Positions 1 to 64,000 are shown, counted from the first letter of the stretch. The stretch: 64,000 nt of DNA from an uncultured delta proteobacterium (GCA_963737265.1 CAVTRY010000014.1:320001-384000), one strand, 5' to 3'. Notes: generated by a model from the sequence alone, not told the origin. Program-made: numbers and translations.

Positions 1-8
1 ACCAAATC

Positions 9-935
9 ATGCGCAGCCTGATCGAAGACGGTCGGGCGCGTCTGGTGGTTGTTACCGCCACCCAGGCCGTGCGGGAAATGGCTCTTCGCCATCACACCAT
101 GACAGGGATCCCGGCGGTGGCGTTGGGGCGAGCCGCGCTGTGCGGACTGCTCCTGGCGACCCTCACCAAGGACGAAGAACAGGTCACGCTGCAAGTGCTG
201 GGCAATGGTCCGCTCGGCGGTGTGACGGTCGACGCGCGCTCGTCCGGCCGCGTGCGCGGTTTCGTGAAGCGGCCGCTCGCCGTCGCGTGGGACGCGAAGA
301 TAGCGGCGATTTCGGCGGCGACCCCACGCATTGCCCTCGGCGATGCCATCGGCAAGCAGGGCATCGTGGGCGTCACCCGCGACCTCGGTCTGGCGCAAAA
401 CTACAGCGGCCAAGTCACGCTCAGCAGCGGCGAGATCGACGAGGAAGTGGAGCAGTACCTAAACACCAGCGAGCAGATCGACAGCGTGCTCCACTGCGAC
501 ACCCTGGTGAACGGCGCGGGCGAGGTCACGGCCGCCGCCGGCCTGCTCGTGCAAACCCTGCCGCAAGCCCGTGGCGCGGCGGTGGTGGAATTTCTGCGCG
601 ATGTCCTGCGCGGCCCCGCCTTCGCGGTTGTCCTCAAGAACGCCTTGGCCGAAGGCAAGCTCGATCCGTCGTCCATCGCGCGAGCGGCGCTGGGCGAGTG
701 CGCGGGTGGCATGCGCGTCCTCGACGAGCGCCCGGTCAGCTTCTTCTGCCCGTGCTCGCGCGAACGTGCCGCATCGACCCTGGGCATGCTCAGCCAGGAG
801 GATCTGAAAGAGATGATCCTCGAAACCAACGAGGCGGAAGTGACGTGCGATTTTTGCGGCCGTCAGTACCGTTTCACCGAGGTCGAGCTGGAAGTCATTC
901 GCCGCAAGCGCGAGAAGATCCGACCGGAGAGCTGA
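9..935 (+). CDS. hslO: Hsp33 family redox-regulated chaperone
   Basis: 308 aa; ALGRA helix, Y..SEQ motif, C-terminal zinc motifs CPCS and CDFC...Y.F. Confidence 0.93.
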   Translation: MRSLIEDGRARLVVVTATQAVREMALRHHTMTGIPAVALGRAALCGLLLATLTKDEEQVTLQVLGNGPLGGVTVDARSSGRVRGFVKRPLAVAWDAKIAAISAATPRIALGDAIGKQGIVGVTRDLGLAQNYSGQVTLSSGEIDEEVEQYLNTSEQIDSVLHCDTLVNGAGEVTAAAGLLVQTLPQARGAAVVEFLRDVLRGPAFAVVLKNALAEGKLDPSSIARAALGECAGGMRVLDERPVSFFCPCSRERAASTLGMLSQEDLKEMILETNEAEVTCDFCGRQYRFTEVELEVIRRKREKIRPES

Positions 936-978
936 ACGTTTCCAGCAATCGTTCGGGTCCGCGATTGATAGAAAGGTC

Positions 979-1230
979 TTGAGTAAGCTTGGCCGGCGCG
1001 ATAGTAGATTCCAGCCCGTGACCGGTAATTTCTTGCTTGCCTCGATGTTGGTCAGCTCGATCGGGCTCGGGCTATTCGTGTACGGCAAGAAGCAGAAGCG
1101 AGCCCCGCACTTGGCGGTGGGCATCTTGCTCATGGCCTACACCTATTTCGTGCCCAACATCCCGCTCATGTTCGCGATCGCGGGCGTTCTTCTCGGCTTG
1201 CTGTACCTGGCGTCGTATCTCGGGCTGTGA
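979..1230 (+). CDS. small membrane protein (start may be GTG at 1018)
   Basis: Hydrophobic 70-83 aa ORF with IGLGLFVYGKKQ motif and 2-3 TM segments. Confidence 0.7.
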   Translation: MSKLGRRDSRFQPVTGNFLLASMLVSSIGLGLFVYGKKQKRAPHLAVGILLMAYTYFVPNIPLMFAIAGVLLGLLYLASYLGL

Positions 1231-1237
1231 GCTAGAT

Positions 1238-2209
1238 CTAGAGCGAGCCGACGATAGCGCGCAGATCCGAGGCGTAGCGACCGCCTGGCGCTAGCTCCAA
1301 ATAGCGCTTGTAGGCTTCCTTGGCGGCTTTTCCATGGCCGGCATTTTGTTCGGCCCCGCCGATAAAGACATAGGCCTCCGCGGCGTTCGGATCGGCGGCG
1401 ATGGCTTTCTTGCCCCACACGAAGGCTTGCGCACTTCGTCCACGGTCGAATTCGGTCTTCGCCAACGCGACCGCGACGTCCGCGGCGCTGGGATCGGCGG
1501 CAAACGCATCCGTGCAGGCGGCAAGAATCTGCCTGCCCCGCTTGGCCCTGATCGCCTTGTTGCAGCGGTCGCGCACCACGGTGGCGGTGTCGACGGCAGC
1601 GCCCGCGGCCGGAGCAGTCGCAGCGAGGGTCGGCTCAACTTCTTTGGGCTTGGCTTCGGCGGGCTTCTCCTCGGTAGGCGCCGCTTGCGTGGGCCTCGCT
1701 TCCGCGGGTGTTGGTTGCGCGAGCTTTTCCGCTGCCGGTTCGGTCGCGGCGGCGCCGAGCGCTGGCGACGGGGCGGGCACCGGAACGGGCGCAGGCTCGG
1801 CTTGCGCCGCCACCGGAGCCGGAATGGCCGGCGTTGGTTCGGCTGGCATCGCAATGGGCGCGGCGACGGGCGGCGCGGGCGCGACCTGGGCCTCGACGGC
1901 GACGGCCGGCGGCGCCGTCGGTGCTGCTGCCCGTCCGCTGCCCCGCCACAGAACGATGGAGCCAAGAATGGCGATGCAGGCGCTGCCCGTCACCACGCTC
2001 ATCATGAATCGGCGCGAAGGCGCGAATCGCCAGTGTTTCGCGCCGTCATCGAGATCGTCGAACTTCTCTAGCTCGCCGGCGCGGGCCGAATCGTCGTCGC
2101 CCGCCTGGAAAAACTGTGTCTCGAACGTGTCGAAATGCCGGTTCGGGCCGCTCTGGCTGGAGCTGGAGGCGTCTGGCGCGGGAGGGCCGTGATTGGTATT
2201 GCAGCTCAT
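1238..2209 (-). CDS. membrane-anchored protein with Pro/Ala-rich linker and C-terminal TPR-like domain
   Basis: One TM segment, PA-rich linker, TPR-like end (AEAYVFIGG...AKEAYKRYLELAP). Confidence 0.75.
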   Translation of the reverse strand: MSCNTNHGPPAPDASSSSQSGPNRHFDTFETQFFQAGDDDSARAGELEKFDDLDDGAKHWRFAPSRRFMMSVVTGSACIAILGSIVLWRGSGRAAAPTAPPAVAVEAQVAPAPPVAAPIAMPAEPTPAIPAPVAAQAEPAPVPVPAPSPALGAAATEPAAEKLAQPTPAEARPTQAAPTEEKPAEAKPKEVEPTLAATAPAAGAAVDTATVVRDRCNKAIRAKRGRQILAACTDAFAADPSAADVAVALAKTEFDRGRSAQAFVWGKKAIAADPNAAEAYVFIGGAEQNAGHGKAAKEAYKRYLELAPGGRYASDLRAIVGSL

Positions 2210-2349
2210 CTGATCCCCTTAACACTGCTTATGCGATAGGAGGGAAGCTTAGGTCTAACTCATCAAAGGAGCGAGCGAGTGTAGGTCGATTTTTGCAGAA
2301 AATCGTGGTTTGGCTGGCCTAGAGTGGGCCCCGGAGTGTCTTCGCGCAC

Positions 2350-3033
2350 ATGACAGCAAAACTCGTCCTCGGCATTGACGAGGCTGGACGCGGACCGGGC
2401 CTTGGCCCGATGGTCCTGGCTGCGGTCGCGCTCGATGAGGCTTCGGCGTCGTTCCTCGCCCAGGCCGGCGTACGCGATTCCAAGTCCTTTGGCTCCAGCG
2501 CCGCCAGCCAGCGAACCCGCGCCCGTCTGGCCGATCTGATTCGCACGCACGCGGCGTGGGTTTCAGAGGAAATCTGCTGGGTCGCGGACGTCGACGCCTA
2601 CGTGGCGCGCGGTGCGCTCAATCAACTTGAACGCGAGCGCGCCCGTCTTTTGATCCTGCGGGCGCCGGCCTGCGCGCGCATCATCGCCGACGGACGGACG
2701 CTGTTCCTGGCACTAACTGCGGAATTCGCGCACCTCGAAGCCCACGACCGAGCCGAATCGATCCATGCAGCCGTCGCGGCGGCCAGCCTATGTGCCAAGG
2801 CGCGCCGGGACGCTCTGTTCGCAGCCATTGCCAGTCGCTATCAGGACGATTTCGGCACGCTGCGTGGCGGGGGCTACGTCAATTCCGCCACGCGGGCCTT
2901 TGTCGCCGAGTATTTCCGCCGCCATGGCATGCTGCCGCCTGAAGCTCGATCAAGCTGGCCGTGGCCCGGCATCTTCGACGCCGCCAAGGACATTTCGACC
3001 ACAACTGCTTTGCCTACGCCGCGAGTGCGCTAG
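2350..3033 (+). CDS. rnhB: ribonuclease HII
   Basis: GIDEAGRGP, DSK, IADG and VAAASLCAK motifs. Confidence 0.88.
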   Translation: MTAKLVLGIDEAGRGPGLGPMVLAAVALDEASASFLAQAGVRDSKSFGSSAASQRTRARLADLIRTHAAWVSEEICWVADVDAYVARGALNQLERERARLLILRAPACARIIADGRTLFLALTAEFAHLEAHDRAESIHAAVAAASLCAKARRDALFAAIASRYQDDFGTLRGGGYVNSATRAFVAEYFRRHGMLPPEARSSWPWPGIFDAAKDISTTTALPTPRVR

Positions 3034-3049
3034 TATACGCCGCCCGACA

Positions 3050-3556
3050 ATGTCCGTCACACATACAGCAGAGCTTTCGCTCGAAACGACACCCGAGGCG
3101 ACCGTCGTCGACGAGGTCCACATGCGCACGGCCTTGGCCGCCGCCCAGACAGCCGCGCAGTCGGGCGAGGTGCCGGTTGGAGCGGTGGTCGTCGTGCGCG
3201 GCGAGGTCGTGGCGATTGCCCACAACCAGCGCGAAACCAACAACGATCCCACGGCCCACGCCGAGATCGTTGCCTTACGCGCGGCCGCGGCAGCGCTCGG
3301 CGGTTGGCGCCTGGTGGATGCGGATATGTACGTAACGATGGAGCCGTGCCCGATGTGCGCGGGCGCCATCGTCAATGCGCGCGTGCGCCGGCTCATCTAT
3401 GGATGCGACGATCCCAAGGCGGGCGCGGTGCGAACGCTGTTTCAGCTGCTCGACGATCAGCGCCTCAACCATCGCGTTGAGGTGGTGTCGGGTGTCCTGC
3501 GCCTGGAGAGCGCCGCGCTTTTGAAGTCGTTCTTTTCGCGCCTGCGCCTACGGTAG
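3050..3556 (+). CDS. tadA: tRNA adenosine(34) deaminase
   Basis: GEVPVGAVVV, DPTAHAE, TMEPCPMCAGA motifs; ATG at 3050. Confidence 0.93.
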   Translation: MSVTHTAELSLETTPEATVVDEVHMRTALAAAQTAAQSGEVPVGAVVVVRGEVVAIAHNQRETNNDPTAHAEIVALRAAAAALGGWRLVDADMYVTMEPCPMCAGAIVNARVRRLIYGCDDPKAGAVRTLFQLLDDQRLNHRVEVVSGVLRLESAALLKSFFSRLRLR

Positions 3557-4333
3557 TTGCCCGCGCGAAATATCCTGGCCGGCGCGCGGGGCGGTGGTCA
3601 TGGGTTCCCTCTGACCGCGCTGCTCGCGGCTGCGCAGATCGGTGATGGCGCCGGCCAAGGCCGAGGCGACGGCAGCTTGCCCCTCGTCGGACAGGAGATA
3701 CGGACCCTCCTCTTGGTGGTCGAGAAATCCGATTTCGACAAGCACGGCCGGCATGTCCAGCCCCTGCAGCACGTCGAGCGTCGCTCCTTCCTGCTTGATG
3801 CCGCGATCGCGATCCCGACCGAGCGTGTCGGCAAGGCGCCACTCGATGCGCCGGGCGGCCGCCAGGCTCTGCTCGGCCGCGACCCTGACCTTGTGCCCGG
3901 CCCACGCCGCCTCGGCGTCGTCGGGCGCCAGCAGCGCCACGCGGGCGACTTCCTTGTCCACGTCGGCAACCGGCAGCAGGTAGATCTCAAAGCCGCGCTG
4001 GCTTCCCGGACCCTCGGCCGGGCCAGCGGCGTTGGCGTGAATGCTGATGAACAAGCGGGCCGCCGCCCGATTCGCGCAACGCACGCGGGCGCGCACCGGC
4101 AGCAGAGCGTCCGTCGTGCGACACAAAACGACGTTGATGTCCTTCTCCGTCGCCAGAATTTTCTGCACGCGCTTGGCGATAGCCAGAGTCAGGTGTTTTT
4201 CGAAGGTGCCTGTCTTGCGGGTCGGAGCTCCCCGGTTCGAGCCGCCATGTCCTGGATCGATTGCCACCGTGAAGGCGGCGGGCGCGGCTGAAAGCACGAG
4301 CGAGTAGGCGAGTGCCGCGATAGCGATGGCCAT
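3548..4333 (-). CDS. N-acetylmuramoyl-L-alanine amidase (Amidase_3)
   Basis: Signal peptide; IDPGHGG, FISIHAN, PAVLVEIGF motifs. Confidence 0.9.
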   Translation of the reverse strand: MAIAIAALAYSLVLSAAPAAFTVAIDPGHGGSNRGAPTRKTGTFEKHLTLAIAKRVQKILATEKDINVVLCRTTDALLPVRARVRCANRAAARLFISIHANAAGPAEGPGSQRGFEIYLLPVADVDKEVARVALLAPDDAEAAWAGHKVRVAAEQSLAAARRIEWRLADTLGRDRDRGIKQEGATLDVLQGLDMPAVLVEIGFLDHQEEGPYLLSDEGQAAVASALAGAITDLRSREQRGQREPMTTAPRAGQDISRGQLP

Positions 4334-4480
4334 GGTCGGAGATTAGCAGCGGCCGGGATCCGTCTCCAATTCCTCGTCGCGTTCGCGCCGCCACGCCAAC
4401 TGCGCAGCAAACGTGCGCAACGAAACTGCGCAACAATCGACGCTCAAGATCTTCGCGAAAACCGGCGATCTCGTTCCGGA

Positions 4481-5764
4481 ATGAAGCTCGCGCGTTTTTC
4501 GGCTGTTTTCCTTGCCGCTCTCGCCGCGCAGGCGCTGCCAGGCGCCGCCCGCGGCGATGTCGCGCAGACGCTGCGAAGAACTGTGGTGAACGTCGAAGTG
4601 CCGGTCGCGATCCCGGCCAGCGAACCCCTGCGCGACCGCTTTGGCTTGGGAACCATGCCCTCGGTTTCCGCGACTTTGCCGATGGCTCCATGGGCACTCT
4701 TCGGCGTGCGCTTGCGCTGCGGCTTTCTGTGGAATGGACCGCCGCCGACGGATCCCGCCATCAAGGATCCGGGGTTCGGCGGCTTGACTGTTCTCTCGGC
4801 AGTGGGTCGCTTTCGCCCTCTCGGCCAGCGCGACGGTGCTTCGCGTGCGGTGGGTCCCTGGATCGAGCTCGGCGCGGGGCCGGGTCTGACGGGCCATCTT
4901 GTGCGAGCGGTGGGCGAGGCCGCAGTGGGCTGGAATTTCCGCTGGGCAGGATGGCTCCTAGGCCCCTCCGCGCGCTACCTGCGCGTGGTGCAGCCGTCGG
5001 ACGGACTCGATAGCTCGGACGGGCAGTTGGCCTTGCTGGGCTTGGAGGTCACCCTCCACGACGCGCCCTTTTCAGGACCAGCGGTACCTTCGGCGCCCAT
5101 CGCCGCCCTGCCAGTAAAGGTCGGCGATCGCGACGGCGACGGCATTCCCGACGATGTCGACAAGTGCCCTGACGAGCCTGAGGACAAGGACGGCTTCGAA
5201 GACGAGGATGGCTGCCCGGATCCAGACAACGACAAAGATGGCATTCCCGATGTGTCGGACGCTTGTCCGAACGAGCCCGAGACGGTCAACGGATTTCAAG
5301 ACGAGGACGGCTGCCCGGACGAGGCACCCATCGTGGTCAAGGAAGGCCGCATTCGGCTCACCGAACACTTGCTTTTCGACACCAATCGGGCGCGCGTGCG
5401 CGCGACCGGCCGGCCGGCGCTCGATGCCGTCCTCAATCTATGGAAGCAGCATCCGGAATGGGATCATCTGATCGTCGCGGGCCATGCCGATCGCCGTGGC
5501 CCGGATCCGTTCAACGACTGGCTCAGCCGCGTGCGCGCCGAACGCGTCCGCAACGTCCTCATCGACATGGGCTTCCCCGAGGACAAGCTGTGGATCGCGG
5601 CCTACGGTCGCAAGCAACCGCGCGTGGAAGGTACCGATGAGCAAGCGGACCAAGAGAACCGCCGGGTCGAATTCATCATCGTGAAAAAGGGCGAAGCGCC
5701 GGCCGATGCGGCGGGCGCCACGCAACCGCCCGAGCGCGCCCATGCCGGAGGGCTGGAACCATGA
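4481..5764 (+). CDS. OmpA-family protein with N-terminal beta-barrel-like region and thrombospondin type 3 repeats
   Basis: Signal peptide; DRDGDGIPDDVDKCP/EDEDGCPD repeats; OmpA C-terminus (GHADRRG..LS..RA..V, NRRVEF). Confidence 0.9.
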   Translation: MKLARFSAVFLAALAAQALPGAARGDVAQTLRRTVVNVEVPVAIPASEPLRDRFGLGTMPSVSATLPMAPWALFGVRLRCGFLWNGPPPTDPAIKDPGFGGLTVLSAVGRFRPLGQRDGASRAVGPWIELGAGPGLTGHLVRAVGEAAVGWNFRWAGWLLGPSARYLRVVQPSDGLDSSDGQLALLGLEVTLHDAPFSGPAVPSAPIAALPVKVGDRDGDGIPDDVDKCPDEPEDKDGFEDEDGCPDPDNDKDGIPDVSDACPNEPETVNGFQDEDGCPDEAPIVVKEGRIRLTEHLLFDTNRARVRATGRPALDAVLNLWKQHPEWDHLIVAGHADRRGPDPFNDWLSRVRAERVRNVLIDMGFPEDKLWIAAYGRKQPRVEGTDEQADQENRRVEFIIVKKGEAPADAAGATQPPERAHAGGLEP

Positions 5765-7282
5765 ACCTGCGAGGCGGCCTGGCTCGGTCAGCCCTGCTGA
5801 CCCTCCTGACCTTGCCCGCGTGTCTCAGTCCCATCGTCGGAACGCAATGCGCGGCCGGGTATTCGCCGTGCAACGGATCCTGCGTAGCAACGGGATCCTG
5901 TACCGCCGCGGATGCCGCTGACAGTGAGGCCAGCGAAGAAGCCCCCGACGTCGATGCCAGAGCCGTCGACGCTGGCGAGGCGCCGGATGCAGCGTCTCTC
6001 GACATCACGGTGGGCGTCGACATCTCGATGGATAGCGAAATGCGCGGGGACGATACTGCGCAAGCCAACCTGGCAAAAGCCGACGCGCAAGCGACGAACG
6101 ATGCGCCCGTGCAGAACGACGACGAGGCCGTTCCCATCGTTGTCGTCGACCTCGCCGAAGCGGGAGCGGACGACGTGCCGTTGCAAAGCGACGCCGAATA
6201 CGCCGCGCTTTTGCCCGACGACGCGGCAGCGGGCGACGATAGCGCGGGCAGCGATGCGAGCGACGGCGGGTCGGCCTGCTGCCTGGATGCCGAGGATGCG
6301 ACCCCAGGTGGCGCGACGGACAGCGCGGAAGCCGACGCGCAGGCCAATGCCGGACCCATCGAGCTCGAACGCAGCGCCATTGGCCGTCGACGGCCCGCTC
6401 GTGTGCTCTGGCCAGCAAGCCATCTGTAACAATCAGTGCGTCGATCTCACATCCGACCCTGAAAACTGCGGCGACTGCAACATCCTGTGCTCCTCGGGCG
6501 TATGCACCGGCAGCACCTGCTTGGTGTGTGCGGCCGAGGAAACCGTGTGTGGACAGCAATGCGCCAACACCGCGACCGATCCGGACAACTGTGGCGACTG
6601 TTCCATCCCCTGCTCCAGCGGCCTGTGCAGCAACGGGCAATGCGAGACGAGCGGCACTGGCCGTGTCATCGCGATTGGCCACGACTATCTGAACAACCGG
6701 CCAGCCATGAATCGCATTCTCGGCAATGCAGTGTTCCTGTGGCCCACCAATCCCGTACGCCTGGTGGTGTACGAGGGATCGGCCAACCCCGCCGCTATTG
6801 CAGGCGCAGACGGTGCCATCAATCAGGTGGCCACCGCCACCGGCCGCCTCGCCCAGCGCACGGCCGTCTCCGCTGCCGACGTCGCAGCACAGCTCGCCAC
6901 CGCCGACGTGTTTCTGATCTACGGGCAAGAACAAGCCAGCGATGCCACCCTCAATCAATTGGGGATCGAGTGGTCGGCGGCCCTCAACACCTTCGTCCAA
7001 GCCGGCGGCACCGTGGTCTTCTTGGATGGCGTTTACGCCGCAAACGCAGGCACCAGCCAAATCCTGGTGCAGGCAAGTCTGTTCCAAATCGCCCACCATG
7101 CCTCCGCGACGGGCGACGTGTGCACCGTGGCGGCTCGCGGTGATGCCTTGGCGACCGGACTGCCCAAGACGTACTTGTGCGAAAAGAACAGCGTCAGCTT
7201 CACCGTCACGGACACCGCAACGACGATCACGAGCGTGGTTGAGGACTCCGGACAGACCGTTGTCGCACACAAGATCTTCTAG
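5761..7282 (+). CDS. Cys-rich (Stig1-like repeat) lipoprotein, frameshifted near 6340-6380
   Basis: Frame 5761 gives lipobox-like LPAC plus Asp/Ala linker; frame 5912 continues with CVDLTSDPENCGDC repeats and an alpha/beta C-terminal domain; ATGA overlap with the upstream gene. Confidence 0.7.
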
Positions 7283-7580
7283 TTTCGCCTGTCAGAAGAG
7301 CGGCCATGTTTCGGCCGCCGAGGCGCCCGGCCGGCGAGGCGCGACGAAGGCGCATACTGGACGTATGTAACCGAGAAAGCGCCGCGCCGAATTCGCCCGA
7401 TAGTGCGGGCTTCGCCCGCAATCCAAGACGCCAGGCTTCCCGGTCGCGAGCGCCAATCTGCTTCTCCATGGCCCGAAGGAGCAGGGCGCCACAGTCAGAA
7501 AATGGACGTGGTCCCTCGTCGACCCACGGGCAGAATCTTCACGACCGCCGAACCAATCGCCGCTCCACGCGAAGATCTCA

Positions 7581-7746
7581 AGACGTGTCCATAAATGGAC
7601 CCGTCTTGACGATTGTTGAGGGGAGGGCCGCGGCCCAGGCCGCAGCCCTCCCCTCGTCCGCGAAGCAAATGCGCGGACTTCACCCCACCCGCGGCCGAGC
7701 CCTTGGCTCGGCTGCTGAAGACCTTGTCCAATTTTTGGACAGTTCT
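7581..7746. mobile_element. putative MITE
   Basis: Ends AGACGTGTCCATAAAT and ATTTTTGGACAGTTCT are inverted (13/16); TCA on both flanks; internal GC hairpins. Confidence 0.5.
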
Positions 7747-7841
7747 TCAGAGTTGGTGAAACAGGGATGACGGCGGTACCTGTCGCCCGACCAAGTCGTC
7801 AGCGTTGCCGAGACTTGATCGGGCGGTGCTAGCTCTCGTCG

Positions 7842-10800
7842 CTAGTAGACCGGTGGCGGCGGCGGCGGGGGCGCGGGCGGCGGCGGCGGCGGTAACAACG
7901 ATGGTGGCGGCGCGGGCGGCGGCGGCGGTGCCACCGCGGGCGGCGGCGCCGTGGGAGGCGCAACCGAGGGCGGCGGTGGCGGTGGCGGCGGCGGCGCGAC
8001 CGAAGGCGGCGGTGGCGCTGGCGGTGGCGGCGCAACGGAGGGCGGCGGCGGTGGCGGTGGCGGCGGCGCAACCACCGGAGGGGGCGGTGCAGCCGGCGGC
8101 GGCACGACCGACGCTGGTGGCGGCGGCGGTGGTGGCGGCGGCACGACTGCGGGCGGCGGCGCAGGCGGAGGAGGCGCGACGGTGGGTGGTGGCGGGGGAG
8201 GGGGTGGCGGGGCCACGGCCGGCGGCGGCGGTGGCGCTGGCGGTGGCGGGACGGCTGGGGGCGGCGGGGGAACCGGCGCTGGGGGCGGCGGGGGCGGTGC
8301 CGCGGGCGGCGGTACGACTGGGATGGGCGGTGGCGGCAGATTCTGATCGCTCACGCACGACGAAAGGTCGAAGATCATGAACTCCAGCGCCTTTTCCTGT
8401 GCGGTCAGCGCGCCGGCGGCACAACAACTGGGAAACGTCGTGTAAGTTCCCGTCGTATTGTCGCCGGGGTCGCTCGCCGTATCGGTGACATGCAGTCCGG
8501 TGTACACGAAACGACCGCACTGATTGGCGGCGGTTGCGCCAATGGGGGTATTGAAGCTGAAATAGTGCGTGTGTTGTGCACTCCCTGTGGGGGCCGATGT
8601 GCTGGTGGGTTCGTAGATCCAGCGTTGCGATGGCGGATTGATTTGATCGACGGCGGTAGACTTCACCTTGCTGGAAATCGTCAGGTGCCCGCTGGTGGTC
8701 GAGGCGCCGACTTTCATCAACCAGTCGGCAAAGGCGATTCCTTTGGGAAAAGAACCGTCGATGAGCGTATCCCGCGGGGCACTGCCGAGCGTACCCGTGT
8801 TGGCGCTCCACGTGGCGACTTCGCCGTACGTCGAGGGATACCCCGTGAACGAGCGCATCCAGCCCCAGTGGTAGTGCTCGGCGAACACTCGGCCCCCCGC
8901 GTTGACGTAGGCCTTCATGCGGCCCACGGCACCGGGATGGGAAATGTAGGTATTGTTGCTGGTCGGATCCGCGGCATTCTGGTTGCCACCGCAATTGAGG
9001 ACGACCATGTCGTACTGATTGAGGTGCGCCTGGCTGTCCCACAAATTGCCGGTGGCGTCGGGATATGTCGTCCCGGTTCCGTCAAAGCCAACGCACTTGC
9101 CGGGATCCGAAGACTCCTTGTACATGCTAACCGAGCCGGAGCCGCCGGGACTAGTAAATTCGGCAGCATCGACCCCCATACGCCTCAGAAGGCACTGCAG
9201 GCGGTCTGCCTCGCCAGCGCTCAGCGCAATCTTCGGCAAGGACACGGTTCCCGCGTCGCCGTCGCTTTGATTTCTGGGCAGGCGAGTCAGGTTGGTGTCC
9301 GCGACGATGTTGTCCTGGCACGCGGTAACGGTGGGAATCTTGACCTCGCGCCGCCATTTTCCGATCTGCATGACCAATGGAATGTTCGAGCCACTCGGTG
9401 CATTGGTCAGAGTGAAGCTACCGTCTGTTCCAGTCAGTGCCGCGGTGATCGGGCTGCCGGACGGCGTTCCGCACTGGTCGCAGGTTGCGCCATGCGTGAT
9501 CGGCGAAAGTGCCGTATTGGGGACATAGACCATGACATTGTAAATGGCATTGAGGCCCGCCGGGTCGTAAACCTTGCCCTTGATCGTGGTAGTTCCTGAG
9601 CTGCAACTGGCGACCTGACAGATAAGGCCGGCGTTGCAAGTGCACACGTTGCCGCTGCAGGTGGTTCCGGTTGGGCATGCGCCGTTGCATGTTATCGAGC
9701 CACCGCATCCGTCGCCCAAGGTGCCGCCACAATACTGGCCGCCGTTCGATGTCGTGCAGGTCAACGGCACGCAACTCGAATCACCCTTGCACAGGCCGTT
9801 GGTGCACACCTTGCCAGTGCCGCAGTCGCTGCTGCACGCAAGTGAATGCCCACAACCATCGCCGACCGTACCGCAAAAGTTGCCCCCCGGATTGGTGCAG
9901 GTCTGGGGTGTGCAGGTCGGTCCGCCCACGCACTGACCATCCTGGCAGCTCCATCCATCCGGGCACGGAGCGGTGCAAGTCAACGTGCCGCCACAGCCAT
10001 CGCCGAGACTGCTGCCGCAATATTGGCCGCCCGCGGGGTTGCACGTATTCTTCGTGCAGGTCGATCCACCCACGCACAAGTGATTGACGCAGGACCAGCC
10101 GGACGGGCAAAGCTCGTTGCAGGAAATCTTGCCTCCGCAACCGTCGCCCAGATCTCCCCCACAGTATTGGCCTCCGGTGGGATTGCAGGTTGCCGGCGTA
10201 CAGCCGCTTGAGGGAATGCATTGGCCGCCGTTGCAAATCTCGTCCGTGGTGCAGGCGCCGCAATCGACGCTGCCGCCGCAGCCGTCGCCGACGACCCCAC
10301 AATACTTTCCCGACCCAGTCTCACAAGAGATTGGCGCGCAGCTCGAATTGCCCATGCACAGATGGTTGTTGCAGACCCAACCGGACGGACAGGGACTGTT
10401 GCAGGTCAGGGCTCCGCCGCAGCCATCGCCCAGATCGCCGCCGCAGTACTGGCCGCCAGGCGGATTGCAGGTGAGGGCCGTGCACGCACCACTCGGAACG
10501 CACTGATGACCGTTACAGGTTTGACCGGCGACGCAGGCACCACAGTCGAGGCTGCCGCCACAACCGTCACCGATGCTGCCGCAGTACTTACCCGCGCCGC
10601 TGCCGCAAACCGCCGTGGCGCAGGTCGGCCCGCCAACGCAAAGATGGTTCTGACAGGGCCAACCGGCTGGACAAGCGTCGTTGCAGCTAATTTTTCCGCC
10701 GCAGCCATCACCGAGATCGCCGCCGCAGTACTGGCCGCCGGGAGGATTGCACGTCAGGGCTGTACACGTTCCGCTTGGAATGCACTGACCAGCGGCGCAG

Positions 10801-13364
10801 GTTTCACCCGCGATACAGGTGCCGCAGTCCAAGCTGCCGCCACAATGGTCGCCGATGGTTCCACAGTACCTGCCGGAGCCCGATCCACAGGTAGCATGTA
10901 CGCAGCTGGTTCCACCCTTGCACAGATGGTCCACGCAGTCCCAGCCGGCAGAACAGGGCGCCGAACAATCGAGCGCGCCACCGCACCCATTGCCAATTCC
11001 CTGTCCGCAGTACTGGCCGCCGGCCGGTGCGCACGTGAGCGGCGCGCAGGTTCCCGCGGGCTGGCATTGGTTGTCGACACAGGTTTCGCCCGCCACGCAA
11101 GAAGCACAATCGAGGCTGCCACCGCAACCGTCGCCGATACTGCCGCAGTACTTGCGCGAACCCACGCCACATGTTGCCGGCGTGCAGTTAGGCCCACCCA
11201 CACACAGGTGATTGTTGCAGATCCAGTTATTTGGGCAGGCAGCGTCGCAGGTCAGCTTGCCACCGCAGCCGTCGCCAACCTCACCGCCGCAGTATTGGCC
11301 TCCGTTCGTGCTACAGACGAGCGGGCTGCACGCGCCGGTTGGCACGCATTGGCCCGCGTTGCAGACTTCCCCGGCGATACAGCCGCCGCACGCCAGACGT
11401 CCGCCACAGGCGTCGCCGATGTCGCCGCAGTATTTGCGCGAACCCACGCCACAGCTGGTGGGGACACAGCTTGAATCACCCATGCACAGATGGTCTTGGC
11501 AGATCCACCCAGCCGGACAATCGCCGCACGAGAGCGCGTGGCCGCACCCATCGCCGAGGTCGTCGCCGCAGTATTTGCCGCCGGTCGGGTCGCATGTCAG
11601 CGCCGTGCACGTGCCGGTGGGCACGCAGAGATGGTTGGCGCAGGTCTGGCCGGGGTCGCAGTTGCCACAGTCGGCACTTCCGCCGCAGCCATCGCCGATG
11701 CTGCCGCAATATTTGCCTGCGCCGGCCCCGCAAGCGATGGGTCGACAGTCCGGCCCGCCTTTGCAAAGATCATTCTGACACAACCATCCAGCGGGGCATG
11801 TGTCGCAGGAGATCGTGCCGCCGCACCCGTCACCGAGCTGTCCGCCACAATAGGTGCCGCCTGCCGGGGTGCAGGTCAGAGGAGTGCAAGCACCCGCGGG
11901 CACGCACTGATTGCGGGTGCAGACTTGGTCCGCCGAACAGACGCCGCAGTCGATGCCGTTGCCGCAGCCGTCGCCAACCACACCGCAATACTTGCCGTCG
12001 CCTGTGCCACAGGAGATGGGTACGCAGGAGCTGCCGCCGTTGCACAAGTGGTTCTTGCACGTCCAGCCGGTCTGACAGCCGCCGCAGGTCATCTGACCAC
12101 CGCAGCCGTCGCCGAGGTCGCCACCGCAGTAGGTCCCGCCCTTCGGGCTGCACGTGAGCGGGTCGCACACGCCATCGGGTATGCATTGGGTGCCGGTGCA
12201 ATGTTCCCCGGTAATGCAGCCGCCGCAATCGAGGCTATTGCCGCAGCCGTCGCCAATTCCGCCGCAGTATTTGCCGGCGCCGGTGCCGCACGCAATCGCT
12301 GCGCAGGAGGATCCTCCTTTGCACAGGTGATGGTCGCAGGTCCACCCCACGGCACAGTCGCCACAGGTCATCTTCCCGCCACAGCCGTCGCCGAGGTCGC
12401 CGCCGCAATATTGACCGCCGGCCGGATTGCAGGTCAAGGGCGTGCAGCCGCTTGCCGGAACGCACTGGTTGTTGCCGCAGATCTGGTCGGCGGCGCAGGC
12501 GCCGCAGTCGAGACTGCCGCCGCAGCCGTCGCCGACGTTGCCACAGTATTTGCCCGGGCCCGTGCCGCAGGACAACTTGGTGCAGCCGACCCCGCCCACG
12601 CAAAGATGGCCCTGACAAGTCCATCCGTTCTGGCAGTCGCCACAGGTCATCGTGCCACCACAGCCATCGCCGAGTTTGCCACCGCAGTACGTCCCGCCCG
12701 CGGGATTGCAGGTGAGCGGCGCGCAGATGCCGGAGGGAATGCACTGGTTGTTCGCGCAGATTTGGTCGGCCGAGCACCCCTGGCAATCGAGCGCATTGCC
12801 GCACTGGTCGCCGATGATGCCGCAGTACTTGCCGTCGCCGATTCCGCAACTGACCGGCATGCACGTTGGACCGCCCTTGCAAACGTGGCCATCGCAAATC
12901 TGACCGTCCGGGCAGTCGCCGCATTCGAGCGCACCACCGCAGCGATTGCCGATGGTGCCGCAGTATCGGCCGCCGCTGACTTGGCAGCTGGTCAGCGGGC
13001 CGGCGTCGCAGTCCAGGCTGGCCGAGCACATGCTGTTCACGCAAGCTTGGCCGTTGGAGCAGCCTCCACAGTCGAGGGTGCCGCCGCAGTTGTCGCCAAT
13101 CGGACCGCAATACTGGACGCCGAGGACGCTACAGGAAGCTTGAACAGACCGTGCGCACCCGTCTGCCGAGGCGAGAGGTGCGTCCAGCACGATCGTGACG
13201 CTGACGGCATCCGCACCCCCACCTCCAGGCGGGTTCGGCCCGGCATCGGAGCTATTGCTAGGGAGGCTGCCGGGGTTTTGGCATGCGGCACCAGCGACCG
13301 CGACAAGCAGCAAACTGCGAAGACAACATCCCGACGGAATGATTCGGTCCCATTTTGCCATCAT
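7842..13364 (-). CDS. giant Cys-rich repeat surface lipoprotein with globular domain and polyproline C-terminal tail
   Basis: 1840 aa; lipobox-like VAGAAC; 25 repeats of about 45 aa containing [YF]CG..[IL]GD.CG; carboxypeptidase-regulatory-like region (GKVYDP...VYVPN); about 160-aa Pro tail. Confidence 0.88.
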   Translation of the reverse strand: MMAKWDRIIPSGCCLRSLLLVAVAGAACQNPGSLPSNSSDAGPNPPGGGGADAVSVTIVLDAPLASADGCARSVQASCSVLGVQYCGPIGDNCGGTLDCGGCSNGQACVNSMCSASLDCDAGPLTSCQVSGGRYCGTIGNRCGGALECGDCPDGQICDGHVCKGGPTCMPVSCGIGDGKYCGIIGDQCGNALDCQGCSADQICANNQCIPSGICAPLTCNPAGGTYCGGKLGDGCGGTMTCGDCQNGWTCQGHLCVGGVGCTKLSCGTGPGKYCGNVGDGCGGSLDCGACAADQICGNNQCVPASGCTPLTCNPAGGQYCGGDLGDGCGGKMTCGDCAVGWTCDHHLCKGGSSCAAIACGTGAGKYCGGIGDGCGNSLDCGGCITGEHCTGTQCIPDGVCDPLTCSPKGGTYCGGDLGDGCGGQMTCGGCQTGWTCKNHLCNGGSSCVPISCGTGDGKYCGVVGDGCGNGIDCGVCSADQVCTRNQCVPAGACTPLTCTPAGGTYCGGQLGDGCGGTISCDTCPAGWLCQNDLCKGGPDCRPIACGAGAGKYCGSIGDGCGGSADCGNCDPGQTCANHLCVPTGTCTALTCDPTGGKYCGDDLGDGCGHALSCGDCPAGWICQDHLCMGDSSCVPTSCGVGSRKYCGDIGDACGGRLACGGCIAGEVCNAGQCVPTGACSPLVCSTNGGQYCGGEVGDGCGGKLTCDAACPNNWICNNHLCVGGPNCTPATCGVGSRKYCGSIGDGCGGSLDCASCVAGETCVDNQCQPAGTCAPLTCAPAGGQYCGQGIGNGCGGALDCSAPCSAGWDCVDHLCKGGTSCVHATCGSGSGRYCGTIGDHCGGSLDCGTCIAGETCAAGQCIPSGTCTALTCNPPGGQYCGGDLGDGCGGKISCNDACPAGWPCQNHLCVGGPTCATAVCGSGAGKYCGSIGDGCGGSLDCGACVAGQTCNGHQCVPSGACTALTCNPPGGQYCGGDLGDGCGGALTCNSPCPSGWVCNNHLCMGNSSCAPISCETGSGKYCGVVGDGCGGSVDCGACTTDEICNGGQCIPSSGCTPATCNPTGGQYCGGDLGDGCGGKISCNELCPSGWSCVNHLCVGGSTCTKNTCNPAGGQYCGSSLGDGCGGTLTCTAPCPDGWSCQDGQCVGGPTCTPQTCTNPGGNFCGTVGDGCGHSLACSSDCGTGKVCTNGLCKGDSSCVPLTCTTSNGGQYCGGTLGDGCGGSITCNGACPTGTTCSGNVCTCNAGLICQVASCSSGTTTIKGKVYDPAGLNAIYNVMVYVPNTALSPITHGATCDQCGTPSGSPITAALTGTDGSFTLTNAPSGSNIPLVMQIGKWRREVKIPTVTACQDNIVADTNLTRLPRNQSDGDAGTVSLPKIALSAGEADRLQCLLRRMGVDAAEFTSPGGSGSVSMYKESSDPGKCVGFDGTGTTYPDATGNLWDSQAHLNQYDMVVLNCGGNQNAADPTSNNTYISHPGAVGRMKAYVNAGGRVFAEHYHWGWMRSFTGYPSTYGEVATWSANTGTLGSAPRDTLIDGSFPKGIAFADWLMKVGASTTSGHLTISSKVKSTAVDQINPPSQRWIYEPTSTSAPTGSAQHTHYFSFNTPIGATAANQCGRFVYTGLHVTDTASDPGDNTTGTYTTFPSCCAAGALTAQEKALEFMIFDLSSCVSDQNLPPPPIPVVPPPAAPPPPPPAPVPPPPPAVPPPPAPPPPPAVAPPPPPPPPPTVAPPPPAPPPAVVPPPPPPPPPASVVPPPAAPPPPVVAPPPPPPPPPSVAPPPPAPPPPSVAPPPPPPPPPSVAPPTAPPPAVAPPPPPAPPPSLLPPPPPPAPPPPPPPVY

Positions 13365-13621
13365 CCGTTTTCTCCCCCTAGAAAGATTGGATATAGATAG
13401 TAACAGAGATTACATATTAGCGAATCTATAATATTCGGTTATAGCGCTCCGTGGCATCCTGGCTGCGCTGTCCTCGCGCGCACCGGCTATATCGGCTGTA
13501 TTCGGCGCGCAATGTAGGCGTCACTTACTCGTGTCAGACGCGGCGTCTGGCGGTTTCGCATGATAAAATGATTTCATCCCACTGTGGGTCTACCGCCAGC
13601 ACTGGCTGGCAAGGAGCCTGG

Positions 13622-15688
<2,067 letters not shown>

Positions 15689-15711
15689 GGCGTCGGACCA
15701 TCGGATACCCC

Positions 15712-16820
<1,109 letters not shown>

Positions 16821-16821
<1 letters not shown>

Positions 16822-18311
16822 TGCCGCACCGAACGTCCCAATTACCCGGCCCGCTGCTCGAAATCCAGCGCTGCATCGAGGAACACGCGCGTGGCTACGG
16901 CCTGGATTTCTGGGAAACCAGCTTCGCCATGCTCGACTACCAACGCATGCAAGAAGTGGCCGCGTTCGGCGGCTTTCCCGTGCGCTACCCGCATTGGCGC
17001 TTCGGCATGGAGTTCGATCACCTGAGCAAGAGCCATGTTTATGGTCTGTCGCAAATCTACGAGATGGTGATCAACAACAACCCAGCCTACGCGTATCTGC
17101 TCGAAGGCAATTCGCTCGTCGACCAGAAAATGGTCATGGCCCACGTTTTGGGTCACGTCGATTTCTTCAAGAACAATTACTACTTCTCCAAGACCAACAG
17201 AAAAATGATGGACAATATGGCGAACCACGCCACGCGCGTGCGCCGGCACATCGAGCGGCAGGGGCTCGACAAGGTGGAAAGCTTCATCGACGTGTGTTTG
17301 TCGCTCGACAACCTCATCGATCCAATGTCGCCCTTCATCACGCGACACGCGCCAGCGCAGGACGAGGAGAAGGAAAAGCCGCCCATCGAAGTGCCGCGCC
17401 TGCGCGCCAAGTCCTACATGGACAAGTTCATCAATCCGCCTGAATACCTCGACGAGAGGCGACGAAAGTTGCAAGAGGAGCAGGAAAAGCCCAAGCGCAA
17501 CCCGCCCGAACCCGAGCGCGACGTCTTGCTCTTCCTGCTGCAAGCTGCGCCGCTCGAACCCTGGGAACGCGACCTGCTCGAAATCGTACGCGATGAAGCC
17601 TACTACTTCGCACCGCAACGGCAGACCAAGGTTCTGAACGAGGGCTGGGCCGCCTACTGGCACAGCAGGCTCATGACCGAGAAGATCCTGGTCGCATCCG
17701 AGCTCATCGACTATGCCGATCACAACGCCAGCGTGCTGGCCGCGGCGCCCGGGCAGTTCAATCCTTACAAGGTCGGAATCTCGTTGCTGCGCCACGTGGA
17801 AGAGCGCTGGAACAAGGGACGGTTCGGCAAGGAATGGAACGAATGCGACGACTACGACAAGCGCCGCACGTGGGACCGACAATTGGGACTCGGCCGGCAG
17901 AAGATCTTCGAAGTGCGCAAGTTGTACGACGATTTGACCTTCATCGACGAATTCTTCACCCAGGATTTTTGCTCCGAAAACGAGTTTTTTTCGTTTGCGC
18001 GCAATGCCAGCTCGGGTAACTACGAAATCGATTCGCGCGAGTTCAAGAAGATCAAAGACAAGCTACTTTTCCAGCTAACCAACTTTGGCGAGCCATTTAT
18101 CTGGGTCCAGGATGCCAACTACGACAACCGCGGTGAGCTGCTGCTCCGCCATCGCCACGAAGGCGTCGACCTTCATCTCGATCACAGCCGCGCCACCATG
18201 GCGTCGCTCTACCGCGTGTGGCACCGGCCCATTTGCCTACTAACCGCTATCGACGGCAAGGCGCGCTTGCTGCGTTTTGACGGCACCGAACACGCCGACC
18301 GTCCTGCCTAG
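16821..18311 (+). CDS. spoVR: SpoVR/YcgB family protein
   Basis: [41 protein letters not shown]; GTG overlaps yeaH stop. Confidence 0.92.
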
Positions 18312-18358
18312 CGCGGGCTTCGCTAGATCACCTTTTGGCGGGAGGCCGTCGCGCTGGC

Positions 18359-19114
18359 ATGAACGAACGCCAAATCTATGGCTGGCTCCTGGGCGCTTGG
18401 ATTGCCGTGGCGCTTTCCGTGGTGCCCTATCTGTTGCTGCGGCCGGCGCCCTATGGACGGCACGCACGTTTGGGCTGGGGACGCACGGTGGTTGCGCGGC
18501 TGGCCTGGGTGTTGATGGAGACGCCCTCGCCGGCGTTGATGATTGCCATGTTTGCGCTGGGCAACCGGCATGCGAACGTGGTGGCGTTGGTGTTCCTGGG
18601 GTTGTGGCTTATGCACTACCTTTACCGTGCCTTCGTATACCCCTGGCTGCTGCCGGCGGGTGCGCGGCCCATGCCGGTGGCCGTGCTGGCATCGGGGGCA
18701 TTCTTCAACCTGGTCAACGGCTACATCAATGGCCGCTGGCTGTTCACGCTGTCAAATCCGCTGCCACCGGCCTGGCTGGCGAGCCCCCGGTTTATCGCAG
18801 GCTGCTTGTTCTTTGTCGCCGGACTCTGCACTCACGTCGTCGCCGACCGAGCGCTTCGCCGGTTGCGCAGCGACGGGAAATACGCGATCCCGCAGGGAGC
18901 GCTATTTCGCCTGGTTTCGTGCCCCAACTACCTGGGCGAGCTTATCGAATGGTCGGGCTGGGCCGTCGCCACCTGGTCGCCGCCGGGTTGCGTGTTCGCG
19001 CTGTGGACCGCGGCCAACCTGGTACCGCGGGCCATCCGCCACCACCGCTGGTACCGCGAGAGGTTCGCCGATTACCCCAAAGAACGGCGAGCGATCATTC
19101 CATTCGTGCTGTAG
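18359..19114 (+). CDS. 3-oxo-5-alpha-steroid 4-dehydrogenase-like (DUF1295) membrane protein
   Basis: APYGRH, AWVLME, HYLYRA, VSCPNYLGELIEW, HHRWY..F.DYP..R.A.IPF. Confidence 0.9.
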   Translation: MNERQIYGWLLGAWIAVALSVVPYLLLRPAPYGRHARLGWGRTVVARLAWVLMETPSPALMIAMFALGNRHANVVALVFLGLWLMHYLYRAFVYPWLLPAGARPMPVAVLASGAFFNLVNGYINGRWLFTLSNPLPPAWLASPRFIAGCLFFVAGLCTHVVADRALRRLRSDGKYAIPQGALFRLVSCPNYLGELIEWSGWAVATWSPPGCVFALWTAANLVPRAIRHHRWYRERFADYPKERRAIIPFVL

Positions 19115-19414
19115 CTCTCTCGTCAAGGTACCAGCTGTAAACACTGCACCAGCGTCGGCGTCAGGTCGGTGCAGGTGGCGGCTGTGCAAAGGTTGGGCGC
19201 GCAAACGCAGTGGGCCGTTGCGCCCTGTCCGCGTCGCGTCGCTCGTCGGGTGCATGGCCCTGCCCACCAGAGCGTGAGCGCCATCGTCTTTCACCCGTAG
19301 CGCTACCCGTCAAACGCTCGGGCGTATTCGGACCGCCGATCCTCTTCTTCAGTCGATCTTCCTCTGCTAGGGTGCTGTCACGGTCTGCGGCGGGCGACCA
19401 GCTGCCGCCGGGAA

Positions 19415-20125
19415 ATGACACTCATGCGCGGGAGAGAGCCGATGATCGACCATTCCAGAATACGTACCGGTGGAAGGCCACTTACCGCGGTTTTGCTCGC
19501 CGGCTTAGCGCTGGTGTCCTGTGCCCACAAACCCGCCGCGCCCGTGGATCCAGCGGCCGCGAACGACGGCAAGCGCATCGAACGCTTGGAAAAGGTGCGC
19601 GCTCGGGCGCTGGCCGCACCTGGTTCGGCCAGCGAGGCCGGTGCCTTCGCCTTCGAAGTGACCATGCTCTACACCCAAGGCATCGCCCAGCGCCAAAATC
19701 CCCCTCCCACCTGGGTCGACGAGGCGGTGGGCTGCCTCGATGGCGCCAAGGAGGCGCTGCCGGACGAGGCCCCCGATCTGCTAGCCCGCAAGGGCGAGCT
19801 GTTGCTGGCGGCGAGCCGCAGCGACGACGGCATCAAGGCCCTGCACGCGTCCATTGCCGCTCGCCCCACTCTGCGCGCGTTCAACCTACTAGCAAAGACC
19901 TACAGCGAACGGAAGGAGACGGCCGAAGTTGCGTCTTTGTGCAAGAAGACCCTACCCGCCATGAAGTCCGACGAGAGCCGCTACGCCTTGCTCGACGACT
20001 GCATCACGTACAGCGGCGCCGCCACCGCCGAGGCTGGCCTGCGCTGGGCCCCTGCCAAGGACGTCGCCTTCTACAAAGCACGCAAGCGCGACCTCGCGGC
20101 CCGTTCGGCGCGCGCGGCGAAGTAG
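19415..20125 (+). CDS. hypothetical TPR-like lipoprotein
   Basis: Lipobox-like LVSC; helical repeats. Confidence 0.65.
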   Translation: MTLMRGREPMIDHSRIRTGGRPLTAVLLAGLALVSCAHKPAAPVDPAAANDGKRIERLEKVRARALAAPGSASEAGAFAFEVTMLYTQGIAQRQNPPPTWVDEAVGCLDGAKEALPDEAPDLLARKGELLLAASRSDDGIKALHASIAARPTLRAFNLLAKTYSERKETAEVASLCKKTLPAMKSDESRYALLDDCITYSGAATAEAGLRWAPAKDVAFYKARKRDLAARSARAAK

Positions 20126-20230
20126 GCGCGGCGACGGCTGCCGTCGTGGAAACTATCGCGGTCACGGCGCCGCGGATAACGAGGCGGGAAAGACCTCGAA
20201 CACGCCGAGGGCCGTTGCGGTGGCGCCATC

Positions 20231-21622
20231 TCACGCCGCCGCGGCCTTCTGTTTGAGCGCGGCGGAGAATTCGCTGACTGTCTTGCGGGCGTCGCCGAAG
20301 ACCATCATGCAATTGGGCATGTAGAACAGCTCGTTTTCGATGCCGGCGAAGCCGGGGGCCATGGAGCGTTTGAGCACGAGCACGGACTTGGCCTTGTCGG
20401 CGTTAAGAATGGGCATGCCGTAGATGGGGCTGGCTTTGTTGTTGCGCGCGGCGGGATTGACCACGTCGTTGGCGCCGATGACGATGGCCACGTCGACGCG
20501 GGGAAAGTCGTCGTTGATCTGGTCCATGTCGAAGAGCTTGTCGTAGGGCACGCCGGCCTCGGCGAGCAGCACGTTCATGTGGCCGGGCATGCGGCCGGCG
20601 ACGGGGTGCACGGCGTAGCGAACGTCGATGCCGCGTTCGCCAAGCACGTCGGCCAGCTCTTTGACCGCGTGCTGGGCTTGCGACACCGCCATGCCGTAAC
20701 CGGGAACCACGACCACGCTTTCGCTGCCGGCGAGAAGCTCGGCGGCTTGATCGCTCGACACCGAGCGGACGCTGCCTTTCACGCCGGCATCCACGCTGGC
20801 CTCGACCGGCTTGCCGAACGCGCCGAACAGCACGTTGGTGATGGGGCGATTCATGGCCTTGCACATGATGATGGAAAGGATGAGGCCCGAGGCGCCGTCG
20901 AGCGTGCCGGCAATGACGAGGATCTTGTTGTCGAGGGCGAAGCCGGTGGCAGCGCCAGCCAAGCCGGCGTACGAGTTCAGAAGTGCGATCACCACCGGCA
21001 TGTCGGCCGCGCCGATGGGAATGACGAACAGCACGCCGAACATCAGTGCCAGCCCCACCATCAAATAGAAGAGCGCCGACGCCTGCGGCTGGGCGATGAC
21101 CCATGCTGTGGCGGTCACGATTCCGGCCAGCAAAAGCATATTGAAGATGTTCTGCCCCTTGAACGTCATGGGCACGCCGGGCAGCCAGCCCTGCAGCTTG
21201 GCGAACGCAACCATGCTGCCGGTGAAAGTCAGGCTGCCGAGCATGACCTCGATGCCGAGCGCGACCATGGAAGCGCTCGGCAAGTGCGCGCCTTCGGAAT
21301 AGTAGTGCGAGATGCCCACCAGCGCGGCCGCGGCGGCGCCAAAGGCGTGCGAGAGCGCCGTCCGCTGCGGCATCGCCGTCATCGGCGTCCACACCGCGAT
21401 GACGATGCCGGCCACCGTGCCGATAGCGGCACCAACAACAATCCACGTGTACGTAATGATGTGGTGATCGAGCAGCGTGCCGGCGATGGCGATGGCCATG
21501 CCGAGCTCGGCCAGGTGCATACCCTGACGCGCGCTCCGTGGCGACGACAGCAGCTTGAGCCCGAGAATGAATAGAACCGCCGCGGCGTAGTAGGCGACTT
21601 CGATGATCTCGGCCTGGTGCAC
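20231..21622 (-). CDS. pntB: NAD(P) transhydrogenase subunit beta (canonical)
   Basis: GTG at 21622; MTAMPQ..ALSH, TFTGS, IGAADMPVVIALLNSY, PGYGMAV, HPVAGRMPGHMN, GANDVVN, KRS. Confidence 0.95.
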   Translation of the reverse strand: MHQAEIIEVAYYAAAVLFILGLKLLSSPRSARQGMHLAELGMAIAIAGTLLDHHIITYTWIVVGAAIGTVAGIVIAVWTPMTAMPQRTALSHAFGAAAAALVGISHYYSEGAHLPSASMVALGIEVMLGSLTFTGSMVAFAKLQGWLPGVPMTFKGQNIFNMLLLAGIVTATAWVIAQPQASALFYLMVGLALMFGVLFVIPIGAADMPVVIALLNSYAGLAGAATGFALDNKILVIAGTLDGASGLILSIIMCKAMNRPITNVLFGAFGKPVEASVDAGVKGSVRSVSSDQAAELLAGSESVVVVPGYGMAVSQAQHAVKELADVLGERGIDVRYAVHPVAGRMPGHMNVLLAEAGVPYDKLFDMDQINDDFPRVDVAIVIGANDVVNPAARNNKASPIYGMPILNADKAKSVLVLKRSMAPGFAGIENELFYMPNCMMVFGDARKTVSEFSAALKQKAAAA

Positions 21623-21624
21623 GA

Positions 21625-21936
21625 CTAGTGACGCCCGCCTTTCGCCCCCGGACCACCGCCCTTGAACATCTTCAGCATGCGCTCGGTGATGAGAAATCCG
21701 CCCACCACGTTGCACGTGGCCGCTGCCACGGCGGTCACGCCGAGAATCGTGCGCACGGTCTCGTATTCCGATCCGGCCACGACGATGGCGCCCACCACGG
21801 AAATCGCCGAGATCGCGTTGGTTGCCGACATGAGCGGCGTGTGCAGTAGCGTCGGCACGCCGTGAATCACGTGATGACCGACGAAGGCCGCCAGCACGAA
21901 CATCATGACCGTCCAGAGAATGAATCCCGTGTCCAC
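21625..21936 (-). CDS. pntAB: NAD(P) transhydrogenase subunit alpha part 2 (membrane), canonical
   Basis: LHTPLMSATNAIS and NVVGGFLITERMLKMF motifs. Confidence 0.92.
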   Translation of the reverse strand: MDTGFILWTVMMFVLAAFVGHHVIHGVPTLLHTPLMSATNAISAISVVGAIVVAGSEYETVRTILGVTAVAAATCNVVGGFLITERMLKMFKGGGPGAKGGRH

Positions 21937-21938
21937 GG

Positions 21939-23222
21939 CTAGGCCGCCGCCGCTGCTGGGGTTTGCGCCTTGAGCTCGACGCCGATGGCTTGCAGCACCT
22001 TCTTGGCGTCGCCCAAGACCATGTTGGTTTGCGGAAGATCGAAAAGAGCGGTTCTTCACGCCCGCGGCCCCCGGCCGCAGGCTGCGCTTGATGACGAAGA
22101 CCGCGCGGGCGCGGGCAACGTCGATGAAGAGGCATGCCGAACACGGCGCTCGTGGCGTCGTTCAATACCGCGGGATTGACGATGTCGTTGGCGCCCACCA
22201 CCAGCGCCACGTCGGCATCGGCAAGCTCGGCATTGGCGGCTTCCCATTCGAGGATTTGCGCGGTCGACACCTTGGCCTCGTCGAGCAGAATGTTCATGTG
22301 CCCCGGGATCAGCCCAGCGGCCGGATGAATCGCGTAGACGACGGTGGCACCGCGACGGGAAAGCATCTTGGCGATTTCCGCCAGCGCGTGCTGGGCCTGC
22401 GCGGCCGCCATGCCGTAGCCGGGAACCAGCACCACCTTGCGCGCGTTTTCCAGCACCATGGCGCTTTCCTCGGGGCCGCAGACCTTGACGTTGTGGTAGT
22501 CGTCGCGGGCGCTGCTCGTGGCGGCCTTGCCTCTGCTGCCCAAGGCGAGGTCGAGGGGATTGCGCCCAAGCGCGGAAGCCACGATGACCGCCAAGGTCCA
22601 GCCCGCGGTGGCCATCAAGCCGCCCACCGTCACGACGATCGGGTTGCCGAGTGCAAAGCCAACCATGGCCGAGGCCAGGCCCGAAGCCGATGCGGTCAGC
22701 GCCACCACCGAGGGCTGTCCCGATCCGCGCGCGGCCGGCCCCACGGCGGCAAGCACGCCCAGCACCAGCGCGGCCAAACCGGAAGCAATGGCGAGCCCAA
22801 GCGCGGCCCCGCGTGGACCACCTGCGAGAGCGAGCGCGCCGCCCAGGGGCCAAGCTCCGTCGCTGAGAAATGCGACCGCGGCGACCAGCGCCGCGGCGAC
22901 GCCGCCAGCGGCGGCCAGCAAGGGCGCGATGCCGGCGCCCAGTTCCACCTTGCCTGCCAAGCCAACGATTAGGCCAAGCACAAGACCAGCGACAATGCCC
23001 GCGAGCGCAAGCCTTGGATTCGAGATACGCGGCCTCGACGACATGACCGGCCAGCGCCAGCATGAAGCCAAGCCCGAGCAAGGTGACCCCTCGTCGCGCC
23101 GAGCGCACGCGACACATGAGCTTGAGGCCCAGGATGAAGAAGACAGCGGACGCGATGTAGACGATGGGTACCGCGAAGTTGCCTAGCGCGTTCACTGTCG
23201 TTACGTTCATCACGACGTTCAT
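21939..23222 (-). CDS. divergent second transhydrogenase beta-like subunit with three +1 frameshifts
   Basis: N-terminal FILGLKLM...ARRG; domain III PGYGMAAAQAQH, HPAAGLIPGHMN, GANDIVN, KRS, GDAKK recovered across frames; membrane part shortened. Confidence 0.75.
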
Positions 23223-23508
23223 CGCCGCTGAGCCCTCCGCTCACGCAAAGCACGCGCCGTGCGCAGCAGGCCACCCACGATGCCCGTGGTGGCGACGGCC
23301 ACCGCACACACGCCGAGAATTGCGGGGGCGCCGTTGCCGCTGGCTCCCGACGCTGGAAGAGCGACGGCGACTGCGATGGCGGCGACCGCCCCCATGCACG
23401 TGGCGAGGGCGCCGTAGAGCGTGGGCGGAACCTTGCGAATCACGTCGAGGCCGAGAAAAACCGGCCAGGGTGAACAAGGTAGAGTGCGATGAGCAAGCCG
23501 CCGGTCAC
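23219..23508 (-). CDS. divergent second alpha-2-like membrane subunit with two +1 frameshifts
   Basis: Reconstructed ..LYLFTLAVFLGLDVIRKVPPTLYGAL..IVGG; GTG overlaps the pntA stop. Confidence 0.65.
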
Positions 23509-24664
23509 GGCGTCGCCTTGGCCGCTTCGGCGGTCGGAGCGTGGACGATTCGCCCGTTGTGCGTGAGCAAGGCGCCCTTGATGATCTCGTCGTCGGGATC
23601 GAGATTGAGATGGCCGCCCTTGAGCACGAGCAATGCCAGTTCCAGCGACGTTGCGCGCGTAAAGCGTGCTGGCATCGAGCGGACAAGGTGGACGGCAGAT
23701 TGGTGTGACCGAGGATGGTCACGCGATGTTTGACGATTTCGTGGTTCGCTTGGGTCAGCTCGCAGTTGCCACCTTGCTCGGCGGCCAGATCGACGATGAC
23801 CGAGCCGGGCCGCATGCCCCGCACCATGTCGGCGGTTACTAGGCGCGGAGCCGGTTTGCCGGGAACGAGCGCGGTCGTAATGACGACGTCGGCGGTGGCG
23901 ATGTGTTCCTTGATGACGGCCTGCTGGCGCGCCAGGAAGTCCTTGCTCATCTCCTTGGCGTAGCCGCCCTGGCCTTCGCCGGATTCCTGCGTCGGCAGGT
24001 CGATGAACTTACCGCCCAGCGATTCCACTTGCTCCTTCACCGCCGGTCGCACATCGGAAACCCACGCCACGGCGCCCAGGCGCTTGGCCGTCGCAACCGC
24101 TTGCAGACCCGCGACACCCGCGCCCATGATGACCACCTTGGCGGACGGAATGGTGCCGGCCGCGGTCATCAGCATGGGAAAATACTTGCCCAAGCGACTC
24201 GCCGCCATCAGCACCGCCTTGTAGCCTGCAATGCTCGCCTGCGACGACAGCGCGTCCATCGCCTGCGCGCGCGTGATGCGGGGAACCAGCTCCATCGCCA
24301 AGGCCGTGACCTTTCCCGCCGCCAGCTTCTTCACCATGGGCAGGTTGCGATAGGGCTGCAGGAACGAAATGACCAGGGCACCGGGTTTCAGCACCGCGGC
24401 CTCGTCCTGGCCGAGCTTCTCGTTCGCTCCAAAGGGAGCCACTTTGAATACGGCATCCGCGTTCGCCCATTCAGCCGCCAAGTCCGTGATTATGCGACCG
24501 CCGGCTCCCTCGTAGCGATCGTCGAGCAGATAGGACGCTTCGCCGGCGCCGGCTTCGACCGCAACCTCCAGCCCTTCCTTGACGAAGCGCTTGACGGTTT
24601 CCGGGGTCGCGGCCACACGCGATTCACCCGTGGCCCGTTCCTTCGCAATCAGCACCTTGAACAT
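23505..24664 (-). CDS. pntAA: NAD(P) transhydrogenase subunit alpha part 1 (NAD-binding domain I), two +1 frameshifts near the 3' end
   Basis: ESRVAATP, PRITRAQAMDALSS, GAGVAGLQA, GGYAK, GGNC; DAS.LYARN recovered after correction. Confidence 0.92.
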
Positions 24665-24816
24665 AGTTGACCTATTCCCGTTCGCCTGCCGCGCGGCCGG
24701 GCGGCACACGGCGACTGCTGTTCTTTGATGCAGACGAAGGGCGAACGGTTACCGAGGCGCGGCGGAGCGCAGCCGCGCGGCTTCGCGGGTCGCCTAAACA
24801 GCGCTATGCTGCATCG

Positions 24817-26187
24817 GTGAGCAACACAGAAGAAGCCGGCAAGCACGAGGATGTGCATTCCTCGCGCATGGGGAAGTTCATCCAAACCTATTCGGGTTTT
24901 CTTTCGAGCTTCGTCATCGGCATGGCGGGACTGGTGGCCACGTCGATCTGGCAGTACCGGCAATCGCAGACCGCGGTCAAACAAGCCGAGTCCGAACAAA
25001 AGATCGCCGCCACCAAGGCCGACAACGAGTGGCGGATCGCGCGCGCGGAAATCTTGGCTAAGAACCTCAGCGTGCTGTCCACGCAGGGGCCGAGCTCGGC
25101 CGATCAGCGCTTCGGCGTGCTGCTCTCGCTCACGCGTGGGGCGATTCTCGATCCCGAGCTGGCGGTTTCCTACGCCCTCGAGCTCGGCAAGGACAACGCC
25201 AGCTACATGCACGACGTGCTGGCCGCGACCGAGCGCAAGAACTACCAGCAACTGTCGCAGGCGTTCGCCCTGACCTGCTTGCAACGCTACGGCGTCAAAC
25301 GCGAGGCCGAGATCTGCAAGGACGACAAGCTGTCCGAACGATCGCAGGCCATCGCCGACCTCATTCACGACGAACTGGACGCGCTCGATGCTCTCGGCGA
25401 CGGCAAACCGGCTACGCTCGGGCCCTTGGCGCTGCTGCGCAACGACCGCGAGGTGCAGGCCTCGGTGGCCAAGATGGCATGGCTGTTCGAACCGTATTTG
25501 CAAGATCTCTACGAAAAGCATCAGTGGAAAGAGATCGCGCATTTTGAGTCGGTGTCGCCGGGTGCCCGATTGGTGGCGGCCATCGTGCTTGCGACCGCGC
25601 GCACGGGAGAGCTCGTGGGCAACGGCGAATCGGCGGATCTCGAAAAGTTTCATGCCGAGCGCCGCAAATGGCTGGGCGATTTCCTGCTTGGCCGAAGCTG
25701 CGATCCGGAATGCCGGGGCAAGCTGATCGACGTCATGGTGAGTGTGTACGGCGAGTCGGACGGCGACTACGACGAGACCATGCGCCGCCTGCTGCTCCTG
25801 CCGCGAGCGGAGTCCGGACCGGCGCTGGCCAAGCTTCACGGCCGACTGCTGTGGTGCCAGGTCGACAAGGAAGACCTCGATCTGTTTCGCGACCACGTGC
25901 TCGTGCCGAGCCTCGCCGAGGCCCTGGCGGGTCCCAAGCCCGATGCGGTGCTGGTCGAGGAATTGGTAGGATTGCTCGCCATGGTGCCCGATCCGACGGA
26001 CGATACTTCGCTGGTAGCTTGGAAGGCTGTGTTGGCCACCATGCAGAAGGCGGGCGAGCACTACGACCACGCCCTCGCCAAACGGCGTGCCACGGTCAAG
26101 CGCGAGCGCGCCAACCCGCCGCCGATGGTGAAGAAGGTCAGCTTCTGTGGCGCCGCCGAGGCCGCCGGCAAGGTCGAAAACCAGTAG
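24817..26187 (+). CDS. hypothetical membrane-anchored helical protein
   Basis: Long GC-biased ORF with N-terminal TM (FLSSFVIGMAGLVATSIW) and coiled segment; start uncertain. Confidence 0.7.
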   Translation: MSNTEEAGKHEDVHSSRMGKFIQTYSGFLSSFVIGMAGLVATSIWQYRQSQTAVKQAESEQKIAATKADNEWRIARAEILAKNLSVLSTQGPSSADQRFGVLLSLTRGAILDPELAVSYALELGKDNASYMHDVLAATERKNYQQLSQAFALTCLQRYGVKREAEICKDDKLSERSQAIADLIHDELDALDALGDGKPATLGPLALLRNDREVQASVAKMAWLFEPYLQDLYEKHQWKEIAHFESVSPGARLVAAIVLATARTGELVGNGESADLEKFHAERRKWLGDFLLGRSCDPECRGKLIDVMVSVYGESDGDYDETMRRLLLLPRAESGPALAKLHGRLLWCQVDKEDLDLFRDHVLVPSLAEALAGPKPDAVLVEELVGLLAMVPDPTDDTSLVAWKAVLATMQKAGEHYDHALAKRRATVKRERANPPPMVKKVSFCGAAEAAGKVENQ

Positions 26188-26204
26188 CGTGCTAGGTTTT
26201 GCGC

Positions 26205-27611
26205 ATGCCTAGGCCCGCACAGCCTGCCACCCTCGAACGCCTGAAGGAAATCGTCGGTCCGGCGGGGTTTTCCGTCGACCCCGACGAGCTTCAGCCTCAT
26301 CTCACCGAGTGGCGCAATCGTTTCGTGGGCAAGACGCCGCTTTTGCTAAAGCCGGCGAATACCGCGGAAGTCGCCGCCATCGTGCGCGTTTGCGCCGATG
26401 CCGAGGTGGGCCTCGTTCCCCAGGGCGGCAACACCGGCCTCGTGGGCGGGCAAATTCCGCGCCCCGAAGGCTGCGACCTGCTCTTGAGCCTGAGTCGCAT
26501 GAGCAAGATTCGCGACGTCGATGCCGTCAACGACACCATGGTCGTCGAGGCTGGCTGCACGCTCGCCGTCGCTCAAGCCGCGGCGGTCGACGTGGATCGC
26601 CTGCTGCCGCTCAGCCTGGCCGCGGAAGGAACCAGCCAGGTGGGCGGCAACCTGTCGACCAACGCGGGCGGCATCCACGTCCTTCGCTACGGTAACGCTC
26701 GCGACGCCGTCCTCGGCCTGGAAGTCGTCACGCCCGACGGTGCGATCTGGGACGGCCTGCGCGCCTTGCGCAAGGACAACACCGGCTACGACTTGAAACA
26801 TCTTTTCATCGGCGCCGAGGGCACGCTGGGAATCATCACCGCCGCGGTCCTCAAGCTCTTTCCGCGCCCGCGCCAGGTCGAAACGATTCTGGCCAGCAGC
26901 GCTGATCCCGAAGCGGTCCTCGCGTTGCTGGCGCTAGCGCGCGATCTCACCGGCGACGCGGTCTTGGCGTTCGAGATGTTCTCGCGCTTTGCCCTGGAAT
27001 TGGTCACGCGCTACGTTCCTGGAACCTCGGATCCTCTGGCGGCTCCTTCACCCTGGTATGTGCTGACCGACTTGACGGTTGCGCGCGCCACGGCTGAATC
27101 CTTCCTGGCGGAAGCGTTTGCCCAGGGTTTGGTCAGCGATGCGGTGCTGGCGGGAAGCGCGGCGCAAGCCAAGGCTCTGTGGAAGCTGCGCGAATCAATC
27201 TCGGAGTCGCAGAAACACGAAGGCGGCAGCATCAAGCACGACATTTCCGTGCCGGTGTCGCGCATCCCGGCCTTCATGCACCAAGCGCTGGCTGCTGCGA
27301 AAAAACTGATACCTGGCATCCGCCCCGTGCCCTTCGGTCACGTGGGCGACGGCAACCTGCACCTCAACTTCACCCAGCCCGCCGGCATGGACGAGCAGGC
27401 CTTTTTGGGAAGATGGGAAGAGCTGAACCGCGTGGTGCATGACATCGTCATGGCCCACGGCGGCTCGATCAGCGCCGAGCACGGCATCGGCGTGCTCAAG
27501 CGCGAGGAAGCACGCCACTACAAGAGCGCTGTCGAGCTGGATCTGCTGACCCGGGTAAAGCAGGCCTTCGATCCCAAAGGCATCATGAATCCCGGCAAGG
27601 GAACGGTCTAG
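26205..27611 (+). CDS. FAD-linked oxidoreductase, D-2-hydroxyacid dehydrogenase family
   Basis: PQGGNTGLVGG, GGNLSTNAGG, KDNTGYDL, GHVGDGNLH, SISAEHGIG, DP.GIMNPGK. Confidence 0.92.
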   Translation: MPRPAQPATLERLKEIVGPAGFSVDPDELQPHLTEWRNRFVGKTPLLLKPANTAEVAAIVRVCADAEVGLVPQGGNTGLVGGQIPRPEGCDLLLSLSRMSKIRDVDAVNDTMVVEAGCTLAVAQAAAVDVDRLLPLSLAAEGTSQVGGNLSTNAGGIHVLRYGNARDAVLGLEVVTPDGAIWDGLRALRKDNTGYDLKHLFIGAEGTLGIITAAVLKLFPRPRQVETILASSADPEAVLALLALARDLTGDAVLAFEMFSRFALELVTRYVPGTSDPLAAPSPWYVLTDLTVARATAESFLAEAFAQGLVSDAVLAGSAAQAKALWKLRESISESQKHEGGSIKHDISVPVSRIPAFMHQALAAAKKLIPGIRPVPFGHVGDGNLHLNFTQPAGMDEQAFLGRWEELNRVVHDIVMAHGGSISAEHGIGVLKREEARHYKSAVELDLLTRVKQAFDPKGIMNPGKGTV

Positions 27612-27617
27612 CGTCGC

Positions 27618-28634
27618 ATGCGAGGCTCCCGTCTATCGCAGGTTCCCGAGAGTCTGCTGGCCGCGGCCTTGGCTGAAGAAACCGACAGCGGCACGTCGCT
27701 CTTGCGTCAGCTTCCCAAGGCGGACGTCCACTGCCACGCCCTCCTCAATGGCCCGCTCACCGCCTTCGAAGAGGTTCTGGGCTACAAGTTGCCGCTCCCG
27801 CCACCACGCTTTCACAACTTCGGCGAATTCGCGGGCTATCTCGGCGGCAATCTCTTTCCCGCGCTTACCAGCCTGGATGGCGTTCGCACCCTGTTGCGCG
27901 CCGGTCTCGACCGCATGGCTAACGAAGGCGTGGTCTATGCCGAGGCCAGTCTCGACTTGCTCCTGTCGTCGCACATCGACACAACACCGCAAGCCGTCAT
28001 TCAAATCGTCGCGGAAGAGCGCGACCGGATCGCTGGGCGTTTGACCTTCGCGCCGGAAATAGGCATCAACCGGCGCATTCCGCCCGAGCGTCTGTGGCCG
28101 CTGTTTCTGGTCCATGTCGAATCCGGCGTCTTTCGCGCCATCGATCTTTACGACGACGAGCGCTCGGGAGATCTGCGCCAGTTTCAGCGCTTCTTCCGCT
28201 TTGCGCGCGAGCACGGACTTGTGCTCAAGGCGCACGCCGGGGAAACCTGCGGGCCGGAACGCGTGCGCGAGACCTTGGACCTGCTAGACGTCGATGCCCT
28301 TCAACACGGCATATCCGCGGTCGCGGATCCTCGCCTAATGGAAGAGCTGGCCCGGCGAGAAACCCAGCTAAACATCGGACTCGCCAGCAACATCGCGCTC
28401 GGCATTGCCGGATCCTACGAAAACCATCCCATCCATGCCCTGCTCGCTGCGGGCGTCGAGGTTGCGCTCGGCACCGACGATTTCGCCATCTTCGGCGCCA
28501 GCCTGTGCGACGAAATCCGCCGCCTGCGCCGCTCGGGCATGCGCGTGCGCGATCTCGCGAAACTGCGCCTCGGCCCACCCGCGCAAGCTAAACCGTGTAG
28601 TCCACCAGGCGCCGATCCTCGCGAGCGGCCATGA
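27618..28634 (+). CDS. adenosine deaminase family amidohydrolase
   Basis: LPKADVHCH, HAGE, HG, GTDD motifs. Confidence 0.85.
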   Translation: MRGSRLSQVPESLLAAALAEETDSGTSLLRQLPKADVHCHALLNGPLTAFEEVLGYKLPLPPPRFHNFGEFAGYLGGNLFPALTSLDGVRTLLRAGLDRMANEGVVYAEASLDLLLSSHIDTTPQAVIQIVAEERDRIAGRLTFAPEIGINRRIPPERLWPLFLVHVESGVFRAIDLYDDERSGDLRQFQRFFRFAREHGLVLKAHAGETCGPERVRETLDLLDVDALQHGISAVADPRLMEELARRETQLNIGLASNIALGIAGSYENHPIHALLAAGVEVALGTDDFAIFGASLCDEIRRLRRSGMRVRDLAKLRLGPPAQAKPCSPPGADPRERP

Positions 28635-28890
28635 CGATGGGCTTGACCGCCTCGTGTAGGGGATGCACCTGGTAGGCGTCGAGTGCGGCGCGGTTTTCGA
28701 ATTCGGAGTAGAGCACGATGTCGGACGACTCGGGGGTGCGACTGAAATCGAAGCCGACCTCCAATTTGAGCAAGCCCGGAATCTTGCCATTCAAATCTTC
28801 CAGGCGGCGTTTGATTTCCGCCGCGTTCTCGGCCTTGCCACGTCCGTTCGCGGATTCCTTCAGACGCCAGAGCACGATGTGACGAACCAT
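28588..28890 (-). CDS. Dabb stress-responsive alpha/beta barrel protein
   Basis: MVRHIVLW...IPG...LYSEF...LDAYQVHPLH...VDY. Confidence 0.9.
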   Translation of the reverse strand: MVRHIVLWRLKESANGRGKAENAAEIKRRLEDLNGKIPGLLKLEVGFDFSRTPESSDIVLYSEFENRAALDAYQVHPLHEAVKPIVMAAREDRRLVDYTV

Positions 28891-28892
28891 GG

Positions 28893-29561
28893 CTAGTTGG
28901 CCTCTCCGCCGGCGCGCAGCCGGCGCACCGCTTCGGCGACTCCTTCGGCGGCGCCGAACACCGACGCACCGGCGACGAGCACGCGCGCGCCGGCCTTGAC
29001 CACCTTGAAAGCGTTCGCCGGCCCGACCCCACCGTCGACTTCGATGGCACACGCGAGCCCGCGCTCGTCGATCATCTGGCGCAGACGTGCAATCTTGGTC
29101 AGCACGTTCTCGATGAATTTCTGGCCGCCAAATCCTGGGTTCACTGTCATGATCAGAATCTGATCCACATCGGCCAGGATGTCCTCGAGGGTTGCCACCG
29201 GCGTGGCTGGATTGAGAACCACGGTCGCCTTCTTGCCGAGCTGGTGGATTTGCTGAACCGTGCGGTGCAGGTGCGGGCAGGTTTCCTGGTGGACCTGTAT
29301 GTTGTCCGCGCCAGCTTTGGCGAACTCGGGAATGTAGCGCTCGGGCTCGACGATCATGAGATGCGCCTCGATGGTTGTCTTGGTGGCTCTGCGAACGGCG
29401 TCGACCATGAGCGGACCAAAGGTGATGTTGGGTACGAAGCGGCCGTCCATGACGTCCACGTGAATTCTGTCCACGCCGGCGGCCTCGGCCTCCTTCACGT
29501 GCGCGCCGAGGCGGGTGAAGTCGGCCGCCAGGATGGAAGCGGAAATCTCGAGGTTCGCCAT
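28893..29561 (-). CDS. rpe: ribulose-phosphate 3-epimerase
   Basis: [34 protein letters not shown]. Confidence 0.96.
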
Positions 29562-29684
29562 GGTTGAACTCCGGGGGAATCATGCAACCTGCGACGCTGG
29601 CCTTCAACTGCGTTCGACCACGAAGTGGCAATAGCGACGCGCCCGTCTCGTGCCCGAAATCCCGTGCTGTGCCATAGTGCTCGC

Positions 29685-30200
29685 ATGGTGCTTAAGATCG
29701 TTCAAACCGGCGCTCCCGTGCTTCGCAACGGCACGCGCCCCCTCAGCCGCGACGAAGTGAGAAGCGCGGAAATCCAACAGCTCATCGAGCTGATGCGCGA
29801 AACGATGCGCGAAGCGCCCGGCGTCGGTCTGGCGGCGCCGCAGGTCGGGGTGCCGCTGCGCCTCGCGGTGATTGAAGACGTCGCGGATGTGCCGGAGAAA
29901 GAGCGCACGCCGGTCCCGTTTCACGTGCTCATCAACCCGCAGCTGACGTTGGGATCGGGCGTGCTCGAGCACTACGAAGGGTGTCTCAGCGTCGAGGGTT
30001 TCCAGGCCGTGGTACCGCGCGCGCAGGCGGTAAACGTCGACGCCCTCGATCATCGAGGTGAGCCCGTGAGGATCGAAGCCCGTGGCTGGTACGCGCGCAT
30101 CCTGCAACACGAGATCGATCATTTGGATGGGATGCTCTACATCGATCGCATGCAGTCCCGGACCTTCACCACGACCCGCAATCTTCCCGCGTCTTCATAG
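29685..30200 (+). CDS. def: peptide deformylase
   Basis: GVGLAAPQVG, EGCLS, QHEIDHLDG. Confidence 0.95.
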   Translation: MVLKIVQTGAPVLRNGTRPLSRDEVRSAEIQQLIELMRETMREAPGVGLAAPQVGVPLRLAVIEDVADVPEKERTPVPFHVLINPQLTLGSGVLEHYEGCLSVEGFQAVVPRAQAVNVDALDHRGEPVRIEARGWYARILQHEIDHLDGMLYIDRMQSRTFTTTRNLPASS

Positions 30201-30980
30201 GGCGTAGCGCAGAAACAAGTGGGACTCGTGGCGCCGCACGCTGAGCAAGTTCAGCGTGTGGCCACCGAGATCGATTCCTTCAACCAGCGACTTGCGACCC
30301 TCCGTTGACGGCCTGCCGAAAAGTCGCGGCGACGCGGTCAAGAACAGCTCATCGAGCAGACCTGCTTCTAGCAATTGTCCGACCAGCGATGGACCGCCCT
30401 CGCTGAGAATGGCCTGCAATCCTTGGGCGCGCAGAAGGTCGAGCCATGAGCACCATTCAAACTGCTCGACGTCGAGCGCGACCATGCGGGCGCCGCTCGG
30501 CAGCGTGCCGCGCAGGCGCGATTCACCCGCCGCCGTGGTCAGGATAAGGCAATCGCGCAAAGCCGGTTGCGCTGCATCGATGTGTCCCGAGGCGCTGACG
30601 ACAACCAAGAGCGGCTGGGGCTTGAGGCCAAGCTGCCTTCGCAGGTGGGCGAAATCGTCCCGCGCCGCGGGGAAGGCGGTCTCGGGGTGCCACACATCGC
30701 CCGGTGCCGCGCGAAAGGTGCCGGCGCCGATCAGCACGGCGTCGGCGGTCGCGCGCAAAAGCCCCATCACGAAGCGGTCGGGTTCGTTGTTCCCGCTCAC
30801 CACGCCGCCCGACTCGCCGACGCCGGGAAGGGCCACGATGCCGTCCACCGACGAGACGAAGTTCGCGTACAGCGCCGGCCGAGCCAGGCCGAAGTCGCTG
30901 CCGTAGCTCGTTGCCAAGGCCGTGGGCAAGCCAAAGCGCGGCAGGTCGTCGCGCTCGAACAGCAGCTCGATCGCCTTCAT
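30195..30980 (-). CDS. RibD C-terminal (pyrimidine reductase-like) protein
   Basis: NFVSSVDG, ADAVLIGAGT, EGGPSL, LLDELFLT. Confidence 0.87.
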   Translation of the reverse strand: MKAIELLFERDDLPRFGLPTALATSYGSDFGLARPALYANFVSSVDGIVALPGVGESGGVVSGNNEPDRFVMGLLRATADAVLIGAGTFRAAPGDVWHPETAFPAARDDFAHLRRQLGLKPQPLLVVVSASGHIDAAQPALRDCLILTTAAGESRLRGTLPSGARMVALDVEQFEWCSWLDLLRAQGLQAILSEGGPSLVGQLLEAGLLDELFLTASPRLFGRPSTEGRKSLVEGIDLGGHTLNLLSVRRHESHLFLRYAL

Positions 30981-31282
30981 TTCCCGAGCTGTCTGCTCGC
31001 CAACTCTTCCATCGCATGGGCCAGCTTCACGTCGAGGGCGGTAATGCCGCCGGCGTCGTGGGTCGCAAGGTCGATGCGCACGGTATTCCAGACATTGAAC
31101 CATTCGGGATGATGGTCCATCGCCTGGGCGACCAGTGCCGCGCCCGACATGAAAGTAAAGGCAGCGACGAAGTCGGCAAACTTGTACTCACGATGAAGCT
31201 TGCCACTCTCGACCTTCCACGTCGGCAGCTCCGCCAACGCGACAGCAAGATCGGACTCGCTCAGTTTAACAGGCCTGGACAT
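30977..31282 (-). CDS. phhB: pterin-4-alpha-carbinolamine dehydratase
   Basis: DHHPEWFNVWN.V...L.THDAGG. Confidence 0.92.
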   Translation of the reverse strand: MSRPVKLSESDLAVALAELPTWKVESGKLHREYKFADFVAAFTFMSGAALVAQAMDHHPEWFNVWNTVRIDLATHDAGGITALDVKLAHAMEELASRQLGK

Positions 31283-31317
31283 GTCGACTCCTTCCGCGCC
31301 AATTGGTTGGCGATTTT

Positions 31318-31752
31318 CTACGCTGCCGGTCGTCCTTCGAGCAATTGCTTGAGGGCTTCAAGCACGGAGCGCCAATTGTTGGCCGAGTGGTCGGCACGTT
31401 CTTGGGTGTCGACGTTGGCCTGGTGGACCGTGATTCGTGTTCCGTCGTGGGTGGTTTCTAGGTCGTAGCGAATGATCTGGCGCAACTCCGGCTTGTCTTC
31501 GAGACCACTGAAACTGCTCCAGTAGTTGAAGGAAAAACCTTTCGTCGGCGCGAAGGAAAGTACGGTGCCGCGATCTTCGTAGGACTTTCCCTCCCATTCG
31601 CCGCGGAAGAAGATGGGCGAGCCTACCTTCCAATCGGTCACGAGGTTCGTGCCGAAGAAGTATTGCTTCACGATCTCGGGTTTCGTGATGGCATCCCAGA
31701 CGCTCGAAAGCGGCGCCCGGATGTCCAGCGAGGCTGTCGATGAGAATGGCAT
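31318..31752 (-). CDS. SRPBCC/AHSA1-like domain protein
   Basis: VWDAIT.P....QYFFG...TDWKVGS; W...L..LK.LLE. Confidence 0.88.
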   Translation of the reverse strand: MPFSSTASLDIRAPLSSVWDAITKPEIVKQYFFGTNLVTDWKVGSPIFFRGEWEGKSYEDRGTVLSFAPTKGFSFNYWSSFSGLEDKPELRQIIRYDLETTHDGTRITVHQANVDTQERADHSANNWRSVLEALKQLLEGRPAA

Positions 31753-31837
31753 ACGCGCAAGCCTGACAGAGCAACGGCAGGGTGTCGAAGCCGCGCTGCA
31801 TGGCCTGGGCGGGGACCGCGCCGGTCTCGTCGCTGAT

Positions 31838-31855
31838 TTGTCACCGAATTGAAAC
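31838..31855 (+). promoter_or_regulatory. possible Pho box upstream of pstS
   Basis: TTGTCAC-cgaa-TTGAAAC, 11-bp spaced direct repeat about 100 bp before pstS. Confidence 0.35.
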
Positions 31856-31952
31856 ATTCGCGCCAAAACCGCGGAACAGACTGCCCAGGCGGACGAGAAG
31901 AGCTCCGTAAGCTCGCACATCGCGACACAACGCCGTAACAAAGGGTAGCCAC

Positions 31953-33020
31953 ATGATCGAATCGACCTTCAAAGGACTGCGCATCGCCGCTGTCGCAACA
32001 ACGCTCCTGGGCGGGCTCGCGCTCGCGGGCGAAGGCACCACCATTTCAGGTGCGGGAGCGACGTTTCCGTACCCAGTTTACTCGAAGTGGGCCGACGCCT
32101 ACGCCAAGGAGACGAACGTCAAATTGAACTACCAGGCCATCGGGTCGGGCGGCGGTATCAAACAGATTACCGAAGCGACGGTCGATTTTGGCGCTTCCGA
32201 TGCGCCCCTCAAACCCGAGGAGCTGGACAAGGCCGGTTTGATCCAGTTCCCCGTGGTCATGGGCGGAGTGGTTCCGGTGATCAACCTCGCCGGCATCAAG
32301 GCGGGCGAGCTGAAACTGGCACCGGACGTGCTGGCGGACATCTTCATGGGCAAGGTCAAGAAGTGGAACGATCCACGGCTGGTGCAGAGCAATCCGGGGC
32401 TCAAGCTTCCCGAAACGGCCGTGACCGTCGTACACCGTTCGGATGGCTCGGGAACAACCTGGATTTTTACCAACTATCTCGCCAAGGTCAGTGCAGATTG
32501 GTCCAAGACGGTTGGCAGCGATAAATCGGTCGCGTGGCCGACGGGCGTGGGGGGCAAGGGAAATCAGGGCGTCGCCTCCTATGTCCAGCGCATCGTCGGC
32601 GCCATTGGCTACGTCGAATCGGCCTACGCCATCCAGAATCACATGGCCCACGCCAAGCTGAAAAACCACGACGGCAACTTCGTCGATCCCAGCGACGACA
32701 CCGTTCAAGCAGCGGCCAAGGGAGCTGACTGGACCAAGGCGCGCGGATTTTACGTGGTCCTCACCGATCAATCGGGTGCTGCCGCGTGGCCCATCACGGG
32801 CGCTTCGTTCGTGATGGTTCGTCGCGAGCAGAAGGACGCCGATATTGGCCGCGCGGTCCTGCGCTTCTTCGACTGGGCCTACCGCAACGGCGGCGCGGCC
32901 GCCAAGGAGCTGGGTTATATCCCCATGCCCTCCAACGTGGTGGACCTGGTCGAGAAGGCTTGGGAGAAAGACTTGAAGGACACTGGCGGCAAGAAGGTCT
33001 GGCTCGCCAGTAAGCGGTGA
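31953..33020 (+). CDS. pstS: phosphate ABC transporter substrate-binding protein
   Basis: GAGATFP, YQAIGSGGG, DFGASD, HRSDGSGTT. Confidence 0.97.
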   Translation: MIESTFKGLRIAAVATTLLGGLALAGEGTTISGAGATFPYPVYSKWADAYAKETNVKLNYQAIGSGGGIKQITEATVDFGASDAPLKPEELDKAGLIQFPVVMGGVVPVINLAGIKAGELKLAPDVLADIFMGKVKKWNDPRLVQSNPGLKLPETAVTVVHRSDGSGTTWIFTNYLAKVSADWSKTVGSDKSVAWPTGVGGKGNQGVASYVQRIVGAIGYVESAYAIQNHMAHAKLKNHDGNFVDPSDDTVQAAAKGADWTKARGFYVVLTDQSGAAAWPITGASFVMVRREQKDADIGRAVLRFFDWAYRNGGAAAKELGYIPMPSNVVDLVEKAWEKDLKDTGGKKVWLASKR

Positions 33021-33053
33021 AGGGACGCCCTCGCGTAATCGGGTGATGCCATC

Positions 33054-34061
33054 GTGAGTCCGGCCGGCGCAGCAGCGACGCAAGAGAGCGAGCCTCCCGA
33101 ATCGTCCGGCCCGTCGGCCGTGGGACCTCGCGTCGTCTCGCCCGGAGATCGGTTCTTTCGCGGGCTGACCAAGTTTTTTGCCGCGCTGGTGCTGCTGTCG
33201 GTCTTCGGGATGCTCGTCACCCTGCTGGCTGGTTCATGGCCTGCGCTCAAGGCCTTCGGGCCGAGGTTTCTTGCCAGCAAGGAATGGAACCCGGTTACGG
33301 AGCAGTTTGGTGCGCTGGCTCCGCTCTACGGAACCGTGATCACGTCCGTCATCGCGCTGCTGGTCGGCGTTCCGGTGAGCTTTGGCATCGCCCTCGTGAT
33401 CACGGAGCTGGCGCCGCGCTGGCTCAAGCGGCCCATCGGCGTGGCCATCGAGCTGCTCGCCGCGATTCCCAGCATCATTTACGGCATGTGGGGTCTGTTC
33501 GTGTTCGCTCCGATTTTCGCGTCGACCCTGCAACCGTGGCTGACCGAGCATGTGGGGGCGGTGCCGATCCTGGGGCTGCTCTTTGAAGGCCCGCCCATGG
33601 GGATTGGCATGCTTACCGCCGGTCTCATTTTGGCCATCATGATTGTTCCTTTCATGGCGGCCGTGATGCGGGATGTGTTCGAGACCGTGCCCGCGTCCTT
33701 GCGCGAATCGGCCTACGCGCTCGGCTGCACGACCTGGGAAGTGGTGTGGCGGGTGATTTTGCCGTACACGCGCGTGGGGGTCATCGGCGGCATTATGCTC
33801 GGACTCGGCCGAGCGCTCGGCGAAACCATGGCGGTCACGTTTGTCATCGGGAATGCGCACGACATGCACCTGTCGCTGTTCATGCCCGGCAACACCATCT
33901 CCTCGACGCTGGCCAATGAGTTCACCGAGGCCACGACGACGCTCTACACGTCGTCGCTGCTGGCGCTCGGGTTGGTCCTTTTCGTACTCACGCTCATCGT
34001 GCTCATCGCCGCGCGTTTGATGTTGATGAAGTTGCGCGGGCGCGAGGGAGAGCGGACGTGA
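33054..34061 (+). CDS. pstC: phosphate ABC transporter permease
   Basis: [23 protein letters not shown]. Confidence 0.96.
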
Positions 34062-34894
34062 GCCTCTACGCCCGTCGTCGGCTGGTCAATCAGGTCGGCC
34101 TGACGCTGTCGATCCTCGCGACGCTATTCGGGCTCTTTTGGCTGGTTTGGTTGCTGTGGACGCTTTTCGGCAATGGGTTGCAATGGATCCGGCCCAGCTT
34201 GTTCGTGGAATCCACGCCGCCACCGGGCGCGAACGGCGGGCTCGCCAACGCCATTGTTGGCAGCGTGATTCTCACCATTGCGGGCGTGGGCATCGGCGCG
34301 CCGGCGGGCATTCTCGCCGGGACGTATTTGGCCGAGTTCGGTCGGACGTCGCGCCTGGGTTCGATTGTCCGCTTCGTCAACGACATTCTACTTAGCGCCC
34401 CGTCCATCATCATCGGCGTCTTCGTCTATGGCCTCATCGTTCTGCGCACCGGCCACTTCTCCGGTTGGGCGGGTGCCATAGCCCTGGCGCTGATCGTGCT
34501 GCCGGTCGTGGTGCGCACCACCGAGAACATGATGCGCCTGGTGCCGGATAGCCTGCGCGAGGCAGCGGCCGCGCTCGGAGCGCCAAGCTGGAGGGTCACC
34601 ATCGTCATCGTCTATCGCAGCGCCTTGCCGGGAATCGCCACAGGCGTGCTGCTCGGGATGGCGCGGGTGAGCGGCGAAACGGCACCGTTGCTGTTCACCG
34701 CGCTCAACAACCAGTTCTGGAGCACCGACATGAGCCGGCCCTTTCCCAATCTGCCGGCCGTGATTTTTCAGTTCGCGATGAGCCCGTACGAAGACTGGCA
34801 ACACCTGGCATGGGCCGGCGCGCTGCTCATCACCGTTACCATCCTCGTCATCAATATTGCCGCCAGGGTGCTTATGAAGCGCAGCAAATCGTGA
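34058..34894 (+). CDS. pstA: phosphate ABC transporter permease
   Basis: [29 protein letters not shown]. Confidence 0.96.
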
Positions 34895-34902
34895 GGCTAG
34901 CC

Positions 34903-35772
34903 ATGGAATCGCCAAGCTCATCGACAGCGACCGCCAACGAACCACCGGGGCACCCGCCCGCGGAGAAACCGCCCCATCCGGCGGCGAGCCTTCCCGCCAA
35001 GAAGACCGCGCCCGCGCCGGCGCCCAAGGTCGAGATTCGCAGGCTCTGTTTCTTCTACGGCAAATACCAGGCGCTGCACGACGTCGACCTCGACATTCAC
35101 GACCGGCAAATCACGGCGTTCATCGGCCCGTCCGGTTGTGGCAAGTCGACGTTGCTGCGGACCCTCAATCGTATTTACGAGCTCTATCCCGGACAGCACG
35201 CGACGGGAAAGATCATGCTCGGCGGCCGCAACCTTCTCGAACGCGCCGACAACGTCAATCTGCTGCGTGCGCGAGTGGGCATGGTATTTCAAAAACCGAC
35301 GCCGTTCCCCATGTCGGTGCAAGACAATATCAGCTTCGGCGTGCACCTCTACGAGCGTCTCTCGAAGCCCGACATGGCGGATCGGGTGCAATGGGCGCTG
35401 GAAAAGGCCGCGCTTTGGAACGAGGTGAAGGACAAGTTGCGCCAGGATGGAACCGCGCTGTCGGGCGGGCAGCAGCAGCGGCTGTGCATTGCACGCGCCG
35501 TGGCCGTGAAACCAGACGTCTTGCTGCTCGACGAGCCGGCATCCGCGCTCGATCCGATTTCAACGCAGAAGATCGAACAGCTCATCACCGACCTCAAGAA
35601 GGACTACACCATCGCCATCGTGACCCACAACATGCAGCAGGCGGCACGCGTTTCCGACTACACCGCGTTCATGTATCTCGGCCGCCTGATCGAGTTTGGC
35701 GACACCAAGAAGCTGTTCATGAAGCCCGCGCAGCAGCAGACCGAGGAATACATCACAGGAAGATTTGGATGA
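34903..35772 (+). CDS. pstB: phosphate ABC transporter ATP-binding protein
   Basis: [31 protein letters not shown]. Confidence 0.97.
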
Positions 35773-36464
35773 GCCTGCCTCAGCACACCAACCACGACTT
35801 CGAAGCCGAGATCGAGTCCGTGCGGCAACGGATCTTCGATATGGGCAAGCAGGTGGATCGGGTTCTGGAGTCGAGTGGAAAAGCGCTGTTGGCACACGAC
35901 AGCGAGCTCGGTAATTCCATCATCGCCGGGGACGAGGAGACGGACTCGATGGAATTGGAGATCGACCATCTCTGTCTAGAGATCCTGGCGCGCCGGCAGC
36001 CGGTGGCGGGCGATCTGCGCCTTTTGACTTCGGCGCTGAAATTGGTGATCGATCTGGAGCGCATCGGCGATCTCGGCGTCAGCATCGCCGGGCGGGTGGT
36101 GGAACTAGGGGCCGAGCCACCTCTCACCCCTTATGAAGACCTCATTCGGATGCTGACGACGGCGCGCGAGATGTTGGCGGAAGCGCTGGCGGCGCTGCAA
36201 AACCAGGATGTCGCAGGCGCCACTCGGGTCATCGGCAAGGACGAGGTCGTCGACGGGTATTACACCCAGATCTTTAACGATGTCCTCGGCCGTATGCGCG
36301 AGAGCCCCGAGAACGTCTTTCGCGCCACGCGCGTCCAGGCTATCTCCAAGTACATCGAGAGGATCGGAGACCACGCCACGAACGTCGCCGAGCGCGTGAT
36401 CTTCATCCTAAGCGGCGACGACATCCGTCACACCACCCGGGTGCGCCGGAGCGACCTTTCCTAA
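35769..36464 (+). CDS. phoU: phosphate signalling protein PhoU
   Basis: [28 protein letters not shown]; ATGA overlap with pstB. Confidence 0.95.
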
Positions 36465-36479
36465 TCAAAGGAGATCGTC

Positions 36480-36725
36480 ATGAGTCAGGAGCAATGTCAA
36501 AGCTGTGCGATGCCCATCGAAAGCGGCAGCTACTGCAAGTACTGCGTTGACGAGAAGGGCCACTTGCAACCATTCGAAGAGCGTTTCCAGCGCATGGTGC
36601 AATGGACATCGAGGCGGAACCCGGAAATTTCCTTGGACGAAGCCCAGAGGCAAACGCTCGCCACCATGGCGCAGATGCCAGCCTGGCGCGACCACCCCAA
36701 GGTGAAGGCAGCCGCAGGTAGATAG
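36480..36725 (+). CDS. zinc-ribbon domain protein
   Basis: CQSCAMP..YCKYC; AAGGAG RBS. Confidence 0.8.
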   Translation: MSQEQCQSCAMPIESGSYCKYCVDEKGHLQPFEERFQRMVQWTSRRNPEISLDEAQRQTLATMAQMPAWRDHPKVKAAAGR

Positions 36726-36761
36726 AGGTTTCACCACCAGAGGGCCCGCTGGGCGGCGCCG

Positions 36762-39251
36762 TCAGCCCTTGGTTTTCTTGCCCGGCTGCTGGTCGGCCTT
36801 TACTTCGTCCATGGTCGTGCGCAAGCTGCCACCGGTGTCGCTGGCTTTCACTCCGGGGGGGCGTTGCCAGGGCACGTCCTTGAGCGGCTGGCCGGCGGTG
36901 ACTTCGTGAAGGTAGCGGGCAGTCATGGGCACGGTGAGCATGAAGGCGGCGTCTTTGAATCCAAGCGGACGCTCGCGCCGGTCGTCGCCGATCCAGCTGG
37001 TGGTCATCCAGCGCGAGGTGTAGCCCACGAACCAGGTGTCCATGGTCGCGCTGGAGGTGCCGGTCTTGCCCGCGACCAACAAGCCCGAGCTGCGTAGCGC
37101 GGGCGCGTGTCCCTTGGTCACCACATGGCGCAGAAGCTGCGAGGTGAGCCACGCGGTCCGCGGAGGCATCACGTTGGTCACGCGCCTGCCAGCCAGGGCC
37201 ACCATGCGATCGAGGCGCAGATCGGGTGCGCTCATGGGATCGGACACGACGGTGCTGTCTTCCAGGACCTGCCCCGCGCGATCGCGCACGCGCCGCACGT
37301 AAACCGGATCCGAAAGCGATCCGTTGCGCGCGAAGGCCGAAAAGGCACGCGTCAGCTCGTCGATGCGGGTGCAGGACGCGCCGAGGGCGAGCGCCTGGTC
37401 GGGAATGATCGGCGTCGTGATTCCCAATTTGCGCGCCCAGGACTCGACATCCTTGCCGCCAAGGAGCTTGAACAGCTGCACCGACGGCACGTTCTTCGAC
37501 CAAATCAGCGCGTACTCCAGATTCACCTGGTACTCGACGGTGTTGTTGAGGTTTTGCGGTATCCAGACCTCGCCGGTGATGGGATCCACTTCGGCGCGCG
37601 GAGTGTCGTTGAGCAGAGACGCGTAGCCGTAGCCGCGGTCGAGGGCGAGCGAATAATAGATGGGCTTGTAGGTCGAGCCCGGCTGGCGGCATGCTTGCAC
37701 GACGCGGTTGAATTCGGATCGGTCGAAGTCGAGGCCACCCACCATGGCCAGCACATAGCCAGTTTGGTGGTCGTAGGAAAACAGCGAACCCTGCACGTGC
37801 GGCGTCTGTTCCAATCGGAGCGTCATCGGGCCGGGCGCCGACTTGCGCTCGGGACTGGCCGGGATCCACTGCACCTCGCCCGCGCTGTCGTAGGTCCAGT
37901 CGGAAAATCGGCGAATGCGCGAAGCCAACGCGGGCGTTACCCACACCACATCCCCCGCGTGAAGCACGCCCGCCGTGTTGGTCAGCGTCTTACTGTTGGT
38001 CGAGTCCGTCGTGCTGTATGGGAAGGCCCATTCCATTCCCGACGACGGCAAGGGGTAGGTCTTCTCGCCCACCCGCACTTGTGCGCCTTTGCCGCCGCTC
38101 GTGCCTTCGACCAGGCCGAGGTAGAGGCGTCCCTCGACGGGCCGGGTGGCGCCGTAGCGCGCGTTCGCTCGGCGGCGGAATTCGTCGGCCGCCGGGCCGG
38201 CCAGACGAACCACGGGTCCGCGCCAGCCTTGGCGCTTGTCGAGCTTGCGGAGCGAGAAGTCGACGTTTTCCTGCGCGGCTTCGTCGATCCACGGCACCAG
38301 CGTGGTTTCGATTTCGAGGCCGCCTTCCCACAGTGCCTTTTCGCCGTAGCGCTTGCCGATGTCGCGGCGGACGTGCTCGGCGAAGTAGGGCGAACGCTCG
38401 CGAAACACATCCGGCGGTTGCCGCACGACCAGCGGACGCGCGCGCAGGTTGTCCGCCGTCGCCTCGTCGATGACGCCGGCGGTGGCCATGGCCGCCAGCA
38501 CTTGATCGCGGCGTGCTCGTGTCAGGTCGGGCGCGAGCAGCGGCGAGTAGCGACTGGGCGCTTGCGCGATGCCGGCGATGGTGGCCATCTCGGCCAAGTC
38601 AAGGTCGCTGACCTGCTTGTTGAAATAGCGACGCGCGGCCGCGGCCACGCCGTACGATTGGTGGCCGAGAAAAATCTGGTTGAGGTAGAGGGTCAAAATC
38701 TGATCTTTGGCGTAGCTTGCCTCCAGTCGACGGGCGAGGATCGCCTCGCGGATCTTTCGCTGCAGGGTTTGCTCGGACGAACGCAGGAACGCGCGCGCCA
38801 CCTGCTGAGTGATGGTCGAGCCGCCTTGGACCACGTGGCCGGCACGCAGGTTGGCGACCAGGGCGCGCACCATGCCGCGGTAGTCGAGGCCGCCGTGCTC
38901 GTAGAAGCGCCGGTCTTCGATGGCGACGAAGGCGCGCGGCAGATTCCTGGGAAAGGCCTCGAGGGGCAGAATCTCGCGGCGCTCGCTCGCCAGCTCGGCG
39001 AGGATGGTGCCGTCCCACGCGTGCACGCGCGTCGACTCGGCGGTCTCCTGCCGGTAGCGGTCGAAGTCCGGCAAGCTTGGCAACGTGGCCGCGAAATAGG
39101 CGTAAAGGCCGAGTCCTGCCAGCACGGCGAGCCCGGCCAGGCACAGGGCCGCGAAGCCATAGAATTTGAAAAGCCAGAACCAGAACCCGCCGTCCGAGGG
39201 ATTGCTGACCTCGACGCAGGCTGGCTCTGGCGAGGAACGTCGCCAACTCAC
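36762..39251 (-). CDS. mrcA: penicillin-binding protein 1A family
   Basis: EDRRFYEH, GGSTITQQ, RKIRE, QPGSTYK, SKN, KTG. Confidence 0.93.
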   Translation of the reverse strand: MSWRRSSPEPACVEVSNPSDGGFWFWLFKFYGFAALCLAGLAVLAGLGLYAYFAATLPSLPDFDRYRQETAESTRVHAWDGTILAELASERREILPLEAFPRNLPRAFVAIEDRRFYEHGGLDYRGMVRALVANLRAGHVVQGGSTITQQVARAFLRSSEQTLQRKIREAILARRLEASYAKDQILTLYLNQIFLGHQSYGVAAAARRYFNKQVSDLDLAEMATIAGIAQAPSRYSPLLAPDLTRARRDQVLAAMATAGVIDEATADNLRARPLVVRQPPDVFRERSPYFAEHVRRDIGKRYGEKALWEGGLEIETTLVPWIDEAAQENVDFSLRKLDKRQGWRGPVVRLAGPAADEFRRRANARYGATRPVEGRLYLGLVEGTSGGKGAQVRVGEKTYPLPSSGMEWAFPYSTTDSTNSKTLTNTAGVLHAGDVVWVTPALASRIRRFSDWTYDSAGEVQWIPASPERKSAPGPMTLRLEQTPHVQGSLFSYDHQTGYVLAMVGGLDFDRSEFNRVVQACRQPGSTYKPIYYSLALDRGYGYASLLNDTPRAEVDPITGEVWIPQNLNNTVEYQVNLEYALIWSKNVPSVQLFKLLGGKDVESWARKLGITTPIIPDQALALGASCTRIDELTRAFSAFARNGSLSDPVYVRRVRDRAGQVLEDSTVVSDPMSAPDLRLDRMVALAGRRVTNVMPPRTAWLTSQLLRHVVTKGHAPALRSSGLLVAGKTGTSSATMDTWFVGYTSRWMTTSWIGDDRRERPLGFKDAAFMLTVPMTARYLHEVTAGQPLKDVPWQRPPGVKASDTGGSLRTTMDEVKADQQPGKKTKG

Positions 39252-39295
39252 GCGCGGAATGTAGCAGCCCGAGGCGAAAGTCTCTAGCGGGCACT

Positions 39296-40312
39296 CATAC
39301 GTAGGTACTTAGGCGACGGCCACATGGCGAAGTCCCGCGGCGAGGCGTCCGGTTTTTCGGTCGCGCTTCGGATGTGCCCGAAGCGTGTTGCCAACGAGGA
39401 AAGCGAAGGCGGCGCGTATGTCGTCGAAGAGGCTCGTGCTGCATTCAAGGACGGCAGCCAGGATTGCGTCGAGGAAGTGCTTGGCGGAACGGGCTGCGCG
39501 CTGTGTGGACAGCGGGATGCCGCACCACGCTCGGCCGCGTGGGTGATGCAGCGCTTGAGCGTAGCTGCGAGGAGGCTGGCCCAGATCAAGCCCTCGGCGA
39601 TGGGGGCCTTGCCGGTGTCGAATTTGTGGAGGTTTGAGCGGGATTTCCATTCTTTGAACAGCAGCTCAACTTGCCACCTTAGCCTGTAGATCTGCCCCAC
39701 GTCGTGCGCGGAGAAAGTCTCACGGGGCAAGTTCGTGTGTAGGTAGACAAAGGCCGCCTTGTTTTGCTTTCCTTCGGCATAGATGACGACGAGACGACCG
39801 CTGTAGGGCTTGCCCGAGTCGCGCTTCCAATCGATGTCGAGGTCGACGTCATGACGGGGAAGCAGGGACCACGAGAGGCGCCTTCCTTCAAGGTGACGGA
39901 GACGTCTGCCCTGGCTATCGCGAGCGGTCCGGATGGTCGGCCGGATGCTCTTTGTGCCACGGACTATGAAGGAACCGTCGGCGTCTTGTACGGCGACGAA
40001 GAACTCTCGCTCCTGGTATCCACGGTCCTCAAGCAGCAGGTGGTTCTTGAGAGAAGCCGCCTTGGGAGAGAACGGCCGCTCAGCCTCCCTGTCCGGAGCC
40101 AAGGTAATCGCGACCGGGTTGTCGCTGAGGACACTCATCGTGACGTGGAGTTCTACCGCAGCCGGTGTCAGCTTCTTGAAGCGCCCCGGCCACTTCCTCG
40201 AACTGGGCCAGCTTGCTCTTCGGTAACCCCTCGAGCACGGGCGCCGTGAGCTTTGCCAGCAACTCCTCCAGAATCGCGCGTACGAAGCCACGATCCACGC
40301 ACAAGGGTTCCG
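39296..40312 (-). mobile_element. IS4-family transposase remnant (5' truncated, internally deleted, frameshifted)
   Basis: DRGY and YRLRWQVELLFKEWKS signatures; end CATACGTAGGTACTTAGG at 39296 resembles IS186/IS231-group ends; other end not found. Confidence 0.85.
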
Positions 40313-40338
40313 CCGAAATGCAGGTTAGAGATTCCGCG

Positions 40339-40914
40339 CTATTGGCTCATCGGGCACATGGGCGAGCCGCAAGGACACCCTTCCATTCCCTGCCCCATGC
40401 CCATGTCCATCCCATGGCCACGTCCAGGTCCGCCGCCACCGCGTCGACCCTTGGGGCCAGCGCCTCCCATCATTCCGGGGCCCATACCCATTCCGCGGCC
40501 AGGACCGGACTGCGCCCATTCCGCCCTCTGCGCTGGCGTGAGCAACGCGTGAACTTCTAGTCCGAAGTCGGTCCAGATTGCTCGCATCTTCTGGTGGATG
40601 GCATCCATCTCGGCTTGCTTGCCTGTGATGGCCTTGCGATCCGGCTTCTCGACCGCCCAAAGCTGTCGCATCTCGACCATCTTGGTCTCCAGTTCGCCGC
40701 GAAGAGGAGCGGCCTTTTCCTTGGCAGCGGCACGCAGGGCGGCGATCTTCGTCTCTTGGTCCGGGGTCAAGTTGGATGCAGGAGCCTTCTGACCCATGGC
40801 GCCTCTTCCCACTCCAGGAGGCGAATTGGCGCCGGGGCCTTGTGCCAACGCAGGCGAAACTGCTCCCACCAACAACATCATCACGAGTCCCATGGAACTG
40901 AATGTCTTGTGCAT
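40339..40914 (-). CDS. Spy/CpxP/ZraP-like periplasmic protein
   Basis: Signal peptide, LTPDQ and LTPAQ motifs, Gly/Met-rich tail ending CPCGSPMC. Confidence 0.82.
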   Translation of the reverse strand: MHKTFSSMGLVMMLLVGAVSPALAQGPGANSPPGVGRGAMGQKAPASNLTPDQETKIAALRAAAKEKAAPLRGELETKMVEMRQLWAVEKPDRKAITGKQAEMDAIHQKMRAIWTDFGLEVHALLTPAQRAEWAQSGPGRGMGMGPGMMGGAGPKGRRGGGGPGRGHGMDMGMGQGMEGCPCGSPMCPMSQ

Positions 40915-40926
40915 GTTTCTCCTCCG

Positions 40927-41940
40927 TTACGTTCGTACGATCGGGCGCGAATTGTAAGTGTTCCAGAATAGCACCGTCTTGTCGGCAAGCTGGTTGTTCC
41001 GGGCGTCGGCGACCACGGCGGCCAGCGCTTTTGCCGTGTAGGTTGTTTCAAGTCGCAACCCGTGGAAAGTCGCAAGGGCGACTGCCTCACGCGCTTCGGC
41101 GGTGGGCTGCGCGTAGCCATCACCGAAGAACCCTTCCCGCACGTGAAGTCCCACATTCTCTGGTATCAACAGGGGAAACCCAGGATCGGATTCTTGCAAC
41201 AGGGCCAATGCTTCTTTCATGGTCTGCCTCGAACGGGCCAGACCCGCGATTTCAGCTGGGACGACGCGCACACCGATGACCTGAGTCGACAGTCCAAGTG
41301 CCGCGAATCCGATGGCGAGCCCGCTTGCCGTTCCCATCGAGCCCAGGGCGACGTAGACAACGTCGGGCATGGGCAGGTGGCCACGTTCGATCTGCGCCGC
41401 CAGCTCAAGGGCCGCGTTGACGAATCCAATCGTCCCTCGGGGGACTGTCCCGCCGAAGGGAATGACGAACGGTTCGATGCCATCCTGGCGGGCAAGTTCA
41501 ATTTGCAGGTCGGCGGCCCGAGTAAGTGACTCCTGGTGCGATTCCGCGAAGCACAAGGTGGCGCCAGCGGCGCGACCGGCGTGGAGATTCGCCTCCAGAT
41601 AGGATGTAGACGGCTGAGGCGTGAGCACGGCGTGAACCTTCAGGCCGAGTTTTTGGCCGTAGACCGCCGTGGCGCGCACGTGATTCGATCCGCGCGCCCC
41701 GAAAGTAATGACCGACTTGCGCCTTTCGGCCAAAGCTTGTCCAAGCAGGAATTCGAGCTTGCGGACTTTGTTGCCGCCGTAGGCTTCACCCGAGAGGTCG
41801 TCCCGCTTGACGAAGAGCGAGCGAAGCCCAAGCCGCCGGGCCAACTCTGTCCATGGCTCGACAGGCGTAGGAAGGGATGCGAGCGCCACGTGCGCGAGCG
41901 CCTTGGTTCCTGGAAAACGGTCATGCAAGGGCAAGGTCAT
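40927..41940 (-). CDS. D-cysteine desulfhydrase/ACC deaminase family PLP enzyme
   Basis: PTPV, KRDD..G.AYGGNKVRKLEF, SNH, GSMGT, YTAK. Confidence 0.9.
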   Translation of the reverse strand: MTLPLHDRFPGTKALAHVALASLPTPVEPWTELARRLGLRSLFVKRDDLSGEAYGGNKVRKLEFLLGQALAERRKSVITFGARGSNHVRATAVYGQKLGLKVHAVLTPQPSTSYLEANLHAGRAAGATLCFAESHQESLTRAADLQIELARQDGIEPFVIPFGGTVPRGTIGFVNAALELAAQIERGHLPMPDVVYVALGSMGTASGLAIGFAALGLSTQVIGVRVVPAEIAGLARSRQTMKEALALLQESDPGFPLLIPENVGLHVREGFFGDGYAQPTAEAREAVALATFHGLRLETTYTAKALAAVVADARNNQLADKTVLFWNTYNSRPIVRT

Positions 41941-41959
41941 GGCATCACTCTATTGGGGG

Positions 41960-42253
41960 CTACACTGTCTCCAGACGGATGGCCTCGTTCGGGCAGCACG
42001 GAACGCACTGGCCGCAGCCATCGCAGCGTTCGGCGCAGATGGCGATGCGAGCTGGCTCGCAGGGCACTTCCATGGTCGAACAGTACTTCACGCATTTTGC
42101 GCAGCAGAAATTCATGGGCTCTTCGATAGCGTGGTGAGGACAGCTGGAAACACATAGCCCACAGGAAGTGCACTTGGTCGTGTCGAGTACTGCCCTGTGC
42201 GCTCCGGTTGCAGCGTGTCCTCTTTCGGCGACGGGACTACCGTGTTCGTTCAT
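41960..42253 (-). CDS. 4Fe-4S dicluster ferredoxin with extra Cys-rich insert
   Basis: CTSCGLCVSSCP and CDGCGQCVPCCP plus central CCAKCVKYC. Confidence 0.82.
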   Translation of the reverse strand: MNEHGSPVAERGHAATGAHRAVLDTTKCTSCGLCVSSCPHHAIEEPMNFCCAKCVKYCSTMEVPCEPARIAICAERCDGCGQCVPCCPNEAIRLETV

Positions 42254-42275
42254 CGCGCTTGCTCCAGGTGGCGGG

Positions 42276-42809
42276 TCAGTGCGGCGTGATTTCGACCATC
42301 GCGCCGTCGGCGTAGCGCCTTGCCAACGCGACATACAGTGTCTTCGCCGTGTGGGTCATCATGTGGTGGCGTTCATCGATGTCTCCGACGATCCGCACGG
42401 GCACGCCAACCGCGACCCTCCCGGGCGGGATCTTCTGGTGATTCTTCACCATTCCCATTTCGCCCACGATGGAGCCGGCGCCGACCTCGGCGTAGTCGCT
42501 GATTACGGCGCGCATCCCGATGACAGCACCATCTTCCGCCGTGGCATTGTGGACCATGGCACCGTGGCCCACCGTCACGCGCGCGCCAATGCGAGTACAT
42601 TCGTCGTGCCGGGAATGAACGATTACGCCTTCCTCGATGGCAGTCTCGTCGCCAATCTCGATGGAACCGAAGTCGCCGCGCAGGATGGCGCCATGGCCGA
42701 TGTAGCAACGCTCGCCGATGGTGACTTTTCCAATGATCTGCGCCGACGGTGCGATGTAGGTTGTCGCCGCGATGACCGGCCGATGATTCTCAAATGCGTA
42801 GACGGGCAT
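42276..42809 (-). CDS. gamma carbonic anhydrase family protein
   Basis: Hexapeptide repeats, LRGD, VH..., TVGHGAMVH. Confidence 0.9.
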   Translation of the reverse strand: MPVYAFENHRPVIAATTYIAPSAQIIGKVTIGERCYIGHGAILRGDFGSIEIGDETAIEEGVIVHSRHDECTRIGARVTVGHGAMVHNATAEDGAVIGMRAVISDYAEVGAGSIVGEMGMVKNHQKIPPGRVAVGVPVRIVGDIDERHHMMTHTAKTLYVALARRYADGAMVEITPH

Positions 42810-42818
42810 CCGTGGTCC

Positions 42819-43310
42819 TCACGTGGGATTGCGATGAAATCGTTCGTCTGCCACGATGCGATTTTCACCAGCAGCATCGAACCAGCCGGCTTTCGATCCT
42901 GGGTAGGCATCGAAGTCCGGTACATAGGGCTTGATGTCGAGCAGTGGGGTGCCGTCGAGAACGTCGATGTCGGCCACGTGTAGCACCTGGCCCTCCCTTC
43001 GCAGCAGCCGGACCACGGACATTCCGATGGGGTTGGGTCGACACGGGGAGCGGGTTGCGAAGAGTCCGTGCTCTTGGGTGTCGCGGTAGGGTACGACGTG
43101 CGTCTTGAAACCCGTGATCCGGTCGAGCCAGTAGATTAACCAGACTCGCTCGAAGCCTTCGATGTCATCCAGCGCGGCAGCAAAGGCTTCAGCGATGAGA
43201 ACCTTGCCCTCGGCGCCCTGGGCATAGCAAGGTTGAATGGGAGTGCCCGCCGCATCGGCGAAGGGGCTACGGATGACCCCAACTGTGCGCAAGCTGAAGG
43301 GGGATGGCAT
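42819..43310 (-). CDS. tsaA: TsaA/TrmO tRNA methyltransferase family
   Basis: GVIRSPF, GLFATRSPCRPNPIG, DVLDGTPLLDIKPY. Confidence 0.9.
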   Translation of the reverse strand: MPSPFSLRTVGVIRSPFADAAGTPIQPCYAQGAEGKVLIAEAFAAALDDIEGFERVWLIYWLDRITGFKTHVVPYRDTQEHGLFATRSPCRPNPIGMSVVRLLRREGQVLHVADIDVLDGTPLLDIKPYVPDFDAYPGSKAGWFDAAGENRIVADERFHRNPT

Positions 43311-43348
43311 GGAGTTCTCGTCGCTACACACCGCAGGTGCCTAGAGTT

Positions 43349-43744
43349 CTAAGGGTGATCGTGGCCGTGGCCCTGGCCTTGGCCGTGCCCACCGCACGCC
43401 ATGCCCGGCTGCATACGCATGAGGGAGCCTGCCTTGAATGCCTCGACGGTGGTTGAAACCGTTGGGTGCTCGGCACGGAAGACGCTGAGTCCGGCCGCCA
43501 TCAACTTGTTGAGGGCGCCCATGCCAATGCCACCCACCACGATGCCGTCGAGGATCTCGCCCTGGAGCAACGCGAAGGGCGAACACGTGCCGTGCTCATG
43601 ATGCTGATTCCGATTCACAATAGCGCGGCAATCATTGTTGTCGGTATCCACGATCAGGAATGCGGGGGCCGAACCGAAATGGGCGCAGACTTCACTCTGA
43701 AGCCCAAGGTCGTCGTTCACTGGGATACAGATTCGCATGGTCAC
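43349..43744 (-). CDS. NifB/NifX family FeMo-cofactor-binding-like protein
   Basis: RICIP, HFGSAPAF, GGIG.GA; His-rich tail. Confidence 0.88.
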   Translation of the reverse strand: MTMRICIPVNDDLGLQSEVCAHFGSAPAFLIVDTDNNDCRAIVNRNQHHEHGTCSPFALLQGEILDGIVVGGIGMGALNKLMAAGLSVFRAEHPTVSTTVEAFKAGSLMRMQPGMACGGHGQGQGHGHDHP

Positions 43745-43797
43745 TTCTCCTTGATGGATGGCCTTCCGGCCGGGTTACGTCCGGAGGACATTCCGGG

Positions 43798-44127
43798 TCA
43801 TTTCTTCTTGTCGTGCAACTCACAGCAGCGACGGCCTTCGTGCTGAACGGGGCCGCCTTCGATGCGCAGTGCCTTGCCATGCACCAGGACGTCCGCAACC
43901 TTCCGGTGCGCAGATTCGACAATCCTGCTGAATGTCGGGCGAGACACGCCCATCTGTTCGGCGGCTTGTTCCTGGTAGAGCCCGACGAGGTCGGCCTGTC
44001 GAAGTGCCTCGAACTCGTCGAGGGTCATCACGACCTCCTCGATCTCGCGCATGGGGATGCCGGTAGGTTTGAAGATCGAAGCGGCCGGTTTCCCGGCGAT
44101 CATGCGGCAGCAGAATGGTCTTGGCAC
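43798..44127 (-). CDS. DUF134 HTH protein
   Basis: PRP..CR, FKP.G, DEFEALR, QEQAAEQMGVSRPTF, LRIEGG. Confidence 0.9.
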   Translation of the reverse strand: MPRPFCCRMIAGKPAASIFKPTGIPMREIEEVVMTLDEFEALRQADLVGLYQEQAAEQMGVSRPTFSRIVESAHRKVADVLVHGKALRIEGGPVQHEGRRCCELHDKKK

Positions 44128-44641
44128 CCGAATACCTTCGGAGGCATTATGGACATATGTGCACAATTGTCAAGCGGGACCATAGGCATTTCGAAGGGGC
44201 ATTTCGAAGGGGTGTTTTGAGCGTCGGAGAACCCTGCCGGACCGCATCAGGTCGGCCCTGATCACGTTGGCGCAGCGCACTTGACCGGGTTTCTGGGGCC
44301 TGACGGGGTCTTTCTCGAGCACGCAGGGGAGTCTACTCCATCCCGCCCTGGTCGAGGTGCCGTCAGTTCAGCCAGTCTCCGCCCTCGCCACCAGATTGCG
44401 AGGGAGGCGGCCGTGCGGGCCAGAGCTTGGGCGCCTCGATGGGTAGCCCCATGGCAGAGAGAATCTTTTTGATGGTGTCCTCGGTCTCGATCATGGCGAT
44501 GAGGCGCAGCGGGCTCTTGGCAGCACGGGCAGATCGTGTCGATGTCGAATGTCTTTTTTAGGAGCTGGCTCCAAGAAATATAGTGTGAAAGGAGCAGTGA
44601 AGGCTTGTCGTTTTCCTCGGGCGTGGCCGCGGCCGGGACTG

Positions 44642-45220
44642 GGGTGCTTCCCTGAAATGGGGGCTGGGGCTTCACCTCGCCCCGCGCAGGTGGGAATCGG
44701 AGGGAAAAACAGGGAGGAACGGAGGACCAGAGGAATCACGGGTTGGGTTGACGAGGCGGCGGAGACCCTCGCGAAGTACGGGGACGTGGAAATTGACGAG
44801 CAGGCCCACCGGCAGTCGTAGGAGCTTGAGATAGGTAATGACTGTGCCAAGTGGACAGGAAGCAACTGCTCTACCGCCTTGACTTCGACGACCAAACGGC
44901 CTTCCACCATGAGGTCGAGGCGATAGCCGCAGTCGAGGTCAATGCCTTTGTACTGCAGAGGAATCGCGACCTGACGTTGCGTGCGAAATCCACGCAGGCC
45001 TAGCTCGCGCGCCAGGCAGTGCTCGTAGGCCGACTCAAGCAGCCCGGGACCGAGGTGACGGTGGACTTCGATGCAGGCGGCGATAATTTGCCCAGTAAAG
45101 TCATCCTGTCTCTGTTTCTCCGTTCCTCGCTGTTCCATATCTGCGTTTTCGGCGGCACTCCGCCAGAAGTTGCTACCTCACCGAGCCCCCGGCTGGGGCC
45201 CCCGTTTCAGGGAGGCACCC
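44642..45220. mobile_element. 579-bp TIR element carrying GxxExxY gene
   Basis: 22-bp TIR GGGTGCTTCCCTGAAATGGGGG / CCCCCGTTTCAGGGAGGCACCC (20/22); direct repeat CCGGGACTG at 44633 and 45221. Confidence 0.8.
44672..45138 (-). pseudogene. GxxExxY protein (PD-(D/E)XK-like), copy 1, frameshifted
   Basis: LGPGLLESAY, RLDLMVE..VVEVK; one base missing after HLAQ (YLKL..GLLVNF in another frame). Confidence 0.85.
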
Positions 45221-45319
45221 CCGGGACTGGGACGACTTGGCTGCGGAGGCTGGAGTGTGCTGAGCCCAGCGCCGCGAGAGACTCGTTTCAGTTGGTTGAC
45301 TGATCTGGCTGGCTAATGG

Positions 45320-46759
45320 CTATTGCTTGAGCGTAGCACCTTCTGCCTTCTCCCAATCTGAAAGGTCGGCGCACTCCTCCGGCTTGCTATTGCACTTGGT
45401 ACGTGTGCACATGACCTTCCTCGTTGGATAGATGCAGACGGAACGAATGGCGCTGCCTGGCCGTTCGACCACACCGACGCTCGTGTTGACGTCGGAGGCC
45501 TCCAGGTCCACCTGCGGGTCGTTGTAGTTGAGCTCGGTGTTCCGACCCAATATCTCCCGATAGTCGCCAAGACGGCCGCAACCGATTGTCACGGAAAATG
45601 CGTTCCAGCGAACGGTTGGAAGGCCGTATCCGTTTAAACCCGACGATGACAAATCTTCCCATCGACCGTCCCACCCGAAGACGAGATCGCCTAGTCCGTC
45701 GCCGTTAATATCCCCCGCCCAAACGATCCTTCCGTCACGCTCTCCGGTCGGATTGCCCTTCCATGCCGTCGTTCCAGTGAGATCCCAGGCCGGCAGGCCA
45801 CGATCCTCGTCCGGCGGGTGGCTTGAACACCAAGCCAGGGTTTGGGCGCGCAGCTTCGACTGAGCCGCTCGCGCAGCAATCGCGTTCCTGCGTGCCTCGT
45901 TGGCCGTGGCACATTTTGTTGCCCCCAGGCTGCATGGGCCTCCGCAGAGAGCGCGGTTGAAGGCCGTACCGGTTGAATCGGGCGTGGGCAGCCCGCTGAG
46001 ACCTTTGACACACAAGGCGTCGTCGCCGCGATGATAGTTGACCATGGCCTCATCGTTGGTAAGGGCTTCGGCAACGTCCGAGGTAATTTCCTTGCCGCAG
46101 ACGCGGCGGTACTTGGTGATCAGGCGCAGGGCGCTGTCGCGAAAGGCGGCCTTGTCCAATTTTGTGACGAGCTCTCGAGCCTTTTTGAAATCGCACGACA
46201 CTGCCTGCTCGGAATCGCGGTCCTCCACCGTCCTGTCTCGGTTTTGGGCGCGTCTGACGTCGTCTTCAATTTCCTTCTGGCGCTTCTTGACTCCGAACTC
46301 ACAGCAAGACATGCAGGCCGCCTTTTTGCAGTCGCCCCCACAATATCCAAACGAGTCGTTGATCTCCTCGTCTGGGCCCCCATTCCCAACCACGAGCATG
46401 CTCCGCTCTGTGACACGGCGGCAGCCTTCGAAATCGGTAGGATCCTTCTTCAGGTACTGCCTAACAATGTAAAGGAGCGTCCGATGCTGGTCACTGATGC
46501 TGACCCTACCCCTGCAAAGTTCCAGCTCGTGCTCGTAGGAACGAATCGTGTCGTCTGTCTTGACCGACGCGGCCTTGTCCTCGCCACGACTTAGGATCTG
46601 CTTGTACGTACACTCCGGGTCTTCCGCCGCCGCCGTTTTGGCCACCCCCGCGCAGGCGCAAACGACCGCGAGCGACAGCCACCAGCGGCGGGATGTCGGC
46701 GCGGCGTCGCCGCACGTTCTATTTATCGAAAGGTCCTCTCGGACAAACCAGCCAAACAT
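45320..46759 (-). CDS. hypothetical secreted Cys-rich protein
   Basis: Signal-like hydrophobic N-terminus, many Cys, FG-GAP/EF-hand-like GDINGDGLGDL. Confidence 0.7.
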   Translation of the reverse strand: MFGWFVREDLSINRTCGDAAPTSRRWWLSLAVVCACAGVAKTAAAEDPECTYKQILSRGEDKAASVKTDDTIRSYEHELELCRGRVSISDQHRTLLYIVRQYLKKDPTDFEGCRRVTERSMLVVGNGGPDEEINDSFGYCGGDCKKAACMSCCEFGVKKRQKEIEDDVRRAQNRDRTVEDRDSEQAVSCDFKKARELVTKLDKAAFRDSALRLITKYRRVCGKEITSDVAEALTNDEAMVNYHRGDDALCVKGLSGLPTPDSTGTAFNRALCGGPCSLGATKCATANEARRNAIAARAAQSKLRAQTLAWCSSHPPDEDRGLPAWDLTGTTAWKGNPTGERDGRIVWAGDINGDGLGDLVFGWDGRWEDLSSSGLNGYGLPTVRWNAFSVTIGCGRLGDYREILGRNTELNYNDPQVDLEASDVNTSVGVVERPGSAIRSVCIYPTRKVMCTRTKCNSKPEECADLSDWEKAEGATLKQ

Positions 46760-46915
46760 GCCAACGGTCTGCCTGGCAGTCGGAAATCTGTCAAGCAGGC
46801 ATCGCGAGGCGTGCAACCGCAGCTTCCCAGCGATGCTGTGGTCGGTGGTGCTTGCCTGGCCTCCGGGTAGGCGTTCCCCAGCGATCGGGTGGAACCGAAA
46901 AGCGTTTTGGATCGG

Positions 46916-47029
46916 CTACGGTTTGTACTCGTCTGCCCCGCAGTCGCAGGCCGTGCCTTGCGGGCGGGTGTTGCCGTCGATGTCGTCGGGCGGGCAGGTA
47001 TTGCCGCCGGCGTTCACACAGGGCGATGT
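46916..47029 (-). pseudogene. C-terminal fragment of a choice-of-anchor Q-like domain
   Basis: SPCVNAG...DIDGNTRPQG..CDCGADEY*, cut by the oriIS-like end at 47030. Confidence 0.65.
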
Positions 47030-47438
47030 GACCATAGGCATTTCGAAGGGGTGTTTTGAGCGTCGGAGAACCCTGCCGGACCGCATCAGGTCGGCCCTGA
47101 TCACGTTGGCGCAGCCTGGTCGAGGTGCCGTCAGTTCAGCCAGTCTCCGCCCTCGCCACCAGATTGCGAGGGAGGCGGCCGTGCGGGCCAGAGCTTGGGC
47201 GCCTCGATGGGTAGCCCCATGGCAGAGAGAATCTTTTTGATGGTGTCCTCGGTCTCGATCATGGCGATGAGGCGCAGCGGGCTCTTGGCAGCACGGGCAG
47301 ATCGTGTCGATGTCGAATGTCTTTTTTAGGAGCTGGCTCCAAGAAATATAGTGTGAAAGGAGCAGTGAAGGCTTGTCGTTTTCCTCGGGCGTGGCCGCGG
47401 CCGGGACTGGGGTGCTTCCCTGAAATGGGGGCTGGGGC

Positions 47439-47905
47439 TTCACCTCGCCCCGCGCAGGTGGGATCGGAGGGAAAAACAGGGAGGAACGGAGGACCAGAGG
47501 GATCATGGGTTGGGTTGACGAGGCGGCGGAGACCCTCGCAAAGTACGGGGACGTGGAAATTGACGAGCAGGCCCACCGGCAGTCGTAGGAGCTTGAGATA
47601 GGTAATGACTGTGCCAAGTGGACAGGAAGCAACTGCTCTACCGCCTTGACTTCGACGACCAAACGGCCTTCCACCATGAGGTCGAGGCGATAGCCGCAGT
47701 CGAGGTCAATGCCTTTGTACTGCAGAGGAATCGCGACCTGACGTTGCGTGCGAAATCCACGCAGGCCTAGCTCGCGCGCCAGGCAGTGCTCGTAGGCCGA
47801 CTCAAGCAGCCCGGGACCGAGGTGACGGTGGACTTCGATGCAGGCGGCGATAATTTGCCCAGTAAAGTCATCCTGTCTCTGTTTCTCCGTTCCTCGCTGT
47901 TCCAT
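47439..47905 (-). pseudogene. GxxExxY protein, copy 2, same frameshift
   Basis: Near-identical to copy 1. Confidence 0.85.
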
Positions 47906-47962
47906 ATCTGCGTTTTCGGCGGCACTCCGCCAGAAGTTGCTACCTCACCGAGCCCCCGGCTG

Positions 47963-48010
47963 GGGCCAACCCACCCAACCCCTGCCCCACGCGGCTTCGC
48001 CGCGCCCGTC
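47963..48010 (-). repeat. GAA-hairpin/G-tract micro-element
   Basis: Minus strand GACGGGCGCGGCGAAGCCGCGTGGGGCAGGGGTTGGGTGGGTTGGCCC after codons SDG. Confidence 0.75.
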
Positions 48011-48363
48011 GCCATCGGACCACGGGCGCTTGAACTCCAGCCTCACGTGACCGTCGTCGAGGATCTCTGAGGCGGTCGTTGGCGAGGGGCGGGCGCAAGA
48101 TGTACTTGCACAGGTTCTCGCGACCCTTGTTGTCGTTGGCGGCGACTTTGGTCTGAGCATGGAGGTTGAACCCTGCGTGCTGGCCGCATAGCCTGCCCTT
48201 GGCCATGGGCGTGGCGTCGGGGTCGAGCACGATGCGCACAGGCGCCCGCTTGTGCGCGCGGGCCGGCGGGCGACGCCCCGGCGGTGGCTGCTGCCAACAA
48301 GCGGGCCAGGAGCGGGTCTTTCTCGCCCATGGTTTCGTCGGTGACGACGGTGACTTCACCGTC

Positions 48364-48430
48364 TCCCCCTTCGGGGACTTCGGGACCTACCCCTCCACCT
48401 ACCCACCCCACGCGCTTCGCGCGTGCCCTC
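48364..48430 (-). repeat. GAA-hairpin/G-tract micro-element (67 bp)
   Basis: Interrupts TAPG|DGEV; stem CACGCGC-GAA-GCGCGTG plus a second TCCCC-GAA-GGGG hairpin. Confidence 0.75.
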
Positions 48431-48807
48431 GCCTGGCGCGGTGACGAGGGTGATGACGCCGCGACGCTTTAGGAAGCGGAGGATGCGCTTACTGGTGCGC
48501 TCGACGATGGCAAGGACGTCCTCTTGGGTAAGTTCCGGCGCCGGGTGGAAGATGGGGGAACCGCCGTCGCGGCGAGGGGCGTACGCGCCATCGAGCTGGA
48601 GGACATGAAAATGCGGTGAGAGACGCAGGTCGCTGTTGGCGCGCTGGACGACGGTGACGGCGCCACACTCGCCGTCGGCAATCCCCCGATCTGCCAGGCG
48701 CTTGCGATAGCTCGACGCTACGGTGTCGATGAAGATGCGCAGGACTTGGCCGAGTAGTTTTCCGTCGAAGGCCAACGGAAATCTCAGCGAGAAGGGCAGC
48801 GTAACTA

Positions 48808-48856
48808 GGGCCTGCCCGCCCTGCCCCTGCCCCACGCGGCTTCGCCGCGCCCGTCG
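48808..48856 (-). repeat. GAA-hairpin/G-tract micro-element (49 bp)
   Basis: Removing it restores RQFVVTLPF. Confidence 0.78.
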
Positions 48857-49047
48857 CGAATTGCCGGATAGGCACTTCGGGCAGCACGTGGTCGACCAGA
48901 GACAACGCGCCCGCGTTCATGCGTCTGCCGCCGCAGCTCGGACAGAAGCCGCGACCTTTGCAGCTCCAGGCCACCGCATACCGCTGGTGGCAGGTCTTAC
49001 AAGCAGGTCTTACACAAAAGTTGCGCGAAGCCGTGAGTGTGGACGTA

Positions 49048-51321
49048 CTACGACTCCTTTCTTGGGCCGCCGATCATTTGGTCAAACAGGTCGCGCTGGC
49101 GTCCGCAAGTAGCGGAAGATACATCGATTCTCCAGCACTCACGCTTGCCTATTTGGGTGCGCATGGCTTGAAGGTTCCCTTGTTTGACCAAATAGACGAC
49201 GTGCGATTTTCCCAGTCCCAGGCGGCGAGCTGCCTCGCTCACCCCTACCCAACCCGCAGGGGCCTCGCCGCCGGCGAGCTTCCGGCGAACCTCTTCGGTG
49301 AGCACGATACTCCAAGGCGCGCCGGACACCGACTGGTGTCCGGCCAGCACGCCATCGCGAAGCCACCGCTGGACGGTGCCAACGGCGACGCCGAGCTCGC
49401 TGGCTGTCTGGTCGAGAGTGAACGGACCTTCGCGATCATCGCGAGCCCGCTTCTTCGGCGCCGCGGGGATCTTGTTCTTGCCACGAAGCGAGCCCACGCT
49501 CTCCTTCGTAAACGCCCGCCCCAGGCCACTGCGCCTGCGCTGGCGATTGAGAATCCGGGCGATCTGCGAGTCGTCGAATTCCTGCGCCAACTGCCGCACA
49601 AGCTCAACGGTATCCAGCGGTGTTGCCGTGGCGCCGCCAGGGCTCGCCAGGCGTAACACTTCTCGCTCGGTGGTTGCGCCGCCCTTCCACACGATCCGGA
49701 CCAGGTATCGCTTCTGCTCCGTGCGGATCTGCACTTCTTCGATCACGGATCGCAGGAGCCGCTTTCGATCCCGCATCTTGGTGTTTTCGGCTTGCCAGAC
49801 TTCGTCGAGGTTCCGGCCGAGCTTCTCGGCCCGGGCCAACTCCGCAGTGCTCAGCGGCCGTCGGTGGTCCAGCGCCTGCGCGGCTTTCGTCCGCACTGTC
49901 TCCAACTCTTCGAGCCGCTGGTTCCAGCGTCGCTCAAGCTCCCGGGCGACGGTGCGATTCTCCGGGTCAGTCGCCATGTATTGCCGCTCGGCCAGACGAG
50001 CCTCGTACTCGGCCTTCTCGATTTGTAGCTGCCACAACTTCTCAGTTGCTGCGATCTCGCCGCGCAGTTGCTGGTCGGCCAACACTGCCGCCGTCGATCC
50101 CGCGCTCTTCGTCACCTCGAGAAATGTTGCCACCACCACCGCCTCGATCCGCTTACCGCCTACGAGCTGGCACTCCTTGCGGCCATACTCGCCCGGCCAG
50201 CGACATCGGTACTGAAGCGTCCGCTTGGCCTTCGCGCCGCCATAGCCGACAAACATCCGCCGCCCGCAGTGCCCGCAGCGCGCGAGCCCCGGCAGAAGCC
50301 CTTGTCCTTCGCGCGCGGCTCCGCTGTGGCTCTCGTCTTTGCTCGCTTTCATCATCTCGTTGTTCTCTATGCGCGCCTGGTTGGCGAGGTACTTGTCAAA
50401 CGTAATGTACCCCGGATGGTGATCCTTTATCAGCACGGGCCACTCGTCCAGACCGCGTCTCTGACCACGTCGTATCACCACCCGGTGTGGATTGTCCGGT
50501 TCCAACTCTCGCCGGGTTTCGCTCCGGCCAAACACATAGGCCCCCGCGTAGAACGGATGGTGCAGCGTCGACAGGATCGCCCGGTATTTCACCTCCGTCC
50601 ACACCACGAGACCGCCACCGACGCCCAGCCGCCGCACCGGGAAGGGTAGCCCTTGTGCGTGCCACCACGCCAGCACCTGGCGCGCGGTCCCCACCTCATC
50701 GAACTTGTCGAATACCCGGCGGATAGCATCGGCGACCGCCTGGTCGCTGGTGATGCTCAAGCGTCCGAGCTCGTCGAGGTCGTATCCGGATGGCACCATG
50801 GTGAACACTTCCCCGCGGCGAGCCTTGTTCCAGCGAGCCTCCACCATACGGTGGACGGAATTGTCTCGCTCGATCTCGCTGACTTGGCCCCGAATTCCCA
50901 GCACCATGCGGTCAGCGCCGGCGCTTGGGTCGCAGATGCCCTGCTCGTCGGCAATAAGAGTCCCTGTCCAACGGCAGAGATGAACCAGATGATACCAATC
51001 GGCATCGTTGCGCGAAAGCCGCGAGACCTCCAAGCTCATCACGATTCCGACCTCGCTGCGAGCTACCGCCGATATGAGTCGAGCGAAGCCAGGGCGTGAT
51101 TCCGGCGTCGCCCCGCTCTTGCCTTGATCCTCATCGACCACCACCACCTGTTGCTCGTTCCAGCCCATGGCTCGCGCTTGCTCGGCGAAGCCGTGCTGTC
51201 GCTTTTGGCTCTCAAGGTTTTCGCGCACCTGTTTGAGCGACGATTGTCTGATGTACACGAACGCTGCGCGCTCGTGGTGTTCCGGTCGAATCTTGGATCG
51301 GTCGAGGTTGTAGATGCTCAT
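49048..51321 (-). CDS. large serine recombinase with zinc ribbon, coiled coil and C-terminal HTHs
   Basis: YIRQSS catalytic Ser, DQGKSG, EVSRLSR, CGHCGRRM; 757 aa intact. Confidence 0.93.
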   Translation of the reverse strand: MSIYNLDRSKIRPEHHERAAFVYIRQSSLKQVRENLESQKRQHGFAEQARAMGWNEQQVVVVDEDQGKSGATPESRPGFARLISAVARSEVGIVMSLEVSRLSRNDADWYHLVHLCRWTGTLIADEQGICDPSAGADRMVLGIRGQVSEIERDNSVHRMVEARWNKARRGEVFTMVPSGYDLDELGRLSITSDQAVADAIRRVFDKFDEVGTARQVLAWWHAQGLPFPVRRLGVGGGLVVWTEVKYRAILSTLHHPFYAGAYVFGRSETRRELEPDNPHRVVIRRGQRRGLDEWPVLIKDHHPGYITFDKYLANQARIENNEMMKASKDESHSGAAREGQGLLPGLARCGHCGRRMFVGYGGAKAKRTLQYRCRWPGEYGRKECQLVGGKRIEAVVVATFLEVTKSAGSTAAVLADQQLRGEIAATEKLWQLQIEKAEYEARLAERQYMATDPENRTVARELERRWNQRLEELETVRTKAAQALDHRRPLSTAELARAEKLGRNLDEVWQAENTKMRDRKRLLRSVIEEVQIRTEQKRYLVRIVWKGGATTEREVLRLASPGGATATPLDTVELVRQLAQEFDDSQIARILNRQRRRSGLGRAFTKESVGSLRGKNKIPAAPKKRARDDREGPFTLDQTASELGVAVGTVQRWLRDGVLAGHQSVSGAPWSIVLTEEVRRKLAGGEAPAGWVGVSEAARRLGLGKSHVVYLVKQGNLQAMRTQIGKRECWRIDVSSATCGRQRDLFDQMIGGPRKES

Positions 51322-51494
51322 GGCCTGTTTCCTTCTTTCTTCTGCTCCCTCTTCGATCGAGCCTGAGCCACGCGCGCGATCAGTCGCGCCATCTGCTCGA
51401 TCACCGCTTGCCGCTCTCCCTCTGGCAACCGCTGTCAGAGCACGGCAAGATTGTCCCTGCGAAAATCAAGCGACACCTGTCTCTGCATGGGCAT
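51318..51494 (-). pseudogene. small recombinase-associated ORF with internal TGA
   Basis: MPMQRQVSLDF...VL*QRLPEGERQAVIEQMARLI; GAAGGAGG RBS; ATGA coupling to the recombinase. Confidence 0.6.
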
Positions 51495-51542
51495 GGCCCT
51501 CCTTCACCGCCCACATGCCAGCACACCCAGAGCACGGAAGCT

Positions 51543-51854
51543 TCAACCTTGATGTCGTCGCTGAAGCGCAGTCACTAGATCCGCCAACTCTCGGATCGCA
51601 TCGACGGTGAAAACGGTCGATGCCTGCTCGGCGAGATCACCGGGACCGTCTGCGTCCGTCCATGCCCGCGGCATGAGCATGGGCGGGCCTCCCGGCAAGC
51701 GCACAACGATCTGGCGCCGTCCACCGCGCAGCACCTCCAGCTTCTGCCCCGCGAGCGGATGGTGCCGCCGCGTGATCTTCACCTCGGTCGGTGTCGGCGT
51801 AGTGAAGTGATTGTACCGATTGTGTTGTTGCCTACCCCCGCGCGAGGATGCCAC
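51543..51854 (-). CDS. y4bD/y4pK (DUF5372)-like protein; true start probably downstream of 51839
   Basis: VKITRRHHPLAGQKLEV...MPRAWTD pattern. Confidence 0.65.
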   Translation of the reverse strand: MASSRGGRQQHNRYNHFTTPTPTEVKITRRHHPLAGQKLEVLRGGRRQIVVRLPGGPPMLMPRAWTDADGPGDLAEQASTVFTVDAIRELADLVTALQRRHQG

Positions 51855-52157
51855 CGTCGGTCACGAAGCTGGGCAGCGTGCGGCCGTCGGACTTGTCGGT
51901 CCACTCTTGCTCGAAGGTCAGAAGGTGTTGCTGGAGCACCTGGAAGAGCGCGGTCTTCTCAGGCTCCCGGCGGGCATAGGTGTAGCCGGTCGCAGGTTTT
52001 GCGCATGCTGCTGCCTCCACGAAGGAGGATGTCGGTCAGCGGGTCACGGAAGTTGCTTGAGCACGCCCTCAAGAGGTGTCTCAAAATGGGGTGAGCCAGT
52101 GCCAAGTCCCTCGGCTGGGAGCGAGGCCGGGAATCTCCTCGTGAGGGCCCAGCCCTG

Positions 52158-52880
52158 TTGCAAGGACGCACGATCTGCGGACTCTGCGGCTGCCGAATGC
52201 GCGTTCACTACAACACTCGACGCACGGGTCAGCTCATCCCCAATTATGTCTGCTCCGGGCACGGCCGTCTCCTTGGCGACGGCTCATGCCAGAGCATTCT
52301 GGGAACGGAAATCGATGCAGCCGTCAGCAAGTTACTCGTCGAGGCCGTGACACCGATGGCGCTGGAAATGACCCTCGCCATCCAGCAGGAGATCACCCAG
52401 CGCGAGCGCAAGCGCATGCTGGCGCTTTTGATCGAAGACATCACACTGATCAAGCGGCGCGAAATCACCGTCGCGATCCGTTTCCGTGGCGGAGCGACCA
52501 CTACCTTGACATTGCCTCGTCCACTCACGCCCCAGCAACTGCGTGCCACACAACCCGAAGTCCGCCAGCAGATCGACGCTCTCCTCGACGAGTATACCGA
52601 CGCTCAGGTCGCCAACCAACTCAACAAGCAACAGATGCGCACCGGCACTGGCGAATCCTTCGATACAGTCAGCGTCCAGTGGGTACGCTTCTCAGCCAAG
52701 CTCAAGAGCCTCAAGGAACGGCTCCTCGAAGCTGGCTGGCTGACAAGTAAACAGGTCGCTGCCCAGCTCGGCGTCAGCCTCTCGACCGTCAGCAGTTTGC
52801 GCAACAAAGGGCGCCTCAAGGGACGTATATGCAGCGACAAAGGCGAGTGGCTATACTGGCCAGGGTGGCCCATTGGTACC
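52158..52880 (+). pseudogene. C-terminal fragment of a second serine recombinase
   Basis: CGLCGCRM zinc ribbon, RKRMLALLIEDITL, IRFRGGAT; catalytic domain absent. Confidence 0.8.
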
Positions 52881-52899
52881 AGCAGCATTCCGTCGTCGT

Positions 52900-53085
52900 T
52901 CGATCCGGTGCATCGAGGACGGCCTGCATCTGTGAGGAGGCATAATGGAGGAAGGAGCGCACGGCCACCAGGCGGAGGTTGCGCGCGCGCGCGGAGTTGC
53001 CACGCTCCTTCTGAAGCTGGTCGAGAAAGCCGAGGATGACCGGCGCGTCCTTTCTGTAATTGACGTAATGCTTCTTACCGGACAT
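52900..53085 (-). pseudogene. tyrosine integrase fragment
   Basis: ILGFLDQLQKERGNSARARNLRLVAVRSFLHYA (SAM-like core-binding segment). Confidence 0.65.
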
Positions 53086-53647
53086 TTGCTAGCAGATGGG
53101 CTTCGGTGAATGGAAAATGGCGTTTGAACGGACTAGTGATGCCTGGAGGTACCCATGAAACCATAAGGTGAAAATCCTGAAGCGGTAGAAGGTCGAAGCC
53201 GCATAGCTTGGGTGGCGCCGAGTAGGGAAATCCTGGCGGCGAAGCCCACCGACAAAGCCCCGCATGGCGGGGTGAGCAAGTGCACGGGCCGTAACGACGA
53301 GTGAACGTCCGGACGAGGCCCCGAGAATAAGAAACCCCGGGTGCCGAGCTGGCCAAGTAGGGGCGAAGGCAGTAGGTGACTCCAAACGCGATCTGCGGAG
53401 GCACCGCCCGGCGGGGTAAAGGACGGCAGCACGCGCTCAAGGTCATGGGAGAAAACAGGGAAGGGCTCCTCGCCCCGTGGAGAAAGCCCACGGAAGCAAG
53501 GTAGCCGCGCGAGCCGGAAGGCGAAGTGCGGTGAAGGCGAGAGCCTGACGGATGGGTCCGTATGAGCGATGAAGCGGGGTAACGCCCGCCGAGCAAAGGG
53601 GCCCTGCCGAAGGCAATCGGAGCAATGAAGCGAGGCAAGAGCGGGAT

Positions 53648-55125
53648 GATAAAGCCCACCATCAGTTTGCAAGAACTTCGAGCGAAGATAGGCCAACGGG
53701 CGAAGTCCGCCCCTGCGCATCGCTTTTGGGGACTACACGTCCACATCATGAAACCGGAAACGCTCGAAGCGGCGTACTTGGAGGCCAAGCGCAATGGCGG
53801 AGCCCCTGGGTCCGACGACGAGACGTTCGAGGCGATTGAGGCGCAGGGCCGAGGAGAGTTTCTCGCGAAACTCGCCGAGGAACTGCGCGCGGACATGTAC
53901 CACCCAAGGCCGTATCGTCGGAGAGAGATTCCCAAGGAGGGCGGCAAAGTCCGCGTGATTTCGATTCCTGCGATTCGAGACCGCGTGGTGCAAGGCGCCC
54001 TCCGGCTTATTGTGGAACCAATCTTCGAAGCCGACTTCTCGGACAGTTCGTATGGGGCGAGGCCGGGACGAAGCGCGCACGAGGCAATCGAGAAAGTGCG
54101 AGTGGGACTGAACCAGGGCCGACACCGCGTGGTCGACGTCGATCTGTCGCGCTACTTCGATACGATTCGGCACGACCGAATCTTGGCGAAGGTGGCAGGG
54201 CGGGTTGTCGACAGCGATGTGCTGGCCATGGTGAAGCAGTTTCTCAAGAGCACGGGCGACCGAGGCGTGCCACAGGGCTCGCCGCTGTCACCCCTTCTCG
54301 CGAATCTTGCGCTCAACGACCTGGACCACGCCCTTGACCGAGGAGCCGGCACCATCACCTATGCCCGATACCTGGACGACATGGCAGGGCCATCGCATCA
54401 TCCTACATCGACGCAGGATCCATCAGAGTCTCGGCCATTTCTGGAAGGTTTTCCCCTGGGGTCGGTGCGCGCGCCGGTGTGCAGGCAGGTTCGGCAGCGC
54501 GCACGGGCGCGGAGACCGGCATAACTATCGGCATCTCCGCAAGATCACTTACAATTTAGATGCGTTGGCCCTGGACGACATGGTCGTGCTCGCGGCCGAC
54601 ACCCCGAAAGGGCGGCAGTGGGCAGACCGAGCGCTGGAGCGTATCCGCCAAGAGGCGGAGGCCATCGGCGTGTCGCTCAACGCAGAGAAGACCCGTTTGG
54701 TTACGATAACGGAGCCAAGGGCCAGCTTCGCGTTTCTGGGATTCGAGTTCCGTTGGGAACGGAGCTCGAAGACTGGAACATGGTATTCGAGCAGAACCCC
54801 GCGACCGAAGAAGGTCATTGCGGTCCTGAAAGAAGTCGGAAACATCCTGCGCCGGAGCCGCCACTTGCCTATGCAAGCGGCAGTGGCGCAGGTGAACCGG
54901 GTCCTGCGGGGCTGGGTGAACTACTTTCGAGTCGGCAACTCGGGGACGGCGTTCGGCAAAATCAAGTACGAGGTCGAGCGCAAGGTGAGGCGACTGGCGG
55001 CCAAGAAGCGCAAGCGCAAGGGATTCGGCTGGAAGCGGTGGAGTAGCGCCGTGGTGTACGGAACGTGGGGTCTCTTTCGAGACTACCGCGTGGTGTACTG
55101 GAACGCGAAAGCATGCCCCAACTGA
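53648..55125 (+). pseudogene. ltrA: group II intron reverse transcriptase/maturase, disrupted by a MITE
   Basis: APGSD, IPK..GKVR, RDRVVQ, GVPQGSPLSP, RYLDD, FLGF, GWVNYF; no endonuclease domain. Confidence 0.92.
54385..54573. mobile_element. 189-bp MITE with IS4-like ends
   Basis: TIR CAGGGCCATCGCATC / GATGCGTTGGCCCTG (14/15); 10-bp TSD GACGACATGG at 54375 and 54574. Confidence 0.9.
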
Positions 55126-55311
55126 ACGGACGCATAACCCCGATGGAAGACGCCTTCGCGGTGAGCCGAGATGCGGGAAATCCGCCTGTCCGGTTCGATG
55201 TGGCGGGGGCCGGAGACGGAGTGATGGAACCCCTAAACGGGCACGAAGCCGGAAACGGCCGACACAGCCAAGGGGCGTCCTGCACACCACCGCGCCGGTC
55301 CCCGACCCGAC

Positions 55312-55467
55312 TCCACGTCCATCCCAGGTTAGAGGTCCCCCTGTCTCCACGACAAGATATCGGATAGTCCAATGCTCATCATCCAGGAGGAAATTCACTA
55401 CTTTTCCGATATCGCCGTCGTCGGCGCCTACCGCATAACCCTCGATGGCTTTCAAGCTTCGCAACAT
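55312..55467 (-). pseudogene. truncated PRC-barrel gene
   Basis: MLRSLKAIEGY..DGDIGKV..FLLDDEHWTIRYLVV, ends at the intron 3' boundary. Confidence 0.8.
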
Positions 55468-55480
55468 GAGTATTTCCCTT

Positions 55481-57982
55481 TCATCCCGCTGCCGAACCAT
55501 TTTCAACCAAACCGCCAAGAGGAGTCGAACCCTTTGCCCTATGAACCTTCAGGGGATCGAAGATCCGATAGGCCAGCAGTTTCGCGCGGTCATTCACCAT
55601 GAACCAGACCAGCGCATACCCCCAAACGAACAGGGCCCAACCCCAACCGAGAGGTGTCATGAATGCCCCGTAGACCGCGATCAGCGTCGCCAGGATCTGC
55701 GTCCCCAGCACGGCAAGCCACAAGATCCGCGCTGGTCGTATGGACCAGAAAGGACCGCGTGTGCGTGAAAGGAAGATCGTGAGATGGCCCGCCACGGACA
55801 ATTTCAGATACATCAGCGTCTGAATATGGGCGCGGTCGAGATGAAAGACGCGCTCGCCGAGATAGAACAGCCCGAAGGCGGAGACGACCCCGGCCACGCC
55901 CAGGACGGTTGAAACGCCAAGCACCACCGGCATGTTCCAGCTCTCGGGCGAGTCCTTGTAATGAACTTTGTCATACGCAATCGACAGGATGGCGCCATCG
56001 TTCAGCAGGGCCAACATCACGATCATGACCGCGGTCAGTGGATAGAAGTTGAAGACCAGAATCGCCAGGGTCATGAACAGAAGTACGCGGATGGTCTCCG
56101 CGATGCGATAGATGGCGTAACTATTCATGCGCTGGAAGATCCTCCGGCTTTCCTTGATCGCGTCGATGATCACGGTCAGTCCGGGCGTCATCAGCACGAT
56201 GTCCGCCGCCGCGCGCGCCGCGTCCGTGGCGCCCGACACCGCGATGCCACAATCGGCCTTCTTCAGCGCAGGGGCATCATTCACGCCATCGCCGGTCATA
56301 CCGACGATGTGCGCCCGCTGTTGCAGGACATCCACGATGTGGAACTTGTGCTCGGGAAACACCTGGGCGAACCCGTCGGCCTTCTCGATGGATGCCGACA
56401 TGGCAGCCGTTTCGTGCTGCTTGACGTCGCCCAAGCCGCTGGCGTCGAGAATTGCCGAGCCCATGCCGAGCTTCTTGGCCGTCTCCTGGGCGATGGCCAG
56501 TTGATCGCCCGTGACCATCTTGACCGTCACCCCCATCGTGCGCGCGGTGGCGATGGTTGCCTTGGCATCCTCCCGCGGCGGATCGAAGAGCGGCAGAACT
56601 CCGAGGAACTGCCACGGGCCTTCCCCGTCGGCCCGCGCCACGCCGAGCGACCGGAATCCGCGTGCCGCGAACTCGTTCACCGCCTTGTCGACCGCGGCCT
56701 TCACCTGCCCTGCATTGGCCGACAATTCAAGAATCACCTGGGGCGCGCCTTTGGTGACTTTGAATGCCTTGCCATCCTTCGCCTTGATAGCGGCTTCGGT
56801 GCGCTTGTGGACCGGGTCGAACGGCTGAAAATGGACGATTTCGTAGGCCTGCAAGGCATCCGAGCTCTTCAAGCCAGCGAGCACGGCCAGGTCGATGGTG
56901 TCGTTGTTCTCCGCTCGCGACGCCAGCGCGCCGGCAAGAATCACCGCTTCGGCGGAGACATCGTTCACGCTGAACGCGTCGCCCAGCGACAACTTGTTCT
57001 GGGTCAGCGTGCCGGTCTTGTCCGCGCAAATGATGTCGACGCCCGCCAGCTCTTCGATAGCTACCAGCCGGCTCACAATCGCTTCCTTTTGCGCTAGCAA
57101 GCGAGCTCCCACCGCCATGGTCACCGACAGGACCGTGGGCATGGCCACTGGAATCGCCGCCACGGTCAGAACCAGCGCGAACTGCAACGTGGCGAAGAAT
57201 GCGTCGCCGCGATAGATCGCCACGGCGATAATCATCACCACCAGCGCCACGGCCAGAACGATCAGGTAGTTGCCGATCTTGAGCACCGCCTTTTGAAAGT
57301 GGCTGACCGTGTGCGCCTCTTGCACGAGTTGCGCCGTCTTTCCAAAGTACGTGTTCGCGCCGGTCCCATACACCAGGGCGCCGATTTCGCCTTGTCGAAG
57401 GATCGACCCAGAAAACACCGCCTCGCCGGGGCTGCGGGTGGCTGGCAACGACTCCCCCGTCAGCGCGGACTGGTCCACCTCGACCGGATCCCCCTCCAAC
57501 AGGCGAGCATCCGCCGGCACAATGTCGCCCAGACGCAGTCGAATCACGTCGCCAGGCACCAATTCGCGCGCCGCCGGCGTTGTCCACTTCCCGTCCCGCT
57601 TGACGCGAGCCTTGATGGCCAGCTTGGCCTTGAGCGCGGCGATAGCGTTGCCGGCCTGCCGCTCTTCCCAGAACCCGACCACCGAGTTGGCAACCAACAA
57701 GAGAAGGATAATGAAGAAATCCGGCCAATGACCGACGACGCCCGACAGAATGACCGCCACTTCGATCATCCACGGAATAGGTCCCCAAAAATACGACAGG
57801 AACTTCAGGAATGCGTTGGTCTTCTCCTCGGCGATTTCGTTGGGCCCATAGTGTGTCAGCCGCTTTTGCGCCTCGGCCTGGCTGAGTCCGTCCGGCGACG
57901 ACTCTAACCTTGCCAAGAGATCTGGCATGGAAAGGGATTTCAGCTCGTCGTTCTTCGCATCGGCCTTGTTTGGCGCATCCAT
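55481..57982 (-). CDS. plasma-membrane type (P3A) H+-transporting P-type ATPase
   Basis: FWGPIPWMIE, LTGES, IPVAMP, DKTGTLT, PFDP..KRT, KGAPQ, DPPR, TGDGVNDAP, LLNDG. Confidence 0.93.
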   Translation of the reverse strand: MDAPNKADAKNDELKSLSMPDLLARLESSPDGLSQAEAQKRLTHYGPNEIAEEKTNAFLKFLSYFWGPIPWMIEVAVILSGVVGHWPDFFIILLLLVANSVVGFWEERQAGNAIAALKAKLAIKARVKRDGKWTTPAARELVPGDVIRLRLGDIVPADARLLEGDPVEVDQSALTGESLPATRSPGEAVFSGSILRQGEIGALVYGTGANTYFGKTAQLVQEAHTVSHFQKAVLKIGNYLIVLAVALVVMIIAVAIYRGDAFFATLQFALVLTVAAIPVAMPTVLSVTMAVGARLLAQKEAIVSRLVAIEELAGVDIICADKTGTLTQNKLSLGDAFSVNDVSAEAVILAGALASRAENNDTIDLAVLAGLKSSDALQAYEIVHFQPFDPVHKRTEAAIKAKDGKAFKVTKGAPQVILELSANAGQVKAAVDKAVNEFAARGFRSLGVARADGEGPWQFLGVLPLFDPPREDAKATIATARTMGVTVKMVTGDQLAIAQETAKKLGMGSAILDASGLGDVKQHETAAMSASIEKADGFAQVFPEHKFHIVDVLQQRAHIVGMTGDGVNDAPALKKADCGIAVSGATDAARAAADIVLMTPGLTVIIDAIKESRRIFQRMNSYAIYRIAETIRVLLFMTLAILVFNFYPLTAVMIVMLALLNDGAILSIAYDKVHYKDSPESWNMPVVLGVSTVLGVAGVVSAFGLFYLGERVFHLDRAHIQTLMYLKLSVAGHLTIFLSRTRGPFWSIRPARILWLAVLGTQILATLIAVYGAFMTPLGWGWALFVWGYALVWFMVNDRAKLLAYRIFDPLKVHRAKGSTPLGGLVENGSAAG

Positions 57983-58118
57983 GGGCGACTCCTTTGGAAA
58001 CTAGCTTGCCGGCTTTGGCCGCAAATCTGGCGTCAGCACGATGTCGATGCGCCGGTTCTTCTTCCGGTTCGCGTCTGCGTCGATATTTCCAGTGTCAGCA
58101 TGGTCAACATCACTTTCT

Positions 58119-58550
58119 TCATCGTGCTCTCCTTAGTCGGGACGCCTTGCTGTCTTCACGCGAGATTCGCTTTGTCTCTCCCGATCTGTGCCTCGACGCC
58201 TTGGGAACCTTCACGGTGGGCTTGGAATCAGCCGCCGCCGTGCTCGCTCGCGCTGTTGCGTTCATCGTCAACTCGCGGACGATCAATCTCGTCAGTCGAT
58301 TCACCGCGCGCTCCAGCGCGGCAAGGACATCCGCATCGGTGGTTTCCGCCTTCATCATCCTCGGCAGCTTGAGCTCGACTTCGACTAGGCAGCGCTTGTG
58401 GCCGGTCTTGGTCGAGGCGGCCCAGAATCGAGTGGTCACCCGGCTGATGTGTTCGCCAAATCGCGAAAGTGCAAAGCGCAAACGGAGCTTGACCCCATCA
58501 CGCACCGCTTGCGGAATTTGCATACCGCTCGAACGAATGGCGATTTGCAT
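58119..58550 (-). CDS. HPF/RaiA-like ribosome-associated protein
   Basis: RLRFALSRFG..I..V...KRC.VEV pattern; divergent from nhaR. Confidence 0.7.
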   Translation of the reverse strand: MQIAIRSSGMQIPQAVRDGVKLRLRFALSRFGEHISRVTTRFWAASTKTGHKRCLVEVELKLPRMMKAETTDADVLAALERAVNRLTRLIVRELTMNATARASTAAADSKPTVKVPKASRHRSGETKRISREDSKASRLRRAR

Positions 58551-58674
58551 TCGGCGTATCTAGTACCTGGTGGCCACGTCGACTAATAGGAAATCCCAGG
58601 TTCCTTTGACGAAAAAAGCGACGGCTTCTCTTTATGACTTGCTGGCGCGGCGAACCGGACCTACCTTTCCCCAC

Positions 58675-59577
58675 GTGGAGTGGCTCAACTACCATCACCT
58701 TCTCTATTTCTGGGTCGCGGCAAAAACCGGGAGCATCGTCGCGGCGACCAAGGAGCTGCATCTATCGCACCCGACCATCAGTGGTCAGATCCATCGCTTG
58801 GAGGAAGTCCTGGGGCAGAAGCTGTTCCTGCGCAAAGGACGAAGTCTGGTTCTGACCGACGCGGGGCGAGTGGCCTATGGCTATGCCGAGGAGATCTTCG
58901 CTCTTGGCCGCGATTTCATGGACACCGTGAAGGGCCGACCGAGCGGGGGTACGCTGCGCCTGGTGGTCGGGGCCAGCGATTCCCTGCCCAAATCCATCGT
59001 GAACCGCATGCTAGAGCCCGCGTTCAAGCTGGAGAAAGGTGTCCGCGTCGTCTATCGCGAAGATCGCACGATCGAATCGTTCCTCGCCGAGCTGGCGTCC
59101 TATTCCATCGACGTCCTACTTACCAATGCACCCGCGGCGTCCGAACTTCCGGTGCGTACCTTTAGCCACCTGCTAGGCGAGTGTGGCACCGCCTTCCTGG
59201 CCGCCCCTGCCCTGGCCAAGGCGTGTCGCCGCCGCTTTCCCATGTCGCTCGACAAGATGCCCTTCTTGGTGCCCAGCAACACTTCCGTCCTGCGCCACGC
59301 CTTGGATGGATGGTTCGATTCCAACGGCATTCGGCCAACCATCGTCGCCGAGCTGGACGACTCGGCCTTGACCCGGGAATGGGGGGAAACCGGGCTCGGC
59401 GTCTTTCCCGTTCCCGACGTCGTGGTCAATGACATCCTGCGACGCTGGGATCTCCAGATTGTGGGCCAGGCACCCGAGCTCAAGCAATCCTTCTATGCCA
59501 TCTCCGTCGAACGCAAGATCCGGCATCCCGCGGTGCTCGCGATCTGCGAGGTCGCGCGCAAGAGCATTTTCGCCTGA
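58675..59577 (+). CDS. nhaR: LysR-family regulator NhaR
   Basis: EWLNYHHLLYFW, TISGQI..LE, FYAISVERKIRHPAV. Confidence 0.88.
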   Translation: MEWLNYHHLLYFWVAAKTGSIVAATKELHLSHPTISGQIHRLEEVLGQKLFLRKGRSLVLTDAGRVAYGYAEEIFALGRDFMDTVKGRPSGGTLRLVVGASDSLPKSIVNRMLEPAFKLEKGVRVVYREDRTIESFLAELASYSIDVLLTNAPAASELPVRTFSHLLGECGTAFLAAPALAKACRRRFPMSLDKMPFLVPSNTSVLRHALDGWFDSNGIRPTIVAELDDSALTREWGETGLGVFPVPDVVVNDILRRWDLQIVGQAPELKQSFYAISVERKIRHPAVLAICEVARKSIFA

Positions 59578-59603
59578 AACCGGCGGGCGTGCCTGCAGGG
59601 CGG

Positions 59604-61064
59604 TTACAGGAAGGGCGAGAACAATCGCGCGGCCGAATCGCGCAATTTCCCTGGAAGGCTCCTCGCCTCAAGCTCGGCCAGCGTCACCTCGTGTGCCCCC
59701 CGCAGCTTCTTTTCGATGACCGCTTCCACCTCCTCGGCCAGGGCGCGACCGTAGCATTCCACATTCAGCTCGAAATTCAGGCGCAGGCTGCGCGCGTCCC
59801 AGTTCGCCGAACCCAGCAACACCCAGTGGCCGTCCACCACCATGACCTTCGAGTGGTCGAAGGGCGGTGAGGTGAGCCAGAGGTGGCAGCCACGGTCCAG
59901 AACCTCCCACCACATCGCCCGTGAGGCCCAGTGGATGAGGGGCAGGTTGTTCTTGCTCGGCAAAACGATGTCCACGCGCACCCCGCGCAAGGAGGCGAGA
60001 TTAAGCGCCTCGACCAGCGCCGCATCCGGTAGAAAATACGGCGTAACAATTTGCACGGACGTCTGCGCCTCGGCCAAGGCCGCGAGCAGGGTCCAACGCG
60101 CCTTTTCGAAATCCGCATCTGGCCCGTCGGCGATGACCCGGGCGATCACGCTGCCGTCACCCTTCAATTCGGGGAACCAAGCCTTGCCTTCGAGGATCTC
60201 TCCGGTGGTGAACATCCAATCGTTGACGAAGGCTTCTTGCAGTTGTGCGACCACCGGACCCGCGATGCGAAAGTGTAGATCTTTGACGGCGTGGGCCGGA
60301 TGCTCGGCGAGCACGTTGCCGTGGCGGATGTTCATGCCGCCCGTGAAGCCTATCCGGCCATCCACGACCATGACCTTGCGGTGATTGCGCAGATTGATGG
60401 TTGCCACGCGCCACGGCGTCAAGAGCGACGCCGGCAGGAATCTCGCGTGCGGAACGCCCACCTTGCGCAACCTGTGTGTGATGGGCGGCCACGAGTAGCG
60501 GGTACCGGCGGCATCGATCAGAACCCGCACCGCAACGCCACGCTTGACGGCCCTGCTGAGCTCATCGGCGAACCGCTTTCCGGTGAGGTCGTTGTCGAAG
60601 ATGTAACTGACCAGCGAGATGCTCTCGCAGGCGGCTTCGATGGCGGCCAGCATGACCGGAAAGGCGGCGTCCCCGTTCACCAGAGGATGCACCTGGTTGG
60701 CGCCGGTCAGTGGAGTTGCCACGAGGCGGTCGACCACGCGTGCAAGCATCTTCAGGTGCTCCGCGCCTTCGTGCTCGGGCTCGCCGAAGTCTTCGGGAAG
60801 GGATCGCCCGGTCTTTTTTGTTAGGCCAAGCTTCAAGGCACGTCTGCGGATGCGGTTGATCCCGAAGGCCAGGTAAAGCAGAGACCCGAACGCTGGCATG
60901 AGCCAAATTAGACCGATCCACAGCGTAACCGCCCGGGTGTCGCGCTTGTGCAGCAGAGCATGACCCGATGCCAAGAGCACGGCGACAAGATGAAAGCCGG
61001 TCGCGATGTGCGGCCAGAATGGAAGAATTCTATCGAGCCAGAGCATGGTGCGGTTGCTGTTCAA
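59604..61064 (-). CDS. cls: cardiolipin synthase (phospholipase D)
   Basis: Two HKD motifs (NHRKVMVVDG, DHSKVMVVDG), N-terminal TMs, RSLRLNFE. Confidence 0.92.
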   Translation of the reverse strand: MNSNRTMLWLDRILPFWPHIATGFHLVAVLLASGHALLHKRDTRAVTLWIGLIWLMPAFGSLLYLAFGINRIRRRALKLGLTKKTGRSLPEDFGEPEHEGAEHLKMLARVVDRLVATPLTGANQVHPLVNGDAAFPVMLAAIEAACESISLVSYIFDNDLTGKRFADELSRAVKRGVAVRVLIDAAGTRYSWPPITHRLRKVGVPHARFLPASLLTPWRVATINLRNHRKVMVVDGRIGFTGGMNIRHGNVLAEHPAHAVKDLHFRIAGPVVAQLQEAFVNDWMFTTGEILEGKAWFPELKGDGSVIARVIADGPDADFEKARWTLLAALAEAQTSVQIVTPYFLPDAALVEALNLASLRGVRVDIVLPSKNNLPLIHWASRAMWWEVLDRGCHLWLTSPPFDHSKVMVVDGHWVLLGSANWDARSLRLNFELNVECYGRALAEEVEAVIEKKLRGAHEVTLAELEARSLPGKLRDSAARLFSPFL

Positions 61065-61390
61065 TCATCCGCTGCCGAGTGCGGCCGGATCCTGAATCGC
61101 CTCGCGCCGACGCCGCCTCAACCAAGCGAACATGGTTGCTCCCGTTTTGGCGGCATGACGACCGCTGCGACAGCTCTGGACAAGACCACCGCTTCTAGCA
61201 CGGCACGTCCAGCGCGCCAGCGCTTCACCCGCCATGGCCGCCGAGGATTCCTCGCCTCACCTGTCGCATTTTCCTTCCGATGCCGCCGGAATTTCCTTTT
61301 CACACATTCACAAACCATGGGGTAAGAAGCCGCGTGTGTTGGTCGACTGCCTGTCTTCTTCAAGCAAGGCCGACAGCTCAGGAGGTCACG

Positions 61391-61647
61391 ATGGCGACGG
61401 AGAATTCGGTGGTATGCGTGTACAACACCCATCTGGATGCGGAACAAGCAGTCAAGACGCTTCAAACATCCGGCTTCAACATGAAGCAACTCTCGATCGT
61501 TGGGAAGGACTACCACACCGACGAGCACCCCGTTGGGTACTGGCACACGTGACGATGGCGGAAGTATCCAAGGCGAAGGAGATTCTGCAAGGCACCAACC
61601 CTGCGCATTCACCCGGCGCCCGCGTCGAGCGCGCCTTAGTCCTTTGA
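61391..61647 (+). pseudogene. general stress protein-like gene with internal deletion
   Basis: N-terminus AEQAVK.LQ.SGF..KQLSIVGKDYHT joined out of frame to C-terminal EVSKAKEIL; GGAGG RBS. Confidence 0.65.
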
Positions 61648-61663
61648 CGGAGGTATAGGATTC

Positions 61664-62449
61664 ATGCTGCGAAGTCTGAAGGATCTTGAGGGTTACGCTG
61701 TGAGCGCCACCGATGGCGACATTGGGAAAGTGGCCAACTTCTTGCTCGACGACGAGCGCTGGACCATTCGCTACCTGGTCGTGCAAGCCGGTAGCTTCTT
61801 CAGCGATTCCCGCGTGCTCATCACCCCCATTTCATTTCGCCAGATTGATTGGGCCCCTCGGCGCTTTCACGTGGCGTTGACCAGGGACAAGGTCAAGCAC
61901 AGCCCCAGCGTTGACACCGACAAGCCCGTCTCCCGCCAGCACGAACGGGCTTTCTTCGGCTACTACGGCTATCCGTACTACTGGGGGAACCCGGGCCTGT
62001 GGGGCGCCGTCGGCTCCCCGGGATTGCTGGCGGCCGAGAAACTCTACGCGGTGCCGACTGCGCCTCCGTCCTTATCAGGGGACATCCATTTGCGTAGCGC
62101 CCGCGAAGTTCGCGGGTATCACATTCGCGCGACCGACGCGTCGGCGGGCCGGATCGAAGACTTCATCATCGACGACGACACTTGGGAAGTTCGCTATCTC
62201 GTGATCGACACGGCCAGTTGGTGGAAGGGCAAGAAGGTACTCGTTGCGCCGCGCTGGACGCGCAGTATAAGTTGGACTGAAGGGATCGTATTGCTCGACC
62301 TCTCCCAAGAAGCCATCAAGAAGAGCCCCGAATGGAATCCCAACGCGCCTATCAACCGAGAATACGAAGCGCGTCTGTACGACTACTATGGTCGCCCGGT
62401 CTACTGGAACGAGAACGACCGACCGCCCAAACCGACGCCTCGCGACTGA
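61664..62449 (+). CDS. PRC-barrel domain protein (two barrels)
   Basis: DGDIGKV..FLLDD..WTIRYLVV repeated; HLRS..EV.GY; GGAGG RBS. Confidence 0.9.
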   Translation: MLRSLKDLEGYAVSATDGDIGKVANFLLDDERWTIRYLVVQAGSFFSDSRVLITPISFRQIDWAPRRFHVALTRDKVKHSPSVDTDKPVSRQHERAFFGYYGYPYYWGNPGLWGAVGSPGLLAAEKLYAVPTAPPSLSGDIHLRSAREVRGYHIRATDASAGRIEDFIIDDDTWEVRYLVIDTASWWKGKKVLVAPRWTRSISWTEGIVLLDLSQEAIKKSPEWNPNAPINREYEARLYDYYGRPVYWNENDRPPKPTPRD

Positions 62450-62459
62450 GCAACAGATC

Positions 62460-64000
62460 ATGAGCGAGGAAATCAATAATGGCAATCAACGTCAAGCGGC
62501 CAAGTTCGAGGGATTCGATGCCCTAGCGGAGCTGGCCCTCAACCTCCGCTGGTCGTGGAATCATGCCACCGATGAGGTTTGGCGGCGGCTCGATCCGGAA
62601 TTGTGGGAGACCACCCATAACCCCTGGGTGGTTCTTCAGACAGCCTCGCGCGACAAGATCGAGCGTGCGATGGCGGATTCGTCGTTTTGCAAGACCGTCG
62701 ACGGCCTGGTTCAAACCGGGCGAAAGGCGATTGAGACACCCGCCTGGTTTCAACAGAAACATCCCGCTAGCGCCCTTGCTAGCGTGGCGTATTTCAGCAT
62801 GGAGTTCATGCTGAGCGAGGCCTTGCCCATCTATTCAGGTGGGCTGGGCAATGTCGCCGGGGACCAATTGAAGGCCGCCAGCGATTTGGGAGTTCCCGTC
62901 GTTGGCGTGGGACTGCTGTACCAGCAAGGCTACTTTCGCCAGGTCATCGACAGGGATGGAGCGCAGCAAGCCCTCTATCCTTATAACGACCCTGGGCAAT
63001 TGCCGATCACGCCCTTGCGTCAGCCTAATGGCGAGTGGTTGCGGCTGGAGATCGCCTTACCGGGGTATTCGGTCTGGCTGCGGACCAGGCAGGTGCAAGT
63101 CGGCAGGGCCAAGCTCTATCTGCTGGACAGCAACGATGCGGCGAACTTTCCCGCCCACCGCGGGATCACCAGCGAGCTTTATGGCGGCGGTCCCGAGCTT
63201 CGCCTGAAGCAGGAAATCTTGCTTGGCATAGGCGGCTGGAGGTTGCTGGCCGCGCTTGGCATCGAGCCGGAGGTCTGCCATCTCAATGAAGGGCACGCCG
63301 CTTTTGCCGTCCTGGAGCGGGCTCGCGCATTCATGCGGAAGAACGCCCGGCCCTTCGACGTCGCCTTGGCCGTCACTCGGGCAGGAAATATTTTCGCGAC
63401 CCACACCGCGGTTTCCGCGGGTTTCGACCGCTTCGCACCGGCGCTCGTCGAGCACTATCTTGGCAACTACGCCGAGAAGCACCTCGGTTTGTCCGTTCGC
63501 GATCTGCTAGCCCTTGGCCGGCAAAATCCCGACGACGCATCCGAAAGCTTCAATATGGCTTATCTTGCCATTCACGGCAGTGGTGCCGTGAATGGCGTGA
63601 GCCGCCTGCATGGAAAGGTCAGCCGACACCTGTTCGAGCCGCTTTTCCCGCGCTGGCCGACAGATGACATTCCTGTGGGCCACGTGACCAACGGAATCTA
63701 TGTGCCCAGTTGGGACTCATCGCCAGCGGACGATCTGTGGACCGAAGCCTGCGGTAAGGACCGTTGGCTGGGATTGACAAAGCCCTTGGATCAGCAGCTC
63801 CGACGGGTTTCAGACACCCAATTGTGGCAATTGCGAAAGGCACAGAGCGCGTCCCTTGTCGAGTACGCACGTCAACGGCTGGCCCTTCAACTGACGGCCT
63901 CCGGCGGGTCGAACGACGTCATCGACCAGGCCAAGCGGCTGTTCGATCCGAACATCTTAACGCTCGGTTTTGCACGGCGCTTTGCCTCCTACAAGCGCCC
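62460..64000 (+). CDS. glgP: alpha-glucan phosphorylase, runs off the window end
   Basis: Translated by hand: LALNLRWSW, AYFSMEF, IYSGGLG..AGD.LKAASDLG, HLNEGH, VNGVSRLH, GFARRFASYKR. Confidence 0.93.
   Translation, partial: MSEEINNGNQRQAAKFEGFDALAELALNLRWSWNHATDEVWRRLDPELWETTHNPWVVLQTASRDKIERAMADSSFCKTVDGLVQTGRKAIETPAWFQQKHPASALASVAYFSMEFMLSEALPIYSGGLGNVAGDQLKAASDLGVPVVGVGLLYQQGYFRQVIDRDGAQQALYPYNDPGQLPITPLRQPNGEWLRLEIALPGYSVWLRTRQVQVGRAKLYLLDSNDAANFPAHRGITSELYGGGPELRLKQEILLGIGGWRLLAALGIEPEVCHLNEGHAAFAVLERARAFMRKNARPFDVALAVTRAGNIFATHTAVSAGFDRFAPALVEHYLGNYAEKHLGLSVRDLLALGRQNPDDASESFNMAYLAIHGSGAVNGVSRLHGKVSRHLFEPLFPRWPTDDIPVGHVTNGIYVPSWDSSPADDLWTEACGKDRWLGLTKPLDQQLRRVSDTQLWQLRKAQSASLVEYARQRLALQLTASGGSNDVIDQAKRLFDPNILTLGFARRFASYKR

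Follow-up and report, generated by a model that had tools for sequence, protein, structure and literature searches.

The window, a 64,000-nucleotide stretch of DNA from an uncultured delta proteobacterium (GCA_963737265.1 CAVTRY010000014.1:320001-384000), carries on its minus strand five pnt genes of a soil bacterium in the order alpha1, alpha2', beta', alpha2 and beta. Their positions in the window, stop codons included, are as follows:

23505..24664, minus strand: alpha1 (pntAA), domain I (dI), NAD(H)-binding; 385 aa after two extra bases are ignored
23219..23508, minus strand: alpha2', divergent three-helix PntAB-like membrane subunit; 95 aa, PF12769 match
21939..23222, minus strand: beta', degenerate PntB paralogue; 426 aa, PF02233 match
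21625..21936, minus strand: canonical alpha2 (pntAB); 103 aa, PF12769 at 111.7 bits
20231..21622, minus strand: canonical beta (pntB); 463 aa, PF02233 at 596.6 bits

Start and stop codons are valid in all five genes. Alpha1 and alpha2', and likewise alpha2' and beta', overlap by 4 nt, with alpha2' beginning at a GTG that overlaps the stop of alpha1, and the beta'/alpha2 and alpha2/beta junctions are 2-nt gaps, so that the gene order and tight coupling described in an earlier note on this DNA hold. The flanking genes lie on the opposite strand, no third-party partner gene is conserved within the operon, and a scan of the operon for promoters and terminators returned nothing beyond what shuffled sequences yield. 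Expression is represented by one metatranscriptome contig from a related strain, which covers 22051-22314 only. A 946-aa open reading frame at 20231-23071 is an artefact, as alternative frames stay open in GC-rich DNA.

The frames of three of the genes are broken by seven single-base insertions that are peculiar to the present assembly:

about 23680-23683 and 23644-23646, minus strand: insertions in alpha1, absent from public contigs
about 23477-23478 and 23456-23462, minus strand: insertions in alpha2', absent from public contigs
about 23021, 22126-22130 and 22049-22050, minus strand: insertions in beta', the last two absent from public contigs

All seven extra bases are missing in five relatives of the same genus, and public contigs lack six of them, the site near 23021 being covered by no run. 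Run X1, whose listed pieces mostly contain no other differing letter, lacks the insertions at 22050, 22126 and 23644, runs X2 or X3 lack those at 23456, 23478 and 23680, and no run confirms any of the seven. Removing the seven bases in silico restores open frames of 385, 95 and 426 aa; the corrected beta' aligns gaplessly over 421 aa with the intact database protein P0022 (90% identity), and the orthologues in three other genomes (G010, G008 and G012) each read through as one open frame. The frame breaks are therefore assembly insertions and the genes are intact, not decaying. The earlier note was right that the indels needed correction, though it missed that they were assembly errors.

Canonical alpha2 keeps the HTPLMS.TN motif intact, and canonical beta aligns over its full length with the PntB chains of T. 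thermophilus and E. coli, its ALSH, TFTGS, GAADMP and LLNSY motifs, listed in the earlier note, falling on E. coli His91, Ser139, Asp213 and Asn222. The alpha1 gene is single-copy in the window's genome (G000) and in five of five other carriers, and its orthologue in G010 matches PF05222 and PF01262 and scores 440 bits on NF006942 (cut-off 383). With the two spurious bases in alpha1 ignored, alpha1, alpha2 and beta give full-length matches and hold the channel, hydride-site and NADP-site residues, positions that 20/20 canonical sequences keep throughout, apart from a Gly for Ser426 in three. Judged by these sequence features, the three proteins are a three-polypeptide proton-translocating NAD(P) transhydrogenase.

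The alpha2' protein matches its family profile more distantly, PF12769 giving the window piece 42.5 bits and the G010 orthologue 45.7 (cut-off 26.2), against about 110 (109.7 and 111.7) for canonical alpha2. The HTPLMS..N motif is gone in 12/12 alpha2' sequences, as had been reported for LHTPLMS.TNAIS in the window, with the first His surviving in three and the Asn in one. The protonatable His lies at beta-91 in the E. coli type, and at alpha2-42, with Asn at beta-91, in the Thermus type. At the position of Thermus His42, 11/12 sequences have Ala and one has Asn, and the end of the first helix, at the canonical HH/H positions, carries Asp in 12/12 and Arg in 11/12.

Beta' likewise matches PF02233 (216 bits for the window piece; 308.7 over two stretches for the G010 orthologue; cut-off 31.7) but reaches only 231.9 bits on the NCBIfam equivalog NF006974, under its cut-off of 689. 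In the window, positions 91, 213 and 222 are Ala, Gly and Ala, and the TFTGS stretch is deleted. Among 17 beta' sequences, position 91 holds Ala, Pro, Gly or Phe in every case, with neither His nor Asn, no acidic residue occurs at position 213, the Ser139 helix is deleted or unalignable, and Asn222 is gone in 15, the window's genus included. A net loss of about 40-65 residues between TM9 and TM13 removes the TFTGS helix and shrinks the TM10-12 region to one helix, and an AF2 model of beta' (pLDDT 72.8) has seven membrane helices plus domain III (dIII), where the PntB norm is nine (TM6-TM14). Proper alignment to E. coli and T. thermophilus chains of solved structure upholds what had been a manual reading, namely that the residues at 91, 139, 213 and 222 are truly absent and that about 50 aa of membrane domain including TFTGS are missing; the window's beta' has none of the protonatable His, Ser139, Asp213 and Asn222 that mark a PntB channel.

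The NADP-binding domain III reported in the same place is also real. The dIII of beta' (dIII') matches solved dIII structures in Foldseek with a TM-score of about 0.9 and an rmsd of 1.2-2.5 A, and the T. thermophilus chain with an E of 1.8e-60. The window retains PGYG, GHMN, GAND and KRS, the GYG fingerprint is held in its genus, and Lys424, Arg425, Ser/Thr426, Asp392, His354 and Asn356 are present in 17/17 beta' sequences. With the fold, the Lys424-Arg425-Ser426 site and Asp392 in place, dIII' should, on its residues, still bind NADP(H) via the Lys-Arg-Ser 2'-phosphate site. The surroundings of the nicotinamide are another matter: Arg350, which is Leu in the window, is gone in 16/17 beta' sequences, and 15/17 lack an aromatic residue at 431, whereas 20/20 canonical sequences keep both. 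We take Arg350 and Tyr431, following the older dIII literature, to flank the nicotinamide in dIII, roles for which no confirmation was found in PMC13635403. The G008 orthologue retains Arg350 and two basal lineages retain Asn222 and Phe431, so the loss of catalysis may be partial or lineage-specific. Tyr315 and His345 vary in the beta' of other genera, Ala360 is replaced by Asp in 17/17, and Tyr241, Cys247, Glu250 and Glu251 are invariant across 27 beta' sequences and peculiar to them; the invariance of Cys247, Glu250, Glu251 and Asp360 suggests a new constraint on beta'. Alpha2' and beta' are a translationally coupled paralogous pair, read here as a degenerate "pseudo-protomer," with a membrane part of 3 + 7 helices devoid of the protonatable His, the Ser139-bearing TM10, Asp213 and, here, Asn222.

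The extra pair is genuine and of old standing. A single Myxococcota-like family provides 14 genomes with it, spread over six genera, and a further 21 metagenome loci carry it, which answers the earlier call to look for the five-gene layout elsewhere, and the canonical pair is always present where the contig extends. Downstream of beta', canonical beta is found in 16 of these loci, in three the contig runs out after a canonical alpha2, and two stop inside beta'. Among 401 genomes sampled in the class, 13/13 that bear beta' also hold canonical beta, and beta' without the canonical pair was found in none of these genomes or of the 21 metagenome loci. Conversely, a canonical beta at least 70% identical to that of G010 occurs in beta'-bearing genomes only (12/12), the next best being 63% identical. 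The dN/dS ratios are 0.15-0.29 for beta' and 0.13-0.35 for alpha2' (6 pairs each), with constraint in both domains of beta', and 0.07-0.19 for alpha1, alpha2 and beta (10 pairs each), dS in the most distant pairs approaching saturation (up to 1.9). By these ratios the extra pair is under purifying selection, and neutral decay in relatives, which the earlier note had named as grounds for dropping the idea, is not what is seen.

In a phylogenetic tree, beta' forms one deep clade (SH-aLRT 99), and every canonical PntB sampled falls outside it; the canonical betas of the operon group in a clade of their own (98) that is nested deep within canonical PntB. A recent duplication of the operon's beta within the family was rejected on this placement, in which long-branch effects are possible. 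The dIII of a 469-aa relative, P0053, groups with beta'. The 470-aa betas of 52 other metagenome loci were considered as beta'-like and rejected, as they have the channel (Asn/His at 91, Ser139, Asp213 and Asn222), Arg350 and Ala360, along with Tyr/Phe at 431; where neighbours are visible the layout is a plain alpha1-alpha2-beta, to which L105 and L107 add a second alpha1. In the five cases examined from beta'-lacking genera of the same family (G013, G022, G014, G020 and G019), the operon is not simply present minus the pair, as their beta belongs to another PntB type and scores 440-518 versus 867-957 on the canonical profile.

Transhydrogenase is described as a homodimer whose protomers work in anti-phase, with one dIII at dI, where hydride is transferred, and the other at the membrane domain, where nucleotide exchange is linked to protons; whether both halves need to be active is still debated from engineered and structural data. 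According to PMC5742237 and PMC13635403, the dI dimer (dI2) binds a first dIII with a Kd under 60 nM and another at about 1e-5 M, domain II (dII) dimerizes via TM2-TM2, and NADPH frees dIII from dII. A model of the (alpha1)2 + dIII' complex scores 0.72, the best control 0.00, and passes a mark that was attained in 116 of 157 solved complexes and in 2 of 215 mismatched pairs; separate runs share at least 94% of contacts with a partner pLDDT of at least 88, and in the model dIII' contacts dI2 through its nucleotide face. Because similar complexes have already been solved, the pass may reflect mere likeness to, or memory of, known dI2-dIII structures.

The single-copy alpha1, the strict co-occurrence with the canonical pair and the docking of dIII' onto dI2 favour an association of alpha2'beta' with the canonical enzyme, and an ordinary catalytic second enzyme is disfavoured by the loss of Arg350 and of the aromatic at 431. 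The preferred reading, held tentatively and with a probability just under one half, takes alpha2'beta' to be a pseudo-protomer that does not pump and that joins the canonical half on a common dI dimer. What we infer for its assembly and regulatory role is that alpha2'beta' would pair with canonical alpha2-beta under a single alpha1 dimer via the TM2-TM2 contact, leaving proton pumping and hydride transfer to the canonical half only. Since tight binding to the dI dimer is limited to a single dIII, dIII', which is read as non-catalytic, would either remain on its plugged membrane domain or, once NADPH is bound, fill the dI cleft, and would thereby act as a fixed partner or as an NADPH-sensitive brake on the active half. 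A stricter form, an obligate heterodimer (alpha1)2(alpha2-beta)(alpha2'-beta') in which the dead protomer replaces a working half and its head, once loaded with NADP(H), competes for the tight dIII site, is doubtful; such competition for the single tight site on dI would let the NADPH/NADP+ ratio gate the pumping half. Random mixing of the halves would yield dead homodimers too, and the adjacent pairs alpha2'-beta' and alpha2-beta fit two separate complexes equally well.

Of the three functions first proposed from the sequence (a heterodimer with one non-pumping protomer, an uncoupled transhydrogenase and an NADP(H)-sensing subunit), the data lean to those involving association with the canonical enzyme, though they do not decisively separate the three. 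It is unlikely that alpha2'beta' joins alpha1 in a separate homodimer, a non-pumping, uncoupled transhydrogenase bringing NADH and NADPH into equilibrium independently of the proton gradient. Such an enzyme would fit the adjoining, start/stop-coupled genes of the pair as a unit of its own, the retention in dIII' of Asp392, the Lys-Arg-Ser site and, in the window's genus, the GYG fingerprint, and the modelled docking onto dI2, and the lost lid residues could hasten NADP(H) exchange without proton-driven gating; however, the losses of Arg350 and the aromatic 431 and the variation at Tyr315 and His345 among other genera speak against it, its co-transcription beside a pump would create a futile cycle, and in the genomes and loci sampled the pair is never seen apart from the canonical one. 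Ranked after it, and improbable as well, is a non-enzymatic accessory role in which no protomer is replaced, be it as a membrane-anchored NADP(H) sensor, as a factor for assembly or stability, or as an adaptor linking the enzyme to some other complex. The conservation of NADP(H)-binding determinants alongside degenerate catalytic and channel ones, and the beta'-specific Cys247, Glu250, Glu251 and Asp360, would suit such a role, but the full protomer architecture is kept (alpha2-like, beta-like, and a dIII on its linker), in the model the surface towards dI can still dock, and the operon lacks a conserved third-party partner. A divergent but still coupled second transhydrogenase, moving an ion via other residues, is very unlikely: the acidic and basic residues at the end of the first alpha2' helix and the survival of Asn222 in basal lineages are outweighed by a position 91 devoid of His or Asn, the collapse of TM10-12 into one helix and the loss in 17/17 of Asp213, which PMC5742237 places in a salt bridge to the dII-dIII linker. 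Finally, it is scarcely credible that the extra pair and the alpha1 C-terminus are a decaying duplicate with real frameshifts, for although the seven insertions crowd into 1.63 kb of the window, true frameshifts and pseudogenes are contradicted by relatives, by the in silico correction and by public contigs without six of the seven (three of these in contigs otherwise identical to the window), the out-of-frame pieces still translate as conserved protein, real frameshifts would ruin the sole alpha1 gene too, and the orthologues in other genomes are intact and under selection.

Across six genera and numerous metagenome lineages, a half apparently unable to conduct protons or to hold nicotinamide normally has persisted, yet it still looks fit, by its residues and in the model, for NADP(H) binding and dI docking. 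Were the pair to assemble with the canonical half, it would offer a ready-made asymmetric enzyme with which to test the alternating-site model, and possibly a built-in redox sensor; if the obligate heterodimer were true, the alternation of two active protomers would be dispensable for coupled transhydrogenation. Annotation pipelines label beta' plainly as a transhydrogenase beta subunit, and metabolic inference from gene copies would therefore count a second pump, which is probably no pump. A literature search, largely outside subscription journals, found no degenerate pnt subunit pair or five-gene pnt operon, and the arrangement appears undescribed in the literature searched.

ABC exporters with one non-catalytic ATP site are heterodimers in which one half is degenerate. 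They offer an analogy to alpha2'beta', in that a paralogue which binds nucleotide but has lost catalysis is co-encoded with an active partner, though fold and chemistry are unrelated, the logic alone is alike, and a heterodimer is only conjectured here. In other PntB proteins (P0030, P0032, P0033 and others) two to five dIII heads follow one another in tandem; there, too, extra heads occur naturally but are fused to one beta, whereas the beta' head has its own reduced anchor and an alpha2-like partner. The beta of G044, G055 and P0035, the closest relative of the operon's canonical beta (62-63% identity), bears a second, highly divergent dIII; this was considered as the source of dIII' and rejected, as it forms a separate long branch in the tree. 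E. coli PntAB (PDB 9L76 and related entries; PMC13635403) shares His91, Ser139, Asp213 and Asn222 of beta with the window's canonical beta, residues that become Ala, a deletion, Gly and Ala in beta', but its alpha1 and alpha2 are fused and it has no paralogous pair. The T. thermophilus enzyme (PDB 4O9U, 4O93, 5UNI and 4J16) has the same alpha1/alpha2/beta split as the window, and its chains match canonical alpha2 and beta over their full length (E 9e-18 and 1e-124); it is a homodimer of identical protomers built from three genes, to which the window adds a degenerate alpha2/beta pair between alpha1 and alpha2.

The transhydrogenase genes of the window run consecutively on the minus strand (three-frame translation, 24800-20150) and comprise the canonical NAD(P) transhydrogenase subunits alpha1, alpha2, and beta together with an extra, degenerate paralogous pair, alpha2' and beta'. 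All five have a valid start and stop codon, and the coordinates below include the stop.

Transhydrogenase operon and its flanking genes
24664-23505, minus strand, alpha1
23508-23219, minus strand, alpha2'
23222-21939, minus strand, beta'
21936-21625, minus strand, alpha2
21622-20231, minus strand, beta
19415-20125, strand opposite to the operon, flanking protein without family match
24850-26187, strand opposite to the operon, flanking protein without family match

The junctions consist of two 4-nt overlaps and two 2-nt gaps, and since the adjoining genes on both sides are encoded on the opposite strand, the transhydrogenase genes constitute a self-contained five-gene unit. Further out are genes for a steroid-reductase-like protein, SpoVR, an FAD oxidase, and an adenosine-deaminase-like protein, and a genome-wide search of the source genome returned no further PntB-family or PntA-type gene. 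The observation of a five-gene operon with a degenerate extra pair is solid. In the sources beta' goes under the plain name 'NAD(P) transhydrogenase subunit beta', no NCBIfam model covers it, and no degenerate pnt subunit pair or five-gene pnt operon appears in the full-text literature searched, outside which most subscription journals lie. Of 1.84 billion library representatives, 7497 proteins fit the beta' profile, and only about eight full-length clusters of the beta' kind are present among the best 150 of these matches.

As assembled, the window changes frame twice near the C-terminus of alpha1, twice in alpha2', and three times in beta', while canonical alpha2 and beta are free of breaks. 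Aligned with five genomes of the same genus, the operon DNA shows exactly seven single-base insertions private to the source assembly, at about 23683, 23646, 23477, 23462, 23021, 22130, and 22049, clustered in 1.63 kb (22049-23683). In soil run X1, which is assigned to the same strain as the window because seven of the eight pieces listed carry 0 other letters, and which may be the source sample, the extra base is missing at 22050, 22126, and 23644; it is likewise missing at 22050, 22126, 23456, 23478, 23644, and 23680 in peat runs X2 and X3 (90-99% alike) and at 22126 in RNA run X20. None of the insertions is confirmed by any public run, the site near 23021 lying outside the coverage of all of them. 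Dropping the seven bases in silico opens the alpha1, alpha2', and beta' frames (385, 95, and 426 aa), and the repaired beta' aligns to the intact database protein P0022 with 90% identity over 421 residues and no gaps. The frame breaks in these three genes are assembly errors. A 946-aa ORF at 20231-23071 is an artefact, an open alternative frame. Single breaks occur at other places in two relatives (G002 in alpha2', G001 in beta'), and gene calls on few-contig MAGs like these will split or fuse genes at the insertion cluster.

Within the genus, 8 of 12 further genomes encode orthologues of beta' (61-73% identity), and in every one of the 8 a canonical beta lies ~1.9 kb downstream; the four genomes without a beta' match, of 74-94% completeness, contain no PntB match whatsoever. 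Full-length profile matches were found in 13 of 401 sampled genomes of the class, all from the window's family and spread over six genera, with a canonical beta in 13/13; this tally and the canonical-beta identity survey described below both count the unpublished G339 and G370 as non-carriers, and these two genomes bear on no other result. Counting G008, carriers total 14. All five genes are single open frames in G010, G008, and G012, the same order recurs in G016, G017, G023, and G056, and in G240 the four membrane genes lie together, alpha1 being on a separate contig. Metagenome contigs contribute 21 loci with beta', judged by residue pattern: a canonical beta lies downstream in 16, canonical alpha2 followed by the contig end in three, and two end within beta', while alpha1 and alpha2' are found upstream in 14. 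The other 52 loci of the same scan carry canonical-type beta only and serve as a contrast set, being plain three-gene operons where the contig shows the neighbors. The exceptions, L105 and L107, present another unusual pnt layout, with alpha1 and beta followed by another alpha1 and a short ORF resembling domain III (dIII, the NADP(H) domain). The tightly coupled order pntA1-alpha2'-beta'-alpha2-beta proposed in an earlier note on this DNA is thus borne out at every junction, the indel correction for which it called opens the broken frames, and the layout it suggested seeking elsewhere is present in relatives.

Over its full length, canonical beta aligns with the T. thermophilus chain 4O9U_B (E 1e-124) and the E. 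coli chain 9L76_C (E 2e-111), which fixes the E. coli numbering used here, whereas the match of beta' to these chains is confined to the last membrane helices and dIII (E 1.8e-60). Twenty canonical sequences were compared with the 17-member beta' clade. All 20 have His or Asn at position 91, Asp at 213, and Ser139, Asn222, and Arg350, with an aromatic residue at 431; in beta', position 91 is neither His nor Asn in any member, the Ser139 helix is deleted or not alignable, position 213 is acidic in none, Asn222 is lost in 15/17 (kept in two basal lineages), Arg350 in 16/17, and the aromatic residue at 431 in 15/17. Per older dIII literature, we take Arg350 and Tyr431 to be nicotinamide-pocket residues. 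Position 360 is Ala (19/20) or Gly (1/20) in canonical beta and Asp in 17/17 beta'. Conversely, Lys424, Arg425, Asp392, His354, Asn356, and Gly430 are kept in every sequence of both sets, and position 426 (canonical Ser 17/20, Gly 3/20) is Ser or Thr in 17/17 beta'. Tyr241, Cys247, Glu250, and Glu251 at the start of dIII are specific to beta' and invariant in 27 beta' sequences. The AlphaFold2 model of beta' (20-row alignment, pLDDT 72.8) predicts seven membrane helices, against nine in PntB, followed by a dIII that superposes on solved dIII structures with a TM-score of about 0.9; in the alignment a single helix represents the TM10-TM12 region, and the odd helix count would leave dIII on the cytoplasmic side. 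The alpha2' protein is PntAB-like (PF12769, 45.7 bits vs 109.7 for alpha2), and its HTPLMS..N motif is replaced in 12/12 sequences. The position of Thermus His42 is Ala or Asn in alpha2' and Ser in canonical alpha2, as expected of an E. coli-type enzyme with the His on beta. The earlier note's description of a beta' without channel residues yet with dIII kept, beside a canonical beta that retains them and an alpha2' that has lost the LHTPLMS.TNAIS stretch, holds in these larger sets.

Pairwise dN/dS is 0.15-0.29 for beta' and 0.13-0.35 for alpha2' (6 pairs each), and 0.08-0.17 for alpha1, 0.10-0.19 for alpha2, and 0.07-0.17 for beta (10 pairs each), the ratios of the most distant pairs being rough at dS 1.2-1.9. 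Constraint acts on both beta' domains, and the extra pair is conserved and selected rather than decaying. In X20, a permafrost metatranscriptome of a related strain, two contigs with 6 other letters each map to beta' at 22051-22314, a weak hint that it is transcribed.

Phylogenetically, beta' forms one clade (SH-aLRT 99) outside all sampled canonical PntB, and the canonical betas of the operon group together (98) inside ordinary PntB. Branching is broadly alike in the two clades for the genomes common to both, so beta' and canonical beta have traveled together. Canonical beta of the operon type (≥70% identity) was found in beta' carriers only (12/12, the copy in G005 being cut by a contig end), and the next best match has 63%. 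Five genomes of the same family that lack beta' (loci L108-L112 in G013, G022, G014, G020, and G019) encode a different PntB type, so that a five-gene operon minus the pair is rejected for these genera and the whole unit is apparently acquired or lost in one piece. The closest relatives of the operon's canonical beta (62-63% identity), G044, G055, and P0035, have a three-gene operon in which the C-terminus of beta bears an additional, highly divergent dIII as a fusion.

Three-gene pnt operons whose beta has a second dIII
2317-5682, plus strand, L113 (G044:C282)
3729-6038, minus strand, L114 (G055:C205)

Kinship of this fused domain with the dIII of beta' (dIII') was rejected, as it forms its own long branch in a dIII-only tree. 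Tandem dIII, two to four per chain, also occurs in the PntB proteins P0030, P0032, P0033, P0036, P0040, P0042, P0046, P0047, P0050, and P0054. P0053, a full-length PntB-like protein of 469 aa, has a dIII that clusters with beta' (SH-aLRT 98). The protein retains Ser139, Asn222, and Arg350, with Glu at 213 and Ser at 91, and may be an intermediate form.

The extra pair is under selection, always stands beside one particular canonical pair, and has a single alpha1 in common with it. When dIII' is modeled together with two alpha1 chains, its nucleotide face sits in the cleft of domain I (dI, the NAD(H) domain). The alpha1-dIII' model scores 0.72 vs 0.00 for the best control, a mark reached by 116/157 solved complexes and 2/215 mismatched pairs, with at least 94% contact agreement among runs and a partner pLDDT of at least 88; like complexes have already been solved, so the model speaks for retained likeness, not binding. 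Selection, the constant canonical partner, the single alpha1, and the docking model together favor, tentatively and at somewhat less than an even chance, a pseudo-protomer in which alpha2'/beta' would occupy the place of one protomer in the dimer, serving either as a fixed partner or as a competitor for the dI site that responds to NADPH. Two main readings rival it: the extra pair could form an uncoupled enzyme of its own, which we consider unlikely, or be a non-enzymatic accessory or sensor, which we judge improbable. Judged from its residues, with no protonatable residue, TM10, or Asp213 and a changed nicotinamide pocket, the pair cannot be an ordinary second pump.

The proposed pseudo-protomer can be set against the known enzyme as described in passages of two accounts (PMC5742237; PMC13635403). 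Transhydrogenase is a dimer, its membrane domain (dII) dimerizing through TM2-TM2, and TM2 belongs to alpha2. The pore is lined by His91, Asn222, and Asn458 (PMC13635403), and Asp213 is salt-bridged to the dII-dIII linker (PMC5742237; PMC13635403). A dI dimer takes up a first dIII with high affinity (Kd <60 nM); two face-up heads clash, which makes binding of the second about a thousand-fold weaker, and dIII is released from dII on NADPH binding (PMC5742237; PMC13635403).
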